A stretch of 64,000 nucleotides of DNA, taken from positions 8,804,001-8,868,000 of the forward strand of contig CM069174.1 of the NCBI GenBank assembly GCA_035221665.1. Direction: 5' to 3'. The translations under genes and the position numbers were made by a program. Shown here in pieces: positions 1 to 64,000 of this stretch. The notes under the pieces are model-generated. The model did no database searches. It had not been told where the DNA came from and worked only from the letters and a program-made list of their open reading frames with translations. The number at the start of each line of letters is the position of its first letter. The first letter of the stretch is position 1. This DNA is from Okamejei kenojei (Eukaryota).

Positions 1-80
1 ACCCTTTGCAGCTTAACAACATCTTTCCTTTTACAGGGTGACCAAAACTGAACACAATACTCTAATTGCGGCCTCATGCA
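1..80 (-). mobile_element. CR1 fragment
   Basis: Reverse complement encodes RPQLEYCVQFWSP. Confidence 0.65.
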
Positions 81-369
81 CATTCAATTTTAGGATCTGC
101 CTTTCTTCTGCAAAGAATGTTATGGTGGGGAGACCATATTCCACCCATCATGTCTGTGCTGGTCCGTCTGCCATACCCGATTTTGTTATTAGCTACAAGA
201 TCTGCAAGTACCAGGTTAATTGGGTGGGATCTGAACCAATAGTAAGCTGAGTCACTGAGGGAATGAGATGAAGAGGTGGAAAAAACAAAGATAAAGAGAG
301 TCAAAAAGTCTCCATGACAGACTTATGGCATTTTGAAAATCTGAGCTTTTGTTTTGATCAAAGATCATT

Positions 370-830
370 ATCTACATGTCACAAGTCAGGAATATGATGG
401 AGTATTCTCCACTTGCCTGGATGAGTGCAGCCTCAACTCTCAAGAAGCTCAACATCATCAAGGAGAAAACAACCCACTTGATGAGGACCACACTCTCCAC
501 CCTAAACAATCATTGTCTCCACCGTGAAGTACAAAGTACACTGCCATTACTTGCCCAGGCACCTCCCAAAGCTATGAGCCCTACCACCTGGGACCAGGGC
601 AAGAGGTGCACGGGAACACCACCATTTGCGGGTTCCTCTTCAAGCCGCATACCATACTTACATGGAAATATGTTGCTGGTTCTTCATCATCTCTGGGTCT
701 AAATTCAAAAATTTAGAACAGCACTGTGAGTGTACCATCACTGGAAGTACTATAATGGTTCAAGAAAGCAGCAGCTTACCACCACCTTCTCAAAAGCAAT
801 TAGGGATGGGCAATAAATGCTAATTTAATG
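370..830 (+). mobile_element. CR1/L2-group LINE 3' fragment; the same family occurs on the minus strand at ~5830-6330 and ~18430-18890
   Basis: QVRNMMEYSPLAWMSA motif and the tail gcaattagggatgggcaataaatgc. Confidence 0.65.
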
Positions 831-913
831 CAAAACGCCAGAAATGAAACAAATCAAAGACCAATTTACAAGTAAGTTTATAACAGCAGGGATACCCAAG
901 TTGTTACGCCTAG

Positions 914-1005
914 CTAATGACGGGTCTCGACCTGAAAAGTCACCCATTCATTCTCTCCAGAGATGCTGCCTGTCACGCTGAGTTACTGCAGTATTTTGTA
1001 TCTAT
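914..1005 (+). mobile_element. Short Penelope-derived element, degenerate core
   Basis: gggtctcgacctgaaaagtcacccattc...gatgctgcctg...gctgagttact matches the PLE terminal repeat. Confidence 0.65.
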
Positions 1006-1018
1006 CTACTATACTCAC

Positions 1019-1153
1019 AGCCTTTGGCAGCATCCTTTGTCTCATTGAAGTCCATTCTCTCATTTGGGTTTTGCAGGATGTCAGCCCAATCGATGGACTC
1101 TGTGTGGCACAGAAACTTGTTGGATTCTAGGTATACACCTCCCACCAGAATCT
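1019..1153 (-). CDS. ERBB3: ErbB receptor exon 4 (end of L1 domain); the gene continues beyond the window start
   Basis: 135-nt exon between tttgcag| and |gtgagt encoding [45 protein letters not shown](C). It is absent from the ORF track and was translated manually. Confidence 0.92.
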
Positions 1154-2266
1154 CTGCAAAGCGCATAAAACGAAAAGGAGAGAGTTAATAAAGGTAGGGA
1201 ACAATGACAATTGGAAGCCGAGGACGAAGAGAAGAGAGAATTTAATCATACTTTTGGGACTAATGCAGGGAATTAATGAGTTTTGAATGGAGACTGAACA
1301 CAAATACAGCCAAATTTGCGTAAAATTTGAGCTCACAATATTGCAAGTAGATCACAGTTTGTAAAAACTACAGATGTTCCTTACATTGGAAACTTATTCT
1401 TGAAATATCTATCATGCCGTTCCACTTTGGCCATTGATCTTCCAAATTAAAAAAAGTTTCTTTACAAATACTCTGAACTTGTGCTAAAACCTCCGGATGG
1501 TCCCAGGAAGCCTGATTTTCAGCGGTCTTGCGATATCCTAAAAATTGTGCATCATAAGTAGAGGGTAGCTCAACCCCAAAGAGAACAAGAATGGGAGATG
1601 CAGGGATCTTAATCGTTGTAAACTCACAAACACATCTATTTGATCATTCAACATTTCTTTTTTCATCATGTATGTGATTATTCTTTGCTTCAATCTTTTA
1701 ATGGGGATCTTTGTAATGATCACACAATATTCTGTCAAGTAAATGTTTGAGTCAGTTAACTCTAAACGGGTGTCGGGGGAGGGGTGGGAGCTGAAGTAGA
1801 AATAGAGGGATAAAGGCTGTTTGCAATGAGTAGGTAATAGAATTCGATTTTAAGCCCCCTTTACGCAATGACTGTAGGCCACCCTGAAGCGAGAGTGACC
1901 ACACACAAATGGTATTTGTGAATGCAGATACCAATATCTTGGCCTAGTGATGGTTTTATTCAGCGCATTCCTCCGCAATATTACCATGATAAGCGTCAGC
2001 TTCGTTAACGAGTCACTCATACTGGATGGTGAAGTGAATCATATTGGTGGACTTAGAAACAACTGGGCAGATCAAGGCATCTTTAGCATGTGCTCCCTTG
2101 ATGGGCTGTTGGTATCAATGTCTGGTCTGAATTGAGAAAGCTAATCTCAAATAGGAAATCATTTGTTGCATTACAGACAACTTCTGGCGAGGAAAGGGAG
2201 AAGTAAGCATGGTGTATCACTGCAATATTGCCTGGGGACATTATTGGACCCAGTTATGATGCCTTC

Positions 2267-2714
2267 CGTGGGCGGAAATCCTGGGGAGGGAACGGCGTCC
2301 CCCCCATGCTTTGAGAGTTGGGGGACAATTCCCCCCCATGGTTTGTAATCCAGACTATCAGACGCTTTCTAAGGGCTGAATCGGCCCGTTCGCGGGGCCT
2401 TTCAGCGCCAGGCGCGGCTTAAAATCAAACTGCTACATCGAGGCGATCGAGGCTCCCGATGTTGAAGCCCCCGCCGGCCGATGAAAAGCCCCGCGAACGG
2501 GCCGATTCAGCCCTTAGAAAGCATGGGGGGGATTCGGGGCGGACAAAGCTGCTTTTGCTGGAGTTTGGAGTCGGTCACCAACCACGTCAGCTCTCGATGT
2601 TACCATCCACTGGGCCCATGGCCGAAGCCTCGCGTGTGTGTGTGCGCTCATGCGTGCGCGAGGCCGCCAAGAAATTGTGTCCCCCACATGCTTTGATAGC
2701 GATTTCCGTGCCTG
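2267..2714. mobile_element. hAT-type MITE
   Basis: Imperfect 14-bp TIRs (CGTGGGCGGAAATC / GATTTCCGTGCCTG), 8-bp TSD atgccttc/atgcctta, repeated subterminal cccccccatgctttga motifs and an internal 41-bp inverted repeat. Confidence 0.7.
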
Positions 2715-2799
2715 ATGCCTTAGCAGTCAAAAACAGTGCAGGTGAAGACAACCACAATTTCATCCTGAGGTGGCCCAGGTGTAAGAGGAAGAGATATCT

Positions 2800-3205
2800 A
2801 GGGGGAGTGCAGAAGGAAGGGAGAATAGGGTGGAGGTATAGTGAGAGCGAATAAGGTGGGGGTGGTTTGAGGAATGTATGGGTGACAAAGTGTGGGTGAA
2901 GATGTGGAAGAAGGGGAAGGCAAGGGGAGTGGTGTAAGGGAGAATGGAATAGGGTGAGTTGAGGGATGTGTGTGGGGAATGTGAGGTTGGGGGAGTTTGG
3001 TAAGGGGCTATGGGCTGGGAGAGCGTGGGGAGAGGGGTATGGGATATGGATTGGTTGAAGTGTATGGGCTGGGTTTGGGGAACGAGCTGGTGGGAGAAGG
3101 GTGGAGCAAGTGTGGGAGGGGGTAATGTTTGGGGAGGAATATGAGGGAAGTGGGTTGAGGGGAATGGGGAAGGAGTCAGGATGTCTGGGCTGGGGTTGTG
3201 TGGCA
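2800..3205. repeat. G/purine-rich low-complexity tract
   Basis: About 400 bp of GGG/GA/GT-rich sequence with strong strand asymmetry. Confidence 0.7.
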
Positions 3206-3887
3206 GGATAGACAGCAGCTTTTGCCTTGATTGTTTCCTCAAGCTTGTTGCCTAGTTTGAGGTGAAATTTGGCTCCAGACCTGCTCCTTGGCTGAAAATC
3301 TGGTTTGACAGAAACTGCAATTCTCTCACTGACTCATTGCAAAAGTCACAACAAATAAATCTTTTAATTAGACCTGTCATCCAAACCTTTGTCGTTAACA
3401 GAGAGCTAGAGAGAAGCACAGAAACACGTACTTGATGCAAAACAAAATAAAAGATGTCTCTTATGGGTTGATTTGCGAGGAAGAAGGGGGGGGGTCTTCA
3501 CAAAAACTTCCATTCCCAACTTAAGCCTAGTCAACTCAACTCGAGTGGCCTCAATATCTGAGCACTGGCAGATAATCCAAAGGTCCCTGTGAGGCATAAG
3601 GCAAGGTCACGTTCAAAGGTGATGGTTGCAGTGGCACTCACTGTCCATGTCGCCACGATGTGACCTCCTAAGCTCTCTAGTGTTCACAAATAAGGTACAT
3701 TGTTCAGAACAGTATGATAGAGCAAAGGAAACCAAGATGTCAGGGTGCTTGCAAAGTGCCTGAAGGGCATTGTAAGTTATTGTGGTAGGTCTTTGCCAAG
3801 CTGCTGATAGGTTCTAGAGCACTAACTACACCTAGATGGTGGGGGGATTTCTCCAACTCCACGCGCCCTCATGTCCAAAGATCATAC

Positions 3888-4074
3888 CTGTCAGGTGTTT
3901 AAAACCAAGCTGCTTCAGCCCATGAACTCCATCTTTCCTGTAGTTGAGGATCAACGACAGTGCATACTTGCCATCGTAGAGTGTCGTACCACGGATAATT
4001 CGCAGGTTTTCCAGAGGAAGGTATTCAAATTGATTCAGAGCCACAAGCAGGTAACCAGTGACCTCCCGGATTGA
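3888..4074 (-). CDS. ERBB3: ErbB receptor exon 3 (L1 domain)
   Basis: 187-nt exon between ctcag| and |gtatga encoding [62 protein letters not shown]. Phases match exons 2 and 4. Confidence 0.93.
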
Positions 4075-4329
4075 CTGAGGGGTAAAGAAGCCAAGATTAG
4101 ATCTGCAAGAGGATGTACTGCACAATGCAATAGGCCATTTGGTTACAAGTTTAGTTACACTATCAGGAACTCAAGATGCAATGCTAGCTTTATACCAACA
4201 AATCACAGGGGACAGAGCAACCAGGATGGAAAACAAACATGGTCTCATACTAGCCTGGATTGTGGTGCTCAGCGTATGGAAGGCTACTGGAAAAATCAGG
4301 GAAGGTTTTAATTTCTTATTACTCCCCTG

Positions 4330-4680
4330 AGACCCTATCACACACTCCCCGGGTAGGCTCAGCACGGCATAGATATGGTGTAAAGCTCCTCTCTGTTGTT
4401 CTGTCAAACACTTCTGGGTATTGACAGCTACAGTTAGACAAAGAGTAAAGAACCCTCTGCAGTGTCCCATCAAAAGCTCCCAGGCCAGAGACAGTATGGG
4501 TTAAACACAGAATAAAGCACCCCCTACACTGTCCCATCAAATACGTCTGCGGCAATAGCAAGATTAGACACAGCATGAAACTCCGTCCACAGTGACCCAT
4601 TACACAATCCTAGGGCAGGGACAGCACAGGTTAGATCCAGACGAAAACTTCCTCTACACTATCCCATCAAATATGCCTGT
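4330..4680. repeat. Degenerate ~66-bp minisatellite (about 5 copies)
   Basis: Recurring unit gttagaca-cagagtaaag-ctccctctacactgtcccatcaaa-cactcccagggcag. Confidence 0.75.
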
Positions 4681-6339
4681 GATGAGGACAACAAAGGTAA
4701 TACACAGATTAAATCACAAAATACTATCATATCCTCACTCCATACTACAGCAAAACTATTAATGTTTTGCGTTCCGTTCTTACAGTGGAAAATCCAATTT
4801 AGTGTCTTTACCAAGATTGTGTAATCTCTCCAAGCTGCACATACCTGAGACCTCTGTGTTCCTCTAATTCTGCCCTCTTGCATATCCTCAATTTAATCGC
4901 GGCCTTCCCCTACTCTCCCCCACAATTAGCAATCATGCCTTCAGCTTCCGAGGCCTATGGTCGAAGTTTCCTCCCCAAAGCTCTCTGCCTTCTTCCCTTC
5001 TCCCTTGTTTGGCATCTTTACAACCCACTATGGACTGTAGGTTGTAAAAGATAACTCCATTATCTTTCCTGTGACTTTTGTAAATTTCTGATTGATAATC
5101 AATCACTCCTGGGAAGCACATTCGGACATAATACTATATGAGAGGTATTGTTTATGTCCTACATTTTGCTTACTGATAAGTTACGAGAATGCTGTGAAGG
5201 AAGATGGCATTTTTCTTTTTCTATTCTGCGCCCACAAGAAACTGGGAAGAAGTCCCACTGGCAAAGTCAGCAGACAGAACAGGCTTTTGAAATGTCAGCG
5301 TGATGTTCTTTGGAAGTCAGCTGGGACAAGTTGCCTCACGATGCCCCTGAGTTTCAACCAACCAACCTGTGTTGCAATAGGAACACTATCTGATAACACT
5401 ACAACAAATCAGTCTGGCCTTTTATTTCGCTTCCTTGGTAGCAAAGAAGATCATTCTAAATATTAAGTTGCATGCCAACAGGCCAGTGTGCCACAATGCA
5501 AGAGGACCTACAGGTACAAGTGACAACTCAGGCTAGTCCATGGCCAGGGGCAGCCTCTTTGACCTCCGATTCCTAAGGGGGCTAAAACTCTGAACAGCTT
5601 GTATTGGTGCCATATGCCACAATGTTAATCTGGGCAGCTCCACACTTAGATCCCAAAGTCACAGAAAGAAGAAAACATATGTCCAGTTGTCAGCCAAATC
5701 TAGTGGCCAGCAACCTTGGGTGGTAATCTGATGGGGGGGGGGGGGCAGTCATGGGTGAACAGACTTGAGTGTCCAACAAACATTTTTTATAGCCAATGTT
5801 AGAGAGCATGTGTATTTTTCATTCTTCTCTCACAGGATGTGGCATCGCTGGCAAGACCAGATTTATTCCCCATCCCTAATTGCCCTTCGGAAGGTGGTGG
5901 TGAGCTGCGTTAAAGCTCGGCAGTCCTTCTGGTGAAGGCGTTCTCACAGTGCTGTTGTGCAGAAAGATTCAGGATTTGAACCCAGGGACAATGAAAGAGC
6001 AGCAATATGTTTCAAAGTCAAGATGATCTGAAACGTGGAAGGGAATTCATGCACTCCGTCTTGCATATTTGGGAGGTGCCGACAGAGTATCCTAGGCAAG
6101 TAACTGCATTGAATTTTGTAGACGGTACATACTGCAGCCACTTGTGCACCAGTGGTGAAGGATAAGGGTGGTTGGTGGGATGCAAATGAAGCAGCTGCAT
6201 CGTATTGGAAGGTGTTTGCAAGTATTGAATATTCCATCATATTCCAGATTTCCATTTGTAGATGTTGAAAAGACTTTTGAGTCACGAGGAGGTGTGTCAC
6301 TCACTGTAGGATACTCAGCCTCTGACTGTGGCATACAAT

Positions 6340-6565
6340 AGACAATAGACAATAGGGGCAGGAGTAGGCCATTCGGCCCTTCTAGCCAGCACCGCATTTC
6401 AATGTGATCATGGCTGATCATCCCCAATCAGTACCCCGTTCTTGCCTTCTCCCCATATCCCCTGACTCCGCTATTTTTAAGAGCCCTATCTAGCTCTCTC
6501 TTGAAAGCATCCAGAGAACCTGCCTCCACCGCCCTCTGAGGCAGAGAATTCCACAGACACACCAA
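6340..6565 (-). mobile_element. Young CR1 3' end
   Basis: caatagacaatag tail and ggccattcggcccttc motif. It is near-identical to 49815-49965. Confidence 0.8.
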
Positions 6566-7341
6566 TTCAATACATTTGGAAATCTGACTTTTAGGAATTC
6601 AGGTCACTTCCACTCGTGTTTATACACTGTATAAATTCCAACAATTAATTGTCAGAAACGCGATGAATCTTGTGTACTCAGTGTAATTTACTATTCCTAC
6701 AATCCTGTACTTAAGTATGATTGTGCCTATGTATAGTACGAGTTTTACTGAATTGTATGTAAAAGGGCTAAAGGGAATCTGACGATAAAGTACCATTGAA
6801 CCATCGTGTCTTAATAGCTCTGACCTTGTCAACTGATTACAGTCAAAGGAGTGATTGGAATGCAAGAGGCAGGCTAGGTTGGGGAGGTGTGATATTAAAG
6901 ATAATTTCTATTAAAGCACATCATTCATTAAGCACCAGGTTGTACATTATTACAGATATACTTCCGCAACCTGATCGGTGGTGCAGAGATCCATCAGAGA
7001 CAACATTCCCCATCGTAGAACATTTCTGCTAACTCTTCACTGTCACAGTTCACAAGTGGACATTCTGACATTGCACTTGTGGTGCTTGGGAACCAATGCC
7101 TTGGGGAAAGATGAGACACATTTTCGAGGAAGAAGTTTTCTTTTGTATGACATGAAAAACCCTACACTCTCAAACATCCAGTTTGTCAATCCCGTCAATT
7201 GACTTCTTGAGATGTCAAGTGAAGTAGTGATGTTCCTCCTGCAACTAATTTTAACAGAGAGGTTGATGTGATGCTCTCCATGGTTTGGGACTTATGGTCA
7301 CAGCTGCACTTTGGCTCACTGAGCATTTTCCTTCAATGGAG

Positions 7342-7760
7342 CAGCCCCATGCTTCATCATGCATGTCCCACTGAGTTACTCCAGCATGGACACACAGATT
7401 CTGTCAAGTCCTGAGTATCGTCTTCGAGGGAGGCTAAAGTCAGCGACTTCTACTGTGCAGATGGTCACAAGGTATTTGTTCCCTGCACTGGATGCATCTT
7501 ACACTTCCTTGCATCGGACAGGGAACTTGTGAAAGTGAAACTGCCTAAGAAGTGTGTTGATTTCCAAGGACTTCGAAAAACAATATGCTCTCCTAGAATT
7601 ATTTGTTCAAGGACATCGGTTGGAAAGTTGAGGGAAAATAATAATTTGGCCTTCAGTATCTAGAAGTAGAGGGGTATCTTCGTTTGTTTCACTGTATACC
7701 CTTTTAAACTTCCCCAGCCCCATGCTTCATCATGCATGTCCCACTGAGTTACTCCAGCAT
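7342..7760 (+). repeat. Perfect 46-bp direct repeat (7342-7387 and 7715-7760)
   Basis: cagccccatgcttcatcatgcatgtcccactgagttactccagcat occurs twice. Confidence 0.85.
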
Positions 7761-9595
7761 TTTGTGTCCATCTTCGATTTACTGCATCTGCAGTTCTTTC
7801 CTACCCAGGCTTCATCAGGCAGGCCCAGGCAAGCAGTGCCTTACCTGCGGTTTGCGATAAAGATTGCACATTACTCAGCGCTCCTTATCATGATGAATGT
7901 GGTGACATACCTGCATTTCAAAGAGGAAACGTACCTTTTTCCCACAGTACGTTTAGCTGAAAGAGCAGTTGAGAAAATATACTTATTTTATAACTTCAAT
8001 TGGAAAAGAATACTGTTTTAACAAAAGGACTTAGTGTGCCTTAATGCCTCTCTCTGAATTCTTAAACTTGTTATTGCATTCTCAGGATGTTCCAGCATAC
8101 TCAGCAGCCAATAATTTCTGAAGGACAATCATTGTTGTTGTGCACATAAATGCAAAAACATAAATTTGCATTTACACAGTCCATTTAGTATTATGAAATG
8201 TCCGAAGGCAGATTATCAAACAAAGTTTGACACTCAGCCATGGAAGTAGTTGTTATGACAGGTGACCAAAAGCTTGGCCTATGAAGTAAAATGTAAGGAA
8301 CAATTTAAAGGAAGAGAGAGAGGCAGAGAATGTTTAAGGAGTGAGTTCCAGACTTTGAGGCCCAGGGGCTGAGACATAACCACTGGTGGTGGAGTGATTA
8401 AACTCAGGGATGAGCAAGAGGCCAGAGATGGAGGAGCAAAGAGATTTCAGGGGCTGGAGGAGAAAGGAAATGTTAAAACACCATAAAAATTAGCCACAGT
8501 ATATCTCATTTTAGCAGGATTGGCTGAGGAAAAATATTGCTTGTTGTTCAAAGTAGGTTCAAGTCCCACTCCAGAGAAAGCATAAACATCTAAACAGTTC
8601 CCCTGGTGCAGCACTGAGGCAGCTTTACTGAATATGTTGCCTTTCAGGTGAAATATTAAACTGAGACCAGTCTGCTTTCTCAAGTGGGCATGAACGATCC
8701 CGTGGCACTGTTTAATAAGTGTGGATTTTCCACCGAGTGGTATGTGGATTTATAATATCCAATAATGTCCTACAAGCCACTATATTCCATGAAAGACATT
8801 TTGGGTATTCAGGAACAGATTTAAGCTGTGAAGCGCTTGGAACATCCTATATATGCATGCAGGCACGTGGATGTGTGAATGCCTTAAAATGTATATTGAT
8901 ATTTTTGTTATGCTTGTGTATTTGCTTGTTTTTATGTGTTTATGCACATGCACTTTGATTTATGTCCAAACATGTTGATGTGTATTAATGTTAGTCATGC
9001 ACATTGACATGCATGTGTTAATGCAGTGTGCATGCACACACATTGATGTGAGCCTGTGCTCTGGGACGTGTACACAAGTTGATGTGTGTGCACTTCACAC
9101 ATGCTGTCCTTGAATGCTCACTTGTTCTGTTGCCTAGTTTTAAAACAGGGACGGTTTACCTGGATTAAAAAGGGAATCATTTATATTTAAAAAAAGCAAC
9201 ACGGTTTTGGATGCAAAACTGCTGTCCTTCTCCAGCAGCCTGACTGGGGTTTCCCACTGCCATACTCACCACTTGGTAGTGAGTCAGTAGCCCAGTCACG
9301 CAGAGGATAAGTAGAGGAGGCCATTCAGCCCTTCCAGCCTATACTATACCAGTACCATTCCTCAATGCTATTACCTCACTTCTCATCGCCAAAGAGGGGG
9401 GCTTCGACTATGCAAGCAACAAGCAATTCCTCAGAGGCCCTCGCATCACCTCCTCACCTCCCCCCTCCCTCAGTATTTGTCACTAGGGAGGGGAAAGAGG
9501 TAGAGGGGTGGGGGGAGAAAGATCCCAGCCTCACAAAACTGGCACCGAGTCTGAATAGCTCACATCAGGCCAGGATGAAGCAAACAAATTCTTAC

Positions 9596-10130
9596 CAGGG
9601 GTAGCGCAAGGCTCTACCCATCCCCCTCTCGCTTTTAGTCATGGCACGGTGCCGACATTGATCTCGCTGCCCGAATACTGTAAACCACGGAAAGAGTCGC
9701 ATGGCCAGCTGGAAACAGGCCTACCCCGTGATGGGAAACACTCCTCTCGTTCACCTCGAATTAATAAAGAGCGTCTATGCGCCGCGTGTTTATTTGGCAA
9801 AATGGTTTCGGTTTTTTTTTTGGTGTAAGGTACACGAGCCACAAAATCCTCAGAAAGGGCCTATTTATAGTCGGCAGCTCAAGAGAAAGAAAAATATATC
9901 CACTGGAACTTGGAGAGGCGTCAACGCCGAGCGCTGCCAAGGCGGATCCGGGAGGGCGACGAGAGGCCGGCGGCGCAAACGGCCGCTCGCGCCACGAGCG
10001 CGGGCCCTCGCGTGGCCGCCACATGCACGAGAACAGCCGGGGCTGTGCGCTCCGCCACGGACGGACGCGTTTACCCGCGGCCAAGTAAAGGTCGACGCCA
10101 GCTCTTGAAGGTGGGTCGCGCTGCGGAGGT
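9596..10130 (-). promoter_or_regulatory. Intronic CpG island in ErbB intron 2, candidate internal promoter
   Basis: CpG-dense 9915-10125, CTATAAATAG (TATA/MEF2) at 9861-9870, and a CTG|GTAAGA donor at 9596/9595. Confidence 0.5.
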
Positions 10131-10203
10131 TCAGTGAGGGCATTCCTGAATCAGTCTTCGATTGATGCCAGCTGGAGGTACGCAAAAGTCGATCATAAAT
10201 CAT

Positions 10204-10306
10204 AGATAGACACACAAAGCTGGAGTAACTCAGCGGGACGGGCAGCATCTCTGGAGAGAACGAATGGGTGACGTTTCGGGTCGAGACCCTTCCTCAGACT
10301 GATGGA
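10204..10306 (-). mobile_element. Short Penelope-derived element with intact hammerhead core
   Basis: Reverse complement reads CTGAGGAAGGGTCTCGACCCGAAACGTCACCC (core 10270-10297). It is flanked by a cataaatcat direct repeat. Confidence 0.75.
10270..10297 (-). ncRNA. Minimal type I hammerhead ribozyme motif, sense to the ErbB pre-mRNA
   Basis: CUGAGGA-A-[GGGU CUCG ACCC]-GAAAC-GUC. Confidence 0.55.
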
Positions 10307-10369
10307 CATAAATCATGTTCGATCATTATAAATCATTGATCGATCATAAATCAGTCAGGTTTGTGCTCT

Positions 10370-11075
10370 GCACGAAATGCCACCAGAACCCTGTGGGATG
10401 GTTTCCCGAGCACCCTGTCAAAGTCATTTGGACATTTGCCTCATTGCCAAAACGTTCACAAAAGGAAGAAGGTCCTTGCTCTGGTTGGTCTTGAGAAAGG
10501 GCCTCGTTGTCACTCCTTTCATGCATGATTGGCAATGTATGCTGCCTTCTTGCTGGTTGCAAGATGGAAAATAAGATGATGTCCATCTCCTTAAAGAAGG
10601 CCAGGGAATGAGATACAAGAGTCAAGGTCCATCTTTAATGAGCTGCATGACTGTACGGGATGTTCCCAGAGAAACGCACTGTGACAAATATTAACTGCTG
10701 CTGGCAAACCATCAACACATTAAAATACACCTGTTGATCTACCCAAAAGCCACCAGTAATCCAGAGTAATGTGTTATCTGCAACACAGTGCTGCAAACTG
10801 TCATGCTCGGAGGAACAGGGCCACATCCTGAGGGATGTGATGAAGCAGGAGGACCACCGCAAGGGCCCCAAGAGTCACAGTTTAAAGCCCCCCTTCACTT
10901 GCTAATTAGTTGAAATCTGTGCTAAAACCCCATACTTGGTTTAAGGTTTCGAATGATTGATAACTGATGGTGTGCTGATGTTAAATGATGGGAACAACAT
11001 GACTTGTGAAGAAAATGTCAACTTGAATGTTCTGTATTACATGCTTAGAATTTATTTTATGAATAAAGTATCACA
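10370..11075 (+). mobile_element. Tx1-clade LINE 3' fragment
   Basis: PVGWFPEHPVKVIW, LWLVLRKGLVVTPFMH and LYGMFPEKRTVTNINCCWQTIN motifs. It ends with aataaa. Confidence 0.6.
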
Positions 11076-11529
11076 AAAGCATGCTCAGGATGAGGCTAAC
11101 TCATTGCATCTTTGGTGTGCTAACATAAGTTGAAATTAAAGTTTGGCAATATGTACTGGCATTGGGACTAACCTACTGGTCTCACAGCATGTATTAGGCC
11201 CTGAGGAATACCCTCTCTGTTCAGTTGGAGTCTCCTCAAGCTGCCCTCGAGGATACAACAGGAACAAAACCTTCACCCCCTCCTCCTGCTGAAGACTCTC
11301 CCTTCACATGAAAAGTGTAGAGTGGGATGTACTCTGCTTCACCTCCAATCGCTGTATAAATCAGTGGACCGTTCCTACCGAGAGACGTCAAGTGCTGCTG
11401 GAAGACCACCAGCAAAAGAGGCTCCTGTGGTCTGTGCCTACCTGCTGCTCTTGCAGCTGAAATAATTGTCCATGATTACAGGTCCAGGAGTATGTGCTGC
11501 AAGGAACCCCCTGCAAAAAAACAGTGCTA

Positions 11530-12100
11530 CTGGATCATTGAATAAGATCACTGCTGATCTTTAACTCAGCACTATTTTATTGCACTAACTCCATATACCC
11601 CAATTCTACTCCACCATTCAAAAATGATAATTTGGTTTCCGTAATATCTAAAGACCTACCAATATCTGTCTGCAAGCATCGCAGTGACTGAGCTTCCACA
11701 GCCAATTTGAGTAAAGTATTCCAAAAATGTACTAGCCTTTGGGTGAAGAAATGTCTTCTATTCTCACTTTGAGACTATGACCTCTGGTTCTAGCCACCCC
11801 AGTCAGGGGAAACATCATTAAATATATAGAGAACATAGTAAAACACAGGAACAGACCCTTCGGCCCACCATATTGGCCCCAATCATGATGACAAATGATG
11901 CCATCCCAGGAATTGAACTGGTGAACTTTCACAGCACTCCCTCTATCATAAATAGAAGCATTCTTAGCTAAGGAGACCAAACCTGTACACAATATTCTAG
12001 ATACAGCCTCGCATCTGTGTAATTGGAGCAACACATCACTACACTTGCACTCAAATTGTCCTGTTGTAAAGCCGACATACTGTTTGCCTTCCTGACTTTT
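11530..12100 (-). mobile_element. Old CR1 3' fragment
   Basis: ARTRGHSLK and SRILCTGLVS remnants. Confidence 0.6.
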
Positions 12101-13102
12101 AACTACATCTGCTAGTGGGGAAGGCGACTAAACTTCCTTTACACACTATTACAATTTCTCTCTTTGCACACATCTATAAAAATATTAAGTTTTGCAATAG
12201 AAATACACCACTTGAGAGCACCGCCAGCGGATGCTCTTCCCGGGATGAGAAAAACTTTAAAGCAATCCTGCTGTCATCAGGTTGCTATGGAGATTAATGG
12301 AAGCAGTTAAACTCTTAGAAGGTGCTGCAATGTTCTTCAATAAGACCTATCTTAACCACTTGGCACTATTTCACTCTGCTCACACTGCTCTGTTGTATCC
12401 ACCCTTGCATCCTGCTCCACTACTGCCACCGACTCCTTCACCTCGCCCCTTGTCTCACAGACCACTGCGACCACCCACAATGGCAGGAAAACTGGTTTTA
12501 GGCCCTCCAAAAGAAAAGATCTCTCCATATTGTCTGAAATCAGCTGCAGGTGGGAAAATACATCAAAATTTGCCTCCACATGCAAAGCAGCATGTGGCCA
12601 GCGCATATTTTAGGAGATGCTGTTTCTAAACTAATAAACAACAACATCTTGCATTTATGTGGCACCTTTAATGAACCATAGTAACTCAAGGAGATTCACA
12701 AGAGCATTATTGATAGCATTTTGACACCAGGAGTTTCGGGCAGATAGTCAAAATCTTTGCCACTGAGATACATTTTAAGCATCATTTTAAAGAAAGAGGG
12801 AGATGGATTTTATGCACAGAATTCCAGAGGTTAAGGCTTTGGTGTCTGAATATATGGCCCACCAATGGTGGAGGGACAAGCAAAAGGCCAGAACTAAAGA
12901 GCTGACAGAAATCTCGTAACATTGTAGGGCTTCGAAAAGGTTATTGGAAAAGGGCAAGCAATGAGAGCAATGATAAAGAACTTAAAATGGAGGTATTGTA
13001 GAGTGAGATGTTGCAAGTTAAGACTGTGACAGCAGGATCTTTGAAAGAGCACAAACCGAGTTGAAGTACCAAGTGAGCTACCATTTTTCTCTTTGTCCTT
13101 AC

Positions 13103-13254
13103 CTTGAGGAAGGTGAGGTTTCGATTGGCAAAAATGTTAGTGATCTCCAAGTTGCCCATCACTATCTCACAGTCGGTGTACATCTTCAACAGCTGCTGGT
13201 ACTGCTGCTCTTGGCCAGAGAGTGAACTCAGCTTGTTTTCCGTGCCTGCACACA
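13103..13254 (-). CDS. ERBB3: ErbB receptor exon 2 (start of L1 domain)
   Basis: 152-nt exon between ccag| and |gtaagg encoding (V)[50 protein letters not shown], which contains the Erb[12 protein letters not shown] motif. Confidence 0.93.
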
Positions 13255-14272
13255 CTGGACAAAACATAAACAAATTTCTTTAGCAAAGAGGAGTTTCAGC
13301 TCGCTCATCAGTTATTAAGCTGCTCAGTATGGCCATTTCGTTTTAAAATAGAGTCCCCCATTGCTTACTTTTCCTCCTCTCTCGCCCATCTTAATGCTGC
13401 CTAAAGGCACCAGATGTTCTGAACGGGCTATACAAAACTGTTCACTGTGAATGGTATAAAATTAACAGCAAAAAATACAAAAATAAAAACATTCCAAAAG
13501 CCACCATGGAAAAATTGTTTTATTCATTTTTTTGCACCGATAAAACGCCATGCCATCATTCACTCTGCTTTATAAGAGCACCAAAAATGTATTTTAAAAT
13601 ACGCCCATGGAATATCACACAATCTTACTTGGTTATGGGATGCACTGGTGACCTGCTAAAAGATGCTAAATTAAAAAATAATAATTTATCTTGGAACACG
13701 TATTTGAGGTTCCAATGACCAATGTATTGGAACCAAAAACTAATACATCCCTTGACTGAAGTTTTCCCAATATGTAATTTTGACCAACAACAATGAAAAC
13801 CAACAATAGTCCCCAAACCGAAGGAAAATTAAAATCAAAATATTCAAGCTTGGCCACACTGTCCCAGACGTGATTACCTGGAATGCGTTGTAGATAGCAA
13901 AAGGCAAGTCTACTTTCCTCTTACCACCCTCTGCCATCACTCAACATGACCAATAGGATTCATTACAATCAGGGTAGTTCTGTGGCTGTTTTACTGAGTG
14001 CTAGTTAGAATTCATTAGGAACACTGTGTTCTGTTCTGGGAGTTTCATCTTTAAAAGCATACACAGGTATTGGAATAAGTCCACCGCTGATTCACCAGGG
14101 ATTTAGGAACAATCGGCTCAAGTGTGTTCTGCCATTCAGTGAAAACGCAGGCAATCCCTCCCCTTCCTTCAATCTCTTTGGGTAACAAAAACCCAATGAC
14201 TACAGATTTCACTTTAACTGGACAACCGTCAATTGCTGTTTGGGTTAGAGAATTCTCCAACTTCTGTCCTCT

Positions 14273-14550
14273 CCACCCCGGAGAGCAGCGAGAGAGGATG
14301 TTGCAGAATTCTCGTCTGAGAGAGGAGGAGAGCTTCTTCAAAGTAGACACACCTTAAGGAGATTTCGTAGTGGAGATTCCTCCTGCTCTCCGACTCTACG
14401 CATTAATTGTAATTTATCTCTCTACATCATCGCCTATATCTCTCGTTTCCCTTATCACTAACTAGTCTGAAGAAGGGTCTCGACCCGAAACGTCACCCAT
14501 TCCTTCTCTACAGAGATGCTGCCTGTCCTGCTTTTTATGTCTATCTTCAG
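14273..14550. mobile_element. Penelope pseudo-LTR fragment: inverted putative 5' ORF start plus terminal repeat with hammerhead core
   Basis: The minus-strand segment STLKKLSSSLRREF is homologous to 55900-55990. An intact plus-strand core lies at 14467-14494. Confidence 0.65.
14467..14494 (+). ncRNA. Minimal type I hammerhead ribozyme motif
   Basis: CUGAAGA-A-[GGGU CUCG ACCC]-GAAAC-GUC. Confidence 0.55.
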
Positions 14551-16165
14551 AAGAAATAGTACCACGCTACAGTCTGCTTGAAAATACTGTAAACATCAAT
14601 CAAAATGCCCCAAGTTGTGACTTGCTGGAAAACCGGGATGTAGGGTCATCCTAAGGTGAGAGATGTAGTGGACCAGATAGGTTTTCTCGGGTTTTGAACC
14701 CACAATGTTCTAAATCAGAGATAAGCATGCACAACCCACCGAGCCATGGCTGAATCCCATCTCTCACCACAATGCTGCCTAACCTGTTGAGTATTTCCAG
14801 CATTATTTTTAAATATCAAATTTTCGACTGTCTTCTGAATCTCTCATTTCCTGCGTGTTTTTTCTCCTCTCTCTGCTGCTTTCCCTCCTCCATTTATTCA
14901 CACACCTCTATAAAGATTAGCTGTGATTAACAAGCATTCATTACCCTTCCCTTGGACAGCATCAGCGACATTTGTGTCACCCACACAGCCTTAATCCCCA
15001 CTCAATCACACATCCCCACTGTCCTCTCCTACCTGCCCCTCTTTGGAACTTTTATAACACAGTTATTTTCTCACTTTTCCAGTTCTGATAAAGGGTCATC
15101 ACTCTGAAATGTCAACTCTGTTTCTCACTCTACATCTGCAGCCTGACTGCTGAGCATTTCCAGAATTCTGTTTTTATGTTGGCTGAAACCCATGCCAATC
15201 AAGATAAAGACTGAAGAAAATTGGCCAACATGCACACATGTCCCAATAGTGGTTACTGAAAAACAGAAATATGAGATAGCAGGCCCAACCCACCCCACCC
15301 TCCGGACACCAAGCCATGCTAGTCCCTTGTCCAACTTCTACAGCCGTGTCCAGCAGTATGGTGGGTTTGGGATAGTTTTCTTAGATGGATGACAGCCAGT
15401 GGTTTCCAAAGCACCTCATCTGCTTTGAAACATTTATCATAGGGGTGGAGGAAAAGTAGGAAATACTTCAATTAAAAGGCTGTCAGGGAGCCACTGAACC
15501 ACTGCACAAATCTACCTGAAAAATCAGCAACTAGAATGAACCTGCCTCTTGGCACGAAGCACCTCTTATTCCTATAAAGAAACAATCAAACTATGTGTTG
15601 GGCTATGAATAGTGCCTCCATACATACATGCAAAAGACCAAATACTGACAGCCCGAGTGCCTTGGCTTTTTTTGCAAATCCCCTGAAGAGAATTAGGGGC
15701 AATTAAATATCGGAGTAACTCCCAGAGCAGACAGGATGCAGCATGGAATCCTTTTGATCAACATGTTTCAGAAACCATTAAAACTTTTGAGCTGAATCTG
15801 AATATTGGAAGTGTGCAGGAATTACTCTGATTTCTGAAAGCTGTTCAAAGCAAAATTGTCATGCCAAATAGCTGCTCCGAGAGAAGGGATTTGTGTCAAT
15901 TATGGGGCACGGGTGCAGAGGAAAAGTCAAAATTATGAAGGGTCAAGACAGAGTGGAGAAAATTAAAAGTTGCCATTTGGCAGAAGGGTTGAGTATCAGT
16001 TGGATATCATTACTTGAAAGGGCAGTTGAAGCAGATTACCTTCCAAAATGAAACTGGTTAGATACTTAAGGGAGAACAGAATGTTACGAGGGAAAGAGTT
16101 GGAGAATGAAACTGACTTGCCGCCATGCAGTGCAGAGTAATTGGGCAAAATAGCTTCTTCCTGCG

Positions 16166-16848
16166 CTATCCCTCCTTAACTCCCTGGTCAATTTGTCCCT
16201 TCCTACCCAAACTACCCCCTCCCCTGGTACTTTCCCCTGCAACCGCAGAAAATGCTACACCTGTCACTTTACCTCCCCCCTCGACTCCATCCAAGGACCC
16301 AATCAGTCTTGCCAGGTGAGGCAGAGATTCACCTGCACCTCCTCCAACCTCATCTACTGCATCCGTTGTTCCAGGTGTCAACCTATCTACATCGGTGAGA
16401 CCAAGAGCTGGTTCGGCGATCGCTTCGCCCAACACCTCCGCTCAGTTCGTACTAACCAACCTGATCTCCCAGTTGCTCAGCACTTCAATTCCCCGTCCCA
16501 TTCCCAATCTGACCTTCCTGTCCTGGGCATCCTCCATTGCCAAAGTGAGGCCCACTGCTAATTGGAGGAACAGCACCTCATATTTCGCTTGGGTAGTTTA
16601 CACCCCAGCAGTATGAACATTGACCTCTAATTTTAGATAGTCCTTGCTTTCTCCCTCCTTCCCCCCCCCCTCCCCTCCCCTTTCCCAGCTCTCCCACAAA
16701 GCCTACTGTCTCTGCCTATTCCTTTCTTTTTCCTGCCCCCCCCCCCCGACATCAGTCTGAAGAAGGGTCTCGACCCGAAATGTCGCCTATTCCTTCTCCC
16801 CATAGATGCTGCCTCACCCGCTGAGTTTCTCCAGCATTTTTTGTCTTC
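16166..16848 (+). mobile_element. Penelope-like element 3' fragment: GIY-YIG endonuclease and terminal repeat with hammerhead motif
   Basis: ORF 16193-16561 contains PCNRRKCYTC...FTCTSSNLIYCIRCSRCQPIYIGET...RFAQHLRS...VAQHFN, the PLE Zn-finger and GIY-YIG signature. A stop codon interrupts it before LEEQHLIFRLG. The 3' end reads CTGAAGAAGGGTCTCGACCCGAAATGTC. Confidence 0.9.
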
Positions 16849-17129
16849 CTGTGCAATGTATTTTGAGGTAGGAGGAACGAGTATGTGCTGAGTGTACAAA
16901 ATTCTTTGCTTAGGACTGTGAGCCCAGAACTAGAGGCATAAATGAAGTCTATCTCCACTAATACCTGGAATTGTATCAGTGATTGTTGGAAGTTCAATGT
17001 CCAGATAATACACATGAGGAAGGATTGATAAAAATTCAGTGCAATTGTTTTCTTTATTCAGACACAGGATGTAGGCGTAGCTAGGCCAGCATTTATTGCC
17101 CATCCTTAATTGCACAGAGAGCTTTGGAA

Positions 17130-17615
17130 GCTGAGTCATTAAGTATATTCAAGGCCAAGTTTTATGACCCACTGAGGAGTCAAAGGTTATGGGGAACAAA
17201 CATGCATAAAGCCAAGACCAGGATCAAATCAGCCATGAAAATATTGAATGGTAGAGCAGGCTTAAAGTTGAATGATCTAGGTTTCTTTCCCTAAATAAAA
17301 TACAAAATTAGGAAAGGGATACGCAGAGTAGATAGTAATTTTTTTTCCTATTGTGCGGGTAACCTAGATAGGAGAGTATAGATTTGCTGGAGATGTAGAA
17401 GGTGCGAGGAGAATTGAGAGGGAACAGTTTCACACGGTGGGCAGTTGGAATCTGGAACACACTGCCTGAAGAGATGGTGTAGGCAGGAACTCTCTCAATA
17501 TCTAGACAAGTAGTTAAATTGCCTTGGCATAGAGGGATACAGATCTAATGTGGGTAAGTGGGATCAGTGTATGTAAGTCTTGGGCAGCATGGACATGGTG
17601 CTGTGTGGCTCTGAC
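17130..17615 (+). mobile_element. Old CR1 3' fragments
   Basis: tggaatctggaacacactgcctgaagagatggtg and gatcagccatga-type 3'UTR motifs. Confidence 0.55.
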
Positions 17616-20600
17616 TAAAAATCACATTAATTAACCAATGACATTTTTCATAACAGTTCAATAGTTCTGTGGTCACCTTTACTGATACCAACTTTGTAAT
17701 TCCAGATTTTTTATTCTGGATTTCAGTGGCTCAGCTGGTGCGGTGGGTTTCAAACCTCTCTGTCTACAAGTTTAATCCAGGCCTCTGGACACCTGTTCCA
17801 GGCCGCTACATCATTGTTCCACTATTACAAAGTTGTTATTTCTGCTTCACCGCTAAGAGATGCAATAAAGTTGAGCTAATTAGAGAGTAAAGTTCTGCCA
17901 GTGAGGAATCTATCTTCCTGCAATGTACCAGGGAACACATTTCAAAGAAAAGCCCTGTGAAGCAGTGCAGAATGTGCCAAAATTGTGAAGGCGCTGTTTA
18001 CCAACATCCAAATTCCTCTTTCAGCCCAAGCACTTGGTCAGTTATGTGAAAATTATTTTCTCTGGGAAGGTCCACTAAGCAAGCAAATTCAGGCCTGCAC
18101 CTTCACTTCCTGCTAAGCAGCAAGAGTGTGGCACCGACAGTCCCTGTGGATGAGTCACACTGTTCCACCTACACTCTCACGCCAATGTCTGGCAGAACGG
18201 GAAGTGACTGCTAATAAAAGGTGATGGCTTATTTTCTATTTGATATTCAATAGTAAATATCACCAGCCTTCTGTACTTCTTATGCATTAAGCTAAAGTCT
18301 CTGGAGACTAAATTATAAATAAAAAGTGTATTTCCAATTTTCATCCCTTCTTATGCTGAAAATAGTGATTCTGTGGAGTTACATTTCTTCAGGACAAACT
18401 AACAATCTGGGGATTGCTCCCTTTCAAGTTCAAATGGTGTGCCACTTGGAGGGAAACCTGCAGGTGGGGATGTATCCATGTGTCTGAACCCCTTGCTCAT
18501 TTGAGTGGATATAGGTTTGGGAGGTGTTATCTAAGTGGCCTCGGTGAGGAAGTACAGGGCATCTTATAGATGGTACACATTGCCACCATGACGTGCCAGT
18601 GGTGGAGAGAATAAATGTTTAGGGCAGTGGATGAGGTGCCAGTCAAATTTCAGGTCCTGTTGGAGCTGTGCTCATCTATGGAAAGTATATCATCACACTC
18701 TTTACTTGTGCTTTTTAGGCGGTAGAACGGCTTTGGGGTGGTGAGAAAGAGAGTCACTTACTGCAGGATACCTCGCGTCTTGTAGCCACAGTATTCATGT
18801 GGTCTGCCAGTTGAGTTTCTGGTCAGTACGGGCCCTGGGATGTTGATGATAGGGGACTTGACGACGATAACGCAAATGAATGTCAGGGGAACTAGTCCAA
18901 AGCTCGAGCTGTTTTTTTAAGCCCTCTTTGGTCAGCTGCACAGAAGCTAGTTATGCAGCCTCAGCCCCACCCCCACCCAATGCTAGCCAAGATTGGTTCA
19001 CTCACCACAGACCAACAATCAAACCTCATAAATGAGTAAGCTACTCCAAGACGTTCACCCTAATATTTCTAACTGCCAATAATCTCAAAAAAATAGCTCT
19101 CCCTCACTTCCACCTGCCTCCCCCTCGTCCTTCTTTACAGCCGCAAACTGTACCATTTTCTGGGTTACTGAGATTAGAGTGGTAAATTGAACATATGCCT
19201 ACAAATCACATCTGCCCAGGGCATGTGAAGAATTAGGCCCCACAATCTGATATTATTGATCAGAATAGCACCTTGAGGTGCCAGTAAACTTGGAAACGGT
19301 GAGAACGATGCTGCACATTATAAAGGAGACATACAGTATCACCATCCAAGTTTCGGTAGCATACAGATTACAGTGGCTTCCTTGTTCCACGTTTCTACTG
19401 AGCACAGCCTTCAGGAATGGCGGACACAGCCCCTGTGGTCTTCTGTAGTGGATGAGGCCTGTACTTGGCAGCTCGGCTGTTCAGCTGGGGGTGGGGAAAG
19501 GAACCAATGTTTACAAGGTCTGGTTCGGCAAGTCTTGAATATTTCCTTTGTTTCCATGGTGTTTGCAGGTCCTTCTGGCTGCTTTTCCAACATTTACAGT
19601 ATCTGATGTCATTGGCACAAACTCTTAGACTGGAGAAATGACTCCCATGATTGCAGAAACTGGCTGTGCCAACACAAACCCTTTTTTTCCCCTCTGTGAT
19701 CTGCAGACAACAGTCAGGCCACACTGTGCAAAATGACAGCAACTTAGTGCTTTTGAGACTAACAAGGGTCAAAACTCAGACCTGGGGCCTGCATGTGTAA
19801 ACAGCCAGCTGAGCTCTTGCATTTGTATAGCACCTTTCACATCAAGAACATTCCATAATTTTACAGCCAATGAGCACTACTGAGCAGAAGTCACTGTTGT
19901 AATATTGGAAACCTGGCAGCCAAAATTGCACACAACAAGATCCCACACACTGCATTCTGATACTGACTGGACAATGCTTTTCTTGTGATGTTGATTAAAA
20001 CATAAATATTGGCTGCCAGACCTGGCAAAATTCCTCTGCTCGTCCCTGAAATAGTTTCATGAGTTCATTCACATCTGCCTGAAGGACAGGCAGGGATCCA
20101 ATACCTACTGCACTGCAGAATTCCCACCGTACTGCCCCTCCCACAGCACGGTGCTCCCTCAGTCACGCCCCCCCCACAGTGTGACATTCTTTCAGTACTG
20201 CCCCTCTAACGGTGTGATGCTCCCTCAGCTCCCACCTCCTATAGGGAGGAACTCCCTCGGCACAGCACAGGAACATTTTGATTTTGGTGGAGTGGGATTT
20301 GAATTCACAATCTTCTGATTCAGAGACCATTCAGCACAGTTCATTGTCATGAATATACTTGATGTGTGGATATATGTTATCAACAGTTGGAGAAGAAGAG
20401 TTAATACCATTGCAGAGCCTCACTGGACAATCTCCAGACAAACAAATTTAACAGTTCGATTTATTGGAATAACAAATACATTTCTAGCCTCTGTTATGGG
20501 AGTTGATTCTATTAAAATGTTTCAAATCCAAGAGGGGATGGGAAGCTGTTGCCCCGGCTGGAAAGCTTAAAGCTCAGGTATTGAGAAAAAGGAGGCATCC

Positions 20601-23599
20601 ATTTAGGACTAAGATAAGAAATATCTTCTCTGAGTAGCGTGTGAATCTCCTCCCCCCTCCCCTGTGGTTGCTGACTGCTTGCACTGGGAATCAAGGGCTA
20701 ATGGGTTTGGCTGGGGAGTTGGACATGGCAAAGGATCAGCTGCTACAGTATCTGTGTAAATGAGGGAGCAGGCTTGAATAGCCAAATGACCTCTTCATGC
20801 TCTGGTTTCTTAAGGTCGAAAAGCATTGAGGCTGACATCAAGATCAACATTGCTGAGATCACCCAGCACAATAACAAGTCAGTGAATCTCAGACTTTCCT
20901 GGTCCAGGTGACTCAGCAGTAATCAATTCAGTGCCTTCACCCCAGGAAGTTTCCAAGCCTGTTTCCAAGTCCAGATGCAAGTATGAGGTAGCTGGATTAG
21001 AAAGCACAAGGTGAAGGATTCACACCGCAACTGTCACTATTCTTCAGTGGCCATCTGACTCTTGTGCCAAACTGCAGTCTGCGGTGCAGGATCTCTCTTC
21101 TGCTATTCTAGCCTCACCGCCCTTTCATTGGTGACTGGGCTACAGGTATTAAACCATAGTCATGTTGGTGGAAACCCATAGGTTCAGGGTAGTCTGAAGC
21201 CATGTTATAATAGCCAGAGCCAAAACTGTCCCCAGGTCAGCAGTAACTCAGGTATCCTATCTCAGTCCATCACCAAACTGCACATGCTCGCACAAGCTTG
21301 CATACACACAGATGCACATACACTTCTGCTCACACTTGCACACACATTCTCAGTCAGCATTAAAATGCAAAGCTTCCATTGTGGATTTATTTACGGAAAA
21401 GCAAAGCTGTATTTTTTTGTTTTCTTTTCCACTGGCAAACACCCTTTGAAAAGGTTTTTATAAAGGTTTAACTGTAAGTAGCATTGGAATGTATGTTGCT
21501 GTAACCCTAACAACAAGGTAGATTGTTTTCCCAAGCCACTGTCACGAGTTGTTTATCCAGTTTCAAACCACACTGGTTGGCGAGTCAATAAATAGTTGAT
21601 CAGTGGCTAATGGTGCAAATAAACTGCCGTGGAGAAAGAAATGCAGCAACTGTAAGGGTCAGAACACCAGGTGGTGTAGAGCAACTGTTCACCGTCAAGT
21701 TCTATTGCCTGTGAGCAGTCAAACAGCTCTGAGCACGCAGGTTCGATCCTGACATCCACCGCTGCCTCTGTGACCACGTGGATTTCCTCTGGTGCTTTAC
21801 CCCCAAATCCCAATGACGTTCAGGTTAAATGGCCACTGTAAATTGCCCCTAGTATGTAGAATATGGGGGGAATTAATGGAAATATGGGGAAGATTTTTTT
21901 TAATGGGATTTGGGGGAAACAGCTACTCAACATTTGGCACAAACGAGTCTTTTGACACCTTTTACCATCCCTTCCCTCTCTGATGTTTCTTTCTCTCAAC
22001 TCTTTCAACTCTCTCAACATCTCTGACACACAGTGAAGAGTATGGCACTGCAGGTACCACATTCTTCACATTTGAGTGCGGACAGGGTTCCAACGTGTGT
22101 CCCTTCCCTCAACATACAACTCCAAACAGTATCCCTGCTTTGAAGTGTAGAGAAAGCAAGTTCTTATTCTGGAATGCCAGTTCTACTGGTGCAACAGGTA
22201 AAGGGGCTCCGGAAGACAGGGAAGGTTCAGAGTTTGATCCTCAAGGTGAGATGCAGCAAATCCTATCCGCTATCCCAGAGCTACTCCTGCAATTGAGGCA
22301 GTGTTTGGACAGGAGAAAATTGGAAAAAGGCACATCAGAAGCTCAGAACAGTGAAAGGTTTTCAATTGAGCATTGTCCACTCAATTTCTGGTGCTATCAT
22401 TGTCTAGAATTGCCCTCCTTTTCCCACTATTCTGCTCTCACATTGGATTATTCGTGGGACCCACTCCAATCAGTCCTTTCCACTTGTGGCTGCTGTTTCC
22501 CAACAAATGTGTTGAGTAAGTCAAAGTGAAGAGGTGAAGGAATAAGATGATGATAAGCTGTTGTGCATATACACTGAGAGAAAAACATCATGAAGGGTAG
22601 GTGAATATTAAACCACACAGAGGATAGCATATCATTGTGAAATTGTTGCAACGTTCACAGTTTAACAGGTGACATCCCACAGCTAGCTAGGTGGCGTGGA
22701 AGCTTTCGATGAAGACTTCTTTTCTATTAAATGGACAATAGCGAATGCAAATTAACGAACTGGAGATACTGAAAATTGGAAATGAAAACAGAAAATCTGG
22801 GAACACTCACTGGGTTAGGCTGTGTCTGACTAAAGAGCAACAGAGTTAATGTTTCAGGTCTAAGCCACTTCATCAGAATTCTGACAAAGAGTCTTTGACT
22901 TGCACCATTAACCCGATTTCTCTTCCGATGGCTGCTGCCCAATCCACCGAGTATTCCCAGCATTTACCGCTTTTATACTCCGGATGGGAACGCTTATATA
23001 TCCAACAGTAAAATGGACGCTGGGAACAGAAAGGCAAACCTGCATGTCACAACTTCAACTGTTGATTAAGGGATCAACATAGACCCTAAGACACTTGTGA
23101 GGGGAACTCCTCTACTCTTTAAAATAAAGGCATGGGATTTGCTACAAGCAGCTGAGAGCAGGTGGGGGTTCAACTTAAGATCCTATCCAAAGGACAGCAA
23201 CTCTAACATAAAGCATTCCCTTGTATCAACACTGGGATTATGCAAACTTTATGCATAAATCTTTGAATTGCGAGCCAAGCCAACAAACTGAGTTAATTCA
23301 CATCCCTCGATGCTCTCAAGGAACTACATCAATCGTCTTGAACCACAAATATTCCCACTGCACCATCCATCTCCTTGCTTTGCTGTTTACAAAGCCTTCC
23401 ACATTTGGACAACTCTTTCACCATCCCTTATCATTGTGTTTTCTGTAAATTCTTTATGAGTTAAATGTGGTAATGTCTTCAGCTCCTCATTGTATTCCAT
23501 TCATCTCTTTCCTATCTGCTGCACCGCTCTCAGTTGACAGGCAGAATCACCCCATGTGTGAGTCCAACCTGGTATGTAACTTCTTGTTTACAGCACTGG

Positions 23600-24115
23600 C
23601 TGTACAAAACCCTCCAAATTCACTCGAAAGATAAACAAATCAACAATCACTGCTCTCTTCCAAGGCAACATCCACAGCAATGAGGTCCTAGTTACCCTCA
23701 GTCAACTGCATTGGGCTGGCCATTTCATTTGCCTGCCCAATACCAAACTCCAGACACTGAAACTCTCTTCCAAGCTCTGTTGTGGGAGGCGATTTTCAGG
23801 TGGACAGAAGAAAAGAATCATGGTTATGCTTGAAGGAATGCAACATCCTCACTGACTCCTCTGGCCACAACCACACAAAGTGGAGAAGGAACATTCATGA
23901 TGGTATTGAGAACCTTAATACCATGGATCAGAAGCACAGAGAAGTCCTGTCTAAGCGGTGAAAGGAGTGCACTACCTCAAAAACCACCCTCCCACCCCAG
24001 CAGCCATCTCCCGCCCCCTCTTTGGAAATCTGCGATTCCCACATTGACCTCATCAGCTAACTCAGAACCCACAAAATTGAAGCAAGTCATTCTCAATCCT
24101 GAGGGACATCCCATG
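23600..24115 (+). mobile_element. RTE-clade LINE 3' fragment
   Basis: QLHWAGH...GRRFSGGQKKR...KWRR remnants. Confidence 0.55.
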
Positions 24116-24337
24116 AAAAAACTAACAAAAGTGGCTTCTTTCAAATGGCCTGAATGGTCTGTTTCTACGCTGTATCATTATGACACCATCACTGCCTTCC
24201 CTCTGTATTGTACCTTCCACATCACACACACTCTAGTTCACGGGAGATTCAGAAAATTGTTGCTGACTCACGAAACGCTCGTCAATGATGTTGGTTTTAA
24301 GGAGCATCTTAAAAGAGGAGAAATACATTGTTTTTAT

Positions 24338-24635
24338 GAGTGGTGCAGTGGTAGGGTTGCTGCCTTACAGCACCAGAGACCCGGGTTCGATCCCAACTAC
24401 AGGTGCCGTCCGTATGGAATTTGTACATTTTCCTTGTGACCACATGTGTTTTCTCCAGGTGCTCCGGTTTCCTCCCACACTCCAAATGACATGCAGGTTT
24501 GTAGCTTAATTGGCTTTGGTAAAATTGTAAACTGTCCCTAGTGCCTAGGATAGTGCTAGTGTATGGGGTGATCGCTGGCTGGCGCAGACTTGGTGGGCCG
24601 AACGGCCTGTTTTCACACTGTATCTTTAAAGTCTA
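24338..24635 (+). mobile_element. Full-length tRNA-derived V-SINE (HE1-like)
   Basis: A box tggtgcagtgg, B box gggttcgatccc, V-domain ggtgctccggtttcctcccaca and a CR1-derived tail gggccgaacggcctgtt. Confidence 0.85.
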
Positions 24636-25239
24636 AATACAGTATGTTTATGGAGGGAGTGCCAGAGGTTGGCACAGTTGCCAGTGGTGGAGTGTTTAAA
24701 TTTGGTGATTATCCAGTGGCCAAAATTGGAGGAAAGCAGTGATCTGAGGATTATGAGGCTGGCAGGGTTTACAGGCTGAAGGAAGGTTGAGGCTATGGAG
24801 GGATTTGAAAAGGATGAACATTTTAATCTCAAAGCCACACTTAACTGGGAACCAGAATGTCCCAGTGTGCAGAGGTGGTGATGGGCGAGGAGGAGGCTGT
24901 GACATGGGCAGGTTTGTCAAGACTGGCTGGCCAGGAGTGTGTGCATAAAACACAAAGCCACAAACCTCCTCCACACAAGGACCAGCCCTAGAATCAGCAG
25001 TTTTCCTGCCTTCGCCCTAGTGAAACAGTCAGATGAGAGCCCTGTACCTCCGTACTGACAGAATGCAGAAGGAAAATACCTGCCAAATGGCTTTGGACTT
25101 GATTGTGAGAGGGGGGTGGACTTGAAAATCATTGCAGCATTAAGCATGTTTAATGATTAATTCTGCAATTTAGTGAATTCCTCACTGCACTAAAGAAAAA
25201 TAACTCAAGTTTGTGATGCATGCTTCACTGCACAGAATC

Positions 25240-25490
25240 ACACAGCATAGAAACAGGCTCTTGGCCCCACTGAGACTGTGCCAACCAACAAACATCCATT
25301 TACACGAATCCCTTTTTATTCTCCCTACATTCCTATCAACCCTCCCCAGGTTCTACCGCTCACCTACACACTGGGTCAATTTACAACAGCCAATTAACCT
25401 AGCAGCCCACGTATTTGGGATGTGGGAGGAAACTGGAACACCCAGGGGAAACTCGCAGTCAAAGGGAGAATTTGCAAACTCCACACATAC
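25240..25490 (-). mobile_element. V-SINE (HE1-like); similar copies lie at ~21715-21900, 27950-28200 and 29370-29700
   Basis: V-domain gggatgtgggagggaaactggaacaccc. Confidence 0.65.
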
Positions 25491-25559
25491 AAAAAATCTA
25501 TCTCCACCATCTCAAAGAACACTTGACGGCCAAGGGTTCATCAAATGACAAAGACAGTT

Positions 25560-25785
25560 GACACAAAATGCTGGAGTAACTCAGCGGGACAGGCAGGAAG
25601 TTAGTTGTTTCTCTAAATACTGCGGAATACTGCAGAGGGAGTCAAAACCAATTGTAGTTTCAGTTGAAACAGTGCCCGGCTCTCAGTCTGAAGATGTTTC
25701 TTGACCCGAAACATCACCTATTCCTTCTCCCCAGAGATGCTGCCTGACCCGCTGAGTTACTCCAGCATTTTTTGTCTATCTTCAA
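25560..25785. mobile_element. Palindromic Penelope-derived element
   Basis: Inverted arms gacacaaaatgctggagtaactcagcggg ... cccgctgagttactccagcattttttgtc. Confidence 0.7.
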
Positions 25786-26299
25786 TAATTAGACCTTGCT
25801 GTGTAGATCTAACTCAGAAGGCATTTGATAATGTCAGTAATTCTTGACTTATTTTTATGTTCATAAATTCATAAATGTATGTTCCCTTTTATTATGGAAT
25901 AAACTTCCTATATTAACATGTCATACTGTAACAACATCTTCATCACAATTTGTTAAAAATCACAACTCTTTCAGTAGCAGTAGGGTGGGGAGGAGTGGCT
26001 ACAATTACCCCTTGACGCTTACATAGGCAGTTTCTGCATTGATTAATCTCGGCTATGATTCAGTGGTGGTTGGCAGACAGGATTGTCCATTCAAATCTCA
26101 CTGCAAAAATCTGGCTTTACAGTCCACAATAGTGCTCAGGAAGTGTTGCATTGTTGGGGATGCCGTCTTTCAGATGGCATCCTATGCTACCTCAACTCCT
26201 TGCCTATTCTCTCAAGTGGATGCAAAAGATTCTGTGGTGCTGCTTCTAAGAAGAGCAAGAGAGTTCTCCCCAGTGTCCTGTTTAACAACTATCCTCAAG

Positions 26300-26520
26300 T
26301 TAAAAACAAACTGCTGGAGTAACTCAGCATGTCAAGCGGCATCTGTGGAGGGAATTGATATGCGATGTTTCAGGTCAGGACCATTTCTTAGTATGAAGAA
26401 GGGTCCCGACCTGAGTTGTTGCTGATCCATTCCCTCCACATATGCTGCCTGACCCACAGGGTTCCTCCAGCTCTTTGTGTTTTGCTCAAGACTCTTACAT
26501 GTGCAGCTCCTTTTGTTTCT
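26300..26520. mobile_element. Palindromic Penelope-derived element (older subfamily)
   Basis: gctggagtaactcagc...gaagaagggtcccgacc...gggttcctccagc. Confidence 0.65.
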
Positions 26521-29448
26521 ACTGTCTTTAAGTTAACATCATTGGAACAGATTATCTTTTCATTTGTGGGAGATCTCTACCTTTCATTGGGATAGCAGAT
26601 AGGTGCACTGCTCTCAGATCTGAATGCCCTAAAATTATCAGTGTGAGCAAGAGCAGCCAGCCAGTCAAATAATACTACCAAACCTATTATTTTTATCCTC
26701 GTTTTCCAATCTCTCTATAATCTCACTCCTTCCTGTTTTTGTACCCCCTTCTAGCTTTAAAACCCCCAAATCTCCAACTCTGGTGTCATGACCTTCTCCA
26801 AAGCTATTTACTCCACCACTGGTGATCGTGCCTTCAGCCGGCCGGGCCCGAGTTCTGTAATTCCCTCCCCCAACCTTTCCACTTCTTTCCCCTCTTTAAA
26901 ACATTCCAAGCTGACCAAGCTTTTGTTCACTTATCGCAATATTCCGCATGAGATTCAATGTCGAATTATGTTTGATAATCAATTATAGGCTGCAACCTGG
27001 GGTGTGTTTTCTACAGGAGGTACAGAAATATAAGCTATGTTTGAAGCACCTAAGATCTTTCACCTAATAGTATTACCCAGGCACGGCACTTCTATACCAT
27101 ATTGATACTGCAGGTACCAATCTGAAACTTATGTCTAAAGAACAGTCTCGACTCAAAATGTCACCCATTCCTTCTCTCCAGAGATGTTGCCGGTCCCGCT
27201 GAGTTACTCCAGCACTTTGTATCTATTTATTGTAGGTGACACAAGTATGCCAGCATGCCAAGCATAGAACTATCACACCGTTTCCAGCTTCTACTCTGCT
27301 GCTAGATAGCACTGATACGACAAAGTCCTCACCCAGGCGGAAAAAGATTCCCATGCCTTGTTTAGCATTAAAGTGCTCAAACAGAGCAAGTTGGCTTCAC
27401 ATCTGCTTCGGTAAGGGAAAAGCCTCCTATCCAAGCAACAGCACAATACAGTTGGCCTATTCTGGAGCAGAGCAGGACCCACTTATACACCTCAACCAAA
27501 GTACACATTCCTGTACTCCACAGGCAAACAAACCACAGTGAAAGACGGCAGCACACTGGCACAGGCTTGACGTGCGAGGTCTCGCCCTAGGCACCCGGAA
27601 ACATGGATAAATAGCCACAGGGATTCCGAATTCTCTGCGCCGATGGGAAAGTGCATCTCCTTGCTCCTCCCCTCATGTAACTACTGATGGTTAAGAGACT
27701 CCAATACTTCTATGTGGCCATCCTCCAAGGGAGGGGATTGGATGGTGTGTGTTGGCAGGCACAGCAGCAAGCCTGGTATACCTCTAATGCCACACTGGCC
27801 ACAATCCTGACCTGGCTACACTCGGACCAACCCACTTTTCCAATGCTGACAAGGAGATGCTTAAACCGTGGTTTAACAATGGAGTCTTAGTGACACAGCA
27901 CGTGGTTGAGGAGGAGGTGGGGCACAGAGGAGCAAGTCACAGTCATGCAGAGACATAGCACGGAAACAGGCCTTTCAGCCCACTGAACCTGTGCTGGCCA
28001 TCAAGCATCAATTTTTACACCAAACTAATTTTAGTCTCCCCACATTCCCATCAACTATTCTCCACCCTTTGATTCTCTAACTCACCTACACACTGGAGGA
28101 ATTTTCAGAGGTGAATTAACCAAACAACCTGCTGTCTTTGGGACGTGGGTGGAAAGCGAAACACTCGGATGAAACAAGTGGTCACAGGAAAACTCGTGGT
28201 CACAACAAATGTCCATCACCAGTTTTGAGCTGTGTGGTTCATTGTCTTTCCCTTCCCGTCTCCACCCCACCTACTTTGCAACATTTTCCCCCTTCATCAG
28301 AGGGTTCCAAGGGTTAAACTCCACAATCCATTGCAGCTGGATGGGGCCCGTTTTAATCCAAGTCTTTTGACTCTTTTGCTCTGCCTTTTCAGCAGTACTC
28401 GGCCTTCAAAAGGTCAGATTCCACAGGCCCCTCAAACTGCCATAGCTAATGGCAGTATAATCAGGGTCTTTATTCAGAAACAATGGTCTTCATACAGGGA
28501 GAAACCAGAGGTAGCCCTTTGTGAATTGGCACATCGGACAAACCCGGCTTTGTCAGGCTTTGAGGGCGAATACTTTATCAGCCTCCAACTTATCTACTCT
28601 GCTTCTGAGGAGAGGAGCCATAATCTCTGACCACTTGGCAAAGTTGGACAGAGTCACCCGCAGGCATTTTCTGGATTCAACAATTAAACAATTCACAGTG
28701 TAGTGTGCAAGCTACTTAACACAATTGTCCTGGCACACAGCAGCTGTTAACGCTATTCTGTGCCTTCCCCTGGCTCCACGTTCAGATCTTAGCCACATCT
28801 ATATCAATTGACTGGAAATGTTTAATTTTCCTGTTACACAAATATTCCCCTAGTTCTGGTTCGTAGATGCATCAAATAAGCAACTGTGCAAGACATGAAG
28901 GTAAACATGGAATATTTGTTAGTTTCATCTCCTACTCCTCAACGTCTACAATTTCCTCCAAGAATCCAGCCTGACCATTGTGCTGATGTGATGATGGCTA
29001 CATTCATTAACCAAGCTGAAACGGACCCTCTGTTCTGAGCCACATCATGACAACCAATTGTTCAGCAGTGAACAGTGTGCTGAAGTCTCCTGATCCAAAA
29101 CATCAGTAAGTGGAACTGAAGTCCAAACAAGCAGGAGTGCGCAACAATCTGGGCAACAGCACCCACCCTCCCCATCAGGCAACTCCTGTGTCACCTGCAC
29201 AGTCAGTGAGTCCCACTTTGACCTGATCTGATACCTCTGAACCCTGGAATTGGGCAGTCCAAGAAGACAAAGAACTAAGCTTGCAGTCAGACGGTGCAGT
29301 ACAGATCAATGAAGGCCTCACATGTTGCCCACCTTCTATACCAAATATTTGCCCAACAATGTTACTTACTAACCCGCACAATTCTGGGATGTTGAAGGAA
29401 ACTGGGGTACCCAAGCGAAACCTACACAAGTCACAGAGAGAACGAAAA

Positions 29449-29665
29449 TAGACACAAAGTGCTGGAGTAACTCAGCGGGTCAGACAGCATCTCTGGAGAA
29501 CATGGATACGTGTCTTTTCAGGTTGGGATTCGGGTTTGTTTCGGATCAGGTCCCAATCCGAAACACCACCTATCCATGTTCTCCAGGAATGTTGCCTAAC
29601 CCACTGAGTTACTCCTGCACTTTGTGTCTTTTTCTTTGTAAACCAGCATCTGCAGTTACTTGTTT
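29449..29665. mobile_element. Palindromic Penelope-derived element inserted into a V-SINE
   Basis: Inverted arms of about 70 bp. V-SINE sequence continues on both sides. Confidence 0.7.
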
Positions 29666-31454
29666 GTACAAACTTCACACAGACAGCACCAGAGACCCGC
29701 TATGTTCCTCCGTCATTTTGTTTTTTGCTCAAGACTTTTTGAACTCGATTCTCAAGTTTGTAATTACTTTTCCAGTCACTTAACCCACTACATTCCACAC
29801 CAGTGTAGCGCCACAATATAAAGCCATACATAAAATGATTTAATTTCCTCCTTGAAACTAAACCTTAAACCAAAGAAAATGTATGCTCTTATTTGATATG
29901 TATCCAAAACCTGACAATGTGGTTTTATCCAATGTGCTTGCAAAACCTGTGACAGAGTTGGCTTCCTTTTTTGTGCTGTTTATGAAATAGTTGACAGATA
30001 ACTCATTAGAAGAATTTATGAGGTCCAACAATGCCGGCTATTGAGATAAAAAGGCCTCATTACCATCTCACTTCTTACACCCAGGCCGCCAAAACATTTG
30101 AAAGTTTAAATTGGGACCACTGATCATTAACAAGTGATAAATAGTGAAAGAGGGAGAACAAAAAGATGCAAGACCACAATTTCCTGTGCCCAAAGGCTGC
30201 ACTGTAGAGCGGAAAGAAACTGGTTTGGAAGCAGAAATAGCTGAAGCCACCAGCAAAAAGGAGACAGCATTGGAGGAACAATGGAAATCTGTGAACAAGG
30301 GAGCATTTAAACAAAGAGTCTTGCTATTCAACCACCATCACAGTGGCCGAGTCTAGTCAAAAAAGGAGCTAATATTGAAGCTAAGGAATGATTTAGATCT
30401 CCAATATCAACACCAATACAGTTCAGTAAGACAGGCCAGGCACAAAAGGAAAATTGAGCTTGTCCACACTAGCTCTTACTTTAAGGAGATCCCCTAAAAC
30501 ACAGCATACAATCGGGCATTTCTCTTTGTGTATGACACTGCAAAGCCTCCAGGTGTGACATTGGCAAAACTTGCACCATCGTGTACAGTTCTATAGGCAT
30601 ATAAAGGTCAAACCTGCTCATGTCACCTCAAACTTTACAAGTCGTCAGAGACAGGTCCTTCTCCCAGCAGTCTGGGCTGGATTCAAACCTAGGATTTCTG
30701 TTGCTGTTACTTAAAGTGGAAATAAAAGTACAGTTTTTGATCAAAATAGTGTCAGTTATCATCTTACAAAAGGAAGTCTACTTGTTCTAAGTGCAATGGT
30801 TACTCTCAGCATGAATATTATATTGTGTCCATTTATTTATTCTATTGTGGAAACGCCTTTGTGACTTTGCACTTGCTGTCGACATGACTCTCTCCGTGAC
30901 TCTCTACAACCCTACAAGATTTCTGTGCTCCCACAATTCAGGCCACTAGCTCATCCCTCGACTTTGGTTCTTCCACCACTAACAGCCATCTCTGGAATTC
31001 CCTTTTTAAACCTTTTCCCCTCAGTTTCCTCCATTACAGAGCTCCTTAAAACCTGCCCCATAACCAACCCTTTGGTTACCCACTCTATTATTTCCTCACG
31101 TGGGTCAGAGTCAGTTTTAGTCAGTAAGCAGTGGCGATTCACCCAGATATTCCAAGATTCAAATTCTGGAGCAGGGTTTAGAGGCAACATCTTGACTTGG
31201 AGGAGAACGTGCTAATATTTATCACTTGATCAAGGTTGACTTTCATCAGAATCTCATGACTTTACTTGCTTTAGCAAAGAAGGGAAATTAAAGATAATTT
31301 ATTCCATTAAGTCTACTGCATCCACAACCCTTGTAAAATGTAATCCATTCCTCAACTTAACCCCACTTCCATGATGAGAAGGAGAGCGATGCATTGCTTC
31401 TCCCTATGACATATTAACTCTAGGGCTGCAGCTAGTCAAATCTCCGAAATGATG

Positions 31455-31850
31455 GCCCAGTGGCAGTGCTCTCACCTTGAAGTCAAAGGTTGTGGGTTTG
31501 AATCCCACTCCCGAGATTCAAGCATAAAAATCTCAGCTGACACTTCAGCGAAGCACTGAGGAATGACTGCAACGCTGGAAGGGCAGTGCCGAGGGAGTAC
31601 CACATCATCAGCAAGCCAAGAAGATGAGATGTTAAACCAAGGTGCTCTGCAAAATGCAGGGGAATTTCCAGACTGTGCTAGCCTATGATTTAAACCTCAA
31701 TTAACAATCATGAAACAGGTAATTTGGAAATTAGCATATTGCTGTCTGTGGGAGATTGCTGTGCTCAGCCTGGCTACATTACAACGGTGATTATACATGA
31801 TTAGTTGTGATGTGACCTTAAAAAGTGAAAAGTGTGACAAATGAAAGTCT
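31455..31850 (+). mobile_element. Deu-domain SINE (SacSINE1-like); related copies lie at ~8555-8720, 19820-20340, 23080-23270 and 26060-26300
   Basis: tRNA-like head ggttgtgggtttgaatcccactcc, core gagatgttaaaccaagg and gctgtctgtgggagattgctgtgc. Confidence 0.6.
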
Positions 31851-33377
31851 TTTTTTTCTGTTTTACTGTGCACAGAGCTTCCAACAAATGATACTCACTG
31901 CCATTCTTCAAATTGCTCAGAAATATTTATGCCCCTCAGAGCATTCATTGGTCTAACTCTACACATCTGGACAATTAATTCCATCCTAAATCTGCTGTTT
32001 CATTTCAGGACTTGATTTGCTAGATTGAACCCACACTTAAGGCACACGGTGTGTTGCAGAGAGCAGAGACAAAAATCCTTTGATCTCTATTGAGATGCTG
32101 TCTAATTGATCTAATTGAAGCAGCCCAGAGAAATGGGCAGCGATATGTTGAATTTATGGCTGTAAACTCATAGCATAAACAGAGTATAATTTATTGAATA
32201 ACGCAGGATATATGGCATGGTCCATTTGGCCCAACCAGTCTATGGTGGTGTTCATGCTCCACTTGAGCATCTTTCTTTATCTAAATCTCTCAACTTTCCC
32301 TTATTTCCTTCCCCCTCAAATGGTTGTTCAGTCTCCCTTTCAATGCATATGTACCTCAACCACTGTGACCGAGTTCCACCTTCTAACTACTCTTAGGATA
32401 AGGTGAATGTCCTATTGTGTTTCATTGTACACGAGACCCATGAGTGTCATTCATGGGAACAACATGGGAAGTTGAAAGCTTACATCAGTACAACAGGCGT
32501 GCTCAGATGTAGGAGTTCCCACTTCACTAGAGCAGTGTTGGAGGAAGCGCTTATTTCATTGAGATGCTCTGATTGTGCTATACCTTACCTGGTAGTGTCC
32601 CCAAAGCTCGAAGGACAGCTCACCCAATTACTTTGTACAAGTTGGACACAGAGTACTGGAGTAATTTAGCAGATCAAATAGCTTCTATGGAGAACTTGGA
32701 TTTTGGGTCGGGACACTTGCAGAGATGCTGCTTGACCGGCCGACTTTGTGTCCTTTTATCAAAGCCACCATTTGCAGCTCCTTGTTCCTACCTTCAATAC
32801 TTTGTACGTGTCTTTCCCTCAATGTCCAAGTGACTTTCTGGGTTTACTGACCTGGCAAATGATCTTGTGGAAGAGGATGGGAGGGAAAGAATTAGCCTCT
32901 TGACTGCTGAGCCACAACGCATTGGTAACAAAATGGAAGGTTCGTTGTCAGTGCTGGGAAGACCTACTCCATAACGAAACACTGAGCAGGGGTGGAGATG
33001 TGTTGAAGTTGAAACAAATGGGCTGTTGGTGTTATGCTAATTGAGGCACAGTCATGACCCCATGCTGGCCTTTATTCTCCCTGACAGATCACACTGGGAG
33101 TTCTTCCCCCAGCCATGCACAGAATTCTCAATTGTCTTTTTGTCTTTTTAGAAAAAAATCAGTCAGTGCAATCTGGATAAAAGGCAATTGGTCATACATG
33201 GTTGGCACTGTGTGACTCAATGGGCTTCATCATGTAGCCTATTGGAATCTGCAGTTCCGGTGCACACTCCCGGGAACAAAGAATGCCTCTTGGATACGAG
33301 GATGAAAGACTTGTTCTTTTGCCACACCGACTGCCACTTTAGTACGTCCTTGTAACTTACAAGTCTGAAGTCTGTAT

Positions 33378-33515
33378 GCCTATCTCCTTCGCTCCTTAGA
33401 TGCTGCTGCACCCGCTGAGTTTCTCCAGCTTTTTGTGTACCCTCTGAAGTCTGTATCATCAGTCTGAAGAAGGGTCAAAACGTCACCCGACCACATATTC
33501 CAGAGATGCAGCCTG
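33378..33515 (+). mobile_element. Two short Penelope-derived elements, the first with a 14-bp TSD
   Basis: tctgaagtctgtat occurs at 33364-33377 and 33443-33456. Confidence 0.7.
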
Positions 33516-34831
33516 AAAGCTCACAATTATCACTTTCCATCCTTCTCTCCTGATTCAAGAACATTGACAACACAAACTTGCCATTTAGCCCTTATGATCA
33601 GTCCCGGTTCTCTGCCCCGCTCTCCTTGACCAGTCCCATTCCTCTGCACCTCTATCCTTCTTCACCACTCCCCCCCCCCCCCCCCCCCCACCCCCTCTTT
33701 AACCATAGACTCCTCCTGTGGAAGGGGATACTGTTCAACTATAAGCTCTCCGGTGTCTCAATCAAGTGAGAACTGGACAGTAAAGGGACAAGAGACTCTG
33801 AGTCTGGAGTGTATCACAACCGTTCCTCTCCTCGCCTGCTGCGAGTATGTGCGTAAGAATTTTCCAATGGTGAAGGGTGGTGGCGTTTGTTTCCCGGGCC
33901 GGTGAAAAGGTGGGTTTGCCCTTCCACCAACTCCCGAGAGAAGCGAGGAAACTGACTCAACACCGACCCGGACTGGAACCCGAGAAGAGACAATATCAGG
34001 CAATACCAGACAATACCAATCATCCGCAAAGCGTTACACCACTCAGAATGAGAGCCACACTCGTTCATCTGGATTATTCATACAGTCTGCGTACTGTAGA
34101 TTATAAACACTGATGCGACATGCAGTTTGCAAAACTGGTAGACACCATTTCTTCACATGTAAGGGTGCAGAAATTTTAACTTCAGGGTCGAAGGGTGAGT
34201 CACGTTCAGTACAAAACACCATTGTGATTTCACGGCAACAGACGTGCCGCAAGAACGATCTGCTTTCAGTCACTCCGGTGTCATGAGGCCTTCCCAGACA
34301 ATAAACTCAGTGTAACGGTCGGGGAGATATCCACACCACAGTGTATTGTGGGCTCTTGGCTAATACCTATCACAGATGCCCGGCATCTTAACGGGAAAGC
34401 AGTCTGAAGAAAAGCGTCCGCTCAGACAGACTGATACAGCTAGAAAACGCATTGGTGACGAAACATTGAAGCATAAACTGCATTGTATCCTGCCCAGTTC
34501 ATCTGTCCACACCATCTCAGTGAGCCAACAAAGCAGGAGAGCCGGCTCAGAAACCAGTTATTTTCCCACTCGACATTTCCCATCACTTCAAAAGTGAGTA
34601 TGTAATCGGAGAAGGAAACAAAATTGCACATGCTGGAAATATAAAATTAAAAACAATGAACTCTAGAAATTCTCAGCGTGGGTGAAGGGAGGAATAAGAT
34701 CCAGACTTCTGAGCCAAACACAAACATTCTCGCTGCATGCACCGTCTCCTCTCATTCTTCCATATCGTCTGGAGAATACAGTCCCAGTTCACTCAATCTC
34801 TCCTCATGTGGCAAACCCACCATTCCTGGAT

Positions 34832-35040
34832 AGGTACAAAGTGCTGGAGTGACTCAGCGGATCAGGCAGCATCTCTGGAGAAAAAAGAAAGGTGATGTTT
34901 TGGGTCGGGACCCTTCTTCAGTCTCACCCGACTCAAAACGTCACCTATCCATGTTCTCCAGAGACATGCCTAACCCGCTGAGTAACTCCAGTATTTTGTG
35001 TCTGCCTTTGGTATAAACCAGCACCTGCAGATCCTTGTTT
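34832..35040. mobile_element. Palindromic Penelope-derived element inside a CR1 fragment
   Basis: Inverted arms. The flank ccaccattcctgga is repeated on both sides. Confidence 0.7.
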
Positions 35041-35334
35041 CCACCATTCCTGGAATTAGTCTGGTAAATCTTTGCTGCTGTCACTCTATGACTGATATAT
35101 CCTTTCTTCGGTAAGGAGACCAGAACTCTACATGATACCCCAGGTAATAATCTCACTTGGGCACCTTCTCCTTCTAGTGGTCCACAGCAATTTGTTCTCC
35201 TTATTTATTCATTCATTTTCCAAGCCCAGGGCTTCAAGGGCATTATTGAGCATTTACTTCTCTAACTGCCCTTGAACCCAGTGGCTTCCTAAGGTATTTC
35301 AGACGTGCATCTTGAGAAAGTCCCCTTTCTTTAG

Positions 35335-35670
35335 GTCTATTATTGTCACGTCTTAGAGATACAGTGAAAAGCTGTGTTCTGCATGCTCTCCATACAGGTC
35401 AGATAATGCTATACATAAATACAATCGTCAAACTCAATTACAACAGGCAGAGCAAAGGGGAAGATACAGGGTGTAGTATCATTCTCAGCATTGTAGCGCA
35501 TCAGTTCCAGAGACAAAGTCCAATGTCCACAATGGGGTAGAGGTGAATGGAACAGTACCCTAGCTTATGGAAGACCTGTTCAGAAGCCTGATAACAGAAG
35601 GGAAGAAGCTGTTCCTGAGTCCAGTTGTGCATGCTTTCAAGCTTCTGTATCTTCTGCCGGTTGGGAGCAG
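35335..35670 (-). mobile_element. L2/Rex-type LINE 3' fragment
   Basis: LLPTGRRYRSLKACTTGLRNSFFPSVIRLLN in ORF 35560-35745, and a tgacaataata tail. Confidence 0.7.
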
Positions 35671-35704
35671 GGATGCTGAATAGAACTCACTATCGGCCAA
35701 GGAA

Positions 35705-36055
35705 AGACACAAAATGCTGGAGTAACTCAGCGGGTCAGGCAACATCCCTGGAGAACATGGATAGGTGACGTTTCACAGAGTGCTGGAGTAACTCAGCGGG
35801 TCAGGCAACATCCCTGGAGAACATGGATAGGTGACGTTTCACAGAGTGCTGGAGTAACTCAGCGGGTCAGGCAGCATCTGTGGAGAACATGGATAGGTGA
35901 TGTTTTGGGTCAGGACACTTCTTTGGTCTAAAGAAGGTTTCTGACCAAAAACGTCGCTTATCCATGTTCTCCAGGGATGCTGCCGGACACGTTGAGTTAC
36001 TCCAGCACTCTGTCTTTCCTTTGTAAACCAGTATCTGCGGTTCCTTGTTTCTACA
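35705..36055. mobile_element. Penelope-derived element with 3 tandem 66-bp arm copies and an inverted arm
   Basis: Units start at 35715, 35781 and 35847. The inverted arm lies at about 35940-36010. Confidence 0.8.
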
Positions 36056-37917
36056 TTCCTCACTATCGGCCACACTGGGCAAGAATAGCAGATATCCGCA
36101 CGAATCCAATACTTGTGGTCATCACCAATTAATTCTGGATTATTAACCAAATTTAAATTCCACAGCCGCTGTGGTCCGATTCAAACTCAGTCTCTGGATT
36201 GCCACTATCATACCCAGGGCAGCAGTGAAGGCACCAAGCAGCACCAGGCAATATCTTATGTCTATCTGAGAACACAGATGATTCCCCCCAGCTCAGATAG
36301 AGCAGCATTCCTTGGAGGGTGAGCCTTGAGTGAAATGTGAATTCATAATCCCTGAAACTCCAGCCCCTCAGAATTCAGTGGGAAAAAAAACTTGATTAAT
36401 TTACAGATTCTCTCCCATCTTTTGGTCATGCTGGAATAGTCCCTCATTAAGAAACCCTTTTGTATGTAGAGCTAGAAATCCAGGAGTTACAAAGTGAAAA
36501 ATGTGTTGACACAGACAGTGAGGTAATTTTGCACAGGTTTCTTGTCATTAAGACTGATTGGTAAGAGGTTGTTTTTCTGGCATTCAGATTGCTCAGATGA
36601 TGTCAACATTAATGCAACACCCAAAGTCCGCCTCCTCTGACATTTTCAACCAAAGTTGGGCTAAATAATGACAGGCATTGTTCACTCAGGAAAAAAAAAT
36701 CAGTTTTTTATAACGTTCAAACTGAATATTATTTTAAAAAAAATAATCAGTCATAGGCAGACTGCACCACATCGCTCAACATGCTCTCTCTCCCCTCACT
36801 CTACAGCCTGTTCTCCTTCAACACTGACCCTTCCTTCCATTTTAAAACACTTTGCTGCCATCAAAACTGCCATATACATACCCATCTTGTGCAAACTGTA
36901 TTAATGTCCTTACAGAGAGTAAGTTCCCATCTAGATGTATCCTTGAATTGGTATAAGGGTGTAAAAGAAGCCGACTCCCAAGGCACCCAGTCACCCTGAC
37001 TCTCGATTCCCTAGCCTCAGGAGCGCGCCAGGTCCCATCTTCAGATGTAAACCGCATCCCAGAGATCGCTGATCACTGCTGCATCAGGGACGTGACTGAC
37101 ACTCTCTACCAGAACAGACTACAAACACTTTTACTTTAGCCCACAGGAACAGGCTGACATGGAATTTGGTTCTTTGAAGGAAAATTCTCTGACCCTACGC
37201 CAAAGCATTATCCCGTCCCTTATTTTTGAAATACAATGAACTGAGGACATCACTCCTGTGGATGAGCTGACCCCCACCAGGATGACCCACTGCCCCAAAA
37301 TATTCCTGTCATTAAACCCAGGAACACACTCCCTGCCACCAGGGAGCAGCCAGCTATGCTGAAGTGATCGCTGCTCTTCAGTCACTTGAAGGGCGCTGGT
37401 GGCATTGACTACTGTACCTTTAAGAGTTGTCTGATGAGGTATGCGTCTAAGTGCTCGCAGCACCGAGAAATGTGATCAGAAAATTCTGCTGCTCCTGAGA
37501 CAGTCAAATGAGGGAGATAGAATGACGTTTTTCAACTGGTACTCGTGAACTTTGCAATCTTTGACGTACTTTTTAAAACAGCAACAAGAAGGCACAATAA
37601 TCATGTTTTAACATTTTAAAAAGCACAGAGGGCCATTTCTTATACGGATCTGTGATTAGATAGATGCTTGATACACAAGGGGTTGAAAGATTTCCATGAT
37701 AGGCAGGAATGCAGAGTTTAGGTCACAATCAGATCAGCCATGATCTTATCAAATGAAGCAGCGGGTAAAGGAGACGAGTGGCCTCCTCCTAAGTCGTATG
37801 GGGAACACAACAAAAGAAACGGAAGGAAGAGCTTAAAACCTTCAGAGGAGCTTCAGGGGTCAAAGGGTCTTGGGCACCCCCACCTCCCAGTGATCTAGGA
37901 GCTCAAGGTTAACCTGG

Positions 37918-38053
37918 GGTGGGAGATTGCAACCTTCACGTGGTCCGCCCTGTTTCAACGAATGCAATCAACCTGGCGTGCACAATCAAATACGATCAAA
38001 TAGAACAAGTTGTCCGACAACTTTAGGCTGTGCCCGCCACACGCAAGGAGAAG
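37918..38053 (+). mobile_element. Short retroposed element with GAA-type tail and 13-bp TSD
   Basis: aaggttaacctgg occurs at 37905-37917 and 38054-38066. Confidence 0.7.
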
Positions 38054-41000
38054 AAGGTTAACCTGGTGGTAATAAAGCACAGCTGTACTGTCAGGCAGAC
38101 AAGTCAGGCACGGATAAAACTAACAGCTCCACATCCAATCTGGTAGAATCACAGTCACTATTCCTGATACGAGTTTCTTAAATTCCTGGGGTTTTTTTAA
38201 GTAACTGAACTTAAGCTTCCCAGCTGCCACAGTGGGATTTGAACTTGTGTCGCTCAATCATCACACTTGGCATTGGGAATTACTATCATAACCCCTGTGC
38301 TACCACATCTCGCGTGTTAGGCAGCAGGCAGTCAGTTGCCTTTTTCCACACCATCACGGATCACTTTCTGGTCTGTATTTGTCCCACGTGATATCATCGG
38401 GGGGGGGGGGGGGGTGGGGGGGGGGCTAATTGCCTTGGAAACAATTACCTAAATTTGTTGCCATTTATTACAAGTGCAAGGAAATATAAATAGCACTTCT
38501 GGTGGCTTAAGATGCCAGTTGGTAACCTACTGGGAGGTAAGGGTCCAATGGGAGAAGGGGTTTTTGATGTGGAGTAATCGCTATCATTCATGTCGCCAAT
38601 TCCAGGTTATTAATTCATGGCAGCTAATAGAAATTACAAAAGGGTGGGCATGAGTGAGAAAATGCCGCCCGACACCCAGCTGCATGACTGTGTAGAGATG
38701 TCTCATTTCCAGGGATTACCAAGCTGTGCCATGGCACATAGGCGCTGCTTTAATTAGTTCCTGAGAACTGAGCGTCACAGGCAAGGCCAAAATTTATTGT
38801 CTATCCTCAATTGTCGTCGAGACAGTGCTGGTGAGCCAGGTGAGTCCTTCTGATATGGGTGACTGTCTTACCCTGCCAGGTCAGAGGAAAGTTGAGTATC
38901 AAGCGCATTGGAGAGGGTCAATTTCCTGCCTTAGAGGACAAACCCAGCCCAGTACCTTGTACAAATGGGCATCCTTTAATTAGGGAATCCAGACAATGAG
39001 TGTATGTGGCACCCCATCCAAGCTTGATGGCATCCTAATCCAATACAGGGATTCTACACGTCCCACATGTCTTCACATGATACCGAGTAGTCCTATTGTT
39101 TTTTTTTTAAGCGTTTTTTAAAGCTTCTTAAAATCCCAAGACAACAAACCTACCATCATTTACCACAGAATTGGAGTCTATTTAGTCAACATAATAAGTA
39201 TGGTCAGAGTCAACGGCAAGGTTTGAATTGGGAAGAGTTTGCAACATGAGAAACAAACATAATGGAATGGCAGGATGTTTGCACTGTAACCAGGCTCTTT
39301 TCTAGTATGAACCTAGACCCTTTATCCCTTCATTACACAGCTCACACGACAGGTGGATGCTAACAATCCAAGTGAACACATCAAATATTTATCACAAGGC
39401 AAGTTGCCAGAAACAAAACAAAACTCTCCTGAAGTTTACTGTTCAACTATTAAGATAATAAAACACGGTATCATATTATAAAGCATAAAAGTAGAGTGCT
39501 GTTTGGAACTGCGCAATAAAAATTATTTTCCTCGGCTAATTCTTGCAGGTTTCACTGCCGAGATAACAACTTTTACAATCTAACGAACTTCAACAAAACA
39601 TCTCAAGGCACTTCTCAGGAGAGTTACCAGACAAGAAAAAAATCAATACAGAACTGCATAGGGAGGCATTAGGCTAAATAACCAAAGGTTCACCTAGTGA
39701 GATAAACTGAAAGGAGTGTCCCTAAAAGACGGGGAGAGGCAGAGGGTTTTGGGAGGCAAGCCCAAAGTTTGGGGCTTGGGCAGTTGCCAATGTTGGAATG
39801 ATTGAAGCCGGGCAAAGTCCAGAGGCCAGATTTAGCAGAGTGCAATGAAACAACTATACAATACTGTCGTATAGTTCTCCAGGCTTCTGCGTTATTAGTC
39901 CAGTAATGTAGCTGCAACATCAAAGTTTAATAATTCCACCATTGATTCATTCTGATAATGAGTTCCACTCCTGATACGTTAACTGTTTCTTATTCCACAA
40001 AACTTCCTGACCTGCTAGATGTTTCTGGCATTTCTTTTGTTTTTATTTCAGATTTCCAGCATATGCAATTTTTTGGATTTTCATCCGGCTCTGGCAGCCG
40101 TGCCTTCATCTGCCTGGGCTGTGGAATTCCCTTCCTGAACCTTTCTCCCTTTTCACCCATCTTCTCCACATTTAAGACACTCTCCTTAAAGCCACCTTGT
40201 CCATCCAACCCAGCCTGTGGTAATGATCTGAAGTTAAATACAGGCTCAACCTGCTCAGCTTTTCTTCATATGTCAACCCTCTCTTCTGGAGAGAAGTCTT
40301 TCATCGCACAACATCACTCCCAACACAAAACTCCAGGCTTGCATTCCAGCCTGTGGTATTAGCTCATGAAAGTTGGGGCAATGGAATACGTTGGGGGCAA
40401 TATAAGGATCAGTGTGAAAGCGAGGTACAGAATCCATCAGTGGAGTATGGCTGACGGGCTGAATGGCACTCGTGCTGAAGTTAACTGTAATGTTAAACTT
40501 TAGCATGAGTGCCATTCAGGCAAGTACAGGATCAAGCTGTGTGCGTGCCACCCTAGGGGTACGTGCTGCCCAGCCTCACCCTTGAACAAGGGTTCAATGA
40601 ACTCTTTGGGCAAATTATTAGAAGACCAACAAACCCGGAATTGTACAGCAAAGTTAATGGCAGGAAAGAGTATCTGGGATAGGGAATAATGAAAAGAAAG
40701 AGAGTCCTGGGGGAGGACTGAAATCTGAAAGCACGCTCTGTGCCTGCCAGCATAAAGAGACTTGTCCCTTCAACAGAACGCTTGGCTTTGCATTCCATTC
40801 CACACAGAAATAGAAGCACTCAGATAGCTGCACCCGACCACTGATGGAAAACGGACGCAGCTCCCCATTTGTGCAGAATGACGGCATCATTCTTTTATAG
40901 CCATCAGTGTCAATCAGCAAGCACACATTCCAATGGAGACACTTGTGTGGAGGAATTACAGGTCAGGCAATGGGATTAGACAGCACCGAATTAGGCCAGC

Positions 41001-42169
41001 AGGAATTATTCAGACTAAAACGACTCACTGAGGTCCAGAGTTGGAAATAAATTGAATAAGCACTTCTCACTTCTACTGTAATTTTCAAGTATTATAATAT
41101 TTCATGTACGAAAGGACGTGAAGTCAATTGATTACACGGAATGCAGAGACACATCAGTAAATTAAAGATAAATGTTTCTACATTATTCGAGGGAATGCTT
41201 GATAAAGAAACTACTTCTTATTCTTATCCCATACAGGACGTGCCAGAATGCTTCATAGTAACAGGTGGCTGTTGGCGAGGACATTGGGAAAAGACTTTGA
41301 ATGGCATCGTCAGATCTCGTACACCTGCCCAGGTCAGTGAACAAGGACACATTTTGACATCTCATCATTTGAGAGTAAAAAAAATACACATGTCTTATTA
41401 TTGTTTGAAGAGTTAGCCTAGAGTTTTCAGCTGCAGCGAGGGTCCAAACCTGTAATCTGTTTTGCTCATTTTAAGACTCACACAAGAGGCTGCAGATGCT
41501 GGAATCTAGAGCGAAAAAAACAATTGGGAGTCAGAAGAAAGGTCTCAACGTGAAACATCATCAGTCCATTTCTGTCTAGCTGAGTTCCTCTGGCAGATTT
41601 TCTAATTTTAAATCTGAGATTGGTAAATTATTGTTAACCAAATAGAGTAAGGGATATGTGGAAACCATAGAGACCAGCTATGATCTCTTTGAATTCTGAC
41701 CAGTTTCTAGGAGGCAAGTGGCCACCTCCTGTTCCTATGTTCTAATTCTTGCAATTGTAAACATCATAAAAATTAAGCTCATCAAATGGGAAGAATAGTT
41801 ATCTTTATGCCGCTTGCAGTTTGGAGTGTGTTATCGGCAATAGAGACAGACAAAGTCCTCGACCAGGAACTCGGAGTACAAAACAGGCTGTTCAAAGCAT
41901 GTTTACCTCGGGACCAAGTTACCATAGCAGCCACAGATCAAAGAGCCATTAACGTTAAAAGTTATGGTTCTTTGAAGGTCATTCATTCCACAAAAAGTTT
42001 GGGAGCATCCACCAAGTTTCCATTTAAATATAGAATGTTTAATCAGACCGCCCCACCCAAGAAGGCACAGGACAGCTCAGTGGGCACAGCTGTCTTTCAC
42101 AGCTGCCCCCTCTATGTCCACGTGCTGTGCAATGCTGGAGAGCATCAGAGTCTAACCTAATACAGTCAT

Positions 42170-42415
42170 AACCTCATACAGCATGGAAACAGGCCCTTTG
42201 GCCCAATTTGCCCTTGCCAGCCAAGATGCCCCATCTACACTGGTCCCATCTGCCCATGTTTGGCCCATATCCCTCTAAACCTTTCCTATCCATGTACCTG
42301 TCCACGTGTATTTTAAATGTTGTTATGGTACCCGCCTACAACTGCCTCCTATGGCAATTCATTCCATGAGTGCACAAACATCGGTGTGAAAAAGTAGTCC
42401 CTCAGGTTCATATTA
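42170..42415 (-). mobile_element. CR1 3' end
   Basis: gaaacaggccctttggccca...ccatatccctctaaacctttcctatccatgtacctgtc. Confidence 0.7.
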
Positions 42416-45344
42416 AATGGACAGGGAATGTTTTGGATCCATTCAAAACGTAGTTTTGATGCTGCCTGACCCATTGAGTTCCTCCAGCACCAATTTGTTA
42501 TAGGCTAGCCTAAACCTGCCTTCACCTATTAGTCACTCGATTTCCAGTGTGGAGAAGAAACCCTGGCCAATTTGAAGACATTTCAAGGCCTTTGGTACAT
42601 TGGCTGAAGCCAATTGGGGACCCCTAACTGTACGTCTTGCAAAAGCAACTGGTCCTGACAACTCCTCATCACAGTAACTTCAGATACATTTCTGGATAGA
42701 TCATCAGGGAAATGCATTGCTACAGAACCTTTGACTTCCTTTTCTGAATATCCCAAACCCCGTTACACCCAGTGAAGTGTAGTCACCCTTGTAATGGTAG
42801 AGGGAAACATGACACACCACAAGATCCCACAAACACAAATGTGATTACAACCTGATGATTTGTTTTATGACTAATAAATATTTGGCAGGAATAAAAACAG
42901 AACATGCTGGAAGCAATCGGCAAATCAGGCAGCACCCGTGAAAAGAGAAAGAGTTAACTTTCAATCCAGTCCGAATGAATGTTTTCTCTTTCCACAGATG
43001 CTGCCTGACCTGCTGAGCATTTCCAACGTATTCTGATTTCCAATGTCAGATTTCCAGGATCTGATTACTTAATAAATGAAACCTCCGCCCCTAAAGCATT
43101 TTGGTTGATATTAAAACAAACGTTTCTATCAAGAGCTTGACAATCACATGCCTGTTCATAGCGATCACGCTCTTGTGAAGTTTAAGTGCTTGCTGGGTTT
43201 CTAAATTAATGCCATTTACAGGATATCACAGTCAACTCTGCTAAGTCTCTCCGGCATGTCAGAAGTCGAGCTCAGCTCCCATTAATGAGAGCGGCGAAAC
43301 TGGGGTTTATTAGAGGCGCTTGAAAAATCTGTAAAATAGCACCTTGTGTAAAAGAGCAACGCCCAGTCAGATTGGTCTCCAACTGATTCACACAGACACA
43401 CCCTGGGCACAAATATTTCAATCCAGTTCTGCAGGTACTTTAACTCTTTGAGGTCTGGCCCGCTCATCTCACCAGGGCAAAAGAAGGAAGTACTCCATCA
43501 GTTTGCTGCACGCCAACCTCACTGTTTAGCACAGAGTAAACAGACAGAGGCGTGTTGGACAGACAGATTGGGAAGACCCAGCTTCATTTTCTGTACTGTA
43601 CCAGGATGTTTGAACTCAGGGCTGTTGCAATTGGCATTCTGGACCCTGGACTAGAAGGAGAGGCTCACTGGCATTGCTTCCACATTGCCTTTCTGATGTC
43701 CCAGAGCACCTGACAGCCAAAATAGTATTTTTAAGTGTTGACCCCAATCAAATCATGTCCCCAATTTACAAGCTCCCCCAAACATCAGAGAATTTCCTGA
43801 CCTTCCATTTACAGTGATGGGTTTGAAAGGATTACTATTGGGCCCCAATATTCCCAAGAAAATTATTCTTCACAGTGGAAAGAGGGAGCGAAATTCCATA
43901 TAATATGATTCCCTGTCATACGCAGGATATTTATCCTGCATTTTTTTTGCCCCCGCAGGAGCTACCAGACACAACATTGAATTGCTTTTAGCAGGCGTCT
44001 GTTGCAGGACTGTGTGAAGGGGAAAGAATCTCACCAATCTCTGGTTTAATTTAAGGCATGTTAATGTTGGAACTGCATTCTCAACTCCAGTGCTCACAGT
44101 CCAAGTTAAATAGTACGAATTCACTCTAACGTTATCTGTGCCTCAGGCTTTCCAAAAATTCTTGGTGGGTAAACGTGTCAGGGCTTCATGGTCTATAAAC
44201 ATAAACACTTTAACCAGCGAAGCAAAAACAAATGTATAGCAACAAACAGCCTCTGTGCTTTTTCACATATTTCACCACGGCAACATTTGTCGATGTCCTG
44301 CGGTAAAATTAGACAGCATGTTTACGCCAGTTACTGTGCCGAACACCGGGTCGCTTCGCATTTGGATAAAGATTAAATGACAGGGATGGAATGATGAAGG
44401 AGCAGATTAAAGCGTGGTCAGGGAAGCCACGTCACGCGTTTGCAATCGCCCCTTTTCCTTGGCCCTGGTTCGTGAAAATAAAGACCTGCATTTGCATAGC
44501 GCCTTTTGCATCCCTTCCAAGAAATCCCCAAGTGCTTCATGGCCAATTGGATTCCTTTTAAAGCGAATTAACTTGCCCAGCAAGCTCCCTCAATCGCCAA
44601 TGCAACAATGACCGGTTCGGGGCTAAACATTATTCAGACTATCAGGAGGCTTTCCCTCTCAAAATAGTGCGCCCAGCCGAGAGAGCGGACGTGGCCTCGG
44701 TTTAACGAAACACAGCATCACCTCGGCACCGAATTCGAGCAACTCAACTTGCATCGAGCTGAACATCGGAGTCTGGACAGTGGGGTTGGGAGATCCAGAT
44801 GGCTTCTGCTCTTGGAGACTGGGAATGGGCTCGGCTGCCAAGCAGAATCTGCTTGCTTGGGGGGTTGTGTTGAACACCCGGCTGCTCACTGGACACACGG
44901 GACAGAGTCGTGTATCTTTGTGTGTCTCGGCACCTTTGGAGGGGGAAGAGAAACTGGATTTTTTTTTTGGGGGGGAAAAGCAAGTCAGACTTGCTCTTCT
45001 AACGAGATTGTTTCATTCTCACTGGCACTGAACGACACGTACAGCTGCGAGAAGAGTCCAAGTTACAGCCAAAACAAATTAGCGCTGTTCCACTTACAAG
45101 AACAAGTAGAAAATGGGAAAATAATCGCAGGTGCTTTTGTCTGTGCAAGGTTTGTGTTTTCAAGCGTTTGTTGGCACCAAAACAGCTTTTAGAATTTCAT
45201 TCAGGTGGTAGAAAAGCACCAAGACGAGTGCCTTTGCCCCCCTCCCCCATACAAATCAGTTATTGGAATTTAAAATACAAAACAAGGCCATTCAGCCCAT
45301 CGTTGGCCATGCTGGACAAAAACAGACTTCAGATCAATCCCACT

Positions 45345-45440
45345 TAAGTCTGAAGAATGGTCCCGACCCGAAACGTCACTCATCCCTTTTCTCCAGAGAT
45401 GCTGCCTGGCCCACTGAGTTACTCCAGCACTCTTTGTTTC
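45345..45440 (+). mobile_element. Short Penelope-derived element
   Basis: ctgaagaatggtcccgacccgaaacgtc at 45350-45377, followed by the gatgctgcc/gagttactccagc tail. Confidence 0.7.
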
Positions 45441-45464
45441 TCTCCACTTTTGTTTTAGTTTCAT

Positions 45465-45720
45465 TTAAACAGGCCCTTCCGCCCACAGAGTTCATGCCGA
45501 CCAACGGTCACCTGTGCACCAGCACTCTCCTACACACTGGGGACAATTTACAGAAGCCAATTAACCTACAAAACACTACGTCTTTGGGATGTGGGAGGAA
45601 ACCGGAGCACCCGGAGAAAACCCACGCAGGTCACGGGGAGAAGGTACAAACTCTGTGCAGACAGCACCCATAGTCAGGATCGAGCCCAGGTCTCTGTAAG
45701 GCAGCAACACTGTGCTGCCT
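45465..45720 (-). mobile_element. V-SINE (HE1-like)
   Basis: gtgggaggaaaccggagcacccggagaaaacccacgc. Confidence 0.8.
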
Positions 45721-46277
45721 ACTTCTCAGTATTGGAAAGGGCCCAGTGGAACCCATCGCAACACATCTCCTGATACAGTGTCAAAGGATTCAAGAGTAGG
45801 CAAATAACTGGGCACTTGTCCCAAGGACACTCCACTATCAATGGGGTCAAGTCAGGAATGTTGGAGCAACCCTGAATTAGGTCCAAACATCCAGAACAGA
45901 GCACCTGCTAGTTCGGTGCTAGTTCGGAGTCCACATCCAGCCCTGGGACTGTGGTGGGCGCTATCTACAAGAAGCCCCTCAGTGAGGTTAATCCCACAGC
46001 ATCTCCTGAATCCTGACGTCTGCTCCAGACACTGGGCAGCAGCAGCTTCCCCAAAGCCACATGGATTCTGACTTAGCACATGGTGGAATTCTGGCCGAGT
46101 TACGCGACCACTGAACTAGAGGTACAAATTTGATTCCCACCCCAGTAGCTCGATAATTTAAATTCATTCCCTAAAATAAATCTGAAATTTAAAAGAAACC
46201 GATATCGGCAGCAGTGACCAAAAAACCAATGTGCCACGAGGACGTGTGACTGCGTTGGCAGGTCAGATTTGAAACAT

Positions 46278-46520
46278 TGAGTAGAGTTGCAGCTTTACAG
46301 CGGCAGAGACCTGGGTTCAATCCTGACCTCTTGCGCTGTCTGTATGGAGTTGGCATGTTCTCCATGTGACCCCGTGGGTTTCCTCTACGTGCTCCGGATT
46401 CCCTCCCACATTCCAAAGACATACAGGTTTGTACGTTAATTGGCTACGGTAAAATTTTAAATTGTCCCTAGTGTGTAGGATAGTATTAGTGCACTGGGAA
46501 CACTGGTCGGCACACTACTC
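46278..46520 (+). mobile_element. V-SINE (HE1-like)
   Basis: B box gggttcaatcc and the V-domain. Confidence 0.8.
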
Positions 46521-47976
46521 ACAGAAGGACCCGCCTCCTGCCACCCCCCTCCCGAACCTACTGGAGCACTTGGCTGGAACAAACTTTGATTTTTCTGTTC
46601 AAAAACACAAAAGACGGTCAACATAATGGGATTAAAACTAAAGTCTTAAACAAGCACTGTACACTTGTTTTGATCTCATGTTTTCTCACAATCTTAGCTC
46701 TGGATCCTGACCCAGTCCAAATAGCAGAGTGAGATCATGCTACAGTTACCACAGATAAAATTCAATCAATGGCATCAATGTTAAGCATGTTACCTTCAGA
46801 CATTCGCAACCACAGATAAACCAGAATGGCCTTGCACGCAACGGGCAGAATCCCAGGTCAAATATGGGTTGGATCCATTTGCCAAGAAGAAAATGACTCG
46901 AGAAGCATCAATTCTTGGCGATATTAAGCAAACTGGCCTCCAAATGGCCTAGGGGGTGAAATGCACTGTCCAAAGGAGCATGTGGCTGGAGATTGAGGCT
47001 GCCTTTCACCACCACCCCGCCCCCCACCACCACCCCCTCCATTGCTGTACTAGCTGATTCACAGGGCACAGAGGGAGCTTAGGTAGCCGACTGCAGGAAG
47101 GGAAAGACAACACCTCATCTTTGAATCCTTGGAGTAAGGAGGAGAAAGGGAAAGAACGAAGCTAGCCTCGGATTCCCTTATTGAATGCTATCAGTAACCA
47201 TGTTGGAATATGCATGCATGTTCAAAAATTAGATAATGAGCTTGAGTTGTGATTTTTCCCCAACCCCCCTCCACCAGTCACAAATCCTTCTACCCACCAG
47301 GATCAGGCATAAAGACTAGTCACATGAGTGGGTGGGAGGGGGGGGGGGGGGGAGATGGGAGCTCTGTGATGTCTAGGATCCCAAATTTGCGCTGTGGAAG
47401 TTGGGGCACCATCGTGTGGGAAACAGGTGGAGGAACCAGTGTGGTCCCTTGCCCCTGCTCTGCCATCCCATGGTAGAGGCATCTACAACCAGAGGGCCTA
47501 GGTTTAAGGTGAGGAGTTAAAAGTTTAGAGAGGATCTGAGGAAAGATTATTTTCATGCAGAGGGTGGTTGGAATCTGGAACACATTGCCTGAGGGGGTGG
47601 TGGAGGCAGAGTCTCACTACGTTTAAGATGCATCTAGATAAGCACTTGAATCACCAAGTCATAGAAGGCTAAGGAACAAGTGTAGATGTGTACATAGGAA
47701 CAGGGAACTGCAGATGCTGGTTCATACCAAGGATGTAAAGGAATTGGTGATGTTTTGGTTTGGGACTCTTTTTCAGACTGGATGGGTACTTAATGGACAG
47801 GATGGGACAGTTTCTGGGCTGCATGACTCTCAGATCAAAGGCGTTGAGCCTGCTTTCATGCCCATCTTCCTTTGTCCTCCAATTCACAACATCAAAAATC
47901 TATTGCAGCAGTCATGGATACATCTGGGAGAGGGTTACACAAAAAGCTGGAGAAACTCAGCGGGTGCAGCAGCATC

Positions 47977-48238
47977 TGTCACATTCGGTAAGTACAGTGA
48001 AACGCTCTTTGTTGCGTGCTATCCAGTCAGCTGAACAACAACACACATGATTATTGTGTATTTGTGTGAGGTGTGAATCTTTGGAATTATCTCCCAGACT
48101 CTCCCAGATGTATCCGTCTGGGAGATAATTCCAAAGATTCACACCTCACACAAATACACAATAATCATGTGTGTTGTTGTTCAGCTGACTGGATAGCACG
48201 CAACAAAGAGCGTTTCACTGTACTTACCGAATGTGACA
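47977..48238. repeat. Perfect 123-bp inverted repeat with 16-bp spacer, derived from a LINE 3' end
   Basis: 47977-48099 is the exact reverse complement of 48116-48238. It is followed by ataaa and an (actga)n tail. Confidence 0.92.
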
Positions 48239-49274
48239 ATAAATGAAACTGAACTGAACTACGAACTTCACCGAAAGGAATTTCCCCCCATTTCAATCCT
48301 ACAATGACTGCCCCCTTATCCCAAGACTAAGCTCGCCTCTCACTCTTCAGAATTGAAGTGAATAAAGGCCAATTTCTCCCCAGCCTTCAGGACAGGATCT
48401 GGGAGAAATCAGCCACTGCCTCCTTCTTCCGAAAGCTATACACGGGAGCAAATCATCATCTACCAAGCCTCAGTATAATGTAAATACAGGGTTATAGAAC
48501 ATAGAACAGTATAGCACAGGAACAGGCCCTTCAGCTCACCATGTCTGTGCCAAACCTGATGTCAAATTATGCTAATCTCCTCTGCCTTCACTTGATCCAT
48601 ATCCTTCCATTTCCTGCCTATCCATGTGTCCATCTAAAACCTCTGTAATGCCATTATCAATGTTCACCTGCATTAATTCCTCTATTTTTCCTTCTCATGC
48701 AATTTGCGCTCACGGGTGTGGATTTGATTCTAGCTACACTTGGTTTGCAAATCGGTTTCTCATGCCCCAGTCAAGTTATCTGCAGCTGAAAGGCCAGATA
48801 GCCTTGGCTCGGTTCACGGCTCTATGTGGCTGTCTTTGTTGGCTGTACATTTGTTCCTCACTCTTGTTTACCTTCTCAGTAATGATGTAGATAAACAGAT
48901 TAGTGCAATGATTCAGCTCACACACATTCAGGTGCAGATTCCCAAACTGAGAGCCCTCTTTACATGGAGTTACATCTGGATTTGCGAATCCCTCTCATTC
49001 AATCTTTAATTTAGTTTCGAGATATAGGATGGAAACAGGTCCTTTGGCCCATCGACAGAGCAAGTAAACTATACAAATGGTAACTGATGAATGTGGGGGC
49101 TATAGTGAACCATGGTCTTGGTTCATTATTGTCACGTGCAGTGAGATACAGTGAGAAATGTGCAATCCAGGCAAATCACAATCCTTGCACACCAAAATAA
49201 CAGATAGTTAGTGAGTTAAATGTAGATAACTAAGGCAAGCAGAAACAAAAGGCAAACAGCAATGGAGGTCAAAG

Positions 49275-49600
49275 TACAGGAAACTATTAAGAGCAGCAAA
49301 CTTAAAGGTGCTGTATTACAAATGTCTGCAGCATTCGCAATAAGGTCGATTAATTATCTCGGCTCGGCAGACATGATGTATAATTAGAATTCAGTTTGGG
49401 TGGAGCTCAGAAACAAAAGCAGAAAATACTGGTTGGCGCTATTTATGAACCACCAAATTGTAGTGGTGATATTGGGCAGGACAATAAATCAGGAAATTAG
49501 GAGGTGCATGTAACAGAGGTGATAGATTAATCATAGAGGTTTTTAATCTACATTTAAATTGGACAAGTCAAATTATGCTTAAAATATGGAGGATGGTTTT
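49275..49600 (+). mobile_element. Decayed CR1 endonuclease fragment
   Basis: SIRNK, ESVWVELRN and FNLHLNW-like motifs. Confidence 0.5.
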
Positions 49601-49814
49601 CTTAGATTCAGATTAAGATTTGTTTTTTGTTAAATATACCAGGGTGCAACAAAATTCCTTGTTCGCATAAGGTTCAGAGTAAACAGGTAAAGATAGAGAC
49701 ACCAATAAATACAACATCAAATGCAAAACAGCAGAATGGTGCAAGACAGCATTTCAATCTGGAATGGTGTAAAACGTTGACTGAATCGCGATAATGGAAT
49801 AGCTGAATGGGGTA

Positions 49815-49967
49815 GAAACATAGACAATAGGTGCAGGAGGAGGCCATTCGGCCCTTCGAGCCAGCACCGCCATTCAATATGATCATGGCTGATCATCCCC
49901 AATCATTACCCCGTTCCTGCTTTTCCCCATATCCCTCAATTCCCTTAGGCCTAAGAGCTAAATCTAA
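49815..49967 (-). mobile_element. CR1 3' end
   Basis: Same family as 6340-6565. Confidence 0.75.
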
Positions 49968-50098
49968 TGTTTAAGAAGGAACTGCAGATGCTGGAAAATC
50001 AAAGGTAGACAAAAATGCTGGAGAAACTCAGCGGGTGAGGCAGCATCTATGGAGCGAAGGGAATAGGCGACGTTGCCTATTCTCCAGCATTTTTGTCC
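49968..50098 (-). mobile_element. Short Penelope-derived element inserted into a CR1 3' end
   Basis: Flanked by agctaaatctaa and agataaatctaa. Confidence 0.7.
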
Positions 50099-50710
50099 AG
50101 ATAAATCTAACGCACTGTTGAAAACTCCAACTCTCTCTTGAAAGTTAAAAGAGAGGGAGAAAGAGCAAGAGAGGGGGGGAGAGAAAGCGAGGCAGAGGGA
50201 GGAAAAGGAGATTGCAGTATCTGTTTGGTGCCTCCAGAACACTTGGCACTGTGAATTCAGTTGAACAGAAAGCAAGCCTACCCACATTCCTGTTTGCTTA
50301 CACCGAGTGCCATGTGATGTTAAAGAGATGCTCAGTGATATTGCTCAGTTGTTTTGCTAGATAGTAGTGGATCATTCCCCAGGAGGTGAATAAGTAAGAT
50401 GCAGGAGGAGTAAGATGTAACATACATGGTCGAGCAGGTTTGAAGGGAGACAAATAGTCCACCAATCTCACAATTGCGACAAGTTGTTACTGACTAAAGT
50501 GGGAACAAGTTCCATCCACAAAGCACCTTTGCAGAGGGACATGTCCCAGCACACTTCACAGAAGCGTAACTGTCCAGGAGTAATTGGATGGTTGGTTCCA
50601 TGCAGACCCTAAAGAGGAAAAGAGTTGGAGCGGAACAGGGGTTTTGACGGAGAGAAGTCTGGAAAGCAAAGGCGAGCCGTCATTGGGAGACCAAAGTTAA
50701 ACAAATGTAG

Positions 50711-50818
50711 AAGAAGGAACTACTTCTGAAGAAGGGTCTCGACCCGAAACGTTGCCCATTTCCTACGCTCCATAGATGCTGCCTCACCCTCTGAGTTTCT
50801 CCAGCATTTTTGTCTACC
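50711..50818 (+). mobile_element. Short Penelope-derived element with hammerhead core and 14-bp TSD
   Basis: Core at 50726-50753 (GUU site). Flanks are ttaaacaaatgtag and ttaaacaaatgcag. Confidence 0.75.
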
Positions 50819-51993
50819 TTAAACAAATGCAGTGCTGGTTACAAATACAGGACACGAGGGGCCACACGAGCATTGACACACACATTTTATAATGAAAGTA
50901 TCAATGTCTGCGGAACGGGAGCACTCGAGCCCAGAGATAGCAGATGAAGTTTACGGCAACAAGTAAGAGCAGAGGCAAGCGAATGACTCCCATGCACTTA
51001 TTCCTGGCAGCGAGGATGGAAGGGACACGGGGAATGGATTTAGTTTGCAATGCCGAAAAGAAGCCACGGCTACTGAAAGAAAAATATATTACCAGGCAGG
51101 AAAATTCCAAGTGGAAACTTTTACTTTATTTCCAGAGACAGAGCTCGCAGTGTAACTGGGACAGCGGCTGTTGATACATGCGGCAGAAAGGAACAGGGCC
51201 GCTGAGAAATGGTTAAAACCACAAATCTCTGCAATCTGTAACAAGCAAATCAGAATCTACTGATCCATTGTACAAGGGCCTGTTCGCCTTTTTGGCAGCA
51301 GCATGTAAATCAGTAAAGCCTCCAGCGATCAATGCAGATTAAAAAAATAATGGGAATGATTGACATTCTTGGGCGGGGGGCAAAGGGGATGACAGAGTTG
51401 AAAGACACAAGAAATGAATAACTGATCTTTAAACATGAGTATTCCAATAGGCTTTAGTGCTGCAAGATTTGCATTTATATAGCGTCTGATCACGCAAGGT
51501 TAATGACTCGTAAGTGCCCCAAACACAGAGGAGGCGATTTGCAAACACCAGCCTCTCTCATGCAATGAAGAGAATGTCCAAACAACCCTACAGCTGCTTT
51601 GACAACTTGTAAATTAAACTCTGGAGCTGGGTAACTCCAGCTCCTGGCGCGCAGGATTCCAGACAGCCGGAAAGTAATTGTGCTGAAATTCACTTGGAGG
51701 ACCAGAGTGTAGTTTTTGGAAGCTCCTCGGCCCTCTCTCTATTCATTCAGCGAGTCTCCGCCTTCTGCGGCGGATTGAACAAACCTGACTTCCCTTTCCC
51801 CAGTGAGACCACAGTCTGGTGAAGGTCAGGGGCCGAGTCACTGGCATAAAGTAGAACATTACTGGTGGCATGCGAACGTGACTCTGGAAAATACACCCGA
51901 CCAGGAGAATCGTGGCATGCGAAACTACCGAGGGATTGCGGGCAAATAGTCACAGAGGAACGAGGGGGTAATTTCAGTCAGAATAAATCTCCT

Positions 51994-52137
51994 GGGTAGA
52001 CAAAAGTGCTGGAGAAACTCAGCGGGTGAGGCAGCATCTATGGAGCGAAGGAAATAGGCAACGTTTCGGGACCCGCTGAGATTCTCCAGCACTTTTGTCT
52101 ACCTTCGATTTTGCAGCATCTGCAGTTCCTTCTTAAA
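51994..52137. mobile_element. Palindromic Penelope-derived element with 15-bp TSD
   Basis: cagaataaatctcct occurs at 51979-51993 and 52138-52152. Confidence 0.8.
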
Positions 52138-52449
52138 CAGAATAAATCTCCTCTTCACCATCCTCACTGAATTAAGATGCTCATCATTTCTCCCTGTGAC
52201 TCTCATTTCAACCCCCAGCTTCTGGGATCTGCTCATGTGGCAAAGTTAACCGCGTTTCAAACTTTAGGGACGGGTTAGAGAAACGAAACCTTAAACAAAC
52301 GTGGGGGCTTACTGGGACCCATCACGTTTGACGTTCCCCTCAGTCAAAGCTCACTGCAGTTCTGTCAGTGGGTAAAACAAGACTAAATATTAGCTGAAAG
52401 TCTTGTTTTACCCATTGATGTAGCTTTGCAGAGTCTGGCTGTGATTTCC

Positions 52450-53460
52450 GATATTGATATCACGCCCCAAGTTTGCTCCCCAAACAAACCTCGGCGGCAA
52501 AAAGAAAGTTCGCGGGGACGTGCGGACGCTGTCCTGGGCTCGGTGCTTGCTCACGCATGCACTTTCCGCTCGAACTCGCTGACCTGATTTTTTTACATTC
52601 TGTTAACGTGTTCAGTGCCAAACGAGTCAGCTTCTCGCAACCTGAACCACTCCCATTGAGCAACCTCACTTTATCGCCCGTCTTACGCAAAGAAACTAGA
52701 AACAAACAAGCTTTTATAGCTCTCCGTTTCCGTCTTGAAATGGGGGGAGGTTGTCATCGGAGGGTTTCCAAGAGAAGAAATTGTATTAATTACCACAAGA
52801 AGTACTAAATTAGTTTGAGATAAACTTTTATACAAATTATAGACAACTTTAACTTAAAAGACAGACCAAGAAAGATAAAAAAAAAAGATCAAGCCACCTT
52901 ACCTGACTGAGAGGCAACACCACGGAGAACCCAGAGCAAGTATATACTCAACACCTGCACAATGTCCATCTTCTCCTTTCCAGATTGGCTTCGTATCCTT
53001 GAGTCACTTCTATGAAATTAGCTCCATGACTGGTACTTTTAAAAATTAAATAAAACCCACGAGATTGTTAAATAGTTTGGAAAAGTTGAGAATGTTTTCA
53101 GTCAAACATTCTGATTGCGAGTCGACTTGTTGCTCTGCGCTCCGCTCTCGGCAGTTTCTCGCTGATATGACACATGGGCTTGGCTCCACCTTCTGAAGCC
53201 AAATCACATCATCAGGAAGGTGAGAAACCACACTGCAAAGATGCACGCAGCGTTTTTATTTGAACACATTTAAGGAACCGAACATAAAGCAGATTGTGTT
53301 TAAAGTCTGAGTTTGGTGACATTATAAAACAACGCGTGTATTTGTGAAATCCCACTTTGCCAAAGTTGAGCCGTACAGTTTAGTAGCCACCTCGCAGACC
53401 ATCTCGTGTCTGGGCGGAGTTACAGCAATCGTGAGCGCAGGACGCTAATAACACACTTTG
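52450..53460 (-). promoter_or_regulatory. ErbB gene promoter, 5'UTR and CpG-enriched start of intron 1
   Basis: CpG-enriched, repeat-free sequence around exon 1, with a GC box GGGCGGAG near 53412. The TSS was not determined. Confidence 0.5.
52903..52969 (-). CDS. ERBB3: ErbB receptor tyrosine kinase (ERBB3 by synteny, ERBB4-like sequence), coding exon 1, signal peptide
   Basis: aagATGg start at 52969 encodes MDIVQVLSIYLLWVLRGVASQS+G. It ends at CAG|gtaagg in phase 1 (67 nt) and joins exon 2 to give [11 protein letters not shown]. Confidence 0.85.
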
Positions 53461-53759
53461 GTATTGCAAATTGTATGAAATACGTGCCAATCAATAATAT
53501 ACTTTGAAAAGTTTTCGTTTTTCCCAAAATCTAAAATAGAACTAAATCATTTATATAAATGGGCTATTTTTTAAACGCTGTCATTTAAAATATTCCTGCT
53601 AACCTTTCGTTGTTCCCATTTTGTCCAAAATGTGTTGTTTCAAACCTGATTACTTAATCTTATAAAACGAGGAACCTGTTATGCCTTGTCCACCCACCCC
53701 CTCTCTTCCGTCTTTCTCTTCCTCACACCCCCCCCCCCCCTCTCTATGTCGCTACAATT

Positions 53760-53870
53760 AGTTTGAACAAGAGTCTCGATCCGAAACGTCACCTATCCAT
53801 GTTCTCCAGAGATGCTGCCTGACCCCCCCCCCCCCCGCTGACCCAGCACATTTTAGCACATTGTGTCTTG
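53760..53870 (+). mobile_element. Short Penelope-derived element
   Basis: gagtctcgatccgaaacgtcacctatccatgttctccagagatgctgcc. Confidence 0.6.
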
Positions 53871-54229
53871 TTTCACTTAATCTTGTGATCTTTGGTACTG
53901 TCTCACGTTCAATTGAACCTGTCCTCATACATACATACACACGCACGCACGTACATACCAGGAGGGGGCAGTAGACAGGGGTCGCGAACACCAACTAATT
54001 TTATACCCTCCTTAACTGAGGTGTATGAAGACAGGAGGGGGTGAAAGCTGTGTATTCTCCATCATACTTCAGCTAATGTCAGTCAGCCAAGGACCAAAGA
54101 TGAATCTTCCATATTTTGCATCGTTTAAACAGTTCCACAAATAGATTAGCCTATTATCTTTTCACATAATGAAGAGAAAGCACGTTAACAGACTGAGGAT
54201 TTCTGCCCATGATCTCCCTTATATACTAG

Positions 54230-55380
54230 CTTTCAGATATGGATCACAAACTCAAGGGCTGAAGTGTGTTTATTTCAATGCAAGGGTGAACTACAAGGAG
54301 TGCATGGAACTATAATTGTAATTGTAATTCATTTATTAGCCAAATATGTAAAAACATACAAATAATTTGACCAAAAAAGCAACAACATAAAAATTAACAT
54401 AATCATCCACCACAGCGCACTGTGATGGAAGGCAATAACGTATTATCTTCTTCCCTCCCTTTCTCCCGCGGTCGGGGCAGTCGAACCATCCGCAATCGGG
54501 GCGATCGAAGCTCCCGCAGCCGTTGCAGCCATGACAGATACTTGGTAGCGAGTAATGGCATGACTGGCAGCTCCAGGGTTTGCATGTTTTAGATGTGTGT
54601 GAAAGAGATGTAAACGAGGTGGAGGAGTTGCATTGCTAATCAGGGAGATTGTCACATACTGGAGGGTTCATTCATTGAGGTGATATGGGTGGAATCACTC
54701 TGATAGGATTATAGACACTGGGACAGAGTAACAGATGTAGACAGATTCCAGAAAGGTGTATTCATAATGGGTGACTTTAGTTTCCCCAACATTGACTGGA
54801 TCATTGACTTGCTCAGTGCAAGTGGAATAGATAGGGCAATATTTGGCAGGTATATCCAAGAGGGTTTCTTGAAACGGTGTGCGAATAGTTCAATTTGAGG
54901 AGGGGGGGGGGGGGCTCATTCTGGACATTGTGTCACGGAATAATCCTGGCCGGATGACTGGTGTTTCAGTGGAGAGCATTGTGGAAACAGTGATCACAAC
55001 TCCATAAATGTTAAGATAGTGATGAATAAAGGCAAGTCTGGACCTTGGTGGAAGCTACTAAATTGGGGTAAAGACGATTATAACATTATTAGACAGGAGT
55101 TAGCAAGGATGAGTACTTTGCATCGGTATTGACCAAGGAGGAGATCAGTGTGGGGTACATTGAGATCAAGCAGAAAGTGTTGGGTCTCTTGAAGAACGCG
55201 AGCTAATGATTCCAGGGCCCGAGAGGCAAGAGAGATCGCTGGAGCCTTGATGAAGATCAGTGGCCAATGTTGTTCGTTTATGAAGGAAAACAGGGAGAAT
55301 CCAGGAAATTATAGGTTGATGTGCCTCATATCAGTAATAGGGAAGCTGCAGGAGAGGGCTGTTAGGGAACGTCTAAAGGA
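54230..55380 (+). mobile_element. Decayed CR1 ORF2 fragment (APE endonuclease to RT) interrupted by another LINE 3' end
   Basis: YFNAR, MGDFSFPNIDW, SDHN and RENPGNYR motifs. Confidence 0.7.
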
Positions 55381-55805
55381 GATGTACAGGACACGTTTTT
55401 GTTATCTTACAGAAAGCAGCAGGTACCTGGACTGTGTGGTCCAGCGTGGTGGTGGAAGCAGCTGCGACAGTGTCTTTCCAACGCGGTCTGTTTTTGTTAT
55501 TGAAGGGAGGGATATCTGTTGCTCTTAAGCACCATCTTGTGGCTAGTTCTGGACTAACGGTGCAGGGAGAAACTAAAAAAGTTCTGATCTCGGGGAATCA
55601 GCCTGTGATTGAAGATATGGACACAATCGATCGGTTAAACTGAATGTTGTTAGGAAATCTAGGAAATATACCACAAGTATCAGAATGAATGCAAGCAAAA
55701 TTTAGACCAATTGTTTAGTAGAATAAATTAGCTGAAGGCTTCCAAACGAAAAGTAACCTAAAGGCATAATTGATTGAAACACCATCGATCATTCATTTAC
55801 ACTAG

Positions 55806-56135
55806 TTTTAAAGAAGGAACTGCAGATGCTGGAGAATCGAGGGTACACAAAAAGCTGGAGAAACTCAGCGGGTGCAGCAGCATCTAAGGAGCGAAGGAGG
55901 TTAGAGAGGAGGTTGTGAAACTGTCTCCGTAGGGAGGAGGAGAACTTCTTCAAAGTAGGCATACCTTGAGGAGATATCGCAGTGGAGTAGACAAAGTTTT
56001 AAAGAAGGAACTGCAGATGCTGGAGAATCGAGGGTACACAAAAAGCTGGAGAAACTCAGCGGGTGCCACAAAAAGCTGGAGAAAACTCAGCGGTGCAACA
56101 AAAAGCTGAGAAACTCAGCGGGTGCCACAAAAATA
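55806..56135 (-). mobile_element. Tandem Penelope pseudo-LTR array with ~29-bp internal tandem repeats
   Basis: Two copies of ttttaaagaaggaactgcagatgctggagaatcgagggtacac enclose a segment encoding MPTLKKFSSSLRRQF. Three extra caaaaagctggagaaactcagcgggtgc units follow. Confidence 0.75.
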
Positions 56136-56449
56136 GGTGCCCAAATTTACACTAGCCATCCACTCCCCTCACACAGAACAATTTACATGTTTGGGATATG
56201 GGAGGAAACCCGAGCACCTGGAGGAAACCCATGCGGTCAACTCCACACGGACAGCACTCGAAGTCAAGATCGAACCTGGGTCTCTGAGGCAGTTCTACAG
56301 CTGCGCCACTGTGCTGCCCTTTGTCCCATGTGCGGACAAAAATAAGGTTGCAACCAAATCAGGAGTCTGTAATCATAGTATACATACATTGGATACCAAG
56401 GAAGACTGAGTAAATGGGCACCCAAGTGGCAAGCAGAATTTAATCCAGA

Positions 56450-56808
56450 TAACGAATGCCATCTACCATCTTGTCGAAATGTTTCTTAAATGTTGTGATA
56501 GTACCCATCTCAACTACCGCATCCGACAGCTATTTCCACACATCCAACACCATTTGTGTAAAAAAAGTTCTCAATTCCCATATTCTGGGTAAAAGACTGC
56601 ATTTACCCTACCTATTCCTCTAATGATCTTGTACACTATAAGATTGCCCCTCATCCTCCTTGCCTGCTCAACTTCTCTATAGCTCAGACCATCGGGACCT
56701 GGCAACATCCTCGTAAATCTTTTCTGCACCTTTTGCAGCTTAACATCTTTCCAATAACAGGATGACCAAAACTGAACACAATACTCCAACCGTGGCCTTG
56801 TAAAACTG
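56450..56808 (-). mobile_element. CR1 LINE 3' fragment
   Basis: RPRLEYCVQFWS...VQKRFTRMLPG in ORF 56571-56936. Confidence 0.8.
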
Positions 56809-56811
56809 TAG

Positions 56812-57325
56812 GAGGCACAGTGGTGTAGCAGAAGAGTTGCTGCAGCGCCAGAGACCTGGGTTCGATCCTGTATACGGGTGCTGTCTGTACGGAGTTTGTA
56901 CTTCTCCCCGTGACCTACATGGGTTTTCTCCCACACTCGAAAGATGTACAGATTTCGCTAATCCAACACGAATCCCATTTTATTCCTCCCACTTTACTAA
57001 TTCTGTACCATTCACAAGGTAACTTACAGTGGCCAATTAACCTACCAACAAACCACGTCTTCGGGATGTGGGATGAGACAGACTGTCACAGGGAGAATAA
57101 ACAAACGCCCACCAATACACTAGTTCTGTCCTACACACCAGGGACAATTTATAGAAGCCAATTAACACACAAACCTGCATGTCTTTGTAATATGGGAGGA
57201 GACTGGAGCACCCCTCGAAACACACGTGGTCACAGGGAGAACGTACAAACTCTGTACAGACAGCACCAATAGTCAGGATCAAACCAGGGTCTCTGGCACT
57301 ATAAGACAGCAACTCTGTGCCACCC
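56812..57325. mobile_element. Cluster of V-SINE copies in both orientations; another lies at 56165-56320
   Basis: Plus-strand copy at 56812-56950 with A/B boxes. Minus-strand copies at 57000-57325. Confidence 0.7.
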
Positions 57326-57489
57326 TAATGGACTGCAGTATTCCCTGCTCTCTAACATCAGGGAAAACGCGAAAAAGCAGTACGCGAAGGGCAACGAAAT
57401 AGAACATTATGCTGTTATTTTCTCAATTTTATAAAACGGGTTTCCTTGCCTTTTTGATGATTTGTACCAAACAAATATAGGAACACAGA

Positions 57490-58009
57490 TTTGGCAAGGC
57501 AGTTTTACCCAACGAGTTGGTAAAATTGCTCTCAATTTTATACATGTAATAATTCATTTCTTTGTGAGATCTTTTTTACCAGTTACCATCAATATATTCA
57601 GTAAGTATTTGTCTTTTTCCGCCAGTCTTCAGGTACGAGTCGAAAAAACATGGTCTTACTCTCCAGGGGCACATGACATCTAAAAATGTCTTGTAAGGCA
57701 TCATGTAACTCTCTCCAAAACCTTTAATAACAGGGCAATCTCAGAGAACATGGTAATTATCTGCCTTTAAATTTCCACAAGTTTCTCCAACAAACTGGAG
57801 AGTTCCCACCATAATGGGATTTTTGAGAAGGCGTAATAAAATACTGTATCAGGCTTTTCCAACTGAACTCCCTCCAGTTTTGTGAGCTGGTACACTTCCA
57901 TTGATACCTCCATATTGTTGTCCATTTTTCCTCGGATATGATTATCCCTCCTTTCTTCTCCCATTTCATTTTCATATATAAGGTTGAGTGTGATTTAAGA
58001 TTGAATAAC

Positions 58010-58047
<38 letters not shown>

Positions 58048-58975
58048 ATAGTCAATTTTACCCAAGGATTTTCAATAGCATTTATCTAGTTGTGTAGGTT
58101 GCTGTCAGCTATGATCGCTTGTACAGGAATGACGAGCGATCTCTCTTCAATATTTTTCCATTGAGCATATGATGGGTTGCACCAGCATATCATAGATCTT
58201 AACTGTGTTGCCTGATAATAGTCTTTGACAGAGGGTAGACCCCAACCCCCCTCATTTCTTTTGTTAACTGCAAGGTTTTGAGACAGGTCCTTGGCCCTTT
58301 ACCTTGCCATATATATCTTGACCATATTTTGTCCCATTCATTAAATTGTTTTTGATTAATCTCTATTGGTAGGATCTGAAATAAATATAAGTCTTGGCAA
58401 TATGTTCATTTTAATAGAATCAATTCTTGAGCTGAGACTTAAGAAAGGAATTAGGCTCCATCTAGCTTATATCCTCCTTCATTTTTAGGTGTATATAGGT
58501 GAATATTTGCATTCTGATAGTTCTGTAAGATCCCTTGGTATAATGATGCCCAAATATTTGAGATGTTCTGTTTGCCATGCCAGAGGGTACCTACTTCTGA
58601 CTTCTCCTGGTGGGCTGTAGTTGTATGTAAGCAGTTGTGTTTTACCTATGTTAATCTTGTATCCGGATAGTTGCCGTATTGTTCGATTGATTGCATCAAT
58701 TTAGGTAGAGTTTGTTGGTTGCCCCAAATAAATAAAAATGTCATCCGCCTAACAGGCCAATTTATGTTCAGTCCCTTGAATAGTAATACCTTTTATTTCT
58801 TCATTTTGTCTTATATATTGGGCTAGTGGTTCCAAATATAATGCAAAGACAATGCACACTCCTGTCTTGAACCCCTTTCTAGAGAAAAACTCTTTGATAA
58901 ATATTCAATAACTTTAATTCTAGCAGTGGGCTTATTATATAGTGCCTATGGTTTTAATAATAGTGTCATGCAGGC
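57490..58975 (-). mobile_element. L1-clade LINE ORF2 fragment (decayed RT and C-terminus)
   Basis: Minus-strand motifs LEPLAQYIRQ, (Y)ADDI, IDSIKMNILPRLIYLFQILPI and WGLPSVKDYYQA, with stops and frameshifts. Confidence 0.8.
58014..58043. repeat. (TA)n microsatellite
   Basis: Visible TA run inside the L1 fragment. Confidence 0.9.
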
Positions 58976-59277
58976 CAAATCTATGTAGAACTCAATAGAG
59001 AAAATTCCAGCTTTTTGCTTTGAAAGTTTTTCAAAGCATAGACATAATCTGGTACAGATACAGTCCCCCAGGAAGCTAAACAGAATTTCCATTTTGCTAG
59101 CTTCCACAAAACCTTCCATGTAAAAACCTTGATAGCTCATCAGTGAAGTTTGAGCAGCAGTGACTGCAAATATAAGCAGCAAAACAATGAAATCCACATC
59201 TCACTGCATTGTGTAAGCAGCTTTCATTGATCCAAACATCAAAATAAGGTCCAAATAAATTTCAGTGGTCCAACATT

Positions 59278-59283
59278 TTTATT
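59278..59283 (-). terminator. RPS26 polyadenylation signal AATAAA
   Basis: AATAAA lies about 30 nt after the stop codon on the minus strand, consistent with the short 3'UTRs of ribosomal-protein genes. Confidence 0.75.
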
Positions 59284-59314
59284 ATTCAAACCAAATGACA
59301 GGATTTGTTAACGT

Positions 59315-59353
59315 TTACATAGGTTTGGGAGGAGGTCCACGTGGGATGTTAGC
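59315..59353 (-). CDS. RPS26: RPS26 exon 4 (C-terminus and stop)
   Basis: Follows ttctccattccag| and encodes ANIPRGPPPKPM*. Total CDS is 351 nt (116 aa). Confidence 0.93.
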   Translation of the reverse strand, partial: ANIPRGPPPKPM

Positions 59354-60021
59354 CTGGAATGGAGAAAAAAAGAAAAATGTCAGCTGCTGCAGAAAGTAGT
59401 TTGCTACAAAGAATGGCATCCATGCGCTGAACATAAAAACAAGTCAAAAGCAAACATTCAACAGGTATTAAATTTGAGATATTTACTCGTGTTCTGTTGC
59501 ACACCTGCCATTAATATAAACTGAGCACACATTTTTTTGTACATCGCTAATCACCATGTACATTACCAACACCAGAGTGCTTCAGAATTCATCAAGTTAA
59601 TGAGTGAAATTTGTCATCTCCCCTCCTCATAAAGCAGTAGCCACTATTTTTTAAAAACACACAGTCCCACAACCTGGAATCCAGATGTCTCTGCACATTA
59701 GCCAGGGAAGGGGTGGAAAAACAACTGGTTGCTCAGGCATTCTGAAGCAGTCAAGGAATTGTGATTTCATATCTTTCATCTTTTCCCTTATCCAAACAAC
59801 ACCAGCATTGGTGGATGTGACAATAAATGTAACTTAAACTCGAATCCTCCCAAACATCCAGGGTACATCTTCTAACCAGTTAAGATACCCTGGTTGTAGA
59901 AACTTTGAAGAACCACCACTAAGGAACCCAATATCACAAGCAATTAGGATCAATGACTAATCAAAGTTGGAATGTCTGGTGCTTAGACTGGGTTATTTAC
60001 TGACAGCCTTTCAATACTTAC

Positions 60022-60152
60022 TCCTGGCCTGAAACGTGGTGGTGGAGTTCGGTCCTTCCTAGCCTCCCGAGAACGGTTTCTCACCACCTTGCTGTGGATG
60101 GCACAGCTGACGCAGTAATGCAACTTCACATACAGCTTGGGCAGCACATATG
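60022..60152 (-). CDS. RPS26: RPS26 exon 3
   Basis: 131 nt encoding (A)[43 protein letters not shown], with canonical ag/gt boundaries. Confidence 0.97.
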
Positions 60153-60206
60153 CTGAAAACAAAGAAAGGAACAGCAAACAATCAACAGCAGAATCCAAGC
60201 TTTTCA

Positions 60207-60473
<267 letters not shown>

Positions 60474-61007
60474 TTAGTTCTATAATTGTCAAATGTACCG
60501 AGGCACAGTGAAATGCCATTCTGCATGCTCACCACTCAGATTGGATAAACCATACATTGTAGTTATCGGTTCTCAAATTAAAATAGTTTTTTTTTTGTCT
60601 TCAATGCGGGCTAGACCAGGATGTATTGCCCACTCAGGGTGCCCTCGAGCCTTGGAGGCCATAGGACACCCTGGTGTGAAGATGGCAGACTTTTATTCAA
60701 GGACACTAACAAATCAGATGGGTTTAACAATCTAACAGCTCTGTGTTTCTGAAATTCTTTGGAAAAAAAGACATCCAGATATAATCATTTGAATTTAATT
60801 TCTCTTATTGCCACAGTAGGATTCAAAAATGTTCTTGGAGCAGTGCTCCACAACACTCCCTGCTAACATAGTAATTTAGCCTCTGTGCTAACACTACATA
60901 CAACATGCTAGGTTGACAAACACATCAAATTGACATTGCTCTTCACCTGTGTTAGTGCAGGATGATATTCGACATGGGGCTGAATTCTTGTACCCCTATT
61001 TCCTGAC

Positions 61008-61330
61008 TCAGTCTGAAGAAGGGTCTCGACCCGAAACGTCACTTATTCCTTTTCTCCAGTGATGCTGTCTGACCAGCTGAGTTATTCCAGAGTACACAAA
61101 AGGCTGGAGAAACTCAGCGGGTGCAGCAGCATCTAAGGAAGAAGGGTCTCGACCCGAAACGTCGCTTATCTCCTTTGCTCCTTAGATGCTAGTGCACCCG
61201 CTGAGTTTCTCCAGCCTTTTGTGTACCCTCGATTTTCCAGCATCTGCAGTTCCTTCTTTAACACTGAGTTACTCCAGATTTTTGCATCTATCTTTGGTTT
61301 AAACCAACAACTGCAGTGTCCTTCCTACAC
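61008..61330. mobile_element. Nested Penelope-derived elements in RPS26 intron 1
   Basis: A young palindromic copy at 61092-61263 sits inside an older copy. The 15-bp TSD is ctgagttattccaga / ctgagttactccaga. Confidence 0.75.
61013..61040 (+). ncRNA. Minimal type I hammerhead ribozyme motif (RPS26 intron 1, antisense)
   Basis: agu-CUGAAGA-A-[GGGU CUCG ACCC]-GAAAC-GUC-acu, with a possible 3-bp helix I. Confidence 0.55.
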
Positions 61331-61686
61331 AACTATTCATTTACAGGAACATTCGAAATGGTAACCAAAATGTGACTTTAAACCAGTTGCATACCACCTC
61401 CTTGCACACAAATTCACATTGCTGTGGAGACTTGACTCAGCTTAACAAAACAATGCATGCACCATTCTGGAGATTAAGGATCTAATGAATAGATCTGTTT
61501 AAGAGAGAACTTCCTCAAAGTAGACTTGTATTCAATGCAGACTTGAATAGATTTGTTTCTCTAGAATAGTTCTCTCTCCATTGATGTGTGTTCCATTGCT
61601 TTTTATTGTATGACTGACTTGGCAAATGAAATTCCTCATTTGTTGCAAAACATACTTGGCTAGTAAAGCATTATTGTGATTGTGAT

Positions 61687-61808
61687 TTTTAAAGAAGGAA
61701 CTGCAGATGCTGGAGAATCGAGGGTACACAAAAAGCTGGAGAAACTCAGCGGGTGCAGTAGCATCTAAGGAGCGAAGGAGATAGGCGACGTTTCGGGTCG
61801 AGACCCTT
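61687..61808 (-). mobile_element. Short Penelope-derived element (young subfamily)
   Basis: Near-identical to 55806-55897. It is truncated before the CUGA motif. Confidence 0.7.
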
Positions 61809-62089
61809 GTGATGTTGCCTTGCCTGCTGAGTATTTCTTGCTTCTGTTTTTAGAGATTAAAAGCTCTGAAGTTAAAAACTTTGGATTCCGTATATTCACA
61901 TTTTCAGCTGCCTCTAATGATTTTATTCCGTATTAACGTTAAAATCAGGCAGATTGTGGAACAGGGCTCCAAATATACAAAGGCCTTTTTGTATTTGGAA
62001 GCGGTTCCTCGCTTCGAACTACAAGAAGTATGTCTCCAATAGTGAGTAAATTCGAGATATCATATCGAAATGTCATCAGATTGTAACAT

Positions 62090-62780
62090 CGGCCCTCTGG
62101 TCGTTTCTGCTGGCTGGCTTGCAGTGCAATTGACAGACGGTGTCCCCATCGACCCCACCAGCCTCCCGGTGCCCGCGCAAGGCGGCCCAGCCCCGCGGGG
62201 AGGCTGGCACCTGGGCCGGGCCCGGCCTTGTAGGCCTCGGCCCCGACCCCGACTCGCAAACGGCTTCAGTGCTTGACCACCCGCTTCCCAGGGGGCGATG
62301 GGGAGAGGGAAGGGTGGTCGAGACGGGAGGGCGAGGGCGAGACGGGGAGCGGGGCGGCGGCGGCGGCGGCGGCGGGAGGAAGCGGCGAGACGGGCCGACA
62401 CTCACCATCTTCAACACGAGCCACAAAGAGGACCGGAAGCAGGCGCTCGCGCCTTTTATACCTCCGCGCTCAGGCCCCGCAACTGGCGGAAACAGCCCCC
62501 AATGCCGCATCCAGCACCGGCATCACGGCAGCGGCTGCCCCGCCGCACTGACCCACCGTGGCGGCTGAACAGCGCTCCCGCCACTCGGCCCTTTCGGTCT
62601 GTAAACACCGGGGACTACTTTATGCGGCGGACGGCGACGCCGCGGCGGGCCAGTGAAGCGGCCGCTACCCAGCGAGCAGCGCGCGCCAGCAGTGGTCACG
62701 TGACGCGGGCTGTCACTCAGCGGGAGCTTTGGGTCACGTTGCGTCGAACGCCCCGCCTCCGTGTTGAAGGCTCTTGAAGA
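62090..62780 (-). promoter_or_regulatory. RPS26 CpG-island promoter: TATAAAA (62454-62460), TOP/TCT start (~62430), ETS CCGGAAG (62433-62439), palindromic E-box GTCACGTGAC (62695-62704)
   Basis: Very GC/CpG-rich region with a TATA box about 30 nt upstream of the pyrimidine tract CTCTTT. Confidence 0.85.
62406..62408 (-). CDS. RPS26: 40S ribosomal protein S26 (eS26) exon 1, ATG only
   Basis: TOP-type 5'UTR CCTCTTTGTGGCTCGTGTTGAAG followed by ATG|gtgagt. Confidence 0.9.
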
Positions 62781-63617
62781 TGGAGCCCATCTTTGGTTTG
62801 AGCAAAAATAGAATAAAGTGCACCGTAATCGTAGAGGCACACAGGTTGAGGAACTGTGTCAAGAGCCGTACCTACTAATAGTACATTAACATACAGGATG
62901 GTCAAGAAGCCAGAGATGGATAAGAAATAGAACTGCAAGAGATTAGAGAAATAGGGAGGGAAACAATGTCATTTCTGTTGCCCTGATTTCCAAGGTGTTC
63001 TTTTCCCAAGGATGACAATGTTAACACTGAGATATTGCTTACAAGGGGGCTAACGTGGTGCTGGGGATGATGGGAGGTGATTCTGAGCACAAGTAAGGAC
63101 ACAGGGAGCTGGATGCGTTTAGGTTTGTGCTCTTGGTAAGGTGGTGGCAATGCGGCCAGAGTTCAAATCAGATGCCAAGTTTGCAGACAGTCTGGTTCAG
63201 TTTGAGACAGTGGTCAGGAACAGGAGCAGAATTAAATGGAGAGGGAATGGAATTTAAAATATAAACAAAACTATTGGAAACACTCAGATCCAGGCTGAAT
63301 TCATGGAAAGGGAAATTGAGTTAGCATCTCTGGTCAATGATCCTACGTTTGAACTGGAAAAGTGAAAAAACAAATTAGTTTTAAGTTGCAGAAAGGGATA
63401 GATTGAACAAAACACATATCTCGGATAGGGCAAGGCAGGATTACAATGTATTCTACTGTTTACAGAACTGTCTGGACGATAGTTGAATGAGGGTAGTTTG
63501 AGAGAAAGAGAATAAAAAGGGACATAGAGAAGCTGCGAAACGCAGGTCAGAGTCATTGCTGAGGCCTTAAACCAAAAGTATTCTGAAAATGCCCAGCAGA
63601 TCAAGCAGTGTCTGAGG

Positions 63618-64000
63618 ATGAGCAGGGAGGTTCTACTTCAGTTGTACAGGGTCTTGATGAGACCACACCTGGAGTATTGCGTGCAGTTTTGGTCTCCAAA
63701 TCTGAGGAAGGACATTATTGCCATAGAGGGAGTGCAGAGAAGGTTCACCAGACTGATTCCTGGGATGTCAGGACTGTCTTATGAAGAAAGACTGGATAGA
63801 CTCGGTTTATACTCTCTGGAATTTAGGAGATTAAGAGGGGATCTTATAGAAACTTACAAAATTCTTAAGGGGTTGGACAGGCTAGATGCAGGAAGATTGT
63901 TCCCGATGTTGGGGAAGTCCAGGACAAGGGGTCACAGCTTAAGGATAAGGGGGGAATCCTTTTAAGACCGAGATGAGAAAGACTTTTTTCACATAGAGAG
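63618..64000 (+). mobile_element. Young CR1 (HER1-like) LINE, 3' part of ORF2
   Basis: ORF 63618-63965 reads LYRVLMRPHLEYCVQFWSP...VQRRFTRLIPG...RLRGDLIETYKI...RTRGHSL. Confidence 0.92.

Follow-up and report, generated by a model that had tools for sequence, protein, structure and literature searches.

At position 16757 of the window, the 64,000-nt stretch of Okamejei kenojei contig CM069174.1 analysed here, a sequence resembling a minimal hammerhead ribozyme stands at the end of a retrotransposon remnant and recurs in short repeats on both sides. Are these repeats a mobile family of their own that spreads a self-cleaving RNA, or pieces of a larger element, and was the ribozyme cut in the RNA from which they were copied?

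A minimal hammerhead motif closes a truncated Penelope-like element

The Penelope-like element (PLE) found here is 5'-truncated and carries, near its 3' terminus, a minimal type I hammerhead motif made up of nucleotides 16757-16784. The insertion, ~670 nt within a 14-bp target duplication, lies in an intron of an ERBB4-like gene. PLE ends elsewhere match ~16169-16850 in blastn searches at 75-90% identity over ~680 nt including the unit (25 longest alignments listed), and the Pfam GIY-YIG model PF01541 matches the fragment with E 0.0018, below its curated cut-off. The parts of the locus are as follows.

3874..4095 (-): exon of the ERBB4-like gene, whose introns hold the repeats (phmmer best matches erbB-4, E 1e-28)
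16156..16169 (+): left target-site duplication, 14 bp, 12/14 identical to the right one (read from sequence)
16170..16843 (+): 5'-truncated PLE with Zn-finger-like linker, GIY-YIG end, 3' UTR and terminal unit (blastn, Pfam)
16214..16561 (+): remnant of a reading frame that encodes a CX4CXXC linker and GIY-YIG/CCHH motifs (translation, Pfam, protein search)
16752..16758 (+): initiator-like TCAGTCT on the 5' border of the hammerhead motif, preferred copy start and putative RNA start (5'-end pile-up)
16757..16784 (+): minimal type I hammerhead motif (boxes and pairing read from sequence)
16785..16843 (+): conserved block that follows the motif and extends to the first 3'-end site, the putative start of reverse transcription (+90 to +95)
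16844..16857 (+): right target-site duplication (read from sequence)

A second ERBB4-like exon, which we take to be such by likeness, lies at ~13100-13255 on the minus strand. A GC-rich stretch near 62-63 kb (62060-62860) may hold the promoter of the gene.

Within the motif, the CUGANGA box (16757-63) is followed by an extra A (16764), helix II (16765-68 with 16773-76), GAA (16777-79) and helix III (16780-83), with a predicted cut after C16784. Positions are counted below from C3 of the CUGA box as 0, so that the predicted cut falls between +27 and +28. The published anatomy of minimal type I hammerheads, recognized in the original prediction, is all present: CUGANGA and GAAA...UH boxes, an extra base after A9, G10.1-C11.1 and a loopless palindromic helix III (15.2-16.2). 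The ACGU palindrome proposed for helix III stands as a part of this anatomy and is lost at 16757 itself, where a CpG change has left AUGU.

The repeat is abundant in the window and throughout the genome

A profile built from natural copies found 44 pieces in the window. They cover all 22 places at which more than 20 short repeats had been listed before, with small shifts (41490 to ~41525, 42900 to ~42987 and 49968 to ~49997). Seven copies keep all catalytic boxes, five of them with a 4-bp helix II as well (10297-, 14467+, 16757+, 50726+ and 61013+); several of the listed places hold 3' halves and lack the core that all had been thought to carry. The pieces divide into 26 on the plus and 18 on the minus strand (counted by eye), with no convincing strand bias relative to the ERBB4-like gene among the 44. 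Representative copies and clusters are:

914..1013 (+): decayed solo unit
10200..10304 (-): unit with intact motif, in sense orientation in an ERBB4-like intron
14464..14532 (+): unit with perfect motif and ~80 nt of PLE 3' UTR upstream
25557..25790 (both strands): head-to-head inverted pair
26297..26486 (both strands): head-to-head inverted pair, older subfamily
27133..27230 (+): decayed solo unit
29444..29630 (both strands): head-to-head inverted pair
33377..33476 (+): young-subfamily piece without core, then a partial core
34829..35007 (both strands): head-to-head inverted pair
35702..36007 (strand not assigned): inverted piece and three short tandem pieces
45347..45446 (+): solo unit, boxes intact, helix II with 3/4 pairs
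49999..50097 (both strands): inverted pair without most of the core
50721..50826 (+): solo unit, boxes intact, GUU triplet
51995..52109 (both strands): inverted pair without the 5' half of the core
53757..53825 (+): decayed unit
55842..56124 (-): young-subfamily 3' pieces without core
61008..61296 (strand not assigned): cluster of the intact unit at 61013 and a young-subfamily inverted/direct pair
61723..61808 (-): young-subfamily unit without CUGA box

The very high copy number suspected from the window is borne out genome-wide. The exact 28-mer of window positions 14467-14494 has 48,215 matches in the 2.76-Gb genome and its reversed control none. A profile search of a 1-Mb sample (100 evenly spaced 10-kb genome pieces) found 375 pieces in 287 clusters, again with none in the reversed control, which extrapolates to ~0.8 million loci. 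All catalytic boxes are kept in 76 sampled copies and helix II also in 38, corresponding by extrapolation to ~100,000 intact motifs genome-wide. The estimate of about one copy per 3 kb in introns is close in magnitude, at ~1 locus per 3.5 kb, but this density is that of the whole genome and is not specific to the introns of this gene.

By thresholds that we set, 140 of the 375 sampled pieces are solo units starting near C3 and 117 start inside the unit; an inverted copy lies upstream in 69, PLE 3' UTR in 43 and a tandem copy in 6. Pairs of intact motifs on the same strand within 1 kb occur once in the 1 Mb. Head-to-head clusters outnumber tail-to-tail ones by 48 to 1 among the 287, an arrangement that accessible text on PLEs describes (PMC8557442, PMC3846280).

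The unit is the terminus of a Penelope-like retrotransposon

The original prediction had derived the repeat from a PLE terminus, and the genome agrees. A unit of ~95-130 nt terminates GIY-YIG fragments and is found at either end of ~4-kb elements; over its whole length, to the last base, it is colinear with the PLE end. A protein search of the genome with the GIY-YIG fragment of the window yielded 113,031 first-look candidates. Among 29 other loci taken from this search, 26 have the motif downstream of the GIY-YIG match, 25 of them at a distance of 173-323 nt. Of the 16 fetched loci that contain element body, four are full length, and in these both pseudo-LTRs (pLTRs) carry the motif, at a spacing of 3956-4001 nt; every fetched full-length copy lacks an unbroken frame. 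At locus L041, a frame of 974 codons contains a reverse transcriptase (PF00078, E 3.8e-6) followed by GIY-YIG (E 0.0029), both below curated cut-offs; its ESM Atlas neighbours, at 0.98, carry RT/GIY-YIG families. The element ORF starts ~160 nt after the CUGA box. Hit density is 3 per Mb for the 5' body and 23 per Mb for the 3' end of the ORF.

Translations contain the marks of endonuclease-bearing (EN+) PLEs, namely the CCHH motif, of which two cysteines lie between GIY and YIG, and a DKG motif. The CX4CXXC linker of the window fragment and of L041 conforms to the CX2-5CXXC of Neptune, which is common to Nematis. Judged by marks of Neptune or Nematis in the definitions of EN+ PLEs in the available text of Craig et al. 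(2021; PMC8557442), the parent appears to be a Neptune-type PLE. Like the elements of that clade, it has a single RT with C-terminal GIY-YIG, the linker and CCHH, and its copies show partial tandems (pLTRs), inverted 5' pieces and an optional 30-40-bp tail. It differs in that short terminal pieces far outnumber long ones.

Copies start at the edge of the motif and not at the cleavage site

To locate the ends of young copies, we used the first 100 of 43,351 genome matches to a young-subfamily 32-nt anchor downstream of the cut site, which was the sole criterion of selection. All 100 lie within the initial 5.4 Mb of a single contig, and inverted pairs contribute both of their members. The 5' ends of 56 fall at -7 to +7 and those of 13 at +8 to +37, 12 of the latter being inversion junctions; 19 lie between -8 and -700, and 12 copies are longer. 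No copy starts at +28 and one starts within +26 to +30. The same edge is seen in non-inverted copies, 34 of 62 of which start in -7 to +7 versus one in +8 to +37. Per nucleotide, truncation at this hotspot is 16 times as frequent as in the adjoining 50 nt on the upstream side (p 1e-16); when non-inverted copies alone are counted, the factor is 20. Three of the 56 hotspot starts adjoin upstream element sequence and one adjoins the UTR of another subfamily; these four are not clean truncations.

The 3' ends cluster at two sites ~34 nt apart, with 64 copies ending at +88 to +98 and 36 at +119 to +138. In predicted folds, the downstream block at +47 to +54 can pair with +75 to +80 or with the tail at +107 to +114 (L297, L179), and these alternative pairings are a candidate structure for two sites at which reverse transcription may start.

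Flanks match over at least 7 bp in 18 of 30 plain solo units, compared with 3% in shuffles. Variants occur in similar proportions in short (38/13/5) and long copies (22/6/1), and none is private to short copies among the 100. These target duplications and common variants indicate that solo units are separate insertions made from the same masters as long copies, and 5' ends at the CUGA box, with none at the cleavage site, argue that the RNA template was not cut at the ribozyme.

YCAGT is present in ~8-9 of every 10 among 43 copies with element sequence upstream, and bases -5 to +1 fit an initiator consensus. PLE promoters are placed inside the pLTR in accessible text on these elements (PMC2377424; PMC3846280). 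An extra G that a cap might leave shows no excess before solo units starting at AGT: the preceding base, by eye, is G in 20, T in 21 and A in 19 of 60 rows, after 40 inverted, duplicated, UTR-bearing or passenger rows of the 100 had been dropped. In contigs of four sequencing runs on L179, the unit is covered far more deeply than the 5' body.

Unit-body-unit insertions point to probable jumps between RNA ends

Longer copies that begin at the same hotspot were sought among 30 loci that best match one 5'-body query, 14 of which come with just 1.8 kb of downstream sequence. Some ten of the loci start at the hotspot, and nine of these were fetched further. Eight have the order unit, body, 1-9-nt linker, second unit; the ninth has an internal deletion. 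Their bodies end at +565, +570, +571, +580, +627, +1186, +2118 and +2522. The linkers are mostly A-rich and six of eight end in G. A target duplication of 10-15 bp surrounds the whole insertion in six, and the other two have 5' inversions. The starts of the first and second unit are (3,2), (-2,-6), (0,0), (2,2), (-2,-2), (2,1), (-5,-4) and (2,2); they lie within 1 nt of each other in seven of eight copies, a concordance with p 0.0018 by permutation and p 0.0004 against the population of starts. One further jump, with a 173-nt linker, occurs in a copy with an extended 5' end.

Read most simply, these copies record an enzyme that ran to the 5' end of an RNA molecule, jumped to the 3' end of that same molecule and copied it a second time. 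A circle made by the ribozyme would place the junction at +28, where none is seen. For the copies described here, the data argue against a simple circular-RNA model with junctions at the ribozyme cut. None of the nine hotspot-starting copies is full length, whereas a simple model would expect some now and then. Jump copies are a minority of insertions: none of the 100 young copies extends into the element body.

Units carried by other elements

At L273-L286 (e.g. G000:C1:9740097-9743120), a different mobile element, at least 1.7 kb long, harbours a young unit together with the target duplication of that unit; this carrier has a sharp end ~236 nt past the junction motif; the junction has 1,303 exact matches. 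We considered this recurring junction as a secondary non-autonomous master and rejected the idea, as it represents one unit carried inside the other element. A second recurring composite junction (inverted piece and unit), found at least three times, e.g. at L207 and L269, is possibly another passenger or a secondary master. PLE ends on the small contigs C1030, C827, C451 and C600 (L057, L058, L055 and L060) have common flanks, which suggests that a large tandem or segmental repeat carries them. The PLE copy of L041 lies among what we take to be endogenous-retrovirus-like remnants (L041:8348-9553 and flanks, with an env-like frame). Positions 63528-63965 and 56571-56957 of the window are presumably reverse-transcriptase remnants of CR1/L2-type LINEs, by their likeness.

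Conservation and predicted activity of the ribozyme motif

Helix I is short: in the 38 otherwise intact sampled copies it has 2 bp in 27, 3-4 bp in five and fewer than 2 in six. Position 1.1 varies between A and G, both of which pair with U2.1. Across six subfamily groups (189 copies, preselected for at most nine mismatches in the 28-mer), the commonest letter changes in 0 of 11 catalytic and 0 of 8 helix II columns versus 8 of 19 columns just downstream of the core. Within individual copies, catalytic bases show no excess conservation over their flanks: decay is neutral and fastest at CpG, and the most decayed positions are G12, 15.2 and 16.2 (0.69, 0.74 and 0.61). The excess conservation proposed as a mark of the ribozyme is present between subfamilies and absent from single copies.

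Helix II shows no covariation; its stem is invariant between subfamilies, and double changes are mostly non-complementary, with about one quarter complementary and one half A.A at pair 10.2/11.2 (by eye, first 100 of 1,028). Rfam gave no hit at the gathering threshold in the whole window and, for the perfect copy at 14467 with its surroundings, no hammerhead match at E values of up to 10. For the unit from -3 to +95, the predicted hammerhead-compatible fold is 3-8 kcal/mol worse than the best fold in 7 of 7 copies folded; the best fold mostly pairs the core with the downstream pyrimidine run, and the dimer is predicted to prefer another pairing (-21 vs -13 kcal/mol). The recurrent A.A variant at 10.2/11.2 may represent a small subfamily with a broken helix II.

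With ~2 bp in helix I and no covariation in helix II, hammerhead cleavage is a prediction. The short helix I and the alternative predicted folds argue that the motif, unaided by protein, would have little activity if any. Published minimal-hammerhead monomers are reported inactive (PMC4209133), and the ribozyme of PAc, a Poseidon element of Anolis, is described as cleaving only when its protein is added (Frangieh et al. 2024, PMC11167929). That the genome holds ~100,000 intact-looking motifs, some intronic and on the sense strand, suggests that single motifs are largely silent. We infer that selection maintains the motif in masters and that most solo copies are silent. The hammerhead likeness would instead be vestigial if it were kept as promoter or protein-binding DNA or RNA and did not cleave even in masters. 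The ~2-bp helix I, the disfavoured monomer and dimer folds and the missing covariation would all fit this account; we nonetheless consider it rather unlikely, since catalytic positions are fixed across subfamilies while their neighbours change and since silence without protein is equally a property of the PAc ribozyme. It concerns activity alone and is compatible with the explanation of origin that we prefer.

Origin of the solo units

The solo repeats are probably independently inserted pieces of PLE pseudo-LTRs, copied from RNA in which the predicted hammerhead motif was likely uncut. Element RNA would start at about -4 to +2, at the initiator-like CAGT. The RT-endonuclease would nick the target and prime inside the RNA, ~90 or 126 nt from its start; internal priming at two sites, with unprocessed RNA as the main substrate, is described in vitro for anole PAc (PMC11167929). 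The usual outcome would be run-off at the RNA 5' end, leaving a solo unit, and priming from both target strands would give head-to-head pairs. Sometimes the enzyme would jump from the 5' end of an RNA to the 3' end of that molecule, and one more round of copying would then produce unit-body-unit. The ribozyme would be kept in masters, where it probably serves to process full-length tandem transcripts, with the help of protein or as a dimer, and dispersed single copies would be neutral debris, likely almost never cleaving.

Pseudo-LTRs themselves could arise in the same way, a proposal we make tentatively and to which we give somewhat less than even weight. Priming near the 5' end of uncut RNA would be followed by a run to its start and a jump onto the 3' end of that molecule. 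Jumps that fail would leave the hundreds of thousands of solo units as 'strong-stop' products, and jumps on prematurely ended RNA would leave unit-body-unit copies. The ribozyme would trim the 3' end of full-length RNA, creating a ~30-nt redundancy (-4 to +28) and a seamless transfer resembling that of retroviruses.

The original prediction saw a SINE-like, retrozyme-like system. On a reading of this kind, the unit would be an independent element with its own short, self-cleaving, circularising master RNA copied by PLE enzymes. Short pieces do dominate, with 140 of 375 solo and PLE UTR upstream in just 43, and they have a sharp 5' edge and target duplications of their own. Animal retrozymes derive from PLE pLTRs, and one chondrichthyan genome is reported to have them (10.64898/2026.07.22.740005); non-LTR retrozymes are likewise short and non-coding, carry a type I hammerhead and are related to PLE pLTRs (PMC7229834; Li et al. 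2026). As described in PMC7229834, however, retrozymes form tandem arrays bounded by cleavage sites and yield circular RNAs, and their ribozymes are canonical type I. The units here are dispersed single or inverted pieces bounded upstream of a minimal core; the 6-bp helix I and loop-loop contacts of a canonical ribozyme were not found in them, tandem copies are rare in the 1-Mb sample (6 of 375, and the one intact pair within 1 kb per Mb), with occasional arrays possible elsewhere in the genome, and no start among the 100 young copies, and no junction, lies at the cleavage site. Body-containing copies use the same 5' edge, the units are colinear with the PLE end, and short copies have common rather than private variants, against a separate non-autonomous family. 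Nor has the unit a head of its own (tRNA, 7SL or 5S) or a lineage apart from the PLE; it resembles SINEs only in being short, mobilised and numerous. We therefore regard an independent element as distinctly improbable.

The hotspot might also be a point on a long tandem transcript at which reverse transcription or second-strand repair halts or switches, by fold-back at the near-palindrome CAGTCTG, a bound protein or an endonuclease nicking its own pLTR, with unit-body-unit copies as internal deletions made there. Microhomology at CAG or GTC in many inverted junctions, the self-priming by which palindromic junctions of rotifer PLEs are read (PMC3846280) and the missing cap signature before solo units would agree with such a site. 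Yet 34 of the 62 non-inverted copies start at the hotspot too, and the predicted hairpin lies downstream of it, where starts are rare. Base-exact agreement of starts within, but not between, insertions and the non-templated A/G linkers better fit an end specific to each molecule, and a stop site appears improbable to us. If CAG|T were instead a 3' splice site, the edge would be a product or intermediate of splicing. A pyrimidine tract and YCAG precede the unit in UTR-bearing copies, and the Drosophila virilis Penelope intron is reported to end at the 5' end of helix I (PMC4209133), but solo units have no common first exon upstream, the branch-point-like motif lies just 3-5 nt before the AG, and no GT..AG joint into the hotspot occurs among the 15 of 92 joints listed in contigs of four runs. 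Splicing is, in our judgement, a highly improbable source of the edge.

Comparison with known systems

Minimal hammerheads in PLE pLTRs, mostly single, dispersed and probably related to truncated PLEs, were described by Cervera and de la Pena (2014, PMC4209133), and the headline of the original prediction, a ribozyme in PLEs, is not new because this association was already published. The motif here resembles those reported there in its presence in both pLTRs, the extra base after A9, G10.1-C11.1 and the palindromic loopless helix III, and in being mostly single, dispersed and tied to truncated PLEs. It is more numerous (48,215 exact and ~100,000 intact copies, against ~4,000 quoted for coelacanth and ~9,000 for Xenopus) and, unlike the published motifs, varies little between subfamilies. 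Helices II and I have 4 and ~2 bp here and 7-8 and 4-5 bp in Schistosoma; helix I of D. virilis has 2 bp.

Another parallel is PAc (PMC11167929), which also has two 3'-end sites separated by the tail and copies made from RNA not cut at the ribozyme, and whose priming on both strands would fit the head-to-head pairs. PAc belongs to another clade and its ORF starts inside the ribozyme, in contrast to ~160 nt past the CUGA box here; a fixed 5' edge and end-to-end jumps are not described for it in that text. In accessible PLE literature on template jumps, solo pLTRs and tandem formation, we likewise found no description of a fixed 5' edge or of same-molecule jumps, although subscription papers and supplements may differ. 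The open literature on hammerheads in sharks and other elasmobranchs yielded no account of this family, and two of the three supplementary files of PMC4209133 contain no shark or skate names.

Implications

What is new here is the scale of the family and a natural record of the PLE copying reaction, which bears on the question of how pseudo-LTRs form (Schostak et al.). With tens of thousands of young copies whose junctions can be read, pseudo-LTR formation becomes testable both by counting and in vitro, in the system of Frangieh et al. (2024). End-to-end jumps on the same RNA would, if true, help to explain the origin of the repeated ends of PLEs.
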